Shown here one piece after another: positions 1-64,000 of a stretch of 64,000 bases of DNA. A program made the translations under genes and the position numbers. Location: contig NC_083234.1 of the NCBI RefSeq assembly GCF_032191835.1, forward strand, positions 78,864,001 to 78,928,000. The letters run 5' to 3'. This DNA comes from Heteronotia binoei. Its lineage: Eukaryota. The notes beneath the pieces were generated by a model. The model had not been told where the DNA came from and did not search any database. It worked only from the letters and a program-made list of their open reading frames with translations. Each line of letters starts with the position of its first letter. Within the stretch, counting starts at the first letter, position 1.

Positions 1-539
1 CATCATTATGAAAGAAATTGCTTAAGCATTTATTTGCAACATAAAAACACAGTGGTTTATTACTAGTGTTTGCTAATCAGTATGGGGAGGGAGCTTCTCT
101 ATAAATTCATAGGTAATGGAGGCTCCTCCCTGTGATGTCACTGGATCAAATGCCTCTGACTGGGCCCCAGCCCCCCCCACACACACACACACCGGGAAAT
201 TGAAAAGTCTACGCCCCTGCTTCTAAGGGTTGGAGTTCCTCCATCAGTCCCCTTCTCCCTCATAAGGCTCTGCTAACTGGCAGACTAAGTAGCCCAATTC
301 TGAGTTTCCTTTCAGGTGCCTCCCCCTGCCCATACCCTTGGTGTGGGGTGGGGTTGCCACCCTCTCCAGCCCTTCCTGCCTCCCGCCTTGACACTCTTCT
401 CCCCACACACCTTCTATTGCAGACAGGCAGCCTTTACCCTGAGCTGCTATCAGGCCCACAGCCCATCGGCAGACATCGGCATGGAGCAGTAACACTGCTG
501 TGTCTGGGCCTGAAATGACCCTGCAGTCTTCCATGAGCG

Positions 540-1560
540 GCATTCATGACACCCACGGGACAATTTGAGTATCTAGTGATGCCATTTGGGTTGCAAGGGG
601 TGCTGGGAGTGTTCATGAACTTTATCAATGAGGTGTTGAGAGAATATTTGTTCAAGGGGGTGGTGGTGTACCTGGATGATATAATTATCTATTCACAAGA
701 CCTCAAATCGCATGTGAAATTAGTGAGGGAGGTTCTTAGTACCCTATTGAAGCACAAGCTGTATGCTAAATCGTCAAAGTGTGAATTCCATAAGACTGAA
801 CTAGATTATTTGGGCTTCCGGGTATCAGCACAAGGGCTAGCCATGGACCCAAGTAAGGTTCAAGAGGTACTGGATTGGGCTCCCCCAAGGACACATAGAC
901 AGCTTCAATCATTCCTCGGGTTTGCCAATTTTTACCAAACCTTCATACCGGGGTTCGCCCAAATTATGTTACCCTTCACGGAGTTGCTAAAAACCAGGGG
1001 GAGGGGTCCTGACGCCAAAAAACCAGGGGCGAAACTGAATTGGACACAGAGGTGCCAAGAGGCGTTCACCAAGCTCAAATGACTGTTCACTAGTGAACCC
1101 ATTTTAACACACCCTAATGAGCTGAAGCCCTTCATTGTGCAATGTGACGCCTCCGATGTCGTCGTCGGAGCCATCCTCATGCAAAAAGATGAGGAGGGGA
1201 GACTAAAGCCCTGTGCCTATATTTCTAAAAAATTCTCCCAAGAGCAGAGGAATTGGTCAGTCTGGGATAAGGAGGCTTTTGCTGTGACTTATGCTCTAAA
1301 GACCTGGAGGTCATGGCTAGAAGGCTCTAAGGTTCCATTTGAGATCTGGACCGACCACAAAAATTTGGAGGCGCTCACAGGCGACGTAAACTCAGTAAAA
1401 AGCAGATCCGGTGGGCGGGGTTCTTCTCGAAATTTGACTTTGTGCTGAGGCACATCCCCGGGACGAAAAACTTTTTGGCGGATGCCCTTTCGCGCCTTCC
1501 TTAACATAACAGTCAAAAAGAGGAGGTTGTAGACTCTCTAATCTCTCCCTCTCAAGTAGC
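540..1560 (+). mobile_element. Ty3/Gypsy LTR retrotransposon pol fragment (RT + RNase H), frameshifted
   Basis: ORF 546-1082 has TPTGQFEYLVMPFGL, YLDD and KCEF..LDYLG. ORF 1137-1448 has CDASDVVVGAIL, DKEAFAV and WTDHKNL. Sequence near 1480-1500 reads ADALSRLP in another frame. Confidence 0.92.
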
Positions 1561-1599
1561 CGCCATGGTAACTACCCGGTCCAGATTTGTTATGCAACC

Positions 1600-2965
1600 C
1601 TGGGGCTACTATGCAGAGGAAGGAGTTACTCCCAGTTCAGGAAGTCCCACACTATCTTGCTGCTTTATGGACAGCTAAAGAAGAAACTACCCCCAAATCA
1701 GACAGAAGATTAGACATTTTGCCTGGGGTGGACCCTATTGTTTGGGCAGAGGGAGGGACCCCAGCCCTGGCTTTGGATGGCCCCAGTGAAAATAAAAGTT
1801 AAGAAGGGAACAGCTCCAGTCCAAATGTGGCAATATCCCTTGCCAGTAAAATGATGCATGGGATTAAACCCTGTCATTGAACAGTTAATTTTGGATGGGC
1901 AGCTTGAAGAATATACTTCACCATATAATACTCCTATTTTAGCAGTACCTGAAGACAATGCACAGATGCTTTGGCAGCTAGTTCAGAACCTTCGTTGTAT
2001 AAATGCGATAGTTGAAAGTACCCACCCTGTGGTCCCTAATCCATATACCATTTTTGTCAAGATAGACTGATTCTGCTCAAAGACTGATGGGTCCCGCCTG
2101 TCAGAACAGGCCTGGTTAGAATCATCCTGGATCAAATGCTGCTAGTTTATTTCCCTGTAATGACCCCCCTTTCCTTTATGACTGGTAACTGTTGTGAATC
2201 AAGTAGATTGTTCCTTCCCAGACAGTGGTGTGAGGGAGTGAAAGCCCTCCAAGGAGAGCAAGGCCAAATGGTGTGATAGCTGGCCTGGGAATGTCTCTTT
2301 GTAGTCCCTTTGTAGTAATGTATGATAACTGGCCTGGGAATGTATATTTGTAGTTATGTGTGAATGTTTCCTGCTACCCTCCCCCTAGGAATCCCTTTGA
2401 AGTGTATCTTATAACTCCTGTATCAATGTATTGGTTTCATTCCACTCAAGCTATCGGCTTGAGCCACAGTAACGGTTAATCAATAAATGAAGTCTTTGTA
2501 TCAACGTTGACTCCCTGTTGAATCCGTCTACTTGACAATTTTGTCAACCTTACCAGGCGATCATGAGCAGTTTACAATTTTGGATCGTAAGGATGCCTTC
2601 TTTAGCATCCCCCTAGGCCTAGAATCTAGGGACCTGTTTGCCTTTGAGTGGGAGGACCCCACTACTGGACTTAAGTCACACCTTCAGTAGATTGTCTTAC
2701 CCCAAGGTTTTGCAGATTCTCCTTCACTGTTTGGGAATTGCCTTGCACAAAATCTAAAAGCATGGAAAGGAGGGGAGGGGTGGCCTTATTGCAGTATGTG
2801 GATGATCTTCTTTTGACAGGCCCACTCAGGAGGTTGTCAGGGAAACCACCATCTCCCTTTTTAATTTTCTGGGACAGCAGGAATATAGTCTCCAAAGAGA
2901 AGGCTCAGTTGGTAAAGAAGGCTGGTAAATATTTAGGTTTTCATATTTCACAAGGCCAAAAGGAA
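1600..2965 (+). mobile_element. Endogenous retrovirus (class I-like) pol/RT fragment, degraded and interrupted by a solo LTR
   Basis: Motifs VDPIVWAEGG, SPYNTPILAV and HPVVPNPYT occur before the insertion. After 2543 the frame continues ILSTLPGDHEQFTILDRKDAFFSIPL...AFEWEDP...LPQGF, followed by LLQYVDDLLL and KYLGFHIS. Confidence 0.88.
2055..2537 (+). mobile_element. Solo LTR (483 bp) with 5-bp TSD ATTTT
   Basis: Begins TGTCAAGATAGACTGATTC and ends GAATCCGTCTACTTGACA (imperfect inverted termini, TG..CA). ATTTT at 2050-2054 and 2538-2542. AATAAA near 2482. Removing it restores the ERV RT frame. Confidence 0.9.
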
Positions 2966-3000
2966 CTGTTCAGGAACAGACCCCTTCCTGTACATTTTTT

Positions 3001-3078
3001 CATAAGAATAACGTAAGAGAAGTTGTGTTGGATCAGGCTAATGGCCCCTCCAGTCCAACACTGTGTCAAACAATGGCC
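3001..3078 (-). mobile_element. 3' end fragment of CR1-type LINE (TTCTTATG-tail family)
   Basis: Reverse complement matches the 3' unit seen at 11301-11896 and 22465-22540. Confidence 0.65.
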
Positions 3079-3671
3079 AAAACCCAGGTGCTGTCAAGAG
3101 GTCCACCCTTTCATACTTCCCTTTCCTCTGTATTCCCCTTCCCTTGTCAACCTGCAAGTCTCAGAGGTGTAGCCATATTGGAAGCAATGGGCTTAGCCTT
3201 TGCATAGATTGCACTGTTCATCTGTTGCACAAAAAAAACAATACCTTAAAGACAAACATATTCAGGAAATAGTTTTCATGGACGAGAGCCCACTTTGTAG
3301 AATGCATGAGATGGATCCCTCCACTAACAGTTACAAGGAAGAATGCTGGAATAAATTTACACTTTCTCCATAACTTCTGCCAATGGATGATCCTTTCATG
3401 TATCTGATAAAGAAGGCACTAGCCCATCGAAGATCATGCTAGACTCAAACAAGAGGCCTGTGTCTCTGGACTGATCTCACCTACTTTGAAAGATGTCTGA
3501 AAAGTGAGATCACTTCATGTAGGGGGCCATGCCATTTTTGCCCTCATAACTACAAGCCTCTTCTGTAATAAATAATGATACTTTATCTCAAATATTATTC
3601 ATTCTGCAAGTCTAGCTATCATTTCACGTTCAAATGTCATTTATTTCTAATTACATTCCTGTCCTTGCGGA

Positions 3672-4348
3672 TTACATAAAATCTGGCCTGCGGTAGTCAT
3701 TAAACCACAAATATTCTGGGGAAAGTAATTTTGTTGGTTTATGGTACAAAAATACTTGTTTAGGTGGCTCTCTTCCTGCCAGACAGCCTCCACACTTTTG
3801 TTTTTGTCAGTTATGATGGCTTTGTGGCACTTCTTGGTGAACTTGTAAACTTCAGCCACAGTTCCTCCAAAGAAGCCTCCAGCATAGTAAAAATCCCCCT
3901 CATCTAGGGGAATGAAAGCTTCAGAGACAGGACGTCGTTCATAGGTGAATATTTCGCGCTCGGAGGGAAAGAAAGCTGGGTGAATTGTGCCAAATACCTC
4001 GCTCAAAATCTCTACTCCAACATGGTCATTAAACTGCATGTCTACATCAACACATACCAGAAACTCAACTTCATGGATAAAGCACTATTGAGAGTAGTGA
4101 CTGATCATCCCCATCCGGCGCATGGAGATTTCCTACCACCTGGGGTAATTTTGGACTTTCAGAGGGACTATCTCCCTTCCAGCTTTGACAGTGATGTTAG
4201 GAACAACTTCAGGCCTATCAGTGAAGACTTCACTCTATGAATACTTCACTCTAAGAATATGACTTCACTCTAAGAATACTTCACTCTATGACCAACCATG
4301 AAATAAGTCTCTGCGGTTTCTAGAAACTTCTGGCAGAAGACGACATAC
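3672..4348 (-). pseudogene. ABO-like GT6 glycosyltransferase catalytic (last) exon, pseudogenised
   Basis: Acceptor tcttctag|G at 4349/4348. Conceptual translation: [93 protein letters not shown](fs)[15 protein letters not shown]. Stops at 4133-4135 and 4085-4087, a 1-bp loss in the A-run at 3748-3752, and a tandem insertion at 4227-4291. Lies at the position syntenic with mammalian ABO. Confidence 0.9.
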
Positions 4349-4354
4349 CTAGAA

Positions 4355-6070
4355 GACACAAGAAGACTTTTATGGACTATAAATACAAAAGGAAACTGTC
4401 CAGACTTAAGACAGAATTTTGAGTAATAAATGAAGCAAATTTACACATTTTTGTTCAGACAAGAGATCAGAAATTATCGGACACCATTAGTGACTGACAT
4501 TGATCTGAGGGAGAAAGTGTCCATTGTGCATGATTCCTTTCTGTAATGTTGCTCCAAGAAGTCAGTAATGTTGTTCCAAAATGCCAAGATACAATAAATA
4601 AATTAACAGTTCTAAATTCATCATCAGTTGTAACTGATGAAAACACTAGGAGGGGAGGGGGATAATGATTAGAATGACCTCTCCTGTCCTGAGATCTCTT
4701 GCCTTGAAAATCCCACAGAGTCACCAGACCAGCAGAAGTCCATCTGCTTAGAATTTTGACTGGAATTTGTTGTTTTCAGCTAAAGATATCAGCTCAGCAT
4801 TTGCAACCTTTTATGATAAATTATTTTGCTCTAACAAACCTGATCTAACAGATATCAGAATGCATTTGTCTTCCAATGATTATGTCAAACATATTTCTTC
4901 TGCTCATAGGAATCTAATGGATGCTCCTTTTTCAATGAGGGAACTTCAGTTCACTATTAAAAATTTAAAAAATAATAAATCCCCAGAGATAGATGGCCTC
5001 CCTGCTGAGTTGTATAAGACCTTCAGTACGGTATTGTTAGAACCTCTCGTATGTATCTGCAACCATGTTTTCCATTCTGGTATCTTACCAGCATCACAGA
5101 AGGAGTCTTCAATAACTGTTATTCCAAAACAGAAGATATGACTGATCCAGCTTCCTATAGGCCAATTGCGCTACATAATAGCGATGCTAAAATCTTCACG
5201 TCTTTATCAGCTAACAGACTGAAGTGTATAATTACAGATTATATATTTCCAGATCAGACAGGATTTATGCCAGGAAGACAGATGACGGATAACATTCGAC
5301 GTACTATAGATATTATATGAACATATGAAGCTGCCTTCTACTGAATCAGACCCTTGGTCCATCAAAGTCAGTATTGTCTTCTCAGACTGGCAGCGGCTCT
5401 CCAGGGTCTCAAGCTGAGACTTTTCACACCTATTTGCCTGGACCCTTTTTTGGAGATTCCAGGGATAGAACCTGGGACCTTCTGCTTCCCAAGCAGATGC
5501 TCTACCACTGAGCCACCGTCTCTCCCCATTATACTTTCAGAGAGCTTGGGAAGAAGATCTTAATAGAAATATTCACCCTACCTCATGGCAAAAAATCTGG
5601 AACTCTCCTACAAACTCTTCTTCAATTTTCAAAATTAAAATGCAATTCTTTAAGATTTTGACACGCTGGTATTTTCATCCTAGAAAACTTCATCAGATCA
5701 ATCTGTGACTCAGCCCACGATTCTGGAAGAATTGTGGTCTTGTTGGCACATATTTTCACTGCTGGTGGGAGTGTCCCTTTAGTCAACATTTTTGGTTGGA
5801 TGTTTTGCAACAAATCTCTTTAATAACTTCACAAATACTGCCTCTCTCTCCTAAACTTCTTTTAGATTTATGGGATGAGTCAACTGCAAATGTTTATCAT
5901 AAGGATTTAATTCATATTCTTTTAGCTACTGCATGTCTTACTATTGCATCGTCTTGGAAATCCTCCTCACCCCCAACGAGGCTGGAGTGGTTTGACAAAA
6001 TTTGGGACCAATTTGTCATGCAGAAGATCACAACAGTCATGGATCATGCTAACTCTGATTCCAATGACCC
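4355..6070 (+). mobile_element. L1 LINE ORF2 fragments (RT N-terminal part and C-terminal Cys-rich part), internally deleted
   Basis: KSPEIDGLPAELYK, ITVIPK, DPASYRPIAL, DQTGFMPGRQMTDNIRR; later H-x-WW-x-C region and IASSWKSSSPPT. The 5' boundary is approximate. Confidence 0.82.
5318..5527 (-). mobile_element. tRNA-derived SINE with ATATGTTC-type tail, inserted in L1
   Basis: Minus strand shows GGTGGCTCAGTGGTAGAGC (A box) and GGTTCTATCC (B box). ATTATA direct repeat at 5312-5317 and 5528-5533. Relatives at about 41795-42240, 52950-53050 and 59065-59470. Confidence 0.75.
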
Positions 6071-6629
6071 CCATGACACTGGAATCAATCAGTGTACTGG
6101 AGTAAGTCTGCATAGGAACTGAGCTAACACAATCTCCTTTTCCCTTTGTCTCCCCCTCTGCTTTCTCCCACTAAATCTAAGATTGGGCATCCTGAGTTAA
6201 TATGGTGCAATTGACGTGTTAACATGGTCTGATAAGGAACAAAAATAGAAAAATACAAGGAAGGATTTCCCCTTCCCAGCTCTTTGCTATAAATACCAGG
6301 CACATTTTGGGATATAAAGACGAGGTCTGATCCTTGCTTGCATGCTTTTATATGCTCAAGATGAATGTTGCCTACCGATAAAACACTAGTAAAAGTTTCA
6401 TAACTGAATAAGAAACACCTGAGTCTTCCACATATAGTTAATGTGCTCGATCTTACACACTCTAGCAGGAACTCATGATGCAGCCAAGGTGAAGTAGCCC
6501 CTGTGCTTTTGACTCTCAAAAGTTCATATTGTGAAAATCTGGTTGGTCTCTAAGGCCCTCTTATTGGACTCAAATCTAGCTTTTGTGCCTCTCCTGTCCT
6601 TACATTTTTGCTTGCCCAACACATTGTAC

Positions 6630-6633
<4 letters not shown>

Positions 6634-6686
<53 letters not shown>
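6634..6686. repeat. (TA)n microsatellite followed by (TTTA)n
   Basis: Read directly from the sequence. Confidence 0.98.
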
Positions 6687-6689
<3 letters not shown>

Positions 6690-6690
<1 letters not shown>

Positions 6691-6973
6691 TTATTTATTT
6701 ATATCCCGCCCTCCACTCTAAATCTCAGAGTGGCTCACAATTTCTACCTTTCTCCCCCACAACAGACACCCTGTGAAGTAAGTGGGGCTGAGAGAGATCT
6801 CCCAGAAGCTGCCCTTTCAAGGACAGCCATGTGAGACGTATGGCTGACCCAAGGCCATTCCAGCAGCTGCAAGTGGAGGAGTGGAGAATCAAAGAACAGG
6901 GTGTCTGTTGTGGGGGAGAAAGGTAGAAATTGTGAGCCACTCTGAGATTTAGAGTGGAGGGCAGGATATAAAT
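6690..6973 (-). mobile_element. Squam3/MIR-like SINE (5'-truncated) with an inverted copy of its own 3' end
   Basis: Matches the SINE family at 12484, 31066 and 38780. 6697-6774 is the reverse complement of 6896-6973. Confidence 0.8.
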
Positions 6974-7601
6974 CCAATCATATCACATTTCCAAATTAGA
7001 CTATAATGACTGCTCAAAATAGCATTTTGCCAATCGTTTTTTTGTACACAGCTGCACTGATCTGAAATGAAAAACAAAACAGCATTTGAGATTATGGTGA
7101 CTCTGAAATAAACAGTACTGCTGCATTAAGTAAAACATCTCTTCCATGTCTGCTTTCATGTGGAGAAATCTAACTCAATAGCTGCATAGACTCTATGAGT
7201 ATCACACTGAGTGCATGGCATGGGTTTCACTTCATTGTCCAAAGATGGGCCATTCTGAAACTGAGAAGTTGTTGGATGATCGGATGTAGGTATCCCCAGA
7301 GTGTCTTTGTGCCATCTTGTACTGTACTTGCATGGTAAAGCTTCTATCACTGATTTGTAGACTGAGTGGAAGCCCCGTCAGAATCTGATTCAGGCTGCAT
7401 TTAGTTTTATTACTATTGCTGTCTTAATCATCTGCCTCTCCTCCATTATGACTTGTATTTGTCTACGGGAGCTTTGACTCTTGAAAGCTCACACTCCAAA
7501 AATCTTGCTCTCTAAGGCGCTACTGGCTGTTCTGGCTGATCTACTGCAGACCAACACAGCTGCCCTCCAGAATACGTCTTTTCATGTGGCTGCAGACCAA
7601 C

Positions 7602-9041
7602 TGTAATGGATTTTTGGTTCTCTATGAAAATCTGGTCAAGCAGGCCTGGGCGAAGACACCCTGACTAGGCCGCTTGGCTGAATAAACATTCTCTCACAAG
7701 AGATAATTGGTAAACGGCCTTCAAAACAAACGATCTGCTCCTGGAAGGAGCTTGGCACCATCCCTAATGGGCTTCTTCATTGGCGAATTCCATTCAGCTG
7801 AGCAGATATCTTGAACCCTGGGAATCAAGGCGACTGGTCGGCAGCATGTAATCTTGGTTCCTTGGTAACGAGAGAGAATGGTTACATCATCTCCTGGATT
7901 ATGATTGGCTCATTTCTATAAGACACCTGTGTTTTTGCCTAAGACTTAGCTGTTGAACGACTGGCAAGTTATCATGTCAGTGACTAAAGCAGCTCGCTGT
8001 TGTTCCTGAGGGCTCTGGCCTTGTTTTGTTGGAGAGAACACTGACTTAACATCCTTTGGTAACTATCTGCTTTGCAAGCATTAGCTATTCTGGATAAGTA
8101 TGGTTTTCTTGTTTTGGACCCCCTTCACTGTCATGTCTGTTTTAAATATTTTTGCATGTTAAATAAAACATTTATGGTACGAACTTGGTGTGCTTTTTGC
8201 CTCCATAGCCTTAAAAGCTAAGTTCAGAAGCCTTGGGCTGCTCAACTAGGGTTGCCAATCCCCAGGTGGGGGCAGGGGATCCCCTGGTTTGGAGACCCTC
8301 CCCCCGCTTCAGGGTCATCAGAAAGCGGGGGGAGGGGAGGGAAATGTCTGCTGGGAACTCTATTATTCCCTGTGGAGATTTATTCCCATAGAAAATCATG
8401 GAGAATTGATCTGCGGGTATCTGGGGCTCTAGGGGGGGGGGCTGTTGTTTGGAGTAGAGGCACCAAACTTTCAGTATCGCATCTAGTGCCTCTCCCCAAA
8501 ATACCCCCCAAGTTTCAAAACGATTGGACCAGGGGGTCCAATTCTATGAGCCCCAAAAGAAGGTGCCCCTATCCTTCCTTATTTCCTAAGGAAGGAAGGA
8601 ATTGAAAAGGTGTGCCGTCCCTTTAAATGTGATGGCCAGAATTCCCTTTGGAGTTCAATTATGCTTGTCCCAGCCTTGATCTTGGCTCCACCTTTAATGT
8701 CTCCTGGCTCCACCCCCAAAGTCTCCTGGCTCCACCCCCAAATTCCCCAGATATTTTTTGAATTGGACTTGGCAACCCTATGCTCAACCCATGGTTAATG
8801 TTTCGTTTGGAAACTCCGAACTGCAAGCCCACCTTGCAGGCTTGACTTTCTGGAGTAATTCCCAGGAAGGCTCAAAGATTTGAGCTTTTTATTCTGGAGC
8901 TCTTGGGATAGTCAAAAGGTCTGGCGGCAGCCTAGTGTATTAGCCTGGAGAGAGGGTGTAGGAGTTTGGTAATGCATTTGTCCCTGTGTTTAAAATGGGT
9001 CCCTCTTTTTCCTGGGCTTGGGAGAAGAGGAATCCATGACA
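7602..9041 (+). mobile_element. Solo LTR with 5-bp TSD CCAAC, interrupted by a hAT MITE
   Basis: Starts TGTAATGGATT and ends AATCCATGACA. CCAAC at 7597-7601 and 9042-9046. AATAAA near 8161. Strand inferred from the poly(A) signal. Confidence 0.85.
8247..8780 (+). mobile_element. hAT-type MITE (TAGGGTTGCCAA termini)
   Basis: TIRs TAGGGTTGCCAA / TTGGCAACCCTA. Perfect 8-bp TSD TGCTCAAC at 8239-8246 and 8781-8788. Confidence 0.92.
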
Positions 9042-9669
9042 CCAACCACCATAAGAATTTCAAAATGATAACATTTTAAATTTACAACTGGCCACCGTTT
9101 ATAAAAAGAGAAAGCAACATCTGAGCAAAGGAAAATAAAATGAGTAATGAATCCATTCTTTCATCCTAGGTCTAAAACGTATCCTCTGAGATGGGGAATG
9201 AAGAGGCAGGCAGAATAACACTAAAAGTTCCTGATTCTGCTGTTTTGTTGGCCTCCTCTGACTCATCTCAGACTCTCCAATAGAATTCCTGAGCTTTCCA
9301 ACACACATGACCAAGACTCTCCTGTACAGCCCATTGTTCATTCCCTAACACACAGGGTTATGCATTTCTTGGAAGTGTTAAAATGTTATGATCTTTGAGA
9401 GTGGAAGTTGTTTTGCAAATTGAATAAGCAAAGGCTTAGATAAAAAGCTTACAGCGAAACAGGGAAAAATGGACCGGTTTTGCCTGTCAGCTTCATTCCC
9501 TTGTGAAAACTAATTTTTGATATTGGAGAAATTTTCTATACCCTTGGGGTTGATGTTCACCATCTGAATTAATTAATAAATATTTTTGGACATATTTTCA
9601 TATTTTTTAATTGGTTTGTCAAGGGTTAACTCTGCTACAGGAGTCAATGGTACACGGAGCCTGCGCTTG

Positions 9670-10170
9670 CTCTCCAATCCCCGGTGGGGGCAGGGGATCT
9701 CCTGGTTCGGAGGCCTTCCCCCTGCTTCAGGGTCATCAGAAAGCAGGACGGGGGAGAGGGAAATGTCTGCTGAGCACTCCATTGTTCCCTATGGAGACTG
9801 ATTCCCATAGGGTATAATGGATAATTGATCTGTGGGTATCTGGTGCTTGGGGGGCTTTTTTTTTAGGTAGAACCACCAAATTTTAAGCATAGCATCTGGT
9901 GCCTCTCCTCCAAATACCCTCCAAGTTTCAAAAGCATTGGACCAGGGGGTCCAATTCTATGAGCCCCCAAAGAAGGTGCCCCTATCCTTCATTATTCCAA
10001 ATGGAGGGAAGGCATTTAAAAGGAGCATGGTCCTTTTAAATGTGATGGCCAGAACTCCCCTTGGAGTTCAGTTATGCTAATCACAACCTTGCTCCTGGCT
10101 CCACCCCAATGTCTCCTGGCTCCACCCCCAAAGTCCCCAGATATTTCTTGAATTGGACTTGGCAACCCTA
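9670..10170 (+). mobile_element. Same hAT MITE family, left terminus eroded
   Basis: Colinear with 8247-8780. Right TIR TTGGCAACCCTA is intact at 10159-10170. Confidence 0.8.
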
Positions 10171-10239
10171 TCCCATGAAGAGACAGAGAGCTGAAGCCCC
10201 TTCTTTGGACCTCTGGAAGAGTCAGGCAGCCATTGACTC

Positions 10240-10640
10240 CTGTGGCAGCCAGATCTGACCGGCATCTTTGGGTACAGCCTGTGTGACAAAGACGTTATTA
10301 TCCAACATGAGCTGCAGACCACTGGTGATGCCTTGGGCTGGTTTTCAGCTGGGAGCTGTGGGCGACAAGCGGTGGTGTCCTGTTGTCTTCTCCTTTGGGC
10401 CTGTCCTGGAGCAGGCTGTTCTGGGAACTGGCCTGACTCTGGCGATCTATGTCTTTACTTCTTCAGGAGGGAGTCTGTAATCTTCTTGCCAGCCCTTCAA
10501 GTGAGGGTCCCTGTCTGAGGGATTAGCACAAATGCATCTGTAACACAGTGATTAACAGTAGATTGTTTGGAGTGGTAGCTGGAAGCATGCAGATATACGT
10601 GGCAGTTGATGACAATAGTGCTTTGTACAAAGTAGTGCTG
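10240..10640 (-). mobile_element. Penelope-like element ORF fragment (post-RT region)
   Basis: Minus-strand translation gives YLHASSYHSKQST and LLQDRPKGEDNRTPPLVAHSSQLK, resembling recalled Penelope/Neptune ORF motifs. Confidence 0.6.
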
Positions 10641-11194
10641 GAGAGCTAAGCCTCCTGTACATAGTCCACCCACTTGGCTGGGATGACAGCTGTCCCTTCC
10701 TGAAGGCTGTTTAAACCACCCCTTTCTGCATGGTTGAGACAATGGCGTCAGCACCGTGCACAGCTCACTCCAGCTTAAGCATGGTGCAAAAGCATTGTAT
10801 GTAGAAACCCCGTGAGGCACTGCAGCCATCCGGAGGAGTCCCCATTGAGCTATTCTTTCTTTCGCATCAATTGATATGCTATTTGTTGGTCATGTGTGGA
10901 GATGGTGGCTGTTCAACTATGATTACACCCCCCCCACCCACCCCACACACACACACTGATATTTTGAGAAGATGGTGTCTGCCTATTAGTATATGACGGT
11001 TCAATGGTACTGTGTTGAAGCTGAGGAGACAGCTTCAACACAGTACAGTGGGTGACAAAATGGCCTCCTGGGTAATCCTGGGAGCGCTAGGTACACTATG
11101 TTGGAAATTCAGTCCCCTAAATGCAAGACACAACAGTCCCTTTTCCTGAGGTAAGGCCTTTCCAAAGCAGCAGTTCCTCTTTTTACTCTCCTAG

Positions 11195-11896
11195 CTCTTA
11201 TAGCCACCTTCAAGAGGGGTTTAGATAAAAATATGGAGCAGAGGTCCATCAGTGGCTATTAGCCACAGTGTGTGTGTATATATAAATTTTTTTGCCACTG
11301 TGTGACACAGAGTGTTGGACTGGATGGGCCATTGGCCTGATCCAACATGGCTTCTCTTACGTTCTTCTGTGACACAGAGTGTTGGACTGGATGGGCCATT
11401 GGCCTGATCCAACATGGCTTCTCTTACATTCTTCTGTGACACAGAGTGTTGGACTGGATGGGCCATTGGCCTGATCCAATATGGCTTCTCTTATGTTCTT
11501 CTGTGACACAGAGTGTTGGACTGGATGGGCCATTGGCCTGATCCAACAGGGCTTCTCTTATGTGACACAGAGTGTTGGACTGGATGGGCCATTGGCCTGA
11601 TCCAACAGGGCTTCTCTTATGTGACACAGAGTGTTGGACTGGATGGGCCATTGGCCTGATCCAACAGGGCTTCTCTTATGTTCTTATGTGACACAGAGTG
11701 TTGGACTGGATGGGCCACTGGCCTGATCCAACAGGGCTTCTCTTATGTTCTTATGTGACACAGAGTGTTGGACTGGAGGGGCCATTGGCCTGATCCAACA
11801 GGGCTTCTCTTATGTTCTTATGTGACACATGTGACACAGAGTGTTGGACTGGAGGGGCCATTGGCCTGATCCAACATGGCTTCTCTTATGTTCTTA
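11195..11896 (+). mobile_element. CR1-type LINE 3' end whose terminal unit is reiterated about 9 times
   Basis: ORF2 end (FKRGLDKNMEQRSISGY-like), then 59-67 bp units TGTGACACAGAGTGTTGGACTGG...CTTCTCTTATGTTCTT starting at 11301, 11368, 11435, 11502, 11561, 11620, 11687, 11754 and 11830. Confidence 0.88.
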
Positions 11897-12483
11897 GCTA
11901 GTATGAGCTCAACAGACTCATCCCCTCCCCTCTCCAGAATCCACCTTCTGGTCTAGATCCCTCCACAGGGCCTCTCAGGGCGACTCGCATTTCCTCAGGG
12001 AAGGGGGACCGCATCACAGAGGAGGGAGCAGACCACAGTCCTCTGGCACTTCACTACTGCTGAGGAATGGACCCAACCCATCGACTCTGAGGAAGGCCTC
12101 TGGACACCTTGGGGGCGTCAGCTGGTCACCACCCAGAAGGACCCTCTTGGCGCCTGGCCCCCATGGCTCCTCCCCATTCTTCAAATTCATCCCTAGCTTT
12201 TGCAAAGGAGACAAATCTGACCTAACATGTCAATAAATACATTTTGTTGTTATGCCCAGCTGCCCTCCCTTAATTCAGCAATCAGTCTGCCATGTGATGG
12301 GAATGTTGGGGTGCATAAAAACCCTCCATGCAGAAGATTCCTGCTTCATGTACCACAGTCAAGATTCAATCTGCACCATCTATAACTGAAGGATCTTGTT
12401 AAACGCAGGTGGGAAAGATTTCTTCCTGCATAGCAACAAAAAAATCCTCCTGTCAGATTTTGCTGCACACTGGGCAAACAAAA

Positions 12484-12759
12484 CCACTTTGGTGTAGTGG
12501 TTAAGTGTGCAGACTCTTATCTGGGAGAACTGGGTTTGATTCCCCACTCCTCCACTTGCAGCTGCTGAAATGGCCTTGGATCACCCATAGGTCTTGTAGG
12601 AGTTGTCTTTGAAAGGGCAGCTGCTGTAAGAGCTCTCTCAGCCCCACCTACCTTACAGGGTATCTGTTGTGGTGGGGGGGGGAAGGTAAAGGAGATTGTG
12701 ACTGCTCTGAGACTCTGAGTATACAGCGGGATATAAATCCAATATCTTCTTCTTCTTCC
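12484..12759 (+). mobile_element. Squam3/MIR-like SINE, full length
   Basis: tRNA-like head GGTGTAGTGGTTAAG...GGTTTGATTCC, CORE-like body and (TCT)n tail. Confidence 0.85.
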
Positions 12760-13600
12760 TGTCAAAAATTGCCTGGCACATAGGAGCTGTTTGTGTTGCA
12801 CTGAAGAACAAAACCAGAGAATTATCAGATTTTTATATATGGAGGACATTTTTCTGTTAAGCATGCCTCAGAACATATGCTAATATTAATTGCATTACAT
12901 TACAATCAGTATTCTAATCTGCTGTTCCAAATAAGAAATATGCTAAAATAAAGAGGATGTATAGCTGTTCTTGGTGAGAATACAGATGTAAGGACTGAAT
13001 GAGTTCAGCATATGTAGTGAGATAAGAAACCAATATCCCTGTTATGTCCTGGGGGGAGGGTGTTCTGGGTGTTGTAATAACTTGTAATTCAGCAGGCATG
13101 ATACAGCTTTCCCATAGTGGTGCTGTGTGCAGAGCAGTGGTATCAAGGCCATGGGGCTGCTGCCATCGCTTTCCTGATGAGAGCCTGGCCAGAACCCAGG
13201 CAGCCATCAGCTCCTCAGAGCTTTCCTTCTGGGGCTTTTCAAAGGTGAGACAGCCGTATGGCTGGCTGGTTTCATGAGGCAGGTGTGCCTTTCCTGAGGT
13301 CAACAGAGATTTCTCACAACTTTATCAAAAAACATACCTGCAAACCATTGGAACTTGTAATTTTGTAAACAAGGGAACTGAAAGCTAAGGAAATGCAAAG
13401 ATAATATTTCTATGCAAAGCTCAAACAAATGTGAGATAAGCTAACTGCAAACAAACAGAAGGGTGGGATATGTTTCAATGCATTAATATCCACAATGACC
13501 TTCACAGCAACGCAGCCTTAGCAACCAGTTCAAAGTGAATTTAATGCCTGTAGCATGAAAGGAACTTGTCCAGCATCTTGTCTCTTTATTGTTTCCTTAT

Positions 13601-13976
13601 TAGTGTGCCTGTATTGCTGACTGTTATTCTAATGTATTGCACATGAAAGCCATGTAACCTTTCCTTAGTTCTCACTAGTGGCAAATGCAGGAATGTCCTC
13701 TTTGAAGATAAGGCCTCCGGGAATACTTTCTAAGGCTCAGGTTCCAAACCCAGGATGTCGCTAAACCACAATAGTAGATAAAATAACAAGCGTGTGAATT
13801 TCACACGCCAGAGTAGAAATTCCTAAGGTAACTTTGATGTGCCCCCTTAAAGCTAGTACTCGAGTTACATTGTATCACTTCCAATCTTGTGCCTCTTCGA
13901 GCACCATGGATTATCAATAAACCAATACTTTGTTTCAAAATCAAGGACTGGTCATTTTGAGATCTAATGCTTGACA
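13601..13976 (+). mobile_element. LTR-like remnant related to the element starting at 63586
   Basis: Ends AATGCTTGACA and has AATAAA near 13916. Shares ATGCAGGAATGTCCTCTTTGAAGATAAG with 63748. CTTAT occurs on both flanks, but the left terminus is non-canonical. Confidence 0.5.
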
Positions 13977-14104
13977 CTTATCACTACTGAGATTCAAATA
14001 GATAGAATCACACTTTCTGCTGTCTGAATGCAGAAATCTTACACTGGAGTTCTTTCACCAACAGAGCAGTGACGAGCAGTTTAAGTAACCCAGACATTCA
14101 CCCT

Positions 14105-15215
14105 CCCCCATGCTAGCCGCTCAAAAGATCCCTGCCCTATTATATGCCAATGACATCCTATCTAAAACCCCTATGGGTCTTAGAAGAGCTTTGAAGGCAT
14201 TTAGCCAAGAACAAGTGAACACCTGTTCTCATTACAGACATGGCTAAATGCCTTCAAAGGCTGAACATGAGTCAGCAGTGTGATGTGGCTAAAAAGGCAG
14301 ATGCAATTTTGAGCTGTATCAACAGAAGTATAGTGTCCAGATCACGTGATGTGATGGTATCGCTTTACTCTGCTCTGGTAAGACCTCATCTGGAGTATTG
14401 TGTTCAGTTTTGGGCACATTTTAAGAAGGATATAGACAAGCTGGAACAGGTCCAGAGGAGGACAACGAAGATGGTGAGGGGTCTGGAGACCAAGTCCTAT
14501 GAAGAAAGATTGAAGGAGCTGGGGATGTTTAGCCTGCAGAGCAGGTAGCTGAGAGGTGATATGATCACCATCTTCAAGTACTTGAAGGGCTGTCCTCTAG
14601 AGGATGCTATGGAATTGTTTTCTGTGGCCCCAAAAATAGGACCAGAACTAATGGGTTGAAATTAAATCAAGAGTTTCTGGCTCAACGTTAGGAAGAACTT
14701 CCTGATGGTTAGAGCGTGGAACAGACTTCCTTGGGAGGTGGTGGGCTCTCCTTCCTTTTAAACAGAGACTAGATGGCCATCTGACAGCAAAGAAGATCCT
14801 GTGAATTTAGGGGGAAGTGTTTGTGAGTTTCCTGCATTGTGCAGGGGGTTGGACTAGATGACCCTGGAGGTCCCTTCCAACTCTAGGATTCTATCATTAA
14901 TTATCAAAAAACTAAAATCATATTATTCAGTAAAAGACCCAAAATTAGGGCATGAAGTATCAACAGTTATAGGACATAACAGGTGGTGTTTTAGGTATCT
15001 TGGAGTGACATTAGTACAACCATGTGGGGCAAAGAATGCCCATCGTGAACATGTGGCTGACGCTGGTCAAAAATCCACTCAGGCTACACTTAAATTCTTT
15101 CGCTCTAAGGAACAGCAACACTTGCCAGCCATCCTCATATTATTTCAGGCCAAATATTTCCCCCAACTTTTGTACGGGACAATACTAGGCCTACAATCTT
15201 CCCATTTTGGCCCAT
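14105..15215 (+). mobile_element. Old non-LTR RT remnant (clade unassigned) interrupted by a CR1 insertion
   Basis: IPALLYANDIL..KTPMGLRRALKAF lies before the CR1. FRYLGVTL...FQAKYFPQLLYG lies after it. Confidence 0.5.
14259..14895 (+). mobile_element. CR1 LINE 3' fragment
   Basis: [40 protein letters not shown], followed by the CR1 3' UTR ending CCAACTCTAGGATTCTAT. Confidence 0.92.
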
Positions 15216-15480
15216 TAGAGAGAATCATAGAGTTGGAAGGGACCTCCAGGGTCATCTAGTCCAACCCCCTTCACAATGCAGGAAATTCACAAATGCCTCC
15301 CCCACACAAATACATCCCGTGACCCCTGCTCCATGCCGATGACAAAAAACCTCCAGGATCCCTGGCCAAACTGGGCTGGAGAATTGCTGCCTGACCCCAA
15401 AGTGGCAATCAGCATTCCCCTGGGCATGCAAAAAAGGGCCATGAGAACTCAGCACCAATGCAACCCTCCCTCTCATAACC
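15215..15480 (-). mobile_element. CR1 3' UTR fragment
   Basis: AGAATCATAGAGTTGGAAGGGACCTCCAGG is the reverse complement of the CR1 tail. Confidence 0.8.
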
Positions 15481-15923
15481 TGCCTAATCTTCTGTTTATT
15501 ATTCCAATTGTTTAAGCTTGCACTATAACTCAGGTGACTGAGATTGGGGGGGGGGGGGAGGGGTTTAAAGAAGTCCCAGTGAAATTAATTAAAGTTGTGA
15601 CACCAGTGATTACTGCTGTTGGGAGCGGCCACGTCCCTTATTGTTTCCATCCCCATTTGCACTGAAGTGGCACCAAATGGACATTCCACAGCCCTTTAAC
15701 TCTGCTGGTTATAGGGCTTTCCTTTAGCTTTCTCTCTCCTGAGAACAAACTGCATGAATCTGAGTGTTTTGTTTTATAAATATTGCTTTAAACAACAATC
15801 AGTATACTGTATCCAGTGTCCATTAAATGCTAGATAATCTTTCTTCCTTGACAGCTTTGAACATATTTCACTGGCTGCAAGAGGGGGGGGGGTTTGTGTG
15901 TTTTGTGTGCGTGCATGCACCTA

Positions 15924-16121
15924 GAAGTCTTGGCAACCTCTGGTGACTGACCCCTACTGGGAGCCTGAAGGACATTCAGGGAGGTGGCCGAGTAAAGCCT
16001 GCCCCGTCCTCCTGAGTGGGTATTTCAAGGAATTCTCCCATCCAAGTACTCGCCCAGGTTGACCCTGCTTAGCTTTTGAGATCTGACGAGATCGGGCTTG
16101 CCTGGGCTATCCAGGGCAGGG
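15924..16121 (-). mobile_element. 5S rRNA-derived SINE (5S-Sauria-like)
   Basis: Minus strand GCCCGATCTCGTCAGATCTCAAAAGCTAAGCAGGGTC...AGTACTTGGATGGGAG resembles the 5S internal control region, followed by a non-5S tail. Confidence 0.75.
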
Positions 16122-16883
16122 CGCTGCCAAAGTATATTTTTGAGTTTGCTCTTCAGCCCCTGACACCTAGAGACCTGCAGGGCCACCTCTGCACCCTCAG
16201 CACCAACGGAATCAAGAGCCAGCCTACGGGTTTGATTAAATGTCCCATCTACTCACGAAGTGCAATCCAGAGGAGGAACCAAAGGGGCTTTCTCTGTGAG
16301 ATTTCTTCGCTCTGGAACGTCCTTCTCAAAGAGGTGAGGAAGGGTGTTGCTAACCTTCCTTCAGTCTGGTAAGGATTGCAAGACATCTCAGTTTACAGCT
16401 CTAACTAGGTTGAGGGAAGCAAATTTGAGGAGCCCGGGGCAGGCTTGCAAACACTGTCAAAACTTCACTAGTGCTTGTGCTATTTGTTGATTTAATTCTT
16501 GGTATTGTGTAAACTGTGAGACTATAAATGGATTTAAAAAACAAAAATTCACTCTTGTCTCACCAATTACTAACCAGTGTAGTTACTGTATTCATCCCCC
16601 TTCCCCACTGCCCTAATCATGTAAAGTTGCTTCTTTTTCTTAACACTCACACACACAAAACACTCCAAAGGAAATCTGACACACGGACCCTATTAAGTGG
16701 CTAAAGGTAAAACCAGACTTGTGTTTTTTTAACACTGCAGCAGGATGAGAAAAGTTTGTGTGGTGTTCCCCTCCCCAATCAAACAGTAAGTACATGCCTG
16801 CATAGTCCTGCATTCTACTGAATCAGCCAAGGAGGTCTGAGTCCAAAAATATAAAGAGCATCCAAGACATTACAGACAGTAGT

Positions 16884-16889
16884 TTTATT
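16884..16889 (-). promoter_or_regulatory. SURF6: SURF6 polyadenylation signal AATAAA
   Basis: First AATAAA about 95 nt downstream of the stop codon. Confidence 0.6.
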
Positions 16890-16982
16890 AACAAGTCCCA
16901 CAATAATCCACTTTGGAACAGGTGAAAACATCTGTTAAGTCCAGCTCATTTGAATCAGGTGAAACCATCTGCTAAGTCTGGC

Positions 16983-17663
16983 TCATTTGGAGCTAGCTTT
17001 CGCCAGATCCTCAGGCAAGATACGGCCCTTCTTGCGGGCCTTGCTTTTCTTCCGCTCGATTTTGGCCACCTTCTTCTTCTGAATGTTCTTGCGGCGCTTC
17101 TCCTGGCGTTGCTGCATCTTCTCCACCACTTGCTCAGTCCGCTTTCCCCACTGCTTCTGGCGCTGGGCCTTGCGCTGCTCTTTCCGCTTGAGGGCCTTTT
17201 TCAGCCGGTTCTCGTCATCGTGAATCTTGACGCCTTCGGCCTTGTAGAGGACATTGGTCCATCTCATCTTGGTCTCCAGCTGTCGGGCCTTCTTCTCATC
17301 CTTGTCCTTCAGGTCTTCCAGCTTGTTCTTCCGAATCTCCAGCCGACTCAATAGCTGCTTGTAATTCTTCCCTGTCAGAGGGGTGAGGTTGCCTTTCAAA
17401 GCCTTCCTCTTCTCTTTCCTCTTCTCTGCTTTGCTCGGCTGCTCGACATGCACTTCTACCTTGTTGAAGGCTATGCTGGACTTGTCATCGTTCTTGGGGG
17501 CCGTGTGCTCCACAGTGGCTTCTGTTGACACCTCTCCTGCTTCCTTCTTCTCAGCTTTTTTCTTCATCCTTAATTCTTTCCTCCGGCGTTTCTTTCTCTC
17601 CTTCTCGTATTTCCTTCGTTGCTGCTTCTTCAGGGCAGTTGGCGACAGCTCTTTGGGCCTTCC
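16983..17663 (-). CDS. SURF6: SURF6 last coding exon (681 nt, GRPKELSPTAL...GRILPEDLAKASSK*)
   Basis: Acceptor ttaacag|GGA. Contains SURF6 domain motifs KGNLTPLTGKNYKQLL, KWTN-like RWTNVLYKAEGVKI and RKKGRILP. Phase matches the previous exon. Confidence 0.96.
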   Translation of the reverse strand, partial: GRPKELSPTALKKQQRRKYEKERKKRRRKELRMKKKAEKKEAGEVSTEATVEHTAPKNDDKSSIAFNKVEVHVEQPSKAEKRKEKRKALKGNLTPLTGKNYKQLLSRLEIRKNKLEDLKDKDEKKARQLETKMRWTNVLYKAEGVKIHDDENRLKKALKRKEQRKAQRQKQWGKRTEQVVEKMQQRQEKRRKNIQKKKVAKIERKKSKARKKGRILPEDLAKASSK

Positions 17664-18365
17664 CTGTTAAGAAACAGCAACTTGAAAAGGCAGCAGAATC
17701 GCTTATGGGACCTGGACAAGATTTAGACATTAAGAGGGAGGGGGAAACCATGTCCTTTGCACTTGAAAAAAAATTGCAAATGATACTAAACTCTGCAATG
17801 TGGATAAACTACACAAATGTACTTAATCCATATGTGTTGACTTATCTGCATAATTTATTCTGCCTGTCCTTGTAATTAAGAGGAAAACGGAGGCAAACAG
17901 CACCACCTCACTGGATATGTTGACTGTTGAGGTACAAGCCTATCTTTGCAGCCATTCCTTCTAGAAATGTGATGTTGTGAGAAAATGGGGAGGGGGATAA
18001 CCAAGATCATCAAGAAATTGAATTCTGCATATTGGGAGGGCGGGGAGGGTGTATTTTACACACAAAATATACACACTCCTGAATATGGAAACAGTTACAC
18101 TCTGAACTAAAATAACTCGCTTCACATCTTTCACTCAGAATTCAGGTAACATTGCAACAAAAACCTTTTTTAGTTTATCTCAGTTGCAAAATCTATCCTT
18201 GCATGGGGTTTGGAATGTTTTAGTTAGGATCCAAATAGAAGACAGAAGGCAGCGAAGTGGTGCAGACTTGCCAGGACAAAGGCTGGTGGGGAGGGGGACA
18301 GAGCACCCATAAGACCCTTCACCATCCCTTGGAAACTATTATTTTAACAAGGGTGCTGACCATAC

Positions 18366-18451
18366 CTGACCAGAGACTTCTTGTATTTTCTCATGCAGCC
18401 TCTGACGCAAAAGAGTCATGGCGGAAAAGGAATGGGGCTTGCTCTGGCTAC
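18366..18451 (-). CDS. SURF6: SURF6 coding exon 3 (86 nt)
   Basis: cag|GT...LLRQRLHEKIQEVSGQ|gtatgg. Confidence 0.95.
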
Positions 18452-19249
18452 CTGCATGGAGAGAAGGCAGAGACTCTTCAAACAAGAGACAGGAAGCATC
18501 AGTGAAACAAAGAAAGGGCCCGTTCTGCTTATGTGACACCGGGCACTGACTGCTCTTCAGTCAAAACAAGAAACATACTTTGGAACGTGAAGAAGGCAGC
18601 TAAGAATCTTAGGATACCCAGTCCTGCTCCTGTGTAAAGAAGCACGCTGTCCCACCCCTCCTGCCTGCAAGGCTTCTGGTTCATCCAGCATGGAGTTCAC
18701 GGCCTTAGGGAGCTGGAAACCAGGGTGGTACTTCCAGCTCTTCAGAAGGAGAAAAGACAGAGGTGGTACAGGACCTTGCTCCAAAAAAGGCAGGGTTAGG
18801 GTTAGGGACACATGCAGAGTGCATCCCAGAGTCAGGGCTAGCCCCACAGTGCAGTCCCAGAGGCAAAGAGCAAAAGGTGTCTGTACAATTTCCTGATAAT
18901 TTCAGCTCCCCACCCCCGATAAAGCAAGCTTCTCATCCCTAGGGTTACAACATGCCTGTTGGTACTTGACCAATCCCTGCTAAACTCTCAGAAGCTGGAG
19001 AGATGGCTGAGTAAGGTTTATTTAAGGAGAGGAAAGAGAAGCTGCACTTTCAACATCTCACACAGCAACTTGCATAAATCTGAAAAAATTATGCCAAAGA
19101 GTACAACTGCATACTGTAATGTAAAATGTAAAATTTTATTTATATCCCGCCCTCCCCCGCCGAAGCAGGCTCAGGCTCAGACACGCACATCTGCTCTATC
19201 GCCATCTGCTCTATCGCCAGCATTGAGTTTGTTGGCCTATTATGGGATG

Positions 19250-19430
19250 GGTGAAAAAAATTGGCTATCTGACTGGTGAACCGAATGCCTAGCGCACCAG
19301 CCAGTGCCCTATCGGCCCTGATGGAGGCTGTAGCAGGCGGGGCGCTGGAGTTCCCATGGCTTATAGTCCTGGGTGACTTCAACGTCCACGCCGATGATGC
19401 GGACTCCATGGCGACACTAAGGCTCTCCAA
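19250..19430 (+). mobile_element. LINE (L2/CR1-group) AP-endonuclease fragment
   Basis: PSAPASALSALMEAV...LIVLGDFNVHADD. Confidence 0.65.
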
Positions 19431-19692
19431 AATGTCACAACTACTACCCATCAGACTGAATTTGATCTTTGTGGCGGGAGTTATAGTGGACCAAATTACT
19501 GCGCTTGTTTTGTGGCCCATAGCTTGCAGCTGAGGTCCTGAGGGAGCAGCGATCCAGGACTAACATGATGTACAATACAATTGTTTTTTCTGCTAGTGCA
19601 TTTTTTAAGCTTCTTGGGGCCCCTGCCAGGGAGAAATGTGGAGTGAAAACACTCAGACAAACAATACTCACAGCCCTGATGACCATGGCTGA

Positions 19693-21890
19693 CTCATAGA
19701 ATCACAGAGTTGAAAGGGACCTCCAGAGTCATCTGGTCCAACCCCCTGCACAAGGCAGGAAATTCACAAACACCTCCCCCTAAATTCACAGGATCCTCAT
19801 TGCTGTCAGATGGCCACCTAGCCTATGTTGAAAATCCTCCAAGGAAGGAGAGCCCACCACCTCCCAAGGAAGCCTGTTCCACTGAGGAATCGCTCTAATG
19901 GTCAAGTTCTTCCTAATGTTGAGCCAGAAACTCTTTTGATTTAATTTCAACCCATTGGTTCTGGTCCTACCTTCCGGGGCCACAGAAAACAATTCCTCAC
20001 CATCCTCTAGATGACAGCCCTTCAAGGACTAGAACTTGGTGATCATATCACCTCTCAGGCTAAACATCCACAGCTCCTTCAACCATTACTCATAGGACTC
20101 AGTCTCCAGACCCCTCACCATCTTTGTTGCCCTCCTCTAGACCTGTTCCAGCTTGTCTATATCCTTCTTAAAATGTGGTGCCCAAAACTGAACACAATAC
20201 TTCAGGTGAGGTCTTACCAGAGCAGAGCAAAGCGATACCATCACATCAAATGATCTGGACACTATACTTCTGTTGATACATCCCAAAACTGCATTTGCCT
20301 TTTTAGCCACCGCATCACACTGTTGACTCATGTTCAGCGTATGATTCACTAAAACCCCTAGATCCTTTCTGCACATACTACTACTAAGACAAGTCTCCCG
20401 CATTCTATAACCATGCACTGGATTTTTCCTACCTAAATGCAGAACTTGACATTTATCCCTGTTAAAATTCATTTTATTGATTTTAGCCCAGTTTTCCAGC
20501 CTGTCAAGGTCATCCTGTTTCTGTCTTCTTCTGTGTTTGCAATCCTTCTCAATTTAGTATCATCTGCAAATTTAATAAGCATTTCCTCTATTCCTTCATC
20601 CAAATCATTACTAAAGATGTTGAACAAACCAGGTCCCAGGACAGATCCTTGAGGCAGTCCACTTGTCACTCCTCTCCAAGAGGATGAGGAACCATTCACA
20701 AGCACTCTTTGGGTGCGATCTGTCAACCAGTTACAGATCCACCTAATGGTAACAGGATCCAAACCACATTTTACCAACTTGTCAACAAGGATAGTATGTG
20801 GAACCTTATCAAAAGCCTTACTGAAATCAAGATAAACGATGTCTACAGCATTCCCCCGATCCAGCATGGTAGTCACTTTCTCAAAAAAAGAGAACAGGTT
20901 AGTCTGATATGACTTGTTCTTGAGAAACCCATGCTGGCTCTTAGTAATCACAGCTGTCCTTTCTAAATGTTCCAGGCCCAACTGTTTGATTTGTTCTAAA
21001 ACTTTTCCAGATATAGATGTCAACCTGACGGGTCAGTAGTTACCCAGATCCTCTTTTTTCCCCTTCTTGAAGATGGGAACAACATTCACCTGCCTCCAGT
21101 CTTCCGGCACCTCTCCTGTTCTCCAAGAATTCTTAAAAATAATAGCCGGAAGCTCAGAAATTACATCCGCAAGCTCTTTTAGAACCCTTGGATGAAATTC
21201 ATCTGGCCCTGAGGACTTAGTTTCATGTAAAGAAACTAGGTGTTTATGTACTACCCCTATGCTGATCCTAGGTTGGAACTTCATACCCTCCTTATATATT
21301 CTGTTTTTGCCATGTTGGCAACCATTCCCCTCAGAAGAAAAGACTGAGGAAAAGTAGGAATTGAGTAGTTCCGCCCTCTCTTCATTACCTGTTACAATTT
21401 CACTTTCTTGCCCTCGCAATGAGCCTATCATGTCCTTGCTCTTTTTCATACTCTGAACATAAGAACCATTTTTTGTTGTTTTTAGCATCTTTTTCTCTAC
21501 AAGCACTGGTGATTTGTTTATATTCATCCTTGGTTATAAGGCCCTCCTCCTCACAAGTATATACCTCCTTCACATATACTGCTACGTCTCCGCCATTTCT
21601 CATTTGCCTGTCCCTTTTAAATAAGTTGTACCCCTAAATCCTAATATTCCAGTTGTGTCATCCCACCAAGTTTCAGTAAGGCCTATTACGTCATAGTCCC
21701 CTTCCTTTATTAGGACTTCCAGTTCCTCCTGTTCGTTTCCCATACTCTGTGCATTAGTGTAGAGACATCGGAATCCACGTTTTATGCATCCTGAGGGTTT
21801 AGTTTCTGTACAAGTCTGCAAGTTAACATTACTTAGCGTATGCACCACTCTCTGCAAATCTTTAGTGTTCTTATCCCCAGTTTCTGGCAT
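19693..21890 (-). mobile_element. CR1 LINE ORF2 (EN start to 3' tail) with internal deletions, in SURF6 intron
   Basis: CLYTNAQSMGN..DVIGLTETWWD (EN); [24 protein letters not shown] and FADD (RT); QWNRLP C-terminus; TGATTCTATG tail. Confidence 0.95.
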
Positions 21891-22014
21891 CATATGAGGC
21901 TTTGAATTATTGTCTCGCTCCGCCATACTCCATCTGCACAGCTCCCACCATGGCTCTGTTTCTCTGTCCCACCAACCCACTCCCTGTTCTTGCTGACCCC
22001 AGAAACACCCTCAC

Positions 22015-22269
22015 CTGTAATGCCATTCTGGCCTCCACTCCCTTTCTCCCCAGCAGCAGCCAACTTGCTGGCACTGGATGCAATGTGGACCCCAGGACCC
22101 GAGCGCTTCGTCTTCGCGGTTGTTGGCTTAGCCTCTGCTTTGCAGGCACCCGTGACTGCTGGCTTGCCTGGAGGGGCACCTCCCACACCCTGGGCAGGTG
22201 TCTTTGGCTTCTTTCTCTTCTTCTTCTTCTTCTTCTTCGGCTGAGCATCGTCCACCCCTGGCCCAGTTC
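22015..22269 (-). CDS. SURF6: SURF6 coding exon 2 (255 nt, Lys-rich)
   Basis: cttccccag|GA ACT...PKKKKKKKRKKPK...ATT ACA G|gtgagg. Phases 1/1 fit the neighbouring exons. Confidence 0.9.
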
Positions 22270-22464
22270 CTGGGGAAGTGGAAAGGCAGAGAAATGAGTT
22301 TCTTTCCCTGAGAAGGAAACAACCCTAGCCTGTCTTTGGCATGCTAGGAAATGCAAACCAAGCAGCTTCTGCCTTTGGTACTGAAGGGACCCCCCAACAG
22401 TACAGAAGACCCCCACCCATAGGGGCAGCCCCTTCTCTCTGCCCTGAAAAGAAGGCAGGAGACA

Positions 22465-22540
22465 TAAGAACATAAGAGAAGCCATGTTGCATCAGGCCAA
22501 TGGCCCATCCAGTCCAACACTCTGTGTCACACAGTGGCCA

Positions 22541-22593
<53 letters not shown>

Positions 22594-22812
22594 TACATAC
22601 ACACACACACACTGTGGCTAATAGCCACTGATGGACCTCTGCTCCATATTTTTATCTAAACCCTTCTTGAAGGTGGCCATGCTTGTGGCCGCCACCACCT
22701 CCTGTGGCAGTGAATTCCACATGTTAATCACCCTTTGGGTGAAGAAGGACTTCCTTTTATCCGTTTTAACCTGTCTGTTCAGCAATTTCATCGAATGCCC
22801 ACGAGTTCTTGT
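22465..22812 (-). mobile_element. CR1-type LINE 3' end containing a (TA)n(CA)n microsatellite
   Basis: RTRGHSMKL..FFTQRVINMWNSLP..FKKGLDK, with a single copy of the terminal unit that is multiplied at 11301. Confidence 0.88.
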
Positions 22813-23384
22813 AAACAAACTAAACCAGGCTGCTTTGACTGCCTGGAACAGCCAAATGCCCAACACAATGTTTGCTGCTCATTGGTTTTTTGTTTGCTTC
22901 CTCATATTTAAATTGCAAACTACTTTTTGACAACTAAACAGAAACAGTGGTATATTCTTGCATTAAACACAGAAACAAATGTCCCAAATTCTGGAGAAAT
23001 TTTCTAATTTATTAATTTGAAAGAGTTTTATACCAACTTGAGTGGCAATCGCCTGGAGAAAAACAGAGGTAAAAGTGGGGAAGGAGTTTTCCATAATCTG
23101 CTTTCTGAGAGATTTTTTTGGTAATGTGCAGGATAGATCTATCAGTGGAAAAGCATCACAAAAGCTAAATGGACATCCATGTTCAGAAGCAGTCTACCTC
23201 AACTGAATGTTCTATCCTGAGGATAAGCAATGGGGGACAGCAGTTGCTTTTGCACGCTGCTTACAAGATTCAGAGGAATCCGGCTAAAACGGATGGATCT
23301 TTAACTGGACCCAACAAGACATCCACCTACAATAAGTATTTTAAAAGGTCTTTTTTAACTGAGGCTTTTGTACTTTGGTCACAT

Positions 23385-23560
23385 TAGAAGAAGACTTACG
23401 GGAAAGAGAACTGGCAGCAGGAAAAGCTGAAGGCAATAAGAAAGGAGGAAGACTCAACATGAAATGGATTGACTAGATAAAGAAAGGCATGGCGTTCAGT
23501 TTCAAAGCCCTAAGCAAGGTTGTTAATTACCAGACATTAATTCATAGGTCAGAAGTAACC
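23385..23560 (+). mobile_element. RTE/BovB-like LINE 3' fragment
   Basis: GKAEGNKKGGRLNMKWID-like translation. Confidence 0.55.
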
Positions 23561-23893
23561 TGTAAGCAATTGCTGTGAACCTCCCCGCAAGATGCTTGTC
23601 TTTAAAAAGGGCAGCAAATAAACTTACAAATGAATAAATATTCACTCAAGAGGGAATCAAGCGGCTAGCCCTCATGATCTTAGCTGTGACGGCAGCTTCA
23701 GAATTCCACAAATCACTCCGTTTCAGAGCAACAATGCAGTTTTCGAGGCCACTGTGCAGCTGTGCTTGCTAGAAATCTGGAATACCCAAGTTGTAGTATA
23801 ACCATCTGCAGGAATGGGCTGCCTAAGCCTAAGGGGAAACACATTTGGTAATACAACAACCATGAAGACCAATGAGAACCCCAGAAACTGTAC

Positions 23894-23987
23894 CGAATTT
23901 TCTTTTCCATGGCTCCTGCACTTCTTGGGTGCAAATTTTCTTAGCAAGGTGCTGTAAATAAGAGTCTTTGTTGGCTAAACTGGCCAT
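23894..23987 (-). CDS. SURF6: SURF6 first coding exon (94 nt, MASLANKDSYLQHLAKKIC...)
   Basis: Matches the recalled SURF6 N-terminus MASLLAKDAYLQSLAKKIC. Donor TTCG|gtacag. Joined CDS is 1116 nt = 371 aa. Confidence 0.95.
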
Positions 23988-24566
23988 TTCTGAATAAGAC
24001 CTTGTGAAGGGGTAACCCAAAGTTTGTTTGTTTTAAAAAAGATAATGGCTTCGCCTCCTTGGTCTCCAAAGAGCTCCTCTGCACGAGCCGCTTCCTGCTG
24101 CAAGGAGGCCTTCACGCCGTATTTATCTGTCTCTCATCTCACATGTGGACATTAAACCTGGATTTGGAGAAACAAGAAAGATAAATAAATGTCAACAGGA
24201 GGACACATGTTGCAGGTCTTCAGCGGCTGCCCGAGCATCAAGGAGAGAAGCCAAAGATGCCAAAATGCCTTCAAAAGCAGCAAGTGGGGCAGAAACTCCA
24301 GCTGCCTCCTGATCTCATTTCCTTTAAGCAGAGCGATCCAGGTGGGCAACCGTGCTGGTCCGACGCAAGACAACATTTGAGCCCAGCGGCACCTTTGAGA
24401 CCAACAAAGCTTAATTCTGGGCATGAGCTTTCGTGGGCACCCTGGACTCAAACGTCGTTCGTTCAGGCAGACAGGAACGGAGGGCACCCAAACCTGCAGT
24501 GCCAGAAGTCAAAATCCTGTTGCCAGGCTGGCTTCGAGAGAGCAAAGTCACGCCCTCATTAGCTGA

Positions 24567-25068
24567 TGGGGTTGCCAAGTCCAATTCAAGAAATATCTGG
24601 GGACTCTGGGGGCAGAGCCAGGAGACATTGGGGGTGGAGCCAGGAGCAAGGTTGTGACAAGCATAATTGAACTCCAAAAGGAGTTCTGGCCATCACATTT
24701 AAAGGGACAACACACCTTTTAAATGCCTTCCCTCCATTAGAAATAAGGATAGGGGCACCTCCTTTTGGAGCTCATAGAATTGGACCCCCTGGTCCAACCC
24801 TTTTGAAACTTGGAGAGTGTTCTGAGGAGAGGCGCAGGATGCTATGCTGAAAAATTGGTGCCTCTACCTCAAAAAGCAGCCCCCCAGAGCCCCAGATACC
24901 CGCGGATCTATTCTCCATTATTCCCTACTATGGGAATCGGTCTCCATAGCAAATAATGTAGCGTGCAGAAGGCATTTCCCTCCCCCCCCTTTTTCTGATG
25001 ACCCTGAAGCAGGGGAGGGCCTCCAAACCGGGGGACCCCCTGACCCCACCTGGGGACTGGCAACCCTA
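24567..25068 (-). mobile_element. hAT MITE, TSD TTAGCTGA
   Basis: TIRs present. TSD at 24559-24566 and 25069-25076. Confidence 0.92.
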
Positions 25069-25137
25069 TTAGCTGAATACAGTGCACTCGGCCCACTTGG
25101 GCGCTGGTTTGCGGCTGGAGTTTGCCAGCTGCAAAGC

Positions 25138-25626
25138 TGGGGTTGCCAAGTCCAATTCAAGAATATCTGGGGACTTTGGGAGTGGAGCCAGGAGACTTTG
25201 GGAATGGAGCTAGAAGCAAGGTTGTGAAGCAAGCATCATTGAACTCCAAAGGGAGCGCTGGCCATCATGCTTCAAGGAACTGCACACCTTTTAAATGCCT
25301 TCCCTCCACTATAATGAAGGATAGGGGCACCTTCTTCGACGGCTCATAGAATTGGACCCCCTGGTCCAATCCTTTGGAAATTTGGAGGGTCTTTTGAAGA
25401 GAGGCATTGGATGCTATGCTGCAAATTTGGTGCCGCTTGCTGAAAAAAACAGCTCCCCCCCCAGATACCCCCATTATTCCCTATGGGAATTGGTCTGCAT
25501 AGGGCATAATGGAGTGTCCAGCAGACATTCCTCCCCCCCCCCCCCCGCTTTCTGATGACCCTGTAGCGGGAGGAGCGCCTCCAAACCGGGAAATCCCCTG
25601 CCCCCACCTGGGGATTGGCAGCCCTA
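25138..25626 (-). mobile_element. hAT MITE, TSD TGCAAAGC
   Basis: TIRs present. TSD at 25130-25137 and 25627-25634. Confidence 0.92.
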
Positions 25627-25819
25627 TGCAAAGCGCATCATGCCGCGTGCGTGAAAGCGCGGCAAACGCGGTTCAGCTGGAGGGCACTTCCTTCAGAGCC
25701 TGTGACCACACAGACTAAATAATGCACTTTCAATCCTCTTTCAACGCACTTTCCAACTAGAGCGTACTGTGTGAGCGGGCAAAATCCAGCTGGGAAGTGG
25801 ATTGAAAGTGCATTACTGA

Positions 25820-26450
25820 GTGTGTGCACTGCAGGCCGAGGCTCGCCATAACCCTTGCCCCCCCCCCCCCCCCGACACCTTGAAGTGTGCGTCTTGGGGT
25901 GGAAGCTCTGGCGCGCCCGCGGAGACCCCGAGCCTTCGCTCAGCAGCCCCCGCGGCCTGGCCGAGAGCTGCCCAGAGGGCCCTCACTCACTCGCGCCGCT
26001 TGCACCAGCCCTGGCCCGGGCGGGAGAGGATCGCAGCTCTCGGGGCCCCGCGTGGCTCGCGAGGAGGAGGAGGAGGAGTCGGGGGCCGAGCGCGGCCTTC
26101 CGGCTGCTCCGGAATCCCTTGGCGCGCCCTGGGAGCAGCCCCGCGCACTTGGGGAGGGGCGGAGTGCTGCTGCAGCGGCCCCGACCGGAGGCGAGAGCGG
26201 GCCTCGTGGGGCGAGGGAGCCGCCAAGGCCTCTTGCAGCCGGCCGCGTCTCTTCTCTGGCTTCGGGGCCCGGGAAGCCGCCGAGCGTTTTCGCTTCCTTC
26301 CGTTCCTCTGCCTCCTGCAAAGCTGCCATTGCCTTGCCCGCCTCGCTGCATTTCGGGACCCGGGTGGCTCCATAGTCCCCCGGAGACTGAACAGAAACAT
26401 CTCAACAGACTCTCCTTTGTGGCGCTTCGCACCCAGGATAACTCAGGCGC
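25820..26450 (-). promoter_or_regulatory. SURF6: CpG island; probable SURF6 promoter and non-coding first exon
   Basis: Very GC/CpG-rich. Tandem ETS-like CGGAAGGAAGCG near 26290 on the minus strand. Candidate donor GA|GTGAGT at 25991/25990. No other CpG island lies upstream of the SURF6 ATG. Confidence 0.7.
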
Positions 26451-26654
26451 TTAGCAGCACATGCCCCTCTCTCTGCTCGCTATTGCCTTTCGTCGTCGTT
26501 TCAGCCCAGTTAGCATAAACTAGCAAACAGCAGACCCCAGCTGGTGCTGCTTTTAATCGGCTAAAAACATTTCCACGGCTCTGCAGACTGACTCGCTGCC
26601 CGCTTTCTGCAGATTAAGGACTGCTGGCCGTTCCATGCCACTGTCTGATGAAGT

Positions 26655-27138
26655 TAGGGTGGCCAATCCCCAGGTGGGGACGGGATCCCCCGGTTTGGAG
26701 GCCCTCCCCCCTGCTTCAGGGTCGTCAGAAAGCGGGGGGAGGGGAGGGAAATGTCTGCTGCGAACTCTATTATTCCCTAGGGAGATTTATTTCCATAGAA
26801 AATCATGGAGAATTGATCCGCGGGTATCTGGGGCTCTGGGGAGGCTGTTTTTTGGGGTAGAGGCACCAAATTTTCAGTATAGCATCTAGTGCTTCTCCCC
26901 AAAATACCCCCCAAGTTTCAAAAAGATTGAACCAGGGGGTCCAATTCTATGAGCCCCAAAAGAAGGTGCCCCTATCCTTCATTATTTCCTATGGAAGGAA
27001 GGAATTGAAAAGGTGTGCCGTCCCTTTAAATGTGATGGCCTGAACTCCCTTGGAGTTCAATGATGCTTGTCACAGCCTTGATCTTGGCTCCATCCCCAAA
27101 GTCCCCAGATATTTCTTGAATTGGACTTGGCAACCCTA
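26655..27138 (+). mobile_element. hAT MITE, TSD GATGAAGT, inserted into a Penelope-type repeat
   Basis: TAGGGTGGCCAA / TTGGCAACCCTA termini. TSD at 26647-26654 and 27139-27146. Confidence 0.92.
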
Positions 27139-28100
27139 GATGAAGTGTGCTGAGAGCACAGCAAAGCTGACGTTCTAAATAAAAAGGGGCTGGTCTTAAA
27201 GGTGCGGCTCAACTCTTGCTTTGTTCTGCTGCTTCAGCCCGACACGGCTGCCCACCTGGATGACCTATCTGTTGGCCTCTTTTGTTAAATCTCGCAGGGT
27301 TTGGAAGAATTAGAGAGATGATTCGTCCAGCCAAGAATGCGGTCTTCCAGCTCCCGTGCCCTACATGCCCTCTGTTCCCAAACATGCTTGCCTGTTCCGA
27401 CAGAAACTTGCATCTTACTTTGCTTTCTTGATCATGATAATTTGTCTGGTAGAGCTTTAAGGTGCCCGACCTGGGTGGCCCAGGCGCACCCGGCCTCTTC
27501 AGCTCTGGGAAGCCGAGCAGGGTTGGCCTTGGCCGGTATTTAGGAGGGAAACTACCAGGGGGGAAGGAAGCCCAAGACCCCTGCAGCAGCAGACTGCCAA
27601 TGGCAAACCAGCTCCCAGCAGCTCCTGCCCATGAGGGGCTGCCCCACATTAGCTGTGACCAAAACAGAGAGAGATTTGGGGCAGGGCGGGGAGTGAAAGG
27701 GTGTTCTCTAAAGGGTTATGGCAGAATCAGTTCAGTCTGGCCCAGCTGGTGGACCTCCTGATGGCCCCTGGCTTTTGGCCACTGTGTGTCACAGAGGGCA
27801 GGGCTGGATGGGCCACTGACCTGACCCAAGATGGCTTCTCTGGGTTCCTAGTCTGTGAGCCACTTAGGATGGGGTTTCTCCAGGGTGGGAACAGATAGGA
27901 AGTGGCAATTCACAGTTGTCAGTTCAGCTGGGAGTTCTGGCCTCACTGGTGGACCTGCTGATGGCCCCTGGGTTTGAGCCACGGTGTGATACAAGGTGTT
28001 GGACTAGAAGGGCCATTATGTTCTTCAGACAAAGGAGACACCCAGTAATGTGCTTGGATGTTAAGGATTTTTCACAGAATCAAGACCGACAGGACACAAG

Positions 28101-28312
28101 TATGGCTGCCAACCTCCAGGTGGGACCTCAAGCTCTTCCAGAATTACAACTGATCTCCAGACAACAAAAGTTCAGTTCCCCTGGAGAAAATGACTGCTTT
28201 AAAGGGTGGACAATGCATTATACTCCGCTGAGGTCCCTTCCCTTCTGAAACCCTGCCCTCCCCAGGGTTCATCCCCAAATTTCCAGGATTTTCCCTACCC
28301 GGAGTTGACAAC
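28101..28312 (+). mobile_element. Shorter MITE with related GGTTGCCAAC termini (degenerate)
   Basis: GGCTGCCAACCTCCAGG...GAGTTGACAAC. An inverted relative lies at about 39990-40143. Confidence 0.5.
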
Positions 28313-29524
28313 ATGAAAGACAGGTATAGTTACCATTATGCTTCAGCTAGGGCTCTCTCAAAGAAATCAGGTCTGTCTGGAAACCTGTGGCAAGTGTTAC
28401 TGAATCCTTTTTTTATCTCATGCTTGAATACTAAAGTCATGTTGTTTCGGATGATAAATCCTTTACTTTTGAGCGTTTGTGTGGAATGTAGAGTAAAGCC
28501 AGTTCTTCCCACATTAAAAATTTGCTGACTGGCCTCAGGAAAACTGTCCATGTAAAATTTGACTCAGAGGTAACATCAGAAAGCAAGGATAAGACCTTTT
28601 TGAAGAAACCCTCAGTAAGCAAGAGGGAAAATGCCAGTGGAAAGGCCAAGACTGGTTGGACTAGATAACCCTGGAGGTCCCTTCCAAAGCTATTATTCTA
28701 TGATTCTACGACACAGACTGAAGAAAGTAGCTTTTCCAGTCATGGCAGTTAACAGAGACTGGGTGACTGAACACTGCAAAGTCTAGCAGTCTGCCTATTT
28801 TTCCATCGGAGAAGCCTTGTCTCTCAAAGAGCACAGAAAAAGGTCCAGGTCAGATTTCCTCAAAAATGGCCAATTAATTGTGGATGGTATTTAAGGTTTA
28901 CCTACCCACAGAGAGCAGACAGTATTGCTAGCTGTGGTACACATGGGGACACATATTTTTCTGTGCAGCTGAAATAAAACAGGGCTGTGTCCTTTCCTCT
29001 TATATGGCCTAGATTTGTTGCACTTAAGTCACCCAAGTGTTTTGAACCCTGAAACTGTGTGTGTGTGCGCCCCTCCTACTGTCCTGCTTCAATTTGCTTA
29101 TTTTGTAATCTTCTCTTACAACCCACCTTTCTCACCAACATGCCAGGAAGTCTGCCAGAGTAATGCAGGGGTATCCGGAGAGAGTGCAACAGAAATAGGA
29201 TCACAGAATCAGAAGCCTGGCGTGCCAGAAAGAGGCAAGCCCAAAACTCAGACTGGCCTCTAAGTGCTGCCTCTTCCATCTGATATACCGTGGCAGATGC
29301 CAGTTTTCTAAATACAGGACACACAGCTCCACAGAATCTCCACTGGTTGCATAAACTTATTCCTCTCTTAACTGAAGAGAGAAGTTTTCATCTCATTGGG
29401 CATTCAGAGCTATGGCTCTGACGGTTGGATCCTCCACCAGCTGAGGATCATTTCCATGGATTTTTCAGTAGTCTTTTTCCTTCTTTGTGTATTCCTGTTG
29501 TGGGGGGGGGGGGTATCTGTTCCT

Positions 29525-30125
29525 GGAGGGGAGGTGGCTGAGAGGTTATAGGATCACCATCTGCAAGTACTTGAAGGGCTGTCATATAGAGGATGGGGTG
29601 GAATTGTTTTCTGTGGCCCCGGAAGGTAGGACCAGAACCATTGGGTTGAAATTAAATCAGAATAGTTTCCGGCTCAACATTAGGAAGAACTTCCTGACCA
29701 TTAGAGTGATTCCTCAGTGGAACAGGCTTCCTCAAGAGGTGGTGGGCTCTCCTTCCTTGAAGGTTTTTAAACAGAGCCTAGATGGCCATCTGACAGCAAT
29801 GAGGCTCCTGTGAATTTAGGGGAAGGTATTTGAGAGTTTCCTGCATTGTGCAGGGGGTTGGACTAGACTGACCCTGGATCTCCCCAGCCCACATTCTTCC
29901 AGATGGCATTTAATCTCAGTTCCATCGTTTATAGCCAGTTTGATGTAGTGGTTAAGTTGTGGAGTCTGGGAGAACCGGGTTTGATTCCCCACTCCTCCAC
30001 TTGCAGCTGCTGGAATGGCCTTGGATCAGTCATAGCTCTCACAGAGCTGTCCTTGAAAGGGAAGCTTCTGTCAGAGCTCTCTCAGCCCCACCCAACTCTA
30101 ACTCTATGATTCTATATGATACTAT
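29525..30125 (+). mobile_element. CR1 3' fragment whose 3' UTR is interrupted by a copy of nearby sequence
   Basis: FSVAPEGRTR..QWNRLPQEVV. The tail ACTCTATGATTCTAT resumes at about 30100 after the insert. Confidence 0.85.
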
Positions 30126-31065
30126 GATGAACTTTGCTCCTTCCAGTGGTTGATTTGATGTTACATCACTTTATGTCCAGGATTAAAAGCTGCAGTTTAA
30201 ATCTGCAGGGAGGTATACCGGACATAAAGCAACAGAAACACAGGAGCAAGGAAAATGAGAATGCGAAAAAGCCGCTTCACAAAAACCAGTAATCTAAACA
30301 AGGACTTGAGCAGCACCAGTTGCTACAAAGGAAACCAGGCTCGGAGGACAGACCTCTGAGTAAGCAGCAGTTAAGATGAAACCTTGACTCTTTAATGGGG
30401 GTGGAGGGAGCCCCCACACAAGCACAACTACCCTGCCCATCCTGACAAGCTTGAGAACTGTTTGTCGTCAGGCAGCACATCTTGGGGCAGGGAGAAAAGG
30501 GGATTAGCAGCTTTTGCAGCTTGAATTTCTGGTTCAGGTCTTAGCATTTTATTTGTTCTGGTGTTAAGGACTTCAACTTGGGGGAGTTATCTTCTCCTTC
30601 CTGCAATTGTCTTGTCCCTCTGGATTCTGTCCATTCTCAGCTAAACAAAACAGTCACATACATACCTTTTGTAGCAATACAAAACTCAGCGGCCTTTATT
30701 CAGCCAGCTACATAGTTAGAAAACATTTATTCTGCACACAAACTACAGGACACTGAAATGTTTAGGGCCCACCCACCCAGGTTGCCAGCTTTTCCTATGG
30801 GCCTTGATCCTGGCCCTCCAGCAGCAAGACAAGACACAGGCAGAGCTGCTTTCGGCAGAATGCAGAGGGAGCAATGCTGCTGCGGCTTAATGGCTGCCTG
30901 CCATCCTGCCATTACAAAACCAGGGGGCATCTCAACAGGTCCACATTGGTTTCCGATGGCCCAGTCCCCCATCGCATGCACGAGACCATCACTAGCTTAT
31001 ACCTTACAGCAAAATCTCCCCAGCCCACATTCTTCCAGATGGCATTTAATCTCCATCATTCATAA

Positions 31066-31330
31066 CCAGTTTGGTGTAGTGGTTAAGTTGTGGAGTCTGG
31101 CAGAACTGGGTATGATTCCCCACTCCTCCACTTGCAGCTGCTGGAATTGCCTTGGGTCAGCCATAGCTCTCACAGAGCTGTCCTTGAAAGGGAAGCTTCT
31201 GTCAGAGCTCTCTCAGCCCCACCCACCTCACAGGGTGTCTGTTGGGGAAGATAAAGGAGATTGTGAGCCCTCTGAGACTCTGATTCAGAGAGAAGGGCGG
31301 GGTATAAATCTACGGCTGCCTTCTTCCAAC
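31066..31330 (+). mobile_element. Squam3/MIR-like SINE
   Basis: Same family as the copy at 12484. Confidence 0.85.
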
Positions 31331-32664
31331 AGCTAATGAGCTTTTTTTATTGTTGGAGAAGAGAGGTAATTTCTGCTGGGCTCTTCCCACTGCAACGTGT
31401 CTCCCCCCACCCCCTGCTGCCATGACGTTCATAAATGGGGAAGGAGAGGAAGAGAAGTCCTGCTTTAGAAATTCTGCTTGTTGATCTCCTTGGATACAAG
31501 ACCATAGCATTTCTACTAAGCATTTAAGCCAGTGGCATCTCCTTCCAGCAGTGTGTGCTTGGAACTGCAGCTGCAGTCACCCACAACACTCCAGAGTCCA
31601 GAGGAAAAGGAGAAACACTGTGTGGGGCTGAGTCTTTCACCACTATCCAGGAGAAGCCAGGAGAGCCCGAGACTGGGAAATGGACGGGGGGGGGAGTTAA
31701 AATAAGAATTTGTGGGATGGGGAGGAGAGCACTGGTTTAGCTTACACTGCTGATACGGGGGAAGAACACTGAAAACGAGGCAAGCACCACAGAATAATGG
31801 CTCTCTCTGCTGGTTTTACTGCCCCTCTGCCTTTGAAAGCCAGACACACCTGCAGAAATTCAACAGACAGACGCTTGCCAGGGCCGGGGCTGGTGATATG
31901 AAGCCCCCCTCTGCTTCTGCCCATCCGAAGGAGCCGGGGGAGGGCAAACGATAGCTCCTCCAGTCCCACCCCTCCCTACAAAGGACAGCAAACACCCAAA
32001 TTCAGATGACCTACCTGAACAGGTAAGGAAGCAGATATTCATGAAGCTTAATTCCCTTAGGGTCCAGAGAATAAAATGCTTGTACAATATAAAAACCCGC
32101 CCCCAAATCCCTACTGAGGTAATACAAGCATCCTGCTCTATGAACATCTATTTTTCAAAGAGGAATTCTATCAAAAGAGAACAGCGGGTTTTGAGGCCAG
32201 AAGTCTCTCAGAGAGCAGCCAGACTTTCAGGGCGCAAGCTTTTTTAGAGCCAGCACTCCCTTGGGCAGGCACAAGACACAAAGGGAGCTTTGACTCTCGC
32301 AGGTCTGTACCCGCCCCTCCCAGAATCCTGTTGGTCTCTCAGGTGCTCCTGAACTTGAGCTCTTCTACTGCAGACCAAAATGCCGACCCAGAGAAATAGT
32401 CCCTGACTGTCATAGTAAACTGGCTCAAACCCAGATGTTCCACTCCCAATGAGGCCAGTGTCCTATCCAAATTACCAGCTCCTTTGCTTCTAAGTAGCTC
32501 GTCTCCCTTCCGGTTTCCTCTGCTGTTTTGTGAGATGCAGCTCAGGGCGGTTTCCAGCGAATGCAGCAGACCCCCTGCAAGCCAGAAGCTGCTGGGCTCA
32601 ATACAAAAACTGAAACCTTCCCGCCTCAGAGTGCAGCCAGGCAGCAGCACACAGGGGGCCCCTT

Positions 32665-32863
32665 TCAGGCAAGCTCCGTGGGGGCCGCTCCGTGTCCGTT
32701 GACGTGAGGGTGCAAGGGGGTGGGCCCCTGCGGGGCTGGGATGCTCTGCTCCATCATGGCAGCCGCCAGAGGCAGGGGGAGGCCTTCAGGGGAGCCCCCG
32801 GCAGGTTCTTGTCTCCAGTAGGCCTCGCACAGCGGAAGGTCGTTGCCATCACACAGGCTGTAG
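32665..32863 (-). CDS. MED22: MED22 terminal exon of long isoform (SYSLCDGNDLPLCEAYW...APTELA*); 203 aa total
   Basis: Phase-2 join AG|C. The motif matches the recalled MED22 long C-terminus SLCEANDLPLCEAY. An alternative acceptor 6 nt downstream (32857) is possible. Confidence 0.88.
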
Positions 32864-35800
32864 CTTCCCAGCAGAAGAGAGGCAGGAAGGAGACGGAAGC
32901 AGAAAGGAGCAGCAGAGGCGGAGAAAGAGGGAGAGAAGCAAGAGAGGCAAGCGTTACGAAAATGGCCGACTGCTGTTGGATGCAACAATAAGGTTCTCCC
33001 ACCCCTTGGACATGGCGATGGGGCAGCTTCAAATATTTCTCTTTGGGCTGACTGGGTATGAGTGACAAGTTTGTATGTTTTTTGTCTAGGAAAGGTAAGA
33101 AATCTGAAAAGGCTTTGTCATAGGGGAAGAATCAGGAATCCACAGAACTGAACAAAAATAATAAAATATGCTAAAGCACAGAGGGCAGGGTCTTCGGCGA
33201 TTATAGCGGAGATCTTGAAGAAAAACCTACTTGTTGAGGAACTGATTTTCCTGGACGGCAGATCTGAGAAGGGGGTGGGCCCCGGAAAGGCCAATGGGAA
33301 GGACGACTGCCACCTCTCTCATCCCCGCATATCCCTCAAGGGGCTGGAATTGGCCTCCCTTTGCTGACCCCCTCCTAATTCATCAGGAGCTAAAGACTCA
33401 TTTTCAAGCTTTCCCATGGGCAGATGTTTCAAGGAAGGTGAGAATGATGTGGCTGTAGCAAACACCCATACAGATCTCATAGCAAGAAGAGAAGAGAGTG
33501 TACATGCTGTACTGGCACACTGGGCAATATCTGCACATGTCATGAACACACAGGGTCAAGGTGGCACATGGCCTCCCTTCTGCATGGACCCGGGAGTTTT
33601 CCAAGAGCAGACTGAAGGGCTGCCACCACCTCTCGCTCCTTGTCCCCCCTCCTGCTGCAGCAGAACACCCCCCCCCTCCCGCTGAAGTACACAGGAGATG
33701 CAAAAGGAAGCAGAGGAGACGGCAGAAGTCTGAGAAAGCAGGCTGTGCATGGAAAGGAGCTGCTGGCCCAAGAGCTGGGCTGCTCTTCAGGAAAAACAAA
33801 AGAAAGCCAGTCCAGGACAGCCATGGTGGGTTTGTTCACGGCTGTTTTATTTATAATAATGATAAAAATAATATTACGCAGATATTTTTTGTGGGACATA
33901 TTTTAGGTATAAATAGATGCTACACATATATTTTAGCTATATGTATGCGCATAGAGAGAGTATAAGAGCATGACTCAGTGCTTTACAGTATATTTTAAAC
34001 TTCCTCAACCTGTCAGCATCAGCAGCCCACTGCTCCGGTCACCATGAAGGGCCATGCAGAAAACAACAAATTTCCCCTGAAACCCGAAGACTGAGAAGTG
34101 GCGCCAGACCTGGGGACTGGAGGCAGCTGTCTCAGCCCAGCAGGTGGGCCTGGGAGGATGGCAACACTCAGCATCTGACAGCCAAAAGGAGCCACAGCCC
34201 ATAACGTAGATCACAGGGCAGCACAAAGCCTCTGGCATCCCCAGAAGCCTGGCCTGGTCAGTGGAGAAGGATGCATTTCCCCATCCTCTGACTGAAGGGA
34301 AGCTGTGCTGGAGACCACGGGGGCCAGACAGACTTCCACCCAGCTCCCAGGCTTGGCCCTAACAGGGTAAGAATTTGGTTTCTTCGGTGCATGACACAAA
34401 AAGTCACTTTAAACCTGAAAGCAGAAGGGTGCAAGGAGGCTGAACAGGAGGACCAGCGGAGAACTTAGGCAGCTCTGCTGGAAGCAGGAAGGGTTTATGG
34501 CCTGAAGAACGCTGCAAAACAGGCTCAGTGGATCAGGCCAAAACACCTCCTAGTCCAGGAATCTGTCTCACAGAGCAGCCAGCCCTGGTGAAGTTCACAA
34601 ATTGGGCCTGAAGGGAGCAGCCGCCCTCTGTTTCTCCTCATCCTGTGGCTTTCATGCTGCCTCCAAGCACGAGCCCTTGAACAGACCTCAGCTGCCATGA
34701 AGACGTCGTTTTTAAAACAGGAGCCATCACATCACATGACTGAGTTCCGTACAGAAGGGGCTCGCGCATCACGCAAACCGCCTCCTTTTTCAAGTCCTAA
34801 ACTGACCGACAGGCTCACCAGGTGTCATGCAAGGAGGCAAAAACGCTATCAGAACAATGCTGTAAAGATTAACACTTGAGCAATCGATTGCTAAGGTGGA
34901 ACTGGGTCTACAGGAAATTGTAATATTGGAGAAGAGGCAGGAGAGGGATCACAAGGGCCTCCCAGTGCTCACGCTACCCAATGCTCCGTGCTCCAAGCAT
35001 CATTCATAGCTTACAAAGGGGGGGGGGAGGGGGAGGACCCAACCCTATGCTGCCGAAGTGGTTTAAAAAACAACAACATACAAGCCAGATTATGGACATC
35101 ACTAAGAAGTTCAATTTTATCTCAGAACAGCTAAAAAAAATACCCTCTTTGGAAAACCCCACCACCACCACACACGGAGAAGAGTCTACAGAAAGCTTAC
35201 AGAGGCAAAAGGAGCCAGCCAGCCAGCTTCTCCTGTCTGTGACAGCTGTTTCCACCATGCTGGTCTTTGGCAACAAGGAAAAGCTGACCAGATGTTTCTG
35301 AGTTAAAAGAGCTGATTCCCGTTTCAGGCACTTTTTAATTCCACACACGCCTAGCATATGGATAGGGTAGCTTGTAAAACCAAGAAAACAGCTCTGAAGG
35401 CAAGTAACTTCTGTTGATGCACCTGCAAGGCGGACGCTGGCAACTTTGCCAACTTGTCGCTCTTTTAAAGCATCTTAAGCTCCAGTTCCTCACCGCATTC
35501 AAAAAGGTTCTTTCTTTTCACATTTTGCATAGAACAAAAAACACCCATGCTACAATGCAGCACCAAAATGCAGGAAAGCTGTTCACCAGAATCAAGCCCT
35601 CTGGGGAGCTGGGCAGCATTGGTAGAATGATTATAAAGGCTTCTTGAGATTCTATATCATATATTTCTTTTCTGGACTTGGAATGAAAACAAGTATATTC
35701 CCCACCCACCCCCAAACAAGAGAGAGCAGATAACATCTGGGGCAGGAGCAATATACCACCAGGTCGTGATGTTAGGAACTCTTGTCCGCCCATCCAATCT

Positions 35801-36052
35801 ATTGGCTGGCAAAACACAGACATGTCACCTGGGGAAGATGCTCTGACCCTACACCTCCACGAAGCAAGCCCTGATTTGCATCGCATGGTTTTGCCACCTA
35901 AACAGAGGTGCTAAACTGCAAACAGAAAATGCTAACCCAGTTGGCATTGAGGCTGCCTAAGCACCAATGCTTCAAGAAGTTTCCCAGGGCAGCTACAGCC
36001 TGAGGGTCAGAGAGCAGCCAAGGCGTGAGGTGAGTCTGGGTCACCCAGGGCT

Positions 36053-36271
36053 TTATTTATACCTGGAAGAGTAATATTCTTCTTCCAACTCATAGAGGTC
36101 AATGGAGATCTCATCACGCAGCGCGATCAGCTTCTTGTCACACTCCTCCTGCAGGCCGCGCAGCTGTTGGTTACGCTGGTTGATGGCCTCGTTGACGGAG
36201 GGGAAGTCGTTGAGGATCAGGAACTGCTTCAGGTCAGAGACGAGCTTCATAAGCGACTCCCCGGCTCGGAC
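36053..36271 (-). CDS. MED22: MED22 exon 4 (to 36063 when spliced; read-through to RYK* at 36053 gives the 140-aa short isoform)
   Basis: gagtag|[23 protein letters not shown]...EEEYYSS AG|GTATAAATAA. Confidence 0.96.
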
Positions 36272-36358
36272 CTACTCGGAACAGTCAGAAACTTAAGAAA
36301 TATAACTGCCTCTGTCCTGACAACAGAATACAATCCGAGAGAGGTCACGATAATGGAT

Positions 36359-36781
36359 AACACAACAAAAAATGCAAGCTAGTGACCAATTTACTAAGCA
36401 GTATATAGAAGTCAGTCCAAATGTCCAAAACATGTATATTCAAGTCCCAAAGTAGTGTGGTGACAAGCCAATCAATTAAGTACTTGTTTCTTTCCAGTCT
36501 TCATCAGACCTGGGACCAAGAAGCCACATACTGGGCTGTAGCCGATGTGAAATTGCTGCTGGAGACGCTCTGCGTCCCTCTTTGAAAACTGTGTAAAGAA
36601 TCTATATAACTGAATCAATACTGGTCCCAGGTCTGATGAAGACTGGAAAGAAACAAGTACTTAATCAATTGGCTTGTCACTACACTATTTTGGGACCTGA
36701 ATATACATGTTTTGGACATTTGGACCGATTTCTATATACTTCTTAGTAAATTGGTCACTAGCTTGCATTTTTTGTTGTGTT
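36359..36781. repeat. Foldback element: 160-bp inverted arms with a 103-bp spacer
   Basis: 36359-36518 versus the reverse complement of 36622-36781 shows about 8 mismatches. TCTGTCCTGA direct repeat at 36311 and 36781. Confidence 0.9.
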
Positions 36782-36817
36782 CTGTCCTGATGACAGCAGC
36801 TTTCTGTTTTGCTTTTT

Positions 36818-36987
36818 TGCCATCAAGTCACAGCTGACTTATGGCAACCCCACAGGGCTTTCAAGGCAAAGAGATGTTTGCCATTGCCTGTTTCTGCGTC
36901 GCCCCCCTGGACATACTTAGTGGCCTCCCATCCAAGAACTCACTAGGGCTGACCCTGCTTCACTTCTGAGATCTGTCCAGGGCGGGA
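36818..36987 (-). mobile_element. 5S-derived SINE (degenerate)
   Basis: Similar to 15924-16121. Confidence 0.6.
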
Positions 36988-37553
36988 TAAAGACAAAACA
37001 AACGTGTGTTGATTTATAAGCCTATCAGCAAGGAACAAGTTTTTGTGTTTTTATGGGTTTGCAAAGAGCTGCAAGCATAGATGGCTGTAGAGAAATTTTC
37101 TCTAACAATGTCTCTCACACTGACGAGCTCGTTTCCCACCTCCTCCAGCTCTGCCGGTGCTGGCAAAAGAGGTACCTCCTGAAAGCTCAGAGGGAGGGGA
37201 AGACAAGACTCTTCACTCCTGGCAGGCCCTCAAATGCCCTTCCTCGTAAGACTTGCAGAGGGCAGTGCCACTCCTTTAGGCAGGCCCCTATACTGATGTG
37301 GCAGGAGCCCACCTTTGCCTGCCTAGGTCCTGGTGCACACTCTCCTTCCCCATCTGCTGTGGAGCAGAATTAATCCCACTTGCCTCAGCAAACAGATCAG
37401 GAGGAAGAACAACAGACCCTAGAAGGAAGGGAGAGGAAATCCACGTATAGGGCTAAAGGTGGATCTGGCGCCACTAAACGAGGTTAGGAACCAACCACAA
37501 TGGGACTTGCCACCCATCATCCCCTTCCAGGGGCTCAGGCCACCCACACTCAC

Positions 37554-37634
37554 AATGTTTGCTGCTCTGACGTGCATCTCATAGTTGTCTTGCTCGCCTT
37601 GGGTTGCCCGAGACACCTGAGTTTCTTCTTCAAT
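37554..37634 (-). CDS. MED22: MED22 exon 3 (81 nt, IEEETQVSRATQGEQDNYEMHVRAANI)
   Basis: cag|ATT ... ATT|gtgagt. Confidence 0.97.
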
Positions 37635-38306
37635 CTGCAGAAGGAAGCAGAACACAGCATTCTGGGACCTTGTGAACTTTCTAAAAGGTGACTTCATTTA
37701 TTTTGTTTATACCCCATGTTTCTCCTCAAAGGGAACTCAAAGCAGCTTACATTAGTCTCCTCTCCTCTACTTTATCCTCAGAAATACCGTGTGAGGTAGG
37801 CTACAGTGACAAACCCAAGGTCACCCAACAAGCTTCCATGGCAGAGTGGGGATTCAAATCTGAGTCTCCAAGATCCTAGTCTGACACTCGAACTTCTACA
37901 TCCCACTGCCTTGCTTTTTGCTCCACAGAAGGGTTTCCATTGCAACTCAGAGGATTTAGTTTTCAGTTACACATCTTTTCTTTGCACCTGTTGCTGCTCT
38001 GCAAAGAACACAATTCGTTTGGTGTAACACCCATCAGCCAATGTCTCCCCTCCCCTGCCCCAGGTGTGCTGGAGATTTTAATGCCCCAGCTCTTTTTAAA
38101 GAGCCTAAATTTTCCTCAAGTCAGACTGGCTAGCAGTCCTGGCACTTTTTGCCATTCCTGCAGCACATGTCTCAACTCAGTGATTTGATCTGCCTGAGCT
38201 ATGTTAAAGCACTGCTGATGAAGTCAGGTCTGCAAAAACTGAGGAATGTTGGGAGGGGAAACAAAAGAAGCGACTTCTGTGGGGCTGTCTCCCCCCAAAC
38301 ACACAC

Positions 38307-38429
38307 CTTTGCAGTTTTGATGATCTCTGTGAAGTTATCCATGATGGACTTGATATCATCTTTCAGCCTTTTATTAAAGGACTGAAGAAGGGTTTCTTTA
38401 CTCTGAGGGAGGACACGTTGCTGTGACAT
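38307..38429 (-). CDS. MED22: MED22 first coding exon (123 nt; exon acceptor at 38451)
   Basis: [41 protein letters not shown]|gtgtgt. Acceptor ttgtttctag upstream. Confidence 0.97.
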
Positions 38430-38779
38430 TACAGGAAAGGAGATATTTTAGCTAGAAACAAGAGAAAAATACATTTTAGAGGGCAGGCCCATCAAGGCCT
38501 GTATTTTCCTTATGAAATTTAAAAATCTCTGTGTTGTAAAGATATTCATATCTCTACAGAGAAGATTTACTTAATTGCTTCCCTTTGATCCACCTTTCTC
38601 TCTGAGACTAAAAGCAGATTACAGGAATACACCTATATAAACTTCAGCCCCCAAACAGTCTAGAACCAAAATTCTAGAACAGAAAACCTCTTGTTCTTAA
38701 TACACTCCATTAATGAGCGTTTGTAGCATCTGTTTCCATCTTTTTGATAGCCTGTGCCATCCTAAACAGAGCCCACCAA

Positions 38780-39217
38780 AGGCTTAGAAAAAGAAGATAT
38801 TGGATTTATATCCCGCCCTATTCTCTGAATCTCAGAGCGGTTACTATCTCCCTTACCTTCCCCCTACCCTCCCAACAACAGACACCCTGTGAGGTAGATG
38901 GGGCTGAGAGAGCTCTTAAAGCAGCTGACCTTTCAAGAACAACTACAAGAGCTATGGCTGACCCAAGGCCATTTCAGCAGCTGCAAGTGGAGGAGTGGGG
39001 AATCAAACCCGGTTCTCCCAGATAAGAGAGCTATGGCTGACCCAAGGCCATTTCAGCAGCTGCAAGTGGAGGAGTGGGGAATCAAACCCAGTTCTCCCAG
39101 ATAAGAGAGCTATGGCTGACCCAAGGCCATTCCAGCAGCTGCAAGTGGAGGAGTGGGAAATCAAACCGGGTTCTCCCAGATAAGAATCCGCACACTAAAC
39201 CACTACATCAAACTGGC
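38780..39217 (-). mobile_element. Squam3/MIR-like SINE with an internal 79-bp triplication
   Basis: Units start at 38948, 39027 and 39106. Confidence 0.88.
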
Positions 39218-40681
39218 TCATTCAGAAGGGTGCCATTCACCTCAGAAGGGTGTCATTCTGTTGAGGCTTGCACTGTCCTCTCCCCACAACACATGCATTC
39301 TATATCTTTGTTCATTCTAAGCAAAAGAAGAAAACTGTAGGGAGATGCACTGAACCATGGGAACCCCCAGTGACAACAGCAGCATTTTTTTTCCAACAAA
39401 GACCAACACCTCCAAAATTCCAGCTTCACTTGAACTCCTCAGACAACTGAGCAGCGGTTGTTTCACCAACAGTCTCAAGCAGCATTTGCCACCTGGAGAC
39501 AGTGTTATAGAGGAAAAGGAAGGAGGCTGCGCCTTTTTTTGGAACCTTCAAACATTTGCCCCACTGATGTGCACATGCCCCTCTTCATACCACCCTCAAG
39601 GAAAGCAGAAACCCGACGAATAAAACGCCCAGGTTTCTCACTTCAAATAGGCCACCCCAAAGGAGCCCTGAACAAGGGGGGAGGGGAACTGGATGAGGCA
39701 GCAAAACATCCAGACTGTCCTAACCTGTTGGAAACACGCACGGCTTCCCTGACCGTTTAACAACGAGGACAAGAGCTCTCATTGCAGACTTCAGCCAGGC
39801 AATTACAAGAGGGAAATAACCTCCTTGCCTCGTCTGATGAAGTGTGCTTAAGAAACCAAGTTGGTCTTAAAGGTGCAGCCGACTCCTCTTTTGCTTAACC
39901 TCCTTGCCAGGCTTGCAACCCACAGTGGGGCGGCTGAAGGGCGCTTCAATAGCAACTCACGTGCATGAACGCCACCTCTGGGTTAAGAGACGCCGGGATA
40001 CCTGGAGGTGGAGGCCCGTTTTGGGGGGGAAGGAGAGAGACCTCCAGAGCAAACCTTTTCTCCAGGGGAACCGACTTCTGCAGTCTGGAGATCAGCGGCA
40101 ATTCCTGGGGAGCTCCAGGTCCCACCTGGAAGTTGGCAACCCTTGCAAGCAAGCTACATGTCTTCAAGAGACGCCACCTCCCCTGCAACCCCCGCCCGCC
40201 TCTTACCCCGCAGTCCGCGCATCGGGTTTACAGGAGGAGCAGAAGGCCACAGAAATAGGAAGTGACGTCTGCGGTGAGCCTTCACCGCTTCCCCCCGCCC
40301 CGGAAGAACTTGCCTTCGCTTCCGGTTTGAGTTGGCAAGTCCGTTCTGTTTATACAGAAAATGGTGGTTTGTTTTTAACAAAATTATACGTGTTATCATT
40401 TAAAAAAAAAAAAGCCTCATCCCATGATAGAGATAAAACAACGGAGACAATTCCGGAAACAAACATGCAGAACAAAGGGGTCCCTTTTAAAACCAAACGG
40501 AGTTTCATTTCAGCCAGAAGCTCCCGTGCACACTCTGAAGAGAACTGCAGAAGAGAGCAGGAGTCACGGCGCACCTTCCCGACTCGCACCGTTTTATTCA
40601 GACAGATCCAAGCGGGCAGCCGTGTCGGTCTGAAGCGGCAGAACGAAGCAAGAGCCCAGGAGCACCTTGCAGAGCGACCCC

Positions 40682-40725
40682 GTTTAAGGCTTTCGTGCGC
40701 ATGCGCGCTTCTTCAGGCGAGGCAA
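40682..40725 (-). other. Hammerhead-ribozyme-like relic of a Penelope-type repeat
   Basis: Minus strand TTGCCTCGC-CTGAAGA-A-GCGCGCATGCGCAC-GAAA-GCCTT aligns with TTGCCTCGT-CTGATGA-A-GTGTGC at 39825-39847. Confidence 0.6.
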
Positions 40726-41253
40726 TGGGCGCAGCGAGCAGAGCGACATATTCTGGATCTATCGGAATAAAACTGTTGGTCTGAAAGATGCCGCGGACTC
40801 GAACTTTGTTCTGCTGCTTCGGTGCTCCTAGACTCCGACTGTGACCCAGAATCAAAGTTTGTCTGGACGCAGACTTTGTCCTGCTGCTTCGGTCCACCAC
40901 CCATTCAAAGATGCAGTTTTAAGAAGTGATTCCTTTCATCCCTTGCTTACTAGCTGTGCTGCAAATGCTTCGGCACACCGCCACCCTCAGGCGGCAAAGG
41001 CCCAGAGACGCCCCGCCCCTTCCATATTTCCGGGGGGGCCCTGGCGGTTTTATCTCTCGCGGAGCAAAAAGACACAAGGGAGACCGAATCAAACCCGGAA
41101 GTAGGGGGCGGCAGTTAGTCTGTCCCCACCTCTATGGCCTTCTGTCGTCACTTCCCGCGCGATTTACAGCGGCACTCTCGCGGGAGTTGGCGCAGCTTGG
41201 ATTATATTACCCGGCATGCCCTGCGTCCTTCCTTTTTCCTCCCGCGAGACAAG

Positions 41254-41256
41254 ATG
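41254..41256 (+). CDS. RPL7A: RPL7A exon 1 coding part (ATG only)
   Basis: AAGATG|gtgagg directly after the 5'TOP tract. Confidence 0.92.
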
Positions 41257-41794
41257 GTGAGGGGGAGCTGCTGTCGGGTTTCATGGCGGGGCTGGGGGGG
41301 GGGGGGGACTTTCCATCCGCCGCCATCCGCCCTTTGGCCAGGAGATCGGCTGAGCTGGGCCCGCAGCCGAATCACGGGGCAGCCTGGCGCCTCCTTCGGG
41401 GTTGATATGGGGCGCTTGCGGCGCATCGTCTTGCGGGGACTGGGCCCGGTCAAGGCCTTGGGCTCCGTCGGGGATGCCTTGCAGAGTTCGCCATTGGGCG
41501 CGTTTACGTTGCACCCGGTGCTCGTGGCAGTGGCTCCGGAAGAGGAGGGGCGGCTTCGTGTGATCTGCTTTGCCGTTTGGGGCAAAGAGGCGGGGGGGGA
41601 GCTCTTAACCGGTTCCCGCTTGCAGCTGGTTTGGGGCTGCACCGGGTGGACTAAGAAGGAGACTTTCCTATCCAGAGCGACCTTCTTGTGTCCCAGTTGT
41701 GGTTGGTGTAGGTGGCTTTGGGGGCCAGAGTGGTCTATCGGTGGCCCTGTGGGGGGCTGTGAGTTCGGCAGCTCCACAGGCACACATGAAGGCA

Positions 41795-41951
41795 CCTTAT
41801 GCTGAATCAGGCTATCAAAATCAGCATTGTCTACTCAGACTGGCAGCAGCTCTCCAGGGGTTCAGGCAGAGGTCTTTTGTGAGCCCTTTTACAATTTAAA
41901 TTTTTATTGAATGTTTTTATCTTTAAACAGTGTACAACAAGTACTTTTACA

Positions 41952-42002
<51 letters not shown>

Positions 42003-42240
42003 CCTATACATAAAATCATTTTCTCTTTACATAAACAAAAAATAAAAATCACCCTGAATAAACCTTAAACTTAACAAAAAGGCCTTTTAAACTGGAGATG
42101 CTGGAGTTCTTAGAGGAATGGCATCATGAGAATGGGCTGAAGCAGAAGTTTTGTGCTGGAAAGCACCAGAAGTTTTTGCTAGAGACTGTAAGAAACGTGG
42201 GATCTTCTGCATGCCAAGCACTGAGCCACAGTCCTTTCCT
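41795..42240 (-). mobile_element. tRNA-derived SINE split by an AT-rich insertion containing (TA)n
   Basis: Two halves match 5318-5527. (TA)n at 41957-41999. Confidence 0.65.
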
Positions 42241-42984
42241 CTTCAGATGCTGAAGTTTCTTTGATTGCTCTCTTCTTCCAGAGATAGAGCCTACTTAAAA
42301 ACGTATTTCTAATCTATAGAATTAATAGCATTGCCAGATGAATTGTTATTCCCCTTAGCGCATCATGCAGTGTGATTCTGGCACTTGGTTAGAAAGTGGT
42401 TGTGCGGCATTGAAGAAGTTTAGAGTACTTTGCCTTGGATGCTGTAAATTTGTTCTGTAAATTTCATGGGAGAGGTAGCTCTGGATCTTTGTATGTATCT
42501 TTTGGGGGGCACTCCCACCATTTGTTAAGAGAAGTGTATTGTGTTTAGAAGCATCAGATAGCCACCTAGAGTGCAGTTTGAGGGGTCTTGCATACCTGCA
42601 GGGAGCTGCTGTTCATTTCAAAAGCAAAGTTATTGTGGCCAGGAAAAACTGAATACTTGTGGCTTTCCAGAGCTTTAGAGTCCTTGAGACTTTGTGAGCA
42701 TTGCAGAGTTCTCAGATTCTTCTTGCATACTGTTTAAGGTTCCGTGGTGGCTACAGATTGTTGTTGAGAAAAAGATATTCATTAACTTGCCTTGCCATAA
42801 AGATGTAATGGTCTAGGAAAAAATCCAGGATTGATTTTCTGCATGAAAGTGGGGGGATGTGGTGTGTGCAAGAGCCCATCACAAAACTGAGTTTGTGTAT
42901 GTCCCAGCTTAATGTGGGTTTATTGTGAGGTTTGGATGTGGTGTGTCTCCTCTCTAAGGTTCCGTGAATGCGGAGGTGTCTTAA

Positions 42985-43188
<204 letters not shown>

Positions 43189-43666
43189 TGATATGTTCTT
43201 CAGTAGTGGACAACTGTCATTCTTAGGGAGAGAATGTTAGGAGAACTGTTAATACAAAAATGAGGAAAAATATAGTGTCTAGCTGTTTGGGAATGTAGTT
43301 GGATTTTTTTCTATCACATCTCCTAATACTGGTTGTTTTTTTAGTGTTGTTATAAACCACCTCAAACTATGGAGGAGGCAAGGAGTGCTATGTGCAAGGT
43401 AAAATGTCCATGGAATGAACTCTGTCTCTGTTGAATATGGCACATGGTCTCCAGAACTATCTTGCCTACAATTCCAAATTCTGCAGCTTGAAATCTTGAT
43501 GGTGGCTTAAAGTGAGGTGTTTGCTTAATTCTAGGCATCTTTCCCATCTGGCTATCATGTGACAGGAGCACAGATAGTGAAGGGACGGGGAAATGCCAGG
43601 GGAGATCAACTGTAGAAAAATGTTTGTTTTCAGCTAGCCCAGAGTTGCTGAAAGGGCAGAAGGCTG

Positions 43667-43744
43667 CAAGCAAATGATGCAAATGAATATTTGCTATCTG
43701 AGTGATGTTGCTGACAAGATATCCACCAAGATCGCTGATGCTTG
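43667..43744 (+). ncRNA. SNORD24: Box C/D snoRNA U24 (SNORD24), RPL7A intron 2
   Basis: C box ATGATG at 43674; guide TGAATATTTGCTA + D' CTGA; guide CCACCAAGATC + D CTGA at 43735; terminal stem CAAGCA/TGCTTG. Confidence 0.93.
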
Positions 43745-43772
43745 TGCCCCCTTTGCCCTGAATGGAGCCTGA

Positions 43773-44081
<309 letters not shown>

Positions 44082-44562
44082 TAAGTGCAATTTTAAAGTA
44101 GCTTTGTAGTTGGAAAGGTGAAACATGGGTGACTGGGGGTGGTATTGATGAAATACTGTCAATAGCTCAGGCAGCTGACTCCCCATACTGGATTTGGGCC
44201 TGTTGCAAAGGGTTATGAAAAAAGGCAGGCTCACCTTTAGTGGACTTTGTGTGGCTTGTGCCTTTGGGCTGGGTCATGACTCTTAGGACTTGCTGTTCCT
44301 ACTGGAGGGTTCCTGGTGCAACCCCAGCTGATAGCCAGGATACACAAGGGTGACCAGCACCTTTGAGAGTGGGGTGTTGGGGGGGGGGGGAGGTGTTTAG
44401 AAGGTAAGTCATGGAGTATTGACTTGTGAGTGGAACTTGATCAGAGTTTGCTGCTGTTGGTCAGAAGTTAGAGACTTGAAAAAAAAATCATCTTTAGCAA
44501 GATGCAGATGAAAAGCTAGTGGAAGTCAGGCCTATCCCAAAAAAGAGAGGAGCTTTCCTTAA

Positions 44563-44639
44563 TGTGCAAATGATGCTAGCAAATATTTGCTATCTGAGCT
44601 TTTTTGATGACTCCCAACCACCAAGATCGCTGATGCACA
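44563..44639 (+). ncRNA. SNORD24: Second U24 (SNORD24) copy, RPL7A intron 3
   Basis: C box ATGATG at 44570; AATATTTGCTA + CTGA; ACCACCAAGATC + CTGA at 44630; stem TGTGCA/TGCACA. Confidence 0.92.
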
Positions 44640-44717
44640 AAGATCTCTCTTTTGGGGGGAGGGGGGGTGCAGTGATGCATGGATTTTCTTTTAACAGAAT
44701 CTGTGCTCTTTTAACAG

Positions 44718-44858
44718 CTACTCAGCTTCTAAAGTTGGCCCACAAGTACAGGCCTGAGACCAAGCAAGAGAAGAAACAGCGGCTGCTTGCTCGGGCAGAG
44801 CAGAAAGCTGCAGGAAAGGGAGATGTCCCTACCAAGAGGCCCCCAGTGCTGAGAGCAG
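44718..44858 (+). CDS. RPL7A: RPL7A exon 4 (141 nt)
   Basis: taacag|[48 protein letters not shown]|gtaatg. Confidence 0.98.
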
Positions 44859-44964
44859 GTAATGTCCTGGAATCTACATGCTGAAGCCTGAGTGACCAGG
44901 AAGAAGGGTCAATCGGGTGTGTGCATTTTCCTCAGAAGAGTATTGAAGGCTGAACAACAGGCTA

Positions 44965-45040
44965 TTGCTGTGATGCATGAATTTCTTCACCTGAACTGCA
45001 GACTGAAGAGCAAAAACACGAGCTTTTTAACACTGAGCTT
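44965..45040 (+). ncRNA. SNORD36: Box C/D snoRNA U36 (SNORD36), RPL7A intron 4
   Basis: C box GTGATG at 44970; TGAATTTCTTCAC + D' CTGA; ACGAGCTTTTTAAC + D CTGA at 45033; flanking stem. Confidence 0.9.
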
Positions 45041-45220
45041 TAGCAGGTTGTTTCTGTCCTGTTTTTATTGTTCCCAGCAAGAGTTTGATGGCTGGGTGTT
45101 GTGCATTAATATCTCTCGGATTTAGGGGCCAGCTTGCTGTACCTTCCTATGGAAAGTGAACTCTGAATTTTTGCTTGAAAAAAGATGTGGTCCCCTCTGC
45201 TAAATTGATTCATTTTGCAG

Positions 45221-45300
45221 GTGTGAATACAGTCACTACCCTGGTGGAGAACAAGAAAGCCCAGCTGGTGGTGATCGCACATGATGTTGACCCCATTGAG
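45221..45300 (+). CDS. RPL7A: RPL7A exon 5 (80 nt)
   Basis: ttgcag|[26 protein letters not shown]|gtaaga. Confidence 0.98.
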
Positions 45301-45612
45301 GTAAGAGGCTTGCTCGGAGTTTGGAGCCCTTTGCCTCAAGCGTTCAGAACTTTGCTACTGGATAAGAGCAGCTGAGCAGTGTTCTGTAATGAAAAATACA
45401 TATTGCCATATATACATGGCATGTTTCTCACAACAGAAAATAGAGAGGCTTTCCCATCTTCCCTGCTATATAACCCTTAGAACAGTGGCTTCCTGAATGG
45501 TTCTTTGCAGAAGTATTGAGTGGGTGTGTGCAGGATTGGTTGACTACTGGGTTATGTCCACAGCAAAAATTAAAAGCAGTTACCAGTGGAGGGATTCTTA
45601 CATGCTATAATT

Positions 45613-45748
45613 CAGGGGTAGCCAATGGTAGCTCTCCAGATGTTTTTTTGCCTACAACTCCCATCAGCCCCAGCCAGCATGGCCAATGCTAGGGCTGATG
45701 GAAGTTGTAGGCAAAAAACATCTGGAGAGCTACCGTTGGCCACCCCTG
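45613..45748. mobile_element. 136-bp palindromic hAT MITE, TSD CTATAATT
   Basis: CAGGGGTAGCCAA...TTGGCCACCCCTG, nearly fully self-complementary. TSD at 45605-45612 and 45749-45756. Confidence 0.92.
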
Positions 45749-45761
45749 CTATAATTGCTTG

Positions 45762-46051
45762 GCAGGAGCCCCGTGGCACAGAGTGGTAAGCTGCACTACT
45801 GCAGTCCAAGCTCTGCTTATGACCTGAGTTCAATCCCGGCAGAAGGTGGGTTCAGGTAGTCAGCTCAAGGTTGACTCAGCCTTCCATCCTTCCATGGTTG
45901 GTCAAGTGAGGACCCAGATTGCAAGGGGTAAAGTGCAGATGACTGGGGAAGGCAATGGCAAAACCACCCTGTAAAAAGTCTGCTGTGAAAACGTCATGAT
46001 GTGACATCACCCGAGTCGAAAATGACTGGTGCTTGCACCTTTACCTTTTTT
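45762..46051 (+). mobile_element. Sauria-type SINE (tRNA head, RTE-like tail), TSD TAATTGCTTG
   Basis: GGAGCCCCGTGGC..GAGTTCAATCC..GGTTGACTCAGCCTTCCATCC..GGAAGGCAATGGCAAAACCACC..ACCTTTACCTT. TSD at 45752-45761 and 46052-46061. Confidence 0.85.
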
Positions 46052-46911
46052 TAATTGCTTGAAGAAGTTTCTCTTTTTGCCCTAATATAGAGTGTTGTGG
46101 GAGAAAAAAGTTCTTGTCCACTCTTTACTTCAAAGGTGCCAGACTGTTTAGCCTTTCCTCATAGGAAAATTGTTCCAGCTGCCTTTGATCTTCTTGGTTG
46201 CCTTGCCTGGACGTTTTAAAGCCCTGCAACATCTTTTTTTAGGTATAGCATTCAAAGTTGTGCCCTGACCTGGATGCCCAGGCTAGCCTGATTGGTCAGA
46301 TCTTGGAAGGGTTGACCTTAAAAGTCCAAGGTTGCTGTGCAGAGGCAGTCAGTGACAAACAACCTCGGAACAGCTCTTCCTTTGAAACCCCTGTGGGGGT
46401 TGCCGTGTCTTTAGCTGTTTGATGGCACTTCCCATCACCGCATTCCAAACATGGCTGCACCGTAGATCCATACAAAGTCATTATAGTACTGGCTGTTTTA
46501 GTTTTACTTCCTAGCGCATGACGTTTACCTTCTTTGCTATTGTTGCACATTAACTTGAGATTTTCACTGAACTGTTCGTCAGTTCAAACTCTGTTGCCGT
46601 ATTTAACATTAGGGGTTTTTGTTTTTTTGTTACAACGCACATCACATTGAACTTGCCTTGTTGCTGCCCACTCCCCAAGTTTGTAGCTATCACTTGTAGC
46701 TCTTCTGAGTTCATTTTGGTCTTCAAGATCCTAATTTTAGTATCATCAGCAAATTAGCCACTACTTTTCTCACACATCCCCATGATAAATCATTTACAAA
46801 CCAGCTAAGTAGCACTGCGGTGAGTGGAAGTCCATCAGTGACTTCTTGGCATTCCCCTTGATCCTTTTTTACATGTGCTGCCTTCCAGTACTTACAAAGC
46901 AGGGTGTGGCT

Positions 46912-46992
46912 ATTGCAATGATGTTTGAATTTCTTCACCTGAAAAATACCCATGAAGAGCAAAATGATACGAGCTTTTTAACCCTGAGCAGT
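46912..46992 (+). ncRNA. SNORD36: Box C/D snoRNA U36 (SNORD36), RPL7A intron 5
   Basis: C box ATGATG at 46918; TTGAATTTCTTCAC + D' CTGA; TACGAGCTTTTTAAC + D CTGA at 46984; flanking stem. Confidence 0.92.
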
Positions 46993-47064
46993 GGCCTACC
47001 CAAAAAGAAATTGGCGTGCTTGTTGCAAAGACCTTAAACCATTGCCTCCTCCATGTCTTAGTAA

Positions 47065-47223
<159 letters not shown>

Positions 47224-47397
47224 TGAGTAACCTATAAAGACCTTAAGAAACCCTTGGGGGGGGGGGGTCAGGTATTATTGGAGCACTGGGTTTCAGGCAG
47301 TTTCATAAGCCCCCAACCGTCTCTCGTGACATTTGCAGTATTCAGTCTGATAACAAAGCAGGACTCCAGTGGAAACTTCAAGGCTGACTGGCTTCCT

Positions 47398-47620
47398 GTC
47401 AGTTCGGCATAGTGGTTAAGTTGGCGGACTCTTATCTGGGAGAACCGCGTTTGATTCCCCACGCCTCCACTTGCACCTGCTGGCATGGCCTTGGGTCAGC
47501 CATAGCTCTGGCAGAGGTTGTCCTTGAAAGGGTAGCTGCTGTGAGAGCCCTCTCAGCCCCATGCACCTCACAGGGTGTCTGTTGTGGGGAAGGAAGGTGT
47601 AAAGGAGATTGTGAACTGCT
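47398..47620 (+). mobile_element. Squam3/MIR-like SINE, 3'-truncated
   Basis: Same family head and body as other copies. Confidence 0.8.
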
Positions 47621-47952
47621 CCAATATCATCTTCTGTTTGCTGCAACAGATCAACATAGCTGCTACTCTGTAGTTGTACTCTGATGAACGCGGGATGACT
47701 CCAGAAGCCCAGGCAGGTTGAGAGACCCAAATTGCCAACCCCCTCAGCAAGTATCCATGCCCACCGCTTCGCACAGAAAGCTGAAAGAATGCCATTTTAT
47801 GCTGACACCTTCTGCACTGAAAAGCTTTGCAGGTCATAATGGTTCTGTTTTAGGAAGGTCCCTTGTCAGTGAAGACTGATAACTTCTCACTTGTGGCATC
47901 TGGCTGGTTCTGACATGTTCTTGCTTTGCAAAATTGTGTTTTTCCTCTGTAG

Positions 47953-48022
47953 GGAAGATAAAGGAGCTCTGGCTAAACTGGTGGAAGCTGTGAAGACCAA
48001 CTACAATGAGAGATATGAGGAG
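47953..48022 (+). CDS. RPL7A: RPL7A exon 7 (70 nt)
   Basis: ctgtag|[23 protein letters not shown]|gtaagc. Confidence 0.98.
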
Positions 48023-48284
48023 GTAAGCTTGTGCTGAGTTAATTCCTTAGCATCTTTCAGTTTGTAAATGCTGGAAAAGCTGTTTTCCCCATGCTTTTTA
48101 TTGATTTGGGAGCCAGGATCGTCCCCCAGCCCATGTGTAGATGTCATAGCATTATGTGTAACAGAAACAGTGGAAAGGAACATGTGGCAATAGTCATAAT
48201 AGATCCAGCTTGTTTTAGCCTATTTGTATGTTTCTCAAAGTCCCAGCAAACAACAAGTTAAATATATGGCTATATCTAAAATGA

Positions 48285-48410
<126 letters not shown>

Positions 48411-48447
48411 ATGGATCGGATTTGCCTCAAGTTTTTCTGTACATAAA

Positions 48448-48461
48448 AATAAAATAATAAA
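48448..48461 (+). promoter_or_regulatory. RPL7A: RPL7A polyadenylation signals (two AATAAA)
   Basis: AATAAA at 48448 and 48456, about 40 nt after the stop, followed by GT-rich sequence. Confidence 0.8.
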
Positions 48462-49016
48462 CAAAAATGAGTGTTGCGTGGAGACAGTTATTACCCTTTG
48501 TAATGTAGTGGCTAAAGTGATTGTGTAGTGCGAAAGGATGGTGTTAGTGGCTAGTTCAGATACACATTCCATCAGGCCAGTTTGGAAGTGGGGGGTGCTT
48601 GACTACCTCCCATTTTAGGAGCTCTCCTGTGTCTCACAGTGCCCTGGTTTCAGATGTCCTGCAAGTTCTCCCAGGGCTTAGGATTCAGGAAGGGTATGGC
48701 TGGGATGGAACTCTGCAAAATAACAGAAGCACCTCCTTCATGCAAGTTTCTGGTCCTTGCAGATAGATAAGGTACCTTTCAAAACGGTTATAGTCTATTC
48801 TTCCTTAAACAGCAGGCAGTCAGTCCAAATTTAAACATTGTGCATTCTCTGCATGGATTCTCTTAGTAACTTTTTTTTATGCAGAGGAAGATTGGGCTAC
48901 ATTTCCCCCTATGTCATCTTCAAACCTTACATGTGTTAAGAATATACTACAGAAACAGTAGCAGGGCTTCAGTCTTCATAACCATAAAAAAAAATGACTA
49001 AAAGCTGAAAACATGA

Positions 49017-49022
49017 TTTATT
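49017..49022 (-). promoter_or_regulatory. SURF1: Candidate SURF1 polyadenylation signal
   Basis: AATAAA on the minus strand about 360 nt after the stop. Confidence 0.45.
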
Positions 49023-49379
49023 CCCCAACCTCATTCCAAGAAACCTGATGGCTTCAGTCACAATTCCAGAATCTTGCCCCAAACTCCTCCAACCCCCGTA
49101 CAGTCACTGATTTCCCATCTGCTTTTCAAGCTGAAGAATGAGAGCCTTCATGCCATGAGTGGCATCCTCTTTTCTACCTTTTCAGCTCTTCTGCATGTAA
49201 TGAATCCTGATTTTGATTCAAGTAGCCGCCTGGCCCTCCCAAGGGTAATTCGTGCTTACGGCAGCTCTAGCCAGCTTCCAGTGGAACACCTAGATGCTGT
49301 GATCATGGTGACCCTTGGAACAGTCAGCTCCATTGTGACTATTCCGGCTGAACAAGACATTGCAGTAAAGGACTGAGGC

Positions 49380-49446
49380 TCAGAGGTGCACTTTTTGAAT
49401 GAACTTCTTGTACCACAGGTAGGATGTGGCCACACACAAGCCATAC
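49380..49446 (-). CDS. SURF1: SURF1 exon 9 (to stop); joined CDS 933 nt = 310 aa
   Basis: tcacag|(W)YGLCVATSYLWYKKFIQKVHL*. Confidence 0.95.
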
Positions 49447-49652
49447 CTGTGAAGAAAGAAGGAACAAAAGTAAACTTGGGAGAACCCACCAGGCTAAACT
49501 TTATGTACACTGGTTCAGGGCACAGTATCAATGTCTATGATTACCTTAGAAACACATTTTGCAACTGATTCGGGTACAGTTGGATCAGACATTATCCAGC
49601 CAGCAGGAATTTCAATGTATAGCCTATGGGCACTTCAGTAACTCCTTGCATA

Positions 49653-49817
49653 CACCCTGACAGCCCAGGCAAGCCCTATCTCAGAAGCTAAGCAGGGTCC
49701 ACTCTGGCAAGTACTTGGATGGGAGACCTTGAAATACCACAGCAGGGAGGCAATGGCAGGCTTTATTCAGCCATCTGAATATCCTCCATGTCCCCAGTCA
49801 TAGCCATGACTTCCAGA
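49653..49817 (+). mobile_element. 5S-derived SINE
   Basis: AGAAGCTAAGCAGGGTC...AGTACTTGGATGGGAGACC. Confidence 0.7.
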
Positions 49818-51649
49818 TGCGTGCTCTCATGCATTAAAATACAAACAAGGAGAAATCCCATTTCTTCCTTATGCGTGAATAGGCTGCACTCTAAAAGAGC
49901 ACGTGTCTGTCTGCCCTGATGCACATCAGCATGTCCTATTAGAATAAGTCCTATTACTATATCAACCGTATATCATGTTGTAAGGATTTGAACCTGTCCC
50001 ACCCTAGCCCCAATGGCTTGATTAATCCAGTGTACTTTCTTGCAACTACCAGCGTTTTATGCACCCAATGACACATTTTAGAGATTCACAAAGTCAGACA
50101 GTATGATCTGTGTGTGCTTGTGGGGTATCCCGTCTGATTCTGCTTGCTTTCTAGCCCACCCAACATTATCTAAAATTGCCTAGCCACAGTGGAAGAGCCA
50201 AACTGCAGCTCAGATGCTGTATGTGACTTTCACGCATATTATGCAGCTCCCAGAGGTTGAGGAAAATGCAGGCTTACTCTCAAGTATGCATATTTAGCAT
50301 TGGGATCTCAGCCTGAGTGCTGACCCATAGGTAGGTGACTTTCCACTGTGTATTAAATGAGGAAGGGGGGAAATAGGCAGACTTGCAAGCTGTTTGCCAC
50401 CACAGAGGTTGCCCAGAGACCCAGAGCGGGGAAAGAGTGCAAGAGCCAAGGGAGTCACTAGAAGAAGGGACAAAATTAAATAGGGTGGCACAGGGTTCCC
50501 CTTTGGTTTCATAGCTCTTGTAGGAGCTGTATTTACTAACTGGTGTCAAGGGAAAGAGTTGCATAACAATGCAACTACTGGTCAGTGATTTATGTGGTAC
50601 ATGTGTGCTTCCTTTTCCCACTGGTGCCAAAAAATAATTCCCTAACCTTTCCCTATTATGGTCTTATGGGGACTGTTATTCCCAGCTTTTATTTTTAAAA
50701 AAGTCTCCTCCTAGCACCATCATCTTATAAAGTGCACACATATGCATTTTATCTTTCTGCACAAAGAAAGTATTCAATGCTTTAATATTTGTCTTGTGGC
50801 TCTCAAACACCCAACATTATTCTATGTGGCCCTTCCATTAAGCAAGTTTGGCCACCCCTGGTCTTGTATTTCAGGGGATTTAAACTCCGCCTCCACTATT
50901 TTCAGTTTGCACTGCGGATTTTGTTGAAAAACCTGAGTGGTCCCCAAATTTGCTGAAAATATACCTTTTGTCACTGGCCCTGATGCACAAATTTAAGAAT
51001 CTGCAGATGGAGCCACACTTTCCTATTAAGAGTATATGACACCTGTTTTTGCTTCCCAGAAGGGATCCTAAAGGAGCTTTGCTGCCTACAACAATCTTGT
51101 GAAGCTAAGCTGGGCGACTGACTAGCCCACTAGCTCAGCTCATGAGATTCAAACCTGGGTCTCCTTGACCCTAATCCAGCACTCAACTACGTCATGCCTA
51201 GCAGCTCCTTATTTTTCACAGGCTACTAAGAAGGCAGAGGATAGGCCAAGATCTTTGCAAGCAGGTCCTGCTACTACAGCCACCGATTTCTCCACACATC
51301 TTGGTTAACCCTCTCACTAAATGCAAACTGGGCAGCATCCATCAGCTCTGTCCTGTTGCTTCCACTGTGGCCAAAACTAGGAGCAGCTGGACAGGCAGGA
51401 TATCTGTCACCCAAACAGGCTGATGGCCCCTTAGGTCACAGCAGACAAGCAGAGATAATCCTGGCTTCTCAGAAAGTGCCTGCAGACCTATGGGTAAAAC
51501 CCAGAGTCAGACATGACATCCAGACCTGCTCTGAAAAAGCTGGGTGCCAGAGCAGCAGAGATCCATCTTGGATGCTGAGTCTGCTGATTAGCATTCATCA
51601 CCAGGATACCTTCCATCCACTGAACAAGGACAAAGCATGGGGTTTGCCA

Positions 51650-51780
51650 CTAGAATCACAGAGTTGGAAGGGACCTCCAGGATCATCTAGTCCAACCCCT
51701 CACAATGCAGGAAACTCACAAATGCTTCCCCCTAAATTCATAGGTTCCACATTGCTGTCATATGGCCATCTAGTCTCTGT
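51650..51780 (-). mobile_element. CR1 3' UTR fragment
   Basis: AGAATCACAGAGTTGGAAGGGACCTCCAGG. Confidence 0.75.
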
Positions 51781-51914
51781 TTAGGATTTATATCAGCGAA
51801 TGGGAGGTAAAGTCAGAAGCCTTGCCTATATTCAGCCCTGGGGACAATCTTCATAGTAAAGTCCAGTACTGTATGACCCCCTAACTCCCTGCAAAGAGGG
51901 AACGGCTTACTCAC

Positions 51915-51996
51915 CAGGTAATAATATACTGCATGTGCTCGTTTCTTAAGGTCACTCTTGTCTGGCCTCCAATTGGCCCCCCTGGGACTGTGCTCT
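51915..51996 (-). CDS. SURF1: SURF1 exon 8 (82 nt)
   Basis: tcatag|(K)[26 protein letters not shown]|gtgagt. Confidence 0.97.
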
Positions 51997-52550
51997 CTAT
52001 GAATGCAGGAGAGAGACAGAAGTGAATCTTAACTAGACTATGGGGAAAGAAAACATGGATTCATTTGAGAAATGCAATGCAGCACGGACTGGAGTGTGTG
52101 TGCAGGTGCTAAAAAGGGGGTCCCCTTCCCAGTCCTCTGCTGACACCCAGAGACTCTTCCTGGGAGAACTGCCTTTCCATTACAGCCAGAGGTCCTTTGA
52201 TCACCCTTGTATAACTCAGCTGTCCTGCACGGCACTGAGAATTTTTGCACATGTTCTATGTGGCACAGCTGCTGGACTCACTCAGCCTGCTCAGGTGGGC
52301 TACACAGTGGCAAATGCAACCCACCAGAGCCCCCTCTGCTGCATGGCTCTGGTTTAAATTGGCCTCCTGCATCCCAAAAGGCAACTCACTGCCAGCTTCC
52401 ACAGAACTTCATCTTTGTAACTGGGACGCTGCAGAATCCAGTGACCTCGGAGAAAAGCAAAGGCAGGTCCCCAACAGCAGTGCTTTCCCGGCCCACTCTT
52501 TGCATCAGTCCCAAAATAAGGATGGGGCAAGAAGGGGAGGAGAGACTTAC

Positions 52551-52713
52551 TGTAATCTGCATCTATAAAAATGGGCTCAGCCCCTGTCACTCTCGCCATG
52601 GCTTCCAGGTCTCGGTAGTGCCAGCGGTTCTGCTCCACGTTGTTCTCTGGGACAAAGGGCTTGCGGGTTTCGGACAGCCTCACCACTCCGGTGAGCTCAG
52701 TTTCTTCCTGGAT
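52551..52713 (-). CDS. SURF1: SURF1 exon 7 (163 nt)
   Basis: ttcag|[25 protein letters not shown]...[23 protein letters not shown]|gtaagt. Confidence 0.97.
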
Positions 52714-53820
52714 CTGAAACAAAGAGTCAGATAGCAGCTCCCTTCTGCTTCTGCAAAGCCCACTAAAAGAGCCCAACATTTCCAAACCCTTGTCAGAGAA
52801 TTCCGCCAAGTGTGCTGGCTGCAATTCTGAGAGACTACTTGGTGTTTCCCTATAAAGTATTTGGGGTGTGTTTTTTATTTCTGTGACTTAAATATGGGGT
52901 TCCATATGTATGAAGCTGTGAGTTAAAATGTAGACCTCTAAAGTACATATGAACAACATATGAAGCTGCCTTATACTGAATCAGACCTTTGGTCCATCAA
53001 AGTCAGTATTGTCTTCTCAGACTGGCAGCGGCTCTCCAGGGTCTCAAGCTGAGTAAGAAAGGGGTAGCTGGATGAGTGACCAAAGTGTGTTATGAGTGGA
53101 TGGTAGCTGCACTCTGAGGGGGCGGAGTGGACTGGTTTGTAGGGATGGTGGTGTTCAGGGTGTGTACAGGAGAAGGAGAGTGGGTGAAGACTGTGGAGAG
53201 TGAGAGGAACCTGGTTCTGTGTGGAAGTTATGAGCTTAAGTGGCGTGAGGAAAATAAGCCTTTGGGGCTAATTCTATTTAAGGAATTTGAGAGATAGAAA
53301 AACTGCACACATCTGAAATCATTACATTTATTAATTTTACTGAAACCACTGTGTTAAGGTGTGCATCCAAAAGGGGGTGAGGCAGAATAAGTTCTAAAGA
53401 AACACATACATTTGCTTTGCCAGGAGAGGCTGCAGAAATCAGCTACTCTAGTATATTCCCAGCCCTGCTTATGCATCATGCAAGCAAGTAGTTATCCAGT
53501 GACTTTGGGCCCAATCAGTACAGGGCTCTACCCATCCAATCACAATGCTCCTGTCCAGTGGAAAATTGCTTTGGCTTATCTAGCAGGTTGTCGGGGAGGG
53601 GAGGGGAGGGGGAGATTGTTTTTTACAGATTGGCCACTGAGCCCACGACTACGCTGTTAGTGAAATCATTACACGGCTGACTGACCCTACCGTCCTAACC
53701 AGAGTTGCTCCCTTCCAAGTCCAATAAAGGAAGGCCCTGATTCTGTTTAGGACTGCACTGCAGCAGCAACAGCATCAGGTGCCCCAGATGTCGTCTCAGT
53801 GGGGTTGTATCTGCCTTCAC

Positions 53821-53893
53821 CTGTCCTTGCCGCCTGGTCTCTGGCTTCACCTTCTTTCTGGGGACAAAGCCCCTGTTGACGAGAATTGAGATT
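53821..53893 (-). CDS. SURF1: SURF1 exon 6 (73 nt)
   Basis: cacag|ISILVNRGFVPRKKVKPETRRQGQ|gtgaag. Confidence 0.96.
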
Positions 53894-55301
53894 CTGTGAG
53901 GAGCAAGAGGGAGAGACAGGAAGAAATACTTCAGTCAGGGCATTAAGACTTCCAGCACCCAAAGTGGATCTTTTTCCAAATAGAGGAAGATTTTAGAAAG
54001 ATAAGAACAAAACTGACCAACGTACCCTCACCCGGATATTGGATGCCACCTGCACACTTACCCTTCTACCAAAATGATTTCTCCCACCTGCTCTTTCTGG
54101 GATCTCTCTCTACTCACTCAGCTGGCGTCTCTGCGCATCTACTCAGATGGGCTGTGTCCCACCCAAATATATGGTGCAATGTGTTTGTTGGTCTTGAGGA
54201 TGCCACACAACTAAACAAATAGGCTGCAAAAGCGGGGGAAAGAGGCTAACTAGTGGTGTGTTGATAACAGCTCCAAGGCTGGTAGTGAAATAACAGATGC
54301 CACAGAAACAGCCTGCTTGGAAGAAGGGGGGGGGGGGGATTGCTAGACTGGGATGACGAGTCACAAGCTGCCACTGGACTGTTTGGAAGCTCTTGGAATA
54401 AGGCCTGCTCATATGACTATGGGAGAAAGGCAGCATGGGCTTTGAGGAGACTCAGTTTGGCAATATTTTTTTCTGGCTGACTTCACTGTTCCTTTTCCAA
54501 CTTTATCCCTTTTTTCAAGTTAACATCATTTTACTGGACACTCCAAACTGGAAAAAATAAATCTTTCCCCAAAAAAACTTGTTCTGAAGGTTCTATATCA
54601 AGTCTGTAAAAACTGAACACTAAACTGCTTCCCTGCTCTCACCCTGGTTTTTCATGCATCTTTCCCGAAGCAGCACAAGTAACAGCTTCCAAAATATTCA
54701 TAGGTTGCCCTACTTTTTTTGAAGTGCTGTTCTCTAGATTCTGAGTGTGCTGCCAAAATCTGAGTGAAATGCTCAGAGCAGCTGCAAAGGCACTCCTGAG
54801 TACATAGCAGCATCCCAGCTGGCCACAAACATGATGCACAAACTGCACTGCCTGCAACCTTTGTTCATGGAATCTGCCCCAATTAGGAGGCAGAGAATGG
54901 TCAGGTGCCTCAACGAGGGAAGAGCAGCTTCCTGAAGCCTGGGAGGAGTTTCATTAGTCCCAGGCTCAAGAGGCAGCAACTTCAACCCAGAAGACGGCAC
55001 AGGGTCAGCTCCCACCGCCAGAGAGGATCACACAGAGAAGCCCTCAAGCGCTCTTGCGCTGCAGTCCGAAGCAAAACCAAAGGCAGAAACTTAACTGTAC
55101 AATGGATGTTGGGCCAGCTGGTTGCTACTGGCTGTTTAGGGATCTTGCTTACACTGTGAGTCTCACAACGCAGCCTCAGAAAGAGATCACTCACAGAATC
55201 CAAAATTTCTTTTATTAGCAGAACATGTTTTTAGTCTTCGAGCACAATACAGTGATACAGTAGCACTCCTGTCTAAGCCTTCTAGCTGCCAACCAACCTA
55301 C

Positions 55302-55493
55302 CCAAGATCCGTGCAGTAAAAGGGTGTGATCACATTCGCACCGCTCTCTGGATTCGACATCAGCTGGCCAGCAGCCCTGGCCTCTTTCTTCACATCCACC
55401 AGGGAACGTGGAAGTATGTACAACTCCTTTGTGTGGTCAAAGTATCCGCGGACTCTAACCGGCCTGTACTCCAACTCCTTCAACTCCAGGAGG
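55302..55493 (-). CDS. SURF1: SURF1 exon 5 (192 nt)
   Basis: ttgcag|[25 protein letters not shown]...[11 protein letters not shown]|gtaggt. Confidence 0.97.
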
Positions 55494-55774
55494 CTGCAAA
55501 AGAATGGAAAATGGTGGTAGCAAAAGCGCAGAGAGACGGGATACCATCTCAGTTTCTTTGCTAATGCAAGTACTTCACACGCAGTGGATGTGATGAGTAC
55601 TGAGACTGGACAAAAAGTGCTAGCTGCTTCTAATGCAACTGAAGGAAAGTGCAAATTACAAGACAAGGTGGTTGGTTGGGATCCACAGATCTGTGCCACT
55701 CATTCATCACAGAGCTTTCCTCTGTGCTGAGGCAAGAGGTCTTCTTTCCTTTGTTGTAAGGACCTTTCTTGACC

Positions 55775-55962
55775 TGACCTGAATGGCCCAGGATGACCTG
55801 ATCAGACCTCAAAAGCTAAGCAGAGTTGGCCCTGGTTAGCCTTGGATGGGAGATGACCAAGGAAGTCCCTGCAGAGGAAGACAATGGCAAAGCCATCTCT
55901 GAATGCCTCTTTGCCTCAAAAACCCTACGGGGGGTCACCTGAATCACTGCAGCTTGACAGGA
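55775..55962 (+). mobile_element. 5S-derived SINE
   Basis: AAAAGCTAAGCAGAGTTGGCCCTGGTTAGCCTTGGATGGGAG, plus a Sauria-like tail. Confidence 0.65.
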
Positions 55963-56477
55963 TTCTCTGCTGCCCCCAGGGACCTTTTTTACTGGTAGAA
56001 TTGATCTGGGATTGAACCAGGCTCCAGTCACGTTTGCACAAATGATGCATAGGAGAGACAAGGGAAAGTAAAAGGAGAAGCAGAAAAGGTACAAAGGGAA
56101 CACTTGTGGCAGAACCAGAGGCTGCCAGGGGGAGAAACAAAGGAGGTAGTCTCAAAGTGGCTTACAATCACCTTCCCTTTGTCTTCCCACAACAGTCACC
56201 TGCTGAAGGAGGTGGGGCTGAGAGAGCTCTGAGGGAACTGTGACCGGCCCAAAGAGTGGGGAATCAACCTACTACACTACATGGGGTTCACCACACTGGA
56301 AGAGAAAGGAAGGCTGCAGACTAGAAAGAAACAAAAGAGGAAAAGCAAGGAGGAGGAAGTGAATGGGGAAATGAAGCTCTCCTCAACGGGTTCCCCACCT
56401 GTTTAAATATATTAGCAGTAGCTATTTCAGAAGCAGATTTATGACAATCCTTATTTGTACAATGCCCTCAATGTTGA

Positions 56478-57116
56478 GAACACGTCCAGAGGAGGGCAAC
56501 AAAGATGGTGAGAGGTCTGGAGACCATCCTAGGATGAAAGGCTGAAGGAGCTGGGCACGTTTAGCCTGGAGTGGAGATGACCAAGGACTGAAGGCCTGTC
56601 CTATAGAGGAGGGTGTGGAATTGTTTTCTGTGGCCCCAGAAGGTCAGGCCAGAACCAATGGGTTGAAATTAAATCAGAGGAGTATTTGGCTAAACATTAG
56701 GAAGAACTTCCTGACAGTTAGAGCGGTTCCTCAGTGGAACACCCTTTCTTGGGGAGGCGGTGGGCTCTGGAGGTTTTCAAACAGAGGTTAGATGGTCATC
56801 TGATAGCAATGCTGATTCTGTGAACTTGGGCAGGTCATGAGAAGGAGGGCAGGAAGGTTGCATCAGTGCTTAGTTCTCATGGCCCTTTCTTACACACTCA
56901 GGGAAATGCTGATTGCCACTCCGGGGTCAGGAAGCAATTTTCTCCAAGGCAGCTTGGCCAGGGATCCTGGAGGTTTTTTGCCATCTTTTGGCCATGGAGT
57001 CATGCGGGGGGGGAGGAGGTAACTGTGAATTTTCTGTATTGTGTGGGACCCTGAATGTGCAGCAATTTCAGGACCTAGATGACCCTGGAGGTCCCTTCCA
57101 ACTCTGCGATTCTAAG
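56478..57116 (+). mobile_element. CR1 3' fragment with full 3' UTR
   Basis: [32 protein letters not shown], then GGAGGTCCCTTCCAACTCTGCGATTCT. Confidence 0.88.
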
Positions 57117-57382
57117 AGGCCACAAGGTTTTTAATCTAAAGCCCGGCAGGATGCAACAAAGGAAGAGAAGGTCTATAAAGGGTGAATGAAAGTAGGACCT
57201 CTCTGCTGGCCCCACTCCTGACCCACTGACAGAAGCCCAAGAGGCCAGCTGATGCTTCTTTCTATTGAAAGAAAAACTTCACCCATTTCAATTCAGGAGC
57301 AGAGTTAGTGAAAGAAATCGCAACTACTTGCAGAACACAAACTCACATTTTTAACAGATTATGACGTGGCACATGCACTTAC

Positions 57383-57465
57383 TCAGGTGGCAACGGAACT
57401 GGCTCTGCTGCAACTCGTGCTTCCAAGTCAGCAATCAGCTTCAGTTTCCATTTCCGCCGCTGAAC
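57383..57465 (-). CDS. SURF1: SURF1 exon 4 (83 nt)
   Basis: atcag|[27 protein letters not shown]|gtaagt. Confidence 0.97.
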
Positions 57466-58230
57466 CTGATAAACACACAGGAACTTAGAGGCCTTATGTG
57501 ACAATTATCTGAGCCAGCTAAACCCATGCATTTCTGGACCAGATTCCAACATAATGCATGGTAAGCAATACAGGCTGTTCCCCTCTAAGAACTCAGCAAA
57601 GTCAGCATCTAGTTATTTGATGAAGGGAACTCTCAAAAGCTTACACCACAAAAATCTTGTTTGTTTCTAAGGTGCTACTGAACTCAAATCTAGCTCACGT
57701 CTATTATTCACCAAGTAGCTTGCAATGAAGAGAAAGAAAATCCTTAATAGTAAGTGATGAACCTGCAGAGGAGGAAGACATCCCAAAGCACACAGCGTAA
57801 AGTCACAGTAGAAGAGGGGCAGCATGCGTTCAGAACCCTCTCGTGTGCCACAGCATCCCCAATTCATTTATTTGCACAAACATGATCTCTGTCTGCCAAA
57901 GCATCGCAACAGCTGTGGAAAGTAGCTGGTGAAATAAATTGGCTTTTCAGGTGATTACAAAAGGACTGTCCTGGCAAGGCTTCCATAGAAACAGCAGCAA
58001 CAAAAAAAGCATCAACCGAATGCCTATTATGAGTGCTGAAAGAGCTTCAGACAGATTAACATGGGAATTCTAATGAAACTGATTTACATGGGTTGGACTC
58101 ACTATCACCCCCAGACTCCGGGAGGGGCTCACTTTAGGCAACATGGTAGAAACCAGGATGCTCCTGGCTCACGCTCTTAGCTGCACCTGCTCTCCACTAA
58201 ACATTCCTAAAAACCAAGCCTAAGATTCAC

Positions 58231-58358
58231 CTGCCACGTTCCAAGGCAAAATGTCACCACAGGGATAGCGAGGAGGCCCCATTTGAGTACTGCATCCTCT
58301 CCAGACTTGGCAGTAATGGCACTGGAAATTCCAGATGTGCAACATCTCCAGGAAGTCT
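58231..58358 (-). CDS. SURF1: SURF1 exon 3 (128 nt)
   Basis: ttcccag|..EDAVLKWGLLAIPVVTFCLGTWQ|gtgaat. Confidence 0.95.
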
Positions 58359-58944
58359 CTGGGAAAACAAAGCAAGATATATAGCATTTATGCCAACTGC
58401 AGAAAAACCCGAAGAGACATGACACAGGATGCAGCACACCATAGATTCTCAGTGATTATTCAACAATAACGTACACAATTGCGCACCACAGAATATGAGC
58501 ATGTTAAAAAGTAAATTAGGTGCACAAGAACATCACTATCCAATGAATTTCTCTTTTAGCTTTATTGACATGCTCAAATAGGGATATTGGCTGTTTATCT
58601 CATTACGTATACTAAACCCATCTCCCACTATATTTTAATGTATTTTTCTTCTAATGGCAAACTATATGTATGTTACATGTTAAAAGGTAAATTAGTTGGA
58701 TGGAAAAAACTTCTGAGAAAGAAATGCCCTCATTTTGGTTCAGGCTTACAACAATACAGTGATTAACAAACATGCTCACATTTTGGCATGTTCCTGTTTT
58801 ATTGGTTTCTCATGCTCATGTTACCCAGATCAAAGGTTTGCTCAATTTGTTAATTTTACTATTCTGTCATTGGATCTTAAATTTGTACCATTTTTCATTC
58901 TAAACCACTGCCTACCAGCTATATGTAGCTCTGCTTACTGTACC

Positions 58945-59045
58945 TAATTCCTCGTCTGATGAAGTGTGCTTGGAGCACACAAAAGCTTCCGTTCTGAATA
59001 AAACTTCATTGGTCTTAAAGGTGCAACTTGACTCTTACTCTGTTC
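58945..59045 (+). repeat. Penelope-type terminal repeat fragment with a degenerate hammerhead motif
   Basis: CTGATGA-A-GTGTGCT-TGG-AGCACAC-AAAAGCTT...AATAAA...GGTCTTAAAGGTGC. Confidence 0.65.
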
Positions 59046-60979
59046 TTTTAATGAACACACCCATGTAGCTGCCTTATACTGAATTAGACCCCTGGTCCAT
59101 CAAGATCAGTATTTTATTTATTTACTTATATTTCAATTTATATCCCGCCCTTCTCACCGAAGCGGCTCAGGGCGGCTTACAACATATAAAATCTGACATA
59201 GGTTTAGCTTTAAAAACATCAATTTACAACAATTTAAAACAGTAAGATAATAAAACATAAAAAACAGCGGTCTGTCGAAATGTTACACTACATTGTTTTG
59301 TTTCCTCAGTATTGTTTCCTCAGACTAGTAGTGGCTCTGCAGGGTCTCAGGTGGAGGTTTGTCACATCATCAAAGGCCAGATCCTTTAACTGGAGATGCC
59401 AGGGATTGAAACTGGGAACTTCTGCACACAAAGGAGAGGCTCTTCTACTAAGCCAAAGCCCCTCCCCACAGCTATGGAGGCAGCCTGAGGCAAATGAGCC
59501 CTGATAAACCACAGCCCTTCCCCACTCTCTGGCAGATTTTCCCACAAAAAAATTAATTTCCAACTGTGACTGAGCAGCCCCAAGTAGTGTGGATTTAATT
59601 CTTGTTTTAAAAGTCTGCCTGTCCCACCCCGTCACAAAGATCTGGTCTGTGTTTTAGCCAAGCTCAGGAACTTGATGGAATAAACGAGAACCCACTTGTT
59701 TTCCCCTTTCAAATGGCACTTGAGATGGTATAACATTCAAACAGAAATAACAATTGTATTTAACAGGCAGGGAATGAATAGATGTAGTCAGAGGCTGGAA
59801 ATGCTGAAGTAAAAATTGTTGTTAATACAGCTTATACTTCTTTTAGCAATCAAAACTGTGTTGTTGGTTTTCATATATTCTTGGATCTTAACAGTGAGAG
59901 GAGTTTGACTGAATATTTTAGTTACAATTACAATGCTCCTTCTTATAGCTTCCCATGTCTCTTCAGGTTTATTTATTTATGTATCTAAACACTCCCCTTT
60001 TTGGAAACTACAGTTTATTTCAATAACTGGTGGATGTCTAGCTCTGGGGGTCCCCTCAGAGCAACCCCCCCCCCAGGTGCAACTGGGCAGAAATTCTTCT
60101 CTTCCTCCTCAGAAGATATAACCCTTGCCTTGGCCCAAATAGGACTTTCAGCATACCCTCGCCAAAATCTCAACCCCAGTTCTGGTGTCTATGTGAAATG
60201 GACTTTGTCTTAGGCTGACTCTTAAGAAATTCAGTTCGGATACGAAATTATTCCTCACAGCTTACAGAAAACAGTTAAGGTAAGGAGTCGTTTCCCCCTT
60301 CACTTCACAGGTGAACCTGTCAAACTGACTGCCAGACCCACTGGCTTCAACCAACTCTGTCAGAAGCCAACTGACTGCATAGTCTGGCTTCCCAAAGATC
60401 CGCTGGCTGAAAGACTCCACCAAAGAGACCATGCACTCAGCTAATCATATAGTTCTCAAATCAGAGGGAAGGGAGTGTTCGTGAGGGAGCAGCCTGTCAC
60501 TCAAGCTCTCCTTCCAGTGAAGAGTTAACTCTTCACTTCCCAGCTTTCTGAAATTGTTGCACTAGGAATCCTGTTGTTAAGGGCAGTCTGTCACAAGCCC
60601 CTGTCATTAATGCTCAACCCTGCCCTAAAGAAAAGGGCAGAAGTACCAACTACGGTACTTCTCCACCTTCCCACAGTCTCAAGAGAGCAGAGAAACTAGT
60701 CAGAAGAGGAGAGCCTGGGCAATGAAGTAGTGGGTTGGAATCCTTGTAGCACCCCTTGGACTCCTTTTAGGGGACAGGTGGGATCTAAATGTCTGGATAT
60801 AGGAACAGACCGTTACAACCACCATCAGCTAAACCACAAGTGGGTCTACTTTTTTCACCCTCACCAGTCCCTCTATGCCAGGTTCCACATGACCCTCTTC
60901 CTCTGCTAGGACAGGTTCCAAACAGGATCCAGCACATGAAATATCCTCATGGCCTTCTTGAGAGCTTCCAGCTGCTCAC

Positions 60980-61061
60980 CTTTTCGCAGCCATATCAGGT
61001 TGGGGATAGCTTTAGACGGGGAGCATCCAATGAATGTTCTTCTGCCCAAGCCATTTGGAAG
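60980..61061 (-). CDS. SURF1: SURF1 exon 2 (82 nt, LPNGLGRRTFIGCSPSKAIPNLIWLRK)
   Basis: Strong acceptor ctctttattttgcttttag and donor AAG|gtgagc. Open frame; phase 0 in and phase 1 out bridges exons 1 and 3 exactly. Confidence 0.75.
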
Positions 61062-61676
61062 CTAAAAGCAAAATAAAGAGACCACCCCTGTATTACCATT
61101 TAAAAAATAAGTACCTCTATTCAGACCTCCTTTTAGGGAACAGGAGAGTCAGCTTCCTGATGCAAAAGCTATACTGGGAAATACTGGAATCCAAACTCTG
61201 TCAACATAGATGAAGGCAGATTCTGGTGGATTGCCATGTTGGTCTGAAGTAGCAGGACAAAGTTTTGAGTCCAGGGGCACCTTTAGGACCAACGAAGTTT
61301 TATTCAGGGTATAAGCTTGGATCAAACCAGGCTCTGCCAGCACCGATAGAACTGATCTGAGGTCAAATTTTTGCACCAATGATGCAAAGAAGAGACAAAA
61401 GGTCACTTTCCTGCAGGAAGCAGGACTCTGATAGGCTGTGTTTTGGGTGGGGGGCATGGATAGTAGAGAACTGGGACCACCTGCAGCTCACTGCATTCCT
61501 TAGAAGAGAATAAAACCCTGTTGGTCTTAAAGGTAGCACTGGACTCAAGCACAGATGGACATTCTAGGGCTGCCAGTTCCCAGCTGGGTATGGCAACAAA
61601 AGTGAAAATCATGGAAGAATTGGCAAAAGAAAGAGGGCACTGCCTCAGTGTGCACAGAGTTGGTGGCCTTCTCCTC

Positions 61677-62132
61677 TTGCCAATCCCCAGTTGGAGTCAG
61701 GGGATCCGCTGGTTTGGAATCCCTCTCCCTGCTTCAGGGATATCAGAAAGGAGGTGGGTTTTTTTGGAATGTCTGCTGGGCTCTCCATTATTCCCTATGG
61801 AGACTGGTCCTCTAGATGTATAATGGAGAATTGATCCATGGGTATCGGGCTCTTGAGGGGCTGTTTTTTTTAGTAGAGACACCAAATTTTCAGCATAACA
61901 TCTGGTGCCTCTCCGTAAAAAAACTGCCAAGTTTCAAAAAGATTGGACGAGGAGGTTCATTTCTATGAGCCCCGCAAGAAGGTGCCCCTATCCTTTACTA
62001 TTTCCAGTGGAGAGAAATAAATAAAGGAGCGCAGTCCCTTTAAATTTGATGGCCAGAACTCCCTTTGGCGTTCAATTTGTCACGCCGTGGCTCCACCACC
62101 TCCAAGTCCCTGAGCCGGACTCGGCAACCCTG
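61677..62132 (+). mobile_element. hAT MITE family copy, degenerate
   Basis: Colinear with 8247-8780. Right end CTCGGCAACCCTG. No clean TSD. Confidence 0.7.
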
Positions 62133-62220
62133 GGAGGCTTCCCTGGCACAGCCGTCAAGCGCCGCCCTCCCCCTCCTCGGAAGGGCGCCCTGCAGACGAC
62201 CCACCACGCCCACCTCCTAC

Positions 62221-62283
62221 CTGTCTTTTGCCCCAGACGCCCCGCAGACCACGATCGCCTAGCAACCGCAACCAGCCGGCCAT
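62221..62283 (-). CDS. SURF1: SURF1 exon 1 (63 nt, MAGWLRLLGDRGLRGVWGKRQ; presequence-like)
   Basis: AAAATGGCC start context, Arg/Leu-rich peptide, donor CAG|gtagga, located at the edge of the CpG island. Confidence 0.82.
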
Positions 62284-62698
62284 TTTTTTCTCCACTTTTC
62301 CCTTCCGGGTCACCTGACTTTGGCTTCCGGCACCTACCGGAACTTGAACTAGAGTCACTTCGTTAGAATTACCGGTGGGGAAGGAGAGAGATGACTAGGC
62401 CTCAGAGCCCGCCACAGTCTTTAAATCGTGGGTTGGTGAACGAGACGGAGCTGTCACCACCGGAAGTGACGTATAGGGCGACTCCCACACCCTTTATGGT
62501 TCTTCTCCCGCTTGTTTGGCCTGCCTCAGGTAACGAGCCGAACCTCGAGCGGAAGTGACAAATTCGCGAGGGCGCATTTCCGGTGCCCAGCGAGCGCCGG
62601 AAGTGAGGTAAGGCCAAGTCGCTCGGATTGGCTCCTCGCTTGGCGGGCGGCGCCGGTAGCCACGCCCCCGCCGGCGCAGGCCCAGAAGCGCGCGGGCC
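62278..62698. promoter_or_regulatory. SURF1/SURF2 bidirectional CpG-island promoter
   Basis: Multiple ETS cores (CTTCCGG at 62302 and 62324; CCGGAAGTGACGT at 62460; GCGGAAGT at 62549; CCGGAAGT at 62597). YY1-like GCCATTTT overlaps the SURF1 ATG. No TATA box. Confidence 0.85.
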
Positions 62699-62776
62699 AT
62701 GAACGAGCAGGCGGAGCCGCTGGAGCTTTTCCTGGCGCAGCACCCGGCCCTGCGAGTCCTGCCCCCGGGCAGCCGG
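62699..62776 (+). CDS. SURF2: SURF2 exon 1 (78 nt, MNEQAEPLELFLAQHPALRVLPPGSR); remaining exons beyond the window
   Basis: Resembles the recalled human [28 protein letters not shown] start, donor CGG|gtgagg, head-to-head with SURF1. Confidence 0.88.
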
Positions 62777-63585
62777 GTGAGGGTGGCGGCGCTTGGTGGG
62801 CAGGGGCTGCGGGAGGCCCTCAGCGGGGACCAGCCGAGGCTCCTGCTTCTTTCTCGAGGAGGCCCCGCCGGATAGGCTCGCCTGTGGGGCTCCCTGCCAG
62901 GAGGGAGCAGCCCTTCACTTCGGGTGCATTCAGGGGGAAAGGGAAGGCGCTGCGGCTCCAGGAAGCATTTCCCCTGCCTCCATTTTATCCTCACAACAAG
63001 CTTGTGAGGTGGGCTAGGCTGAGAGTGTGTGAACGGCCCTCGGTCGCTCAGCGAGCTTGCTTGCCAGAGTGGGGATTTGAGCCTGGGTCCTGCTCTACCC
63101 ACTGCCTCTTAATACTTCTTATTCATGGTGATTGACCTCAGTAGCTCAGCTGGACCTAACGTGTAGCTGCAGTGAACTCCGGTGGTGGTGGGTAAAGCCT
63201 TGGTTCCATGCCCTGATTGTAAGCCTTCCAGTAATATCTGCTTGGGTGGTGTGAGAAACAGAATGTTGTGCTGGATGAGCCGCTGGCCTCTTCCCATGTT
63301 CTTTAGCCTGCAGCTGCCTTTGCATCCCACTCTGTCATCTGCTCCCTTTTGCAAGCTTCCCAGGAACTCCAACGGAAATGTTAAAAGAGGCCCTGAGCAG
63401 GGAACAGAGAAATGCCCAGGCAGCTTCACCAGCTTGACCTGCTTTGATAGTTATTCTTTCTCACCAGGAAATTCTGGACTGTAATTTGTCTGTGTGTTTA
63501 CAGGGAGAATCTCTTAACAAAATTCTGGTCGTCCTCAACAGACCGCAGTTCTGTGGGGAATCCGATACACTTGTTATGCCAATTG

Positions 63586-64000
63586 TGTCAAGCATTGTAT
63601 ACCCCTTCTATATTACAGAAGTCAGACCTTAGAATTTATTCTTATGTTAGAGAATTGAGATTGTAGAAATGTTACTAACCCAAAGTTAAAGTGTGAGCAC
63701 ATCAAAGTAGCAACCCCCACCTTTCTTCTTTCACTTTTACTAACAGATGCAGGAATGTCCTCTTTGAAGATAAGACCTCCTGGGACTTGTTCCCAGGCCT
63801 AGCAAGGCCTGAACCCAGGATGTGCTAGCCGCAATATAGATAGCGGACTGGGTACTGTTTTTTTTGGAGCTGTAAGGAGGGCAATACAACTCAACATAAG
63901 TAACTGTGAGCCCCAGTGATTGCAAGGGAGTAGATTTCAGCACACACTCAGCCCAAAGAAAATTATGGATGTGGGCTCTCCTTTCCACCACTGCACATGC
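63586..64000 (+). mobile_element. LTR-like element running off the window end
   Basis: Starts TGTCAAGCATT, the reverse complement of the 13976 terminus, and shares an internal block with 13685. Confidence 0.55.

Follow-up and report, generated by a model that had tools for sequence, protein, structure and literature searches.

Dead partial copies of the histo-blood-group gene ABO in multi-copy arrays are already known in several vertebrates. Partial non-processed ABO pseudogenes of ferret, panda, horse, rat, frog and turtle (PMC5377540) lack N-terminal exons and show frame aberrations; they lie near the surfeit genes in linkage with full ABO genes, and have been interpreted in terms of birth-and-death evolution. 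Mammals also carry ABO retropseudogenes, which are intronless cDNA copies (PMC5377540). The published vertebrate consensus for gene order and orientation is RPL7A, MED22>, SURF6>, ABO> (PMC5377540, Table 1). The reptiles represented in two ABO synteny papers are the Chinese alligator and green sea turtle (2017 survey, PMC5571153) and the softshell turtle (2014 table, PMC5377540), with no squamate among them, and ABO has been lost in birds and some reptiles (PMC5571153). Our full-text literature search found no paper on squamate ABO.

We analysed 64,000 nucleotides of chromosome CM063336.1 of the gecko Heteronotia binoei (GCA_032191835.1), a stretch called the window here; genomic position is 78,864,000 plus the window coordinate. 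Its minus strand holds a solitary ABO-type terminal exon with about 400 bp of intron and the 3′ flank, which we read, at a probability of roughly 0.9, as a non-processed pseudogene fragment forming the end member of a tandem array. Like the partial pseudogenes above, it is without N-terminal exons, has a broken frame, is linked to further ABO-like genes near the surfeit genes and is best understood through birth and death. It differs from them in its gecko host, in being the copy nearest SURF6 and in that its neutral evolution has been measured. With the mammalian retropseudogenes it has in common that it is dead ABO-derived sequence; unlike them, it keeps an intron and acceptor and lies in an array. 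The gecko array is a modest addition to what is known. Taken alone the fragment matters little, dead partial copies being a known by-product of birth-and-death evolution. It is useful as a marker, since it shows that a squamate, too, has kept the place of ABO next to SURF6.

The catalytic exon and its lesions

The decayed terminal (catalytic) exon of an ABO-type GT6 glycosyltransferase spans 3637-4348 on the minus strand, from the first exon base to a TGA, as delimited by alignments and by matches to Pfam PF03414 (Glyco_transf_6). The pieces between the breaks all match this profile at colinear positions: 4350-4273 corresponds to profile positions 86-110 (E 3.6e-8), 4234-4136 to 112-142 (E 8.5e-4), 4084-3749 to 161-271 (E 3.6e-55) and 3755-3675 to 271-293 (E 6.7e-6). 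In a three-frame translation of 4420-3560 (minus strand), GT6-like peptide is spread over all three frames. The largest piece, the 112 aa encoded by 4084-3749, scores 171 bits against the solved structures of the human ABO A/B transferases, with ~65% identity over 110 residues, and only 113-120 bits against those of bovine alpha-1,3-galactosyltransferase (GGTA1).

Besides the family profile, the exon has both of the motifs that mark GT6 members. The DVD (DXD) metal/UDP-binding motif is kept at 4040-4048 (minus strand), as seen in the translation and the structure match, and EESHLN, from the (D/E)ESHLN acid/base region of the family, is kept at 3758-3775. By alignment, Ala-Gly-Gly in YYAGGFFGG (3875-3883) takes the place of human ABO residues 266-268. 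The splice acceptor, TTCTAG|G, is intact, its AG occupying 4350-4349 and the first exon base being 4348, and the codon split at the exon start has the same phase as at the last intron of the aligned gecko ABO-like genes. Human and other mammalian ABO (structures 1LZ0 and 3SX7) resemble the fragment in the identity given above, in DVD, YY-x-G-G-FFGG and ESHLN, in the position and phase of the intron before the last exon, and in place and strand with respect to SURF6 and MED22. Unlike human ABO, the fragment is broken and consists of a single exon, and it has AGG as do the A-type genes of pig, cow, dog and Xenopus, where primates have LGG.

The original prediction, made from the sequence of the window, was of a dead GT6 catalytic exon, and both the PF03414 matches and the disabling lesions bear this out. 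It located the DVD motif exactly and named EESHLN correctly. Its upstream exon edge, 4348, is likewise exact, being the first base after the acceptor AG; its other edge, 3672, is only a stop met in a shifted frame. Homologous coding sequence continues to 3637, since a 19-bp deletion moves it into the third frame, and ends at a TGA (3639-3637) at the same site where the Gekko japonicus gene stops.

Lesions were called against five, and then nine, stop-free terminal exons of gecko ABO-like genes. Reading with the minus strand, the first is a frameshifting 44-bp tandem insertion with in-frame stops at 4231-4274, absent from all nine comparator exons; it is housed in a repeat array of 16/19-nt units that Tandem Repeats Finder (TRF) places at 4222-4291 with 4.2 copies. 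Two nonsense codons follow, both TAG. The one at 4133-4135 stands at the Q of human RWQDVSM, and all intact gecko comparators have CAG or CAA there; the one at 4085-4087 is CAG in all of them. A 1-bp deletion in a T run at 3748-3749 shifts the frame (all nine comparators have one base more), and a frameshifting 19-bp deletion in the C-terminal coding part, at 3684-3685, emerges from the alignment to the nine comparators and from the frames. There is no N anywhere in the window. Every lesion of the original prediction (two TAG codons, a 1-bp frameshift and a tandem insertion) was recovered in the alignment to the nine gecko exons; the list was incomplete in that it overlooked the 19-bp deletion.

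Surroundings, intron remnant and missing exons

Surfeit-cluster genes were identified in the window. An RPL7A exon lies on the plus strand at 45160-45372 (Pfam PF01248, L7Ae), and Rfam matches place two copies of SNORD24 (43669-43742 and 44565-44637) and two of SNORD36 (44965-45041 and 46913-46992) in RPL7A introns on the same strand. Residence of SNORD24 and SNORD36 within RPL7A introns is the host-gene arrangement known from mammals. The 3′ part of MED22, a called gene with PF06179, lies at 32665-33987 on the minus strand, upstream of SURF6. The last exon of SURF6 (16986-17666, minus; Pfam PF04935, E 2.5e-38; 100% identical to H. binoei XP_060107646) is 12.6 kb upstream of the GT6 exon and on its strand. 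The H. binoei SURF6 locus record (L005, with MED22 at 1-1323) corresponds to window 33987-6983 at 100% over 27,005 bp. The order MED22-SURF6-GT6 is that of the published consensus (PMC5377540), so the predicted ABO-syntenic place and strand beside SURF6 hold.

Two other geckos were examined downstream of SURF6. The 10 kb of flank available in Gekko japonicus and Eublepharis has no GT6 exon, and the G. japonicus flank is collinear with window 17600-11142. A 67-bp minisatellite (nine copies, 92% match) occupies window 11301-11895 in the region between SURF6 and the GT6 exon, and its unit also occurs downstream of SURF6 in G. japonicus (L009, ~5800-8800).

Sequence homologous to the last intron precedes the exon. 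This remnant, with the TTCTAG acceptor, spans 4349-4753 (minus strand) in blastn matches to the introns of the Heteronotia copies; the matches extend to 4697-4753 and no further, so that ~400 bp of intron is kept, and the flank is 87-93% identical. Directly beyond the end of the homology, a LINE-like open frame runs on the opposite strand (4767-5141). On the other side, 3′ flank alignable by blastn to a Gekko kuhli ABO-like gene covers 3176-3636 (minus strand), and window 3176-4633 as a whole aligns to the Gekko kuhli locus (L003, 17190-15689) at 77%.

No upstream exon accompanies this intron. Searches by tblastn with 14 and then ~290 GT6 proteins found no upstream GT6 exon in the 12.6 kb up to SURF6 or elsewhere in the window. 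The N-terminal portions of full-length gecko proteins (tblastn) and the sequence upstream of the last exon in five gecko genes (blastn) likewise gave no match in the window better than chance. A protein match just past the acceptor, at 4351-4410, was rejected as not significant. Intact gecko genes have a conserved 45-codon penultimate exon 1-2.5 kb upstream of the last exon (4.6 kb upstream in one Gekko kuhli gene model) and further small exons beyond it. The fragment is thus missing the exons for the cytoplasmic tail, membrane anchor and stem as well as the conserved 45-codon penultimate exon; the complete reading frame with membrane anchor and stem that characterizes a working type II enzyme is absent from it.

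A processed retropseudogene was considered and rejected: the fragment is not a retrocopy because intron sequence precedes the exon, with its acceptor, and it sits in an array of its relatives. A kept intron and splice site, disabling lesions and relaxed constraint, all of which the fragment shows, are together the features of a non-processed (duplicated or unitary) pseudogene.

Other repeat-like sequences lie nearby. LINE-type reverse-transcriptase fragments occur at 546-1082 (plus) and 20472-21023 (minus), both with Pfam RVT_1 matches, and at 4767-5317 (plus); the last of these abuts the end of the ABO-intron homology. A tRNA-Pro(GGG)-like sequence at 5451-5523 (minus; Rfam 48.7 bits, also called by ARAGORN) is ~1.1 kb upstream of the pseudo-exon and adjoins LINE-like sequence. 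Instead of a tRNA gene, this could be the start of a SINE derived from a tRNA.

Subfamily, array and history

Subfamily placement used a careful IQ-TREE analysis of 62 rows and a quick tree of 92 GT6 rows, which agree. The broken exon was entered read-through, with X at each break and no residues supplied there. The careful tree pairs the fragment (97/90) with a clade (98/93) made up of five Heteronotia ABO-like proteins, and a Gekko kuhli gene (P0245) joins next (98/97). These nest successively in clades of geckos (100/99), squamates (99/90) and sauropsids (96/85), and finally in an ABO clade (99/96) of 34 rows that takes in the pig A transferase, other mammalian ABO and the ABO-like proteins of amphibians and lungfish; GBGT1 (100/100) and GGTA1 (99/100) form separate clades. 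The exon had been called ABO-like, a GT6 phylogeny had been proposed as a check, and clustering with GBGT1 or GLT6D1 had been named beforehand as the result that would overturn the call; the exon falls inside the ABO clade, well away from GBGT1 and GGTA1. The sampled rows did not include GLT6D1, and affinity to it is untenable given that the fragment is 83-86% identical to Heteronotia and other gecko ABO-like proteins.

The same chromosome has at least five stop-free ABO-like terminal exons, found by tblastn at ~78.819, 78.782, 78.729, 78.679 and 78.669 Mb in loci L001, L006 and L007, which fall within 78.60-78.83 Mb. Three of these are on the strand of the fragment and the other two form an inverted pair, with two genes of L006 pointing towards each other. 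Together with a second decayed fragment, they lie 45-265 kb from the pseudo-exon. The nearest annotated ABO-like gene is ~45 kb from the fragment; its locus (L007), the closest to the window that was covered, ends ~32 kb short of the window start. Accession look-up gave three H. binoei ABO-like gene models on this chromosome, XP_060107466 (a gene model shared with isoforms XP_060107467-469), XP_060106633 and XP_060107309, and a fourth was seen solely through gene calling. For the array copies in one locus (L001), upstream exons can be detected. Intactness of these other copies means open terminal exons, upstream-exon matches and annotated proteins, some of the models being without a membrane-anchor exon; the annotated isoform XP_060107466 combines one copy's penultimate exon with a terminal exon that belongs to another copy, 53 kb away. 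The second decayed terminal exon is at the far end of the array, at ~78,603,167-78,603,792 (L006:1165-1790). It is 5′-truncated, with homology from about residue 27, has a 1-bp deletion, and forms a long branch (0.12) in the exon tree, where it groups with the young copies of Heteronotia.

The fragment is the SURF6-proximal dead member of a tandem ABO-like array on CM063336.1. It resembles the ABO-like genes of Heteronotia (the three models and isoforms above), Gekko, Eublepharis and Paroedura in its AGG triplet, intron and 3′ flank; unlike these genes, with their open terminal exons and upstream exons, it has five disabling lesions and an omega near 1. The original prediction had offered two interpretations of the dead exon, lineage-specific loss of ABO or birth and death of histo-blood-group genes, and had suggested a look for paralogues outside the window. 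That look turned up at least five stop-free ABO-like terminal exons on the same chromosome, and with them the suggestion of loss falls away: H. binoei has not lost ABO, because the array has stop-free copies and upstream exons are detectable for those of L001. The array of open and decayed copies speaks for the other interpretation. The family of histo-blood-group genes is turning over by birth and death here and has not been lost.

In exon DNA the fragment is 91-92% identical to two Heteronotia copies that are 95% identical to each other, and the exon DNA tree puts it just outside the young Heteronotia copies (77/83) on an end branch of 0.068. In the nine-sequence analysis the changes private to the fragment, relative both to the young Heteronotia copies and to the other geckos, number 8 synonymous and 28 non-synonymous (dS 0.059, dN 0.053, omega 0.89); this supersedes a first estimate of 3 synonymous to 16 non-synonymous based on five comparators only. 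The same count for the intact gecko copies gives an omega of 0-0.51 in six and 0.76 in one (12 changes). Judged by these substitutions, the fragment has drifted neutrally for essentially the whole of its separate history, and two or three nonsense changes with three indels would be about what that much neutral change is expected to bring.

Shared states show how the fragment relates to the other copies. It keeps ancestral states found in other gecko species, namely V in MVGH, S in MISHY, N in RNK, and the 3′ flank, and it is without derived states shared by the five young Heteronotia copies; this pattern gives no sign of recent exchange with those copies in either direction. The five younger (or homogenised) Heteronotia copies belong to a lineage that first separated from Gekko kuhli P0245; the fragment branched off this lineage later and has been decaying ever since. 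The working copies could look younger than they are if gene conversion has acted among them. The fragment cannot make an enzyme, because its upstream exons are missing, it has two nonsense codons and three frameshifting indels, and its private branch is neutral.

Alternative readings, origin and specificity

That the lesions are errors of assembly or consensus in an exon that is really intact is hardly credible. One of them, the 1-bp deletion, does fall in a T homopolymer, a classic site of such errors, and the 130-aa product of the frameshifted ORF has no exact match in public assemblies, the look-up having found no independent contig. Against this stand five lesions that are independent of one another and differ in kind (two C>T nonsense changes and indels of +44, -1 and -19 bp), the 28 non-synonymous private changes, many of them at sites invariant in other geckos and with an omega of ~0.9, and the missing upstream exons. 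A null, 'O-like' allele of a gene that functions in other individuals of the species has a precedent, in that segregating nonsense and frameshift nulls are common in ABO genes, for example SNPs in dog and deletions in pig (PMC5377540). Such an allele would have to accommodate ~6% neutral divergence on a private branch with an omega near 1, as well as the absence of the 5′ exons, in whose stead LINE-like sequence appears from 4754; this decay exceeds that of a segregating allele, and we consider the explanation very improbable.

We give equally little credence to the idea that the fragment has been kept for some use, as a 'reservoir' donor in gene conversion or recombination or as a non-coding transcript. 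Its close linkage to the array and its shared orientation suit a donor, and Yamamoto et al. (2014, PMC5377540) have proposed a reservoir role for ABO genes that are partial. The substitution pattern is neutral, however, and the ancestral states of the fragment are found in none of the five young copies, just as their derived states are missing from the fragment. A non-processed pseudogene fragment at the end of the array remains our reading of the locus.

How this pseudogene fragment came to be a lone exon admits two accounts: it is either the founding SURF6-adjacent gene minus its 5′ half or a duplicate that was partial from the start. Only tentatively, and against the odds as we see them, might the fragment be what is left of the ABO gene that founded the tetrapod family, still in its original position beside SURF6, the founder having died in Heteronotia and its daughters having taken over. 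Were that so, the fragment, with the second one at the far end, would mark a gecko ABO array turning over from its edges, and squamate ABO arrays, with their AGG, CGG, CGC, IGA and MGS triplets, would offer a new system for multigenic A/B polymorphism outside mammals.

The specificity triplet points to the kind of enzyme that preceded the fragment. The triplets used for comparison in the original prediction, GGA for GBGT1 and HAA for GGTA1/A3GALT2, agree with the literature (PMC5377540; PMC6351642) and with our GT6 alignment, and its reading of Ala-Gly-Gly as A-type is likewise sound, AGG at 3883-3875 meaning A in the published code (AGG, LGG). Placed in the backbone of the human A transferase, AGG confers strong A (GalNAc) activity and no B activity, and weak Forssman-synthase activity too; it is frequent in non-primate A transferases (PMC5377540; PMC6351642). 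The fragment and all four Heteronotia proteins examined have AGG, as do the majority of ABO-like proteins from geckos, turtles, amphibians and lungfish. The ancestor of the fragment was most likely an A-type (GalNAc) transferase, to go by the AGG that it shares with almost all of its relatives in geckos.

ABO has not disappeared from geckos; they have an expanded tandem array, mostly of A-type AGG copies, with other triplets in other geckos. It is this array, rather than the fragment, that a glycobiologist might follow up. Other triplets, namely IGA, MGS, CGC and CGG, occur in ABO-like paralogues of Euleptes (P0201), Gekko kuhli (P0206) and Eublepharis (P0197 and P0199). By the published code IGA and MGS are B-type, IGA being known from rabbit and MGS from bacterial genes and titi monkeys. 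Going by these residues, some geckos may have both A-type and B-type genes.
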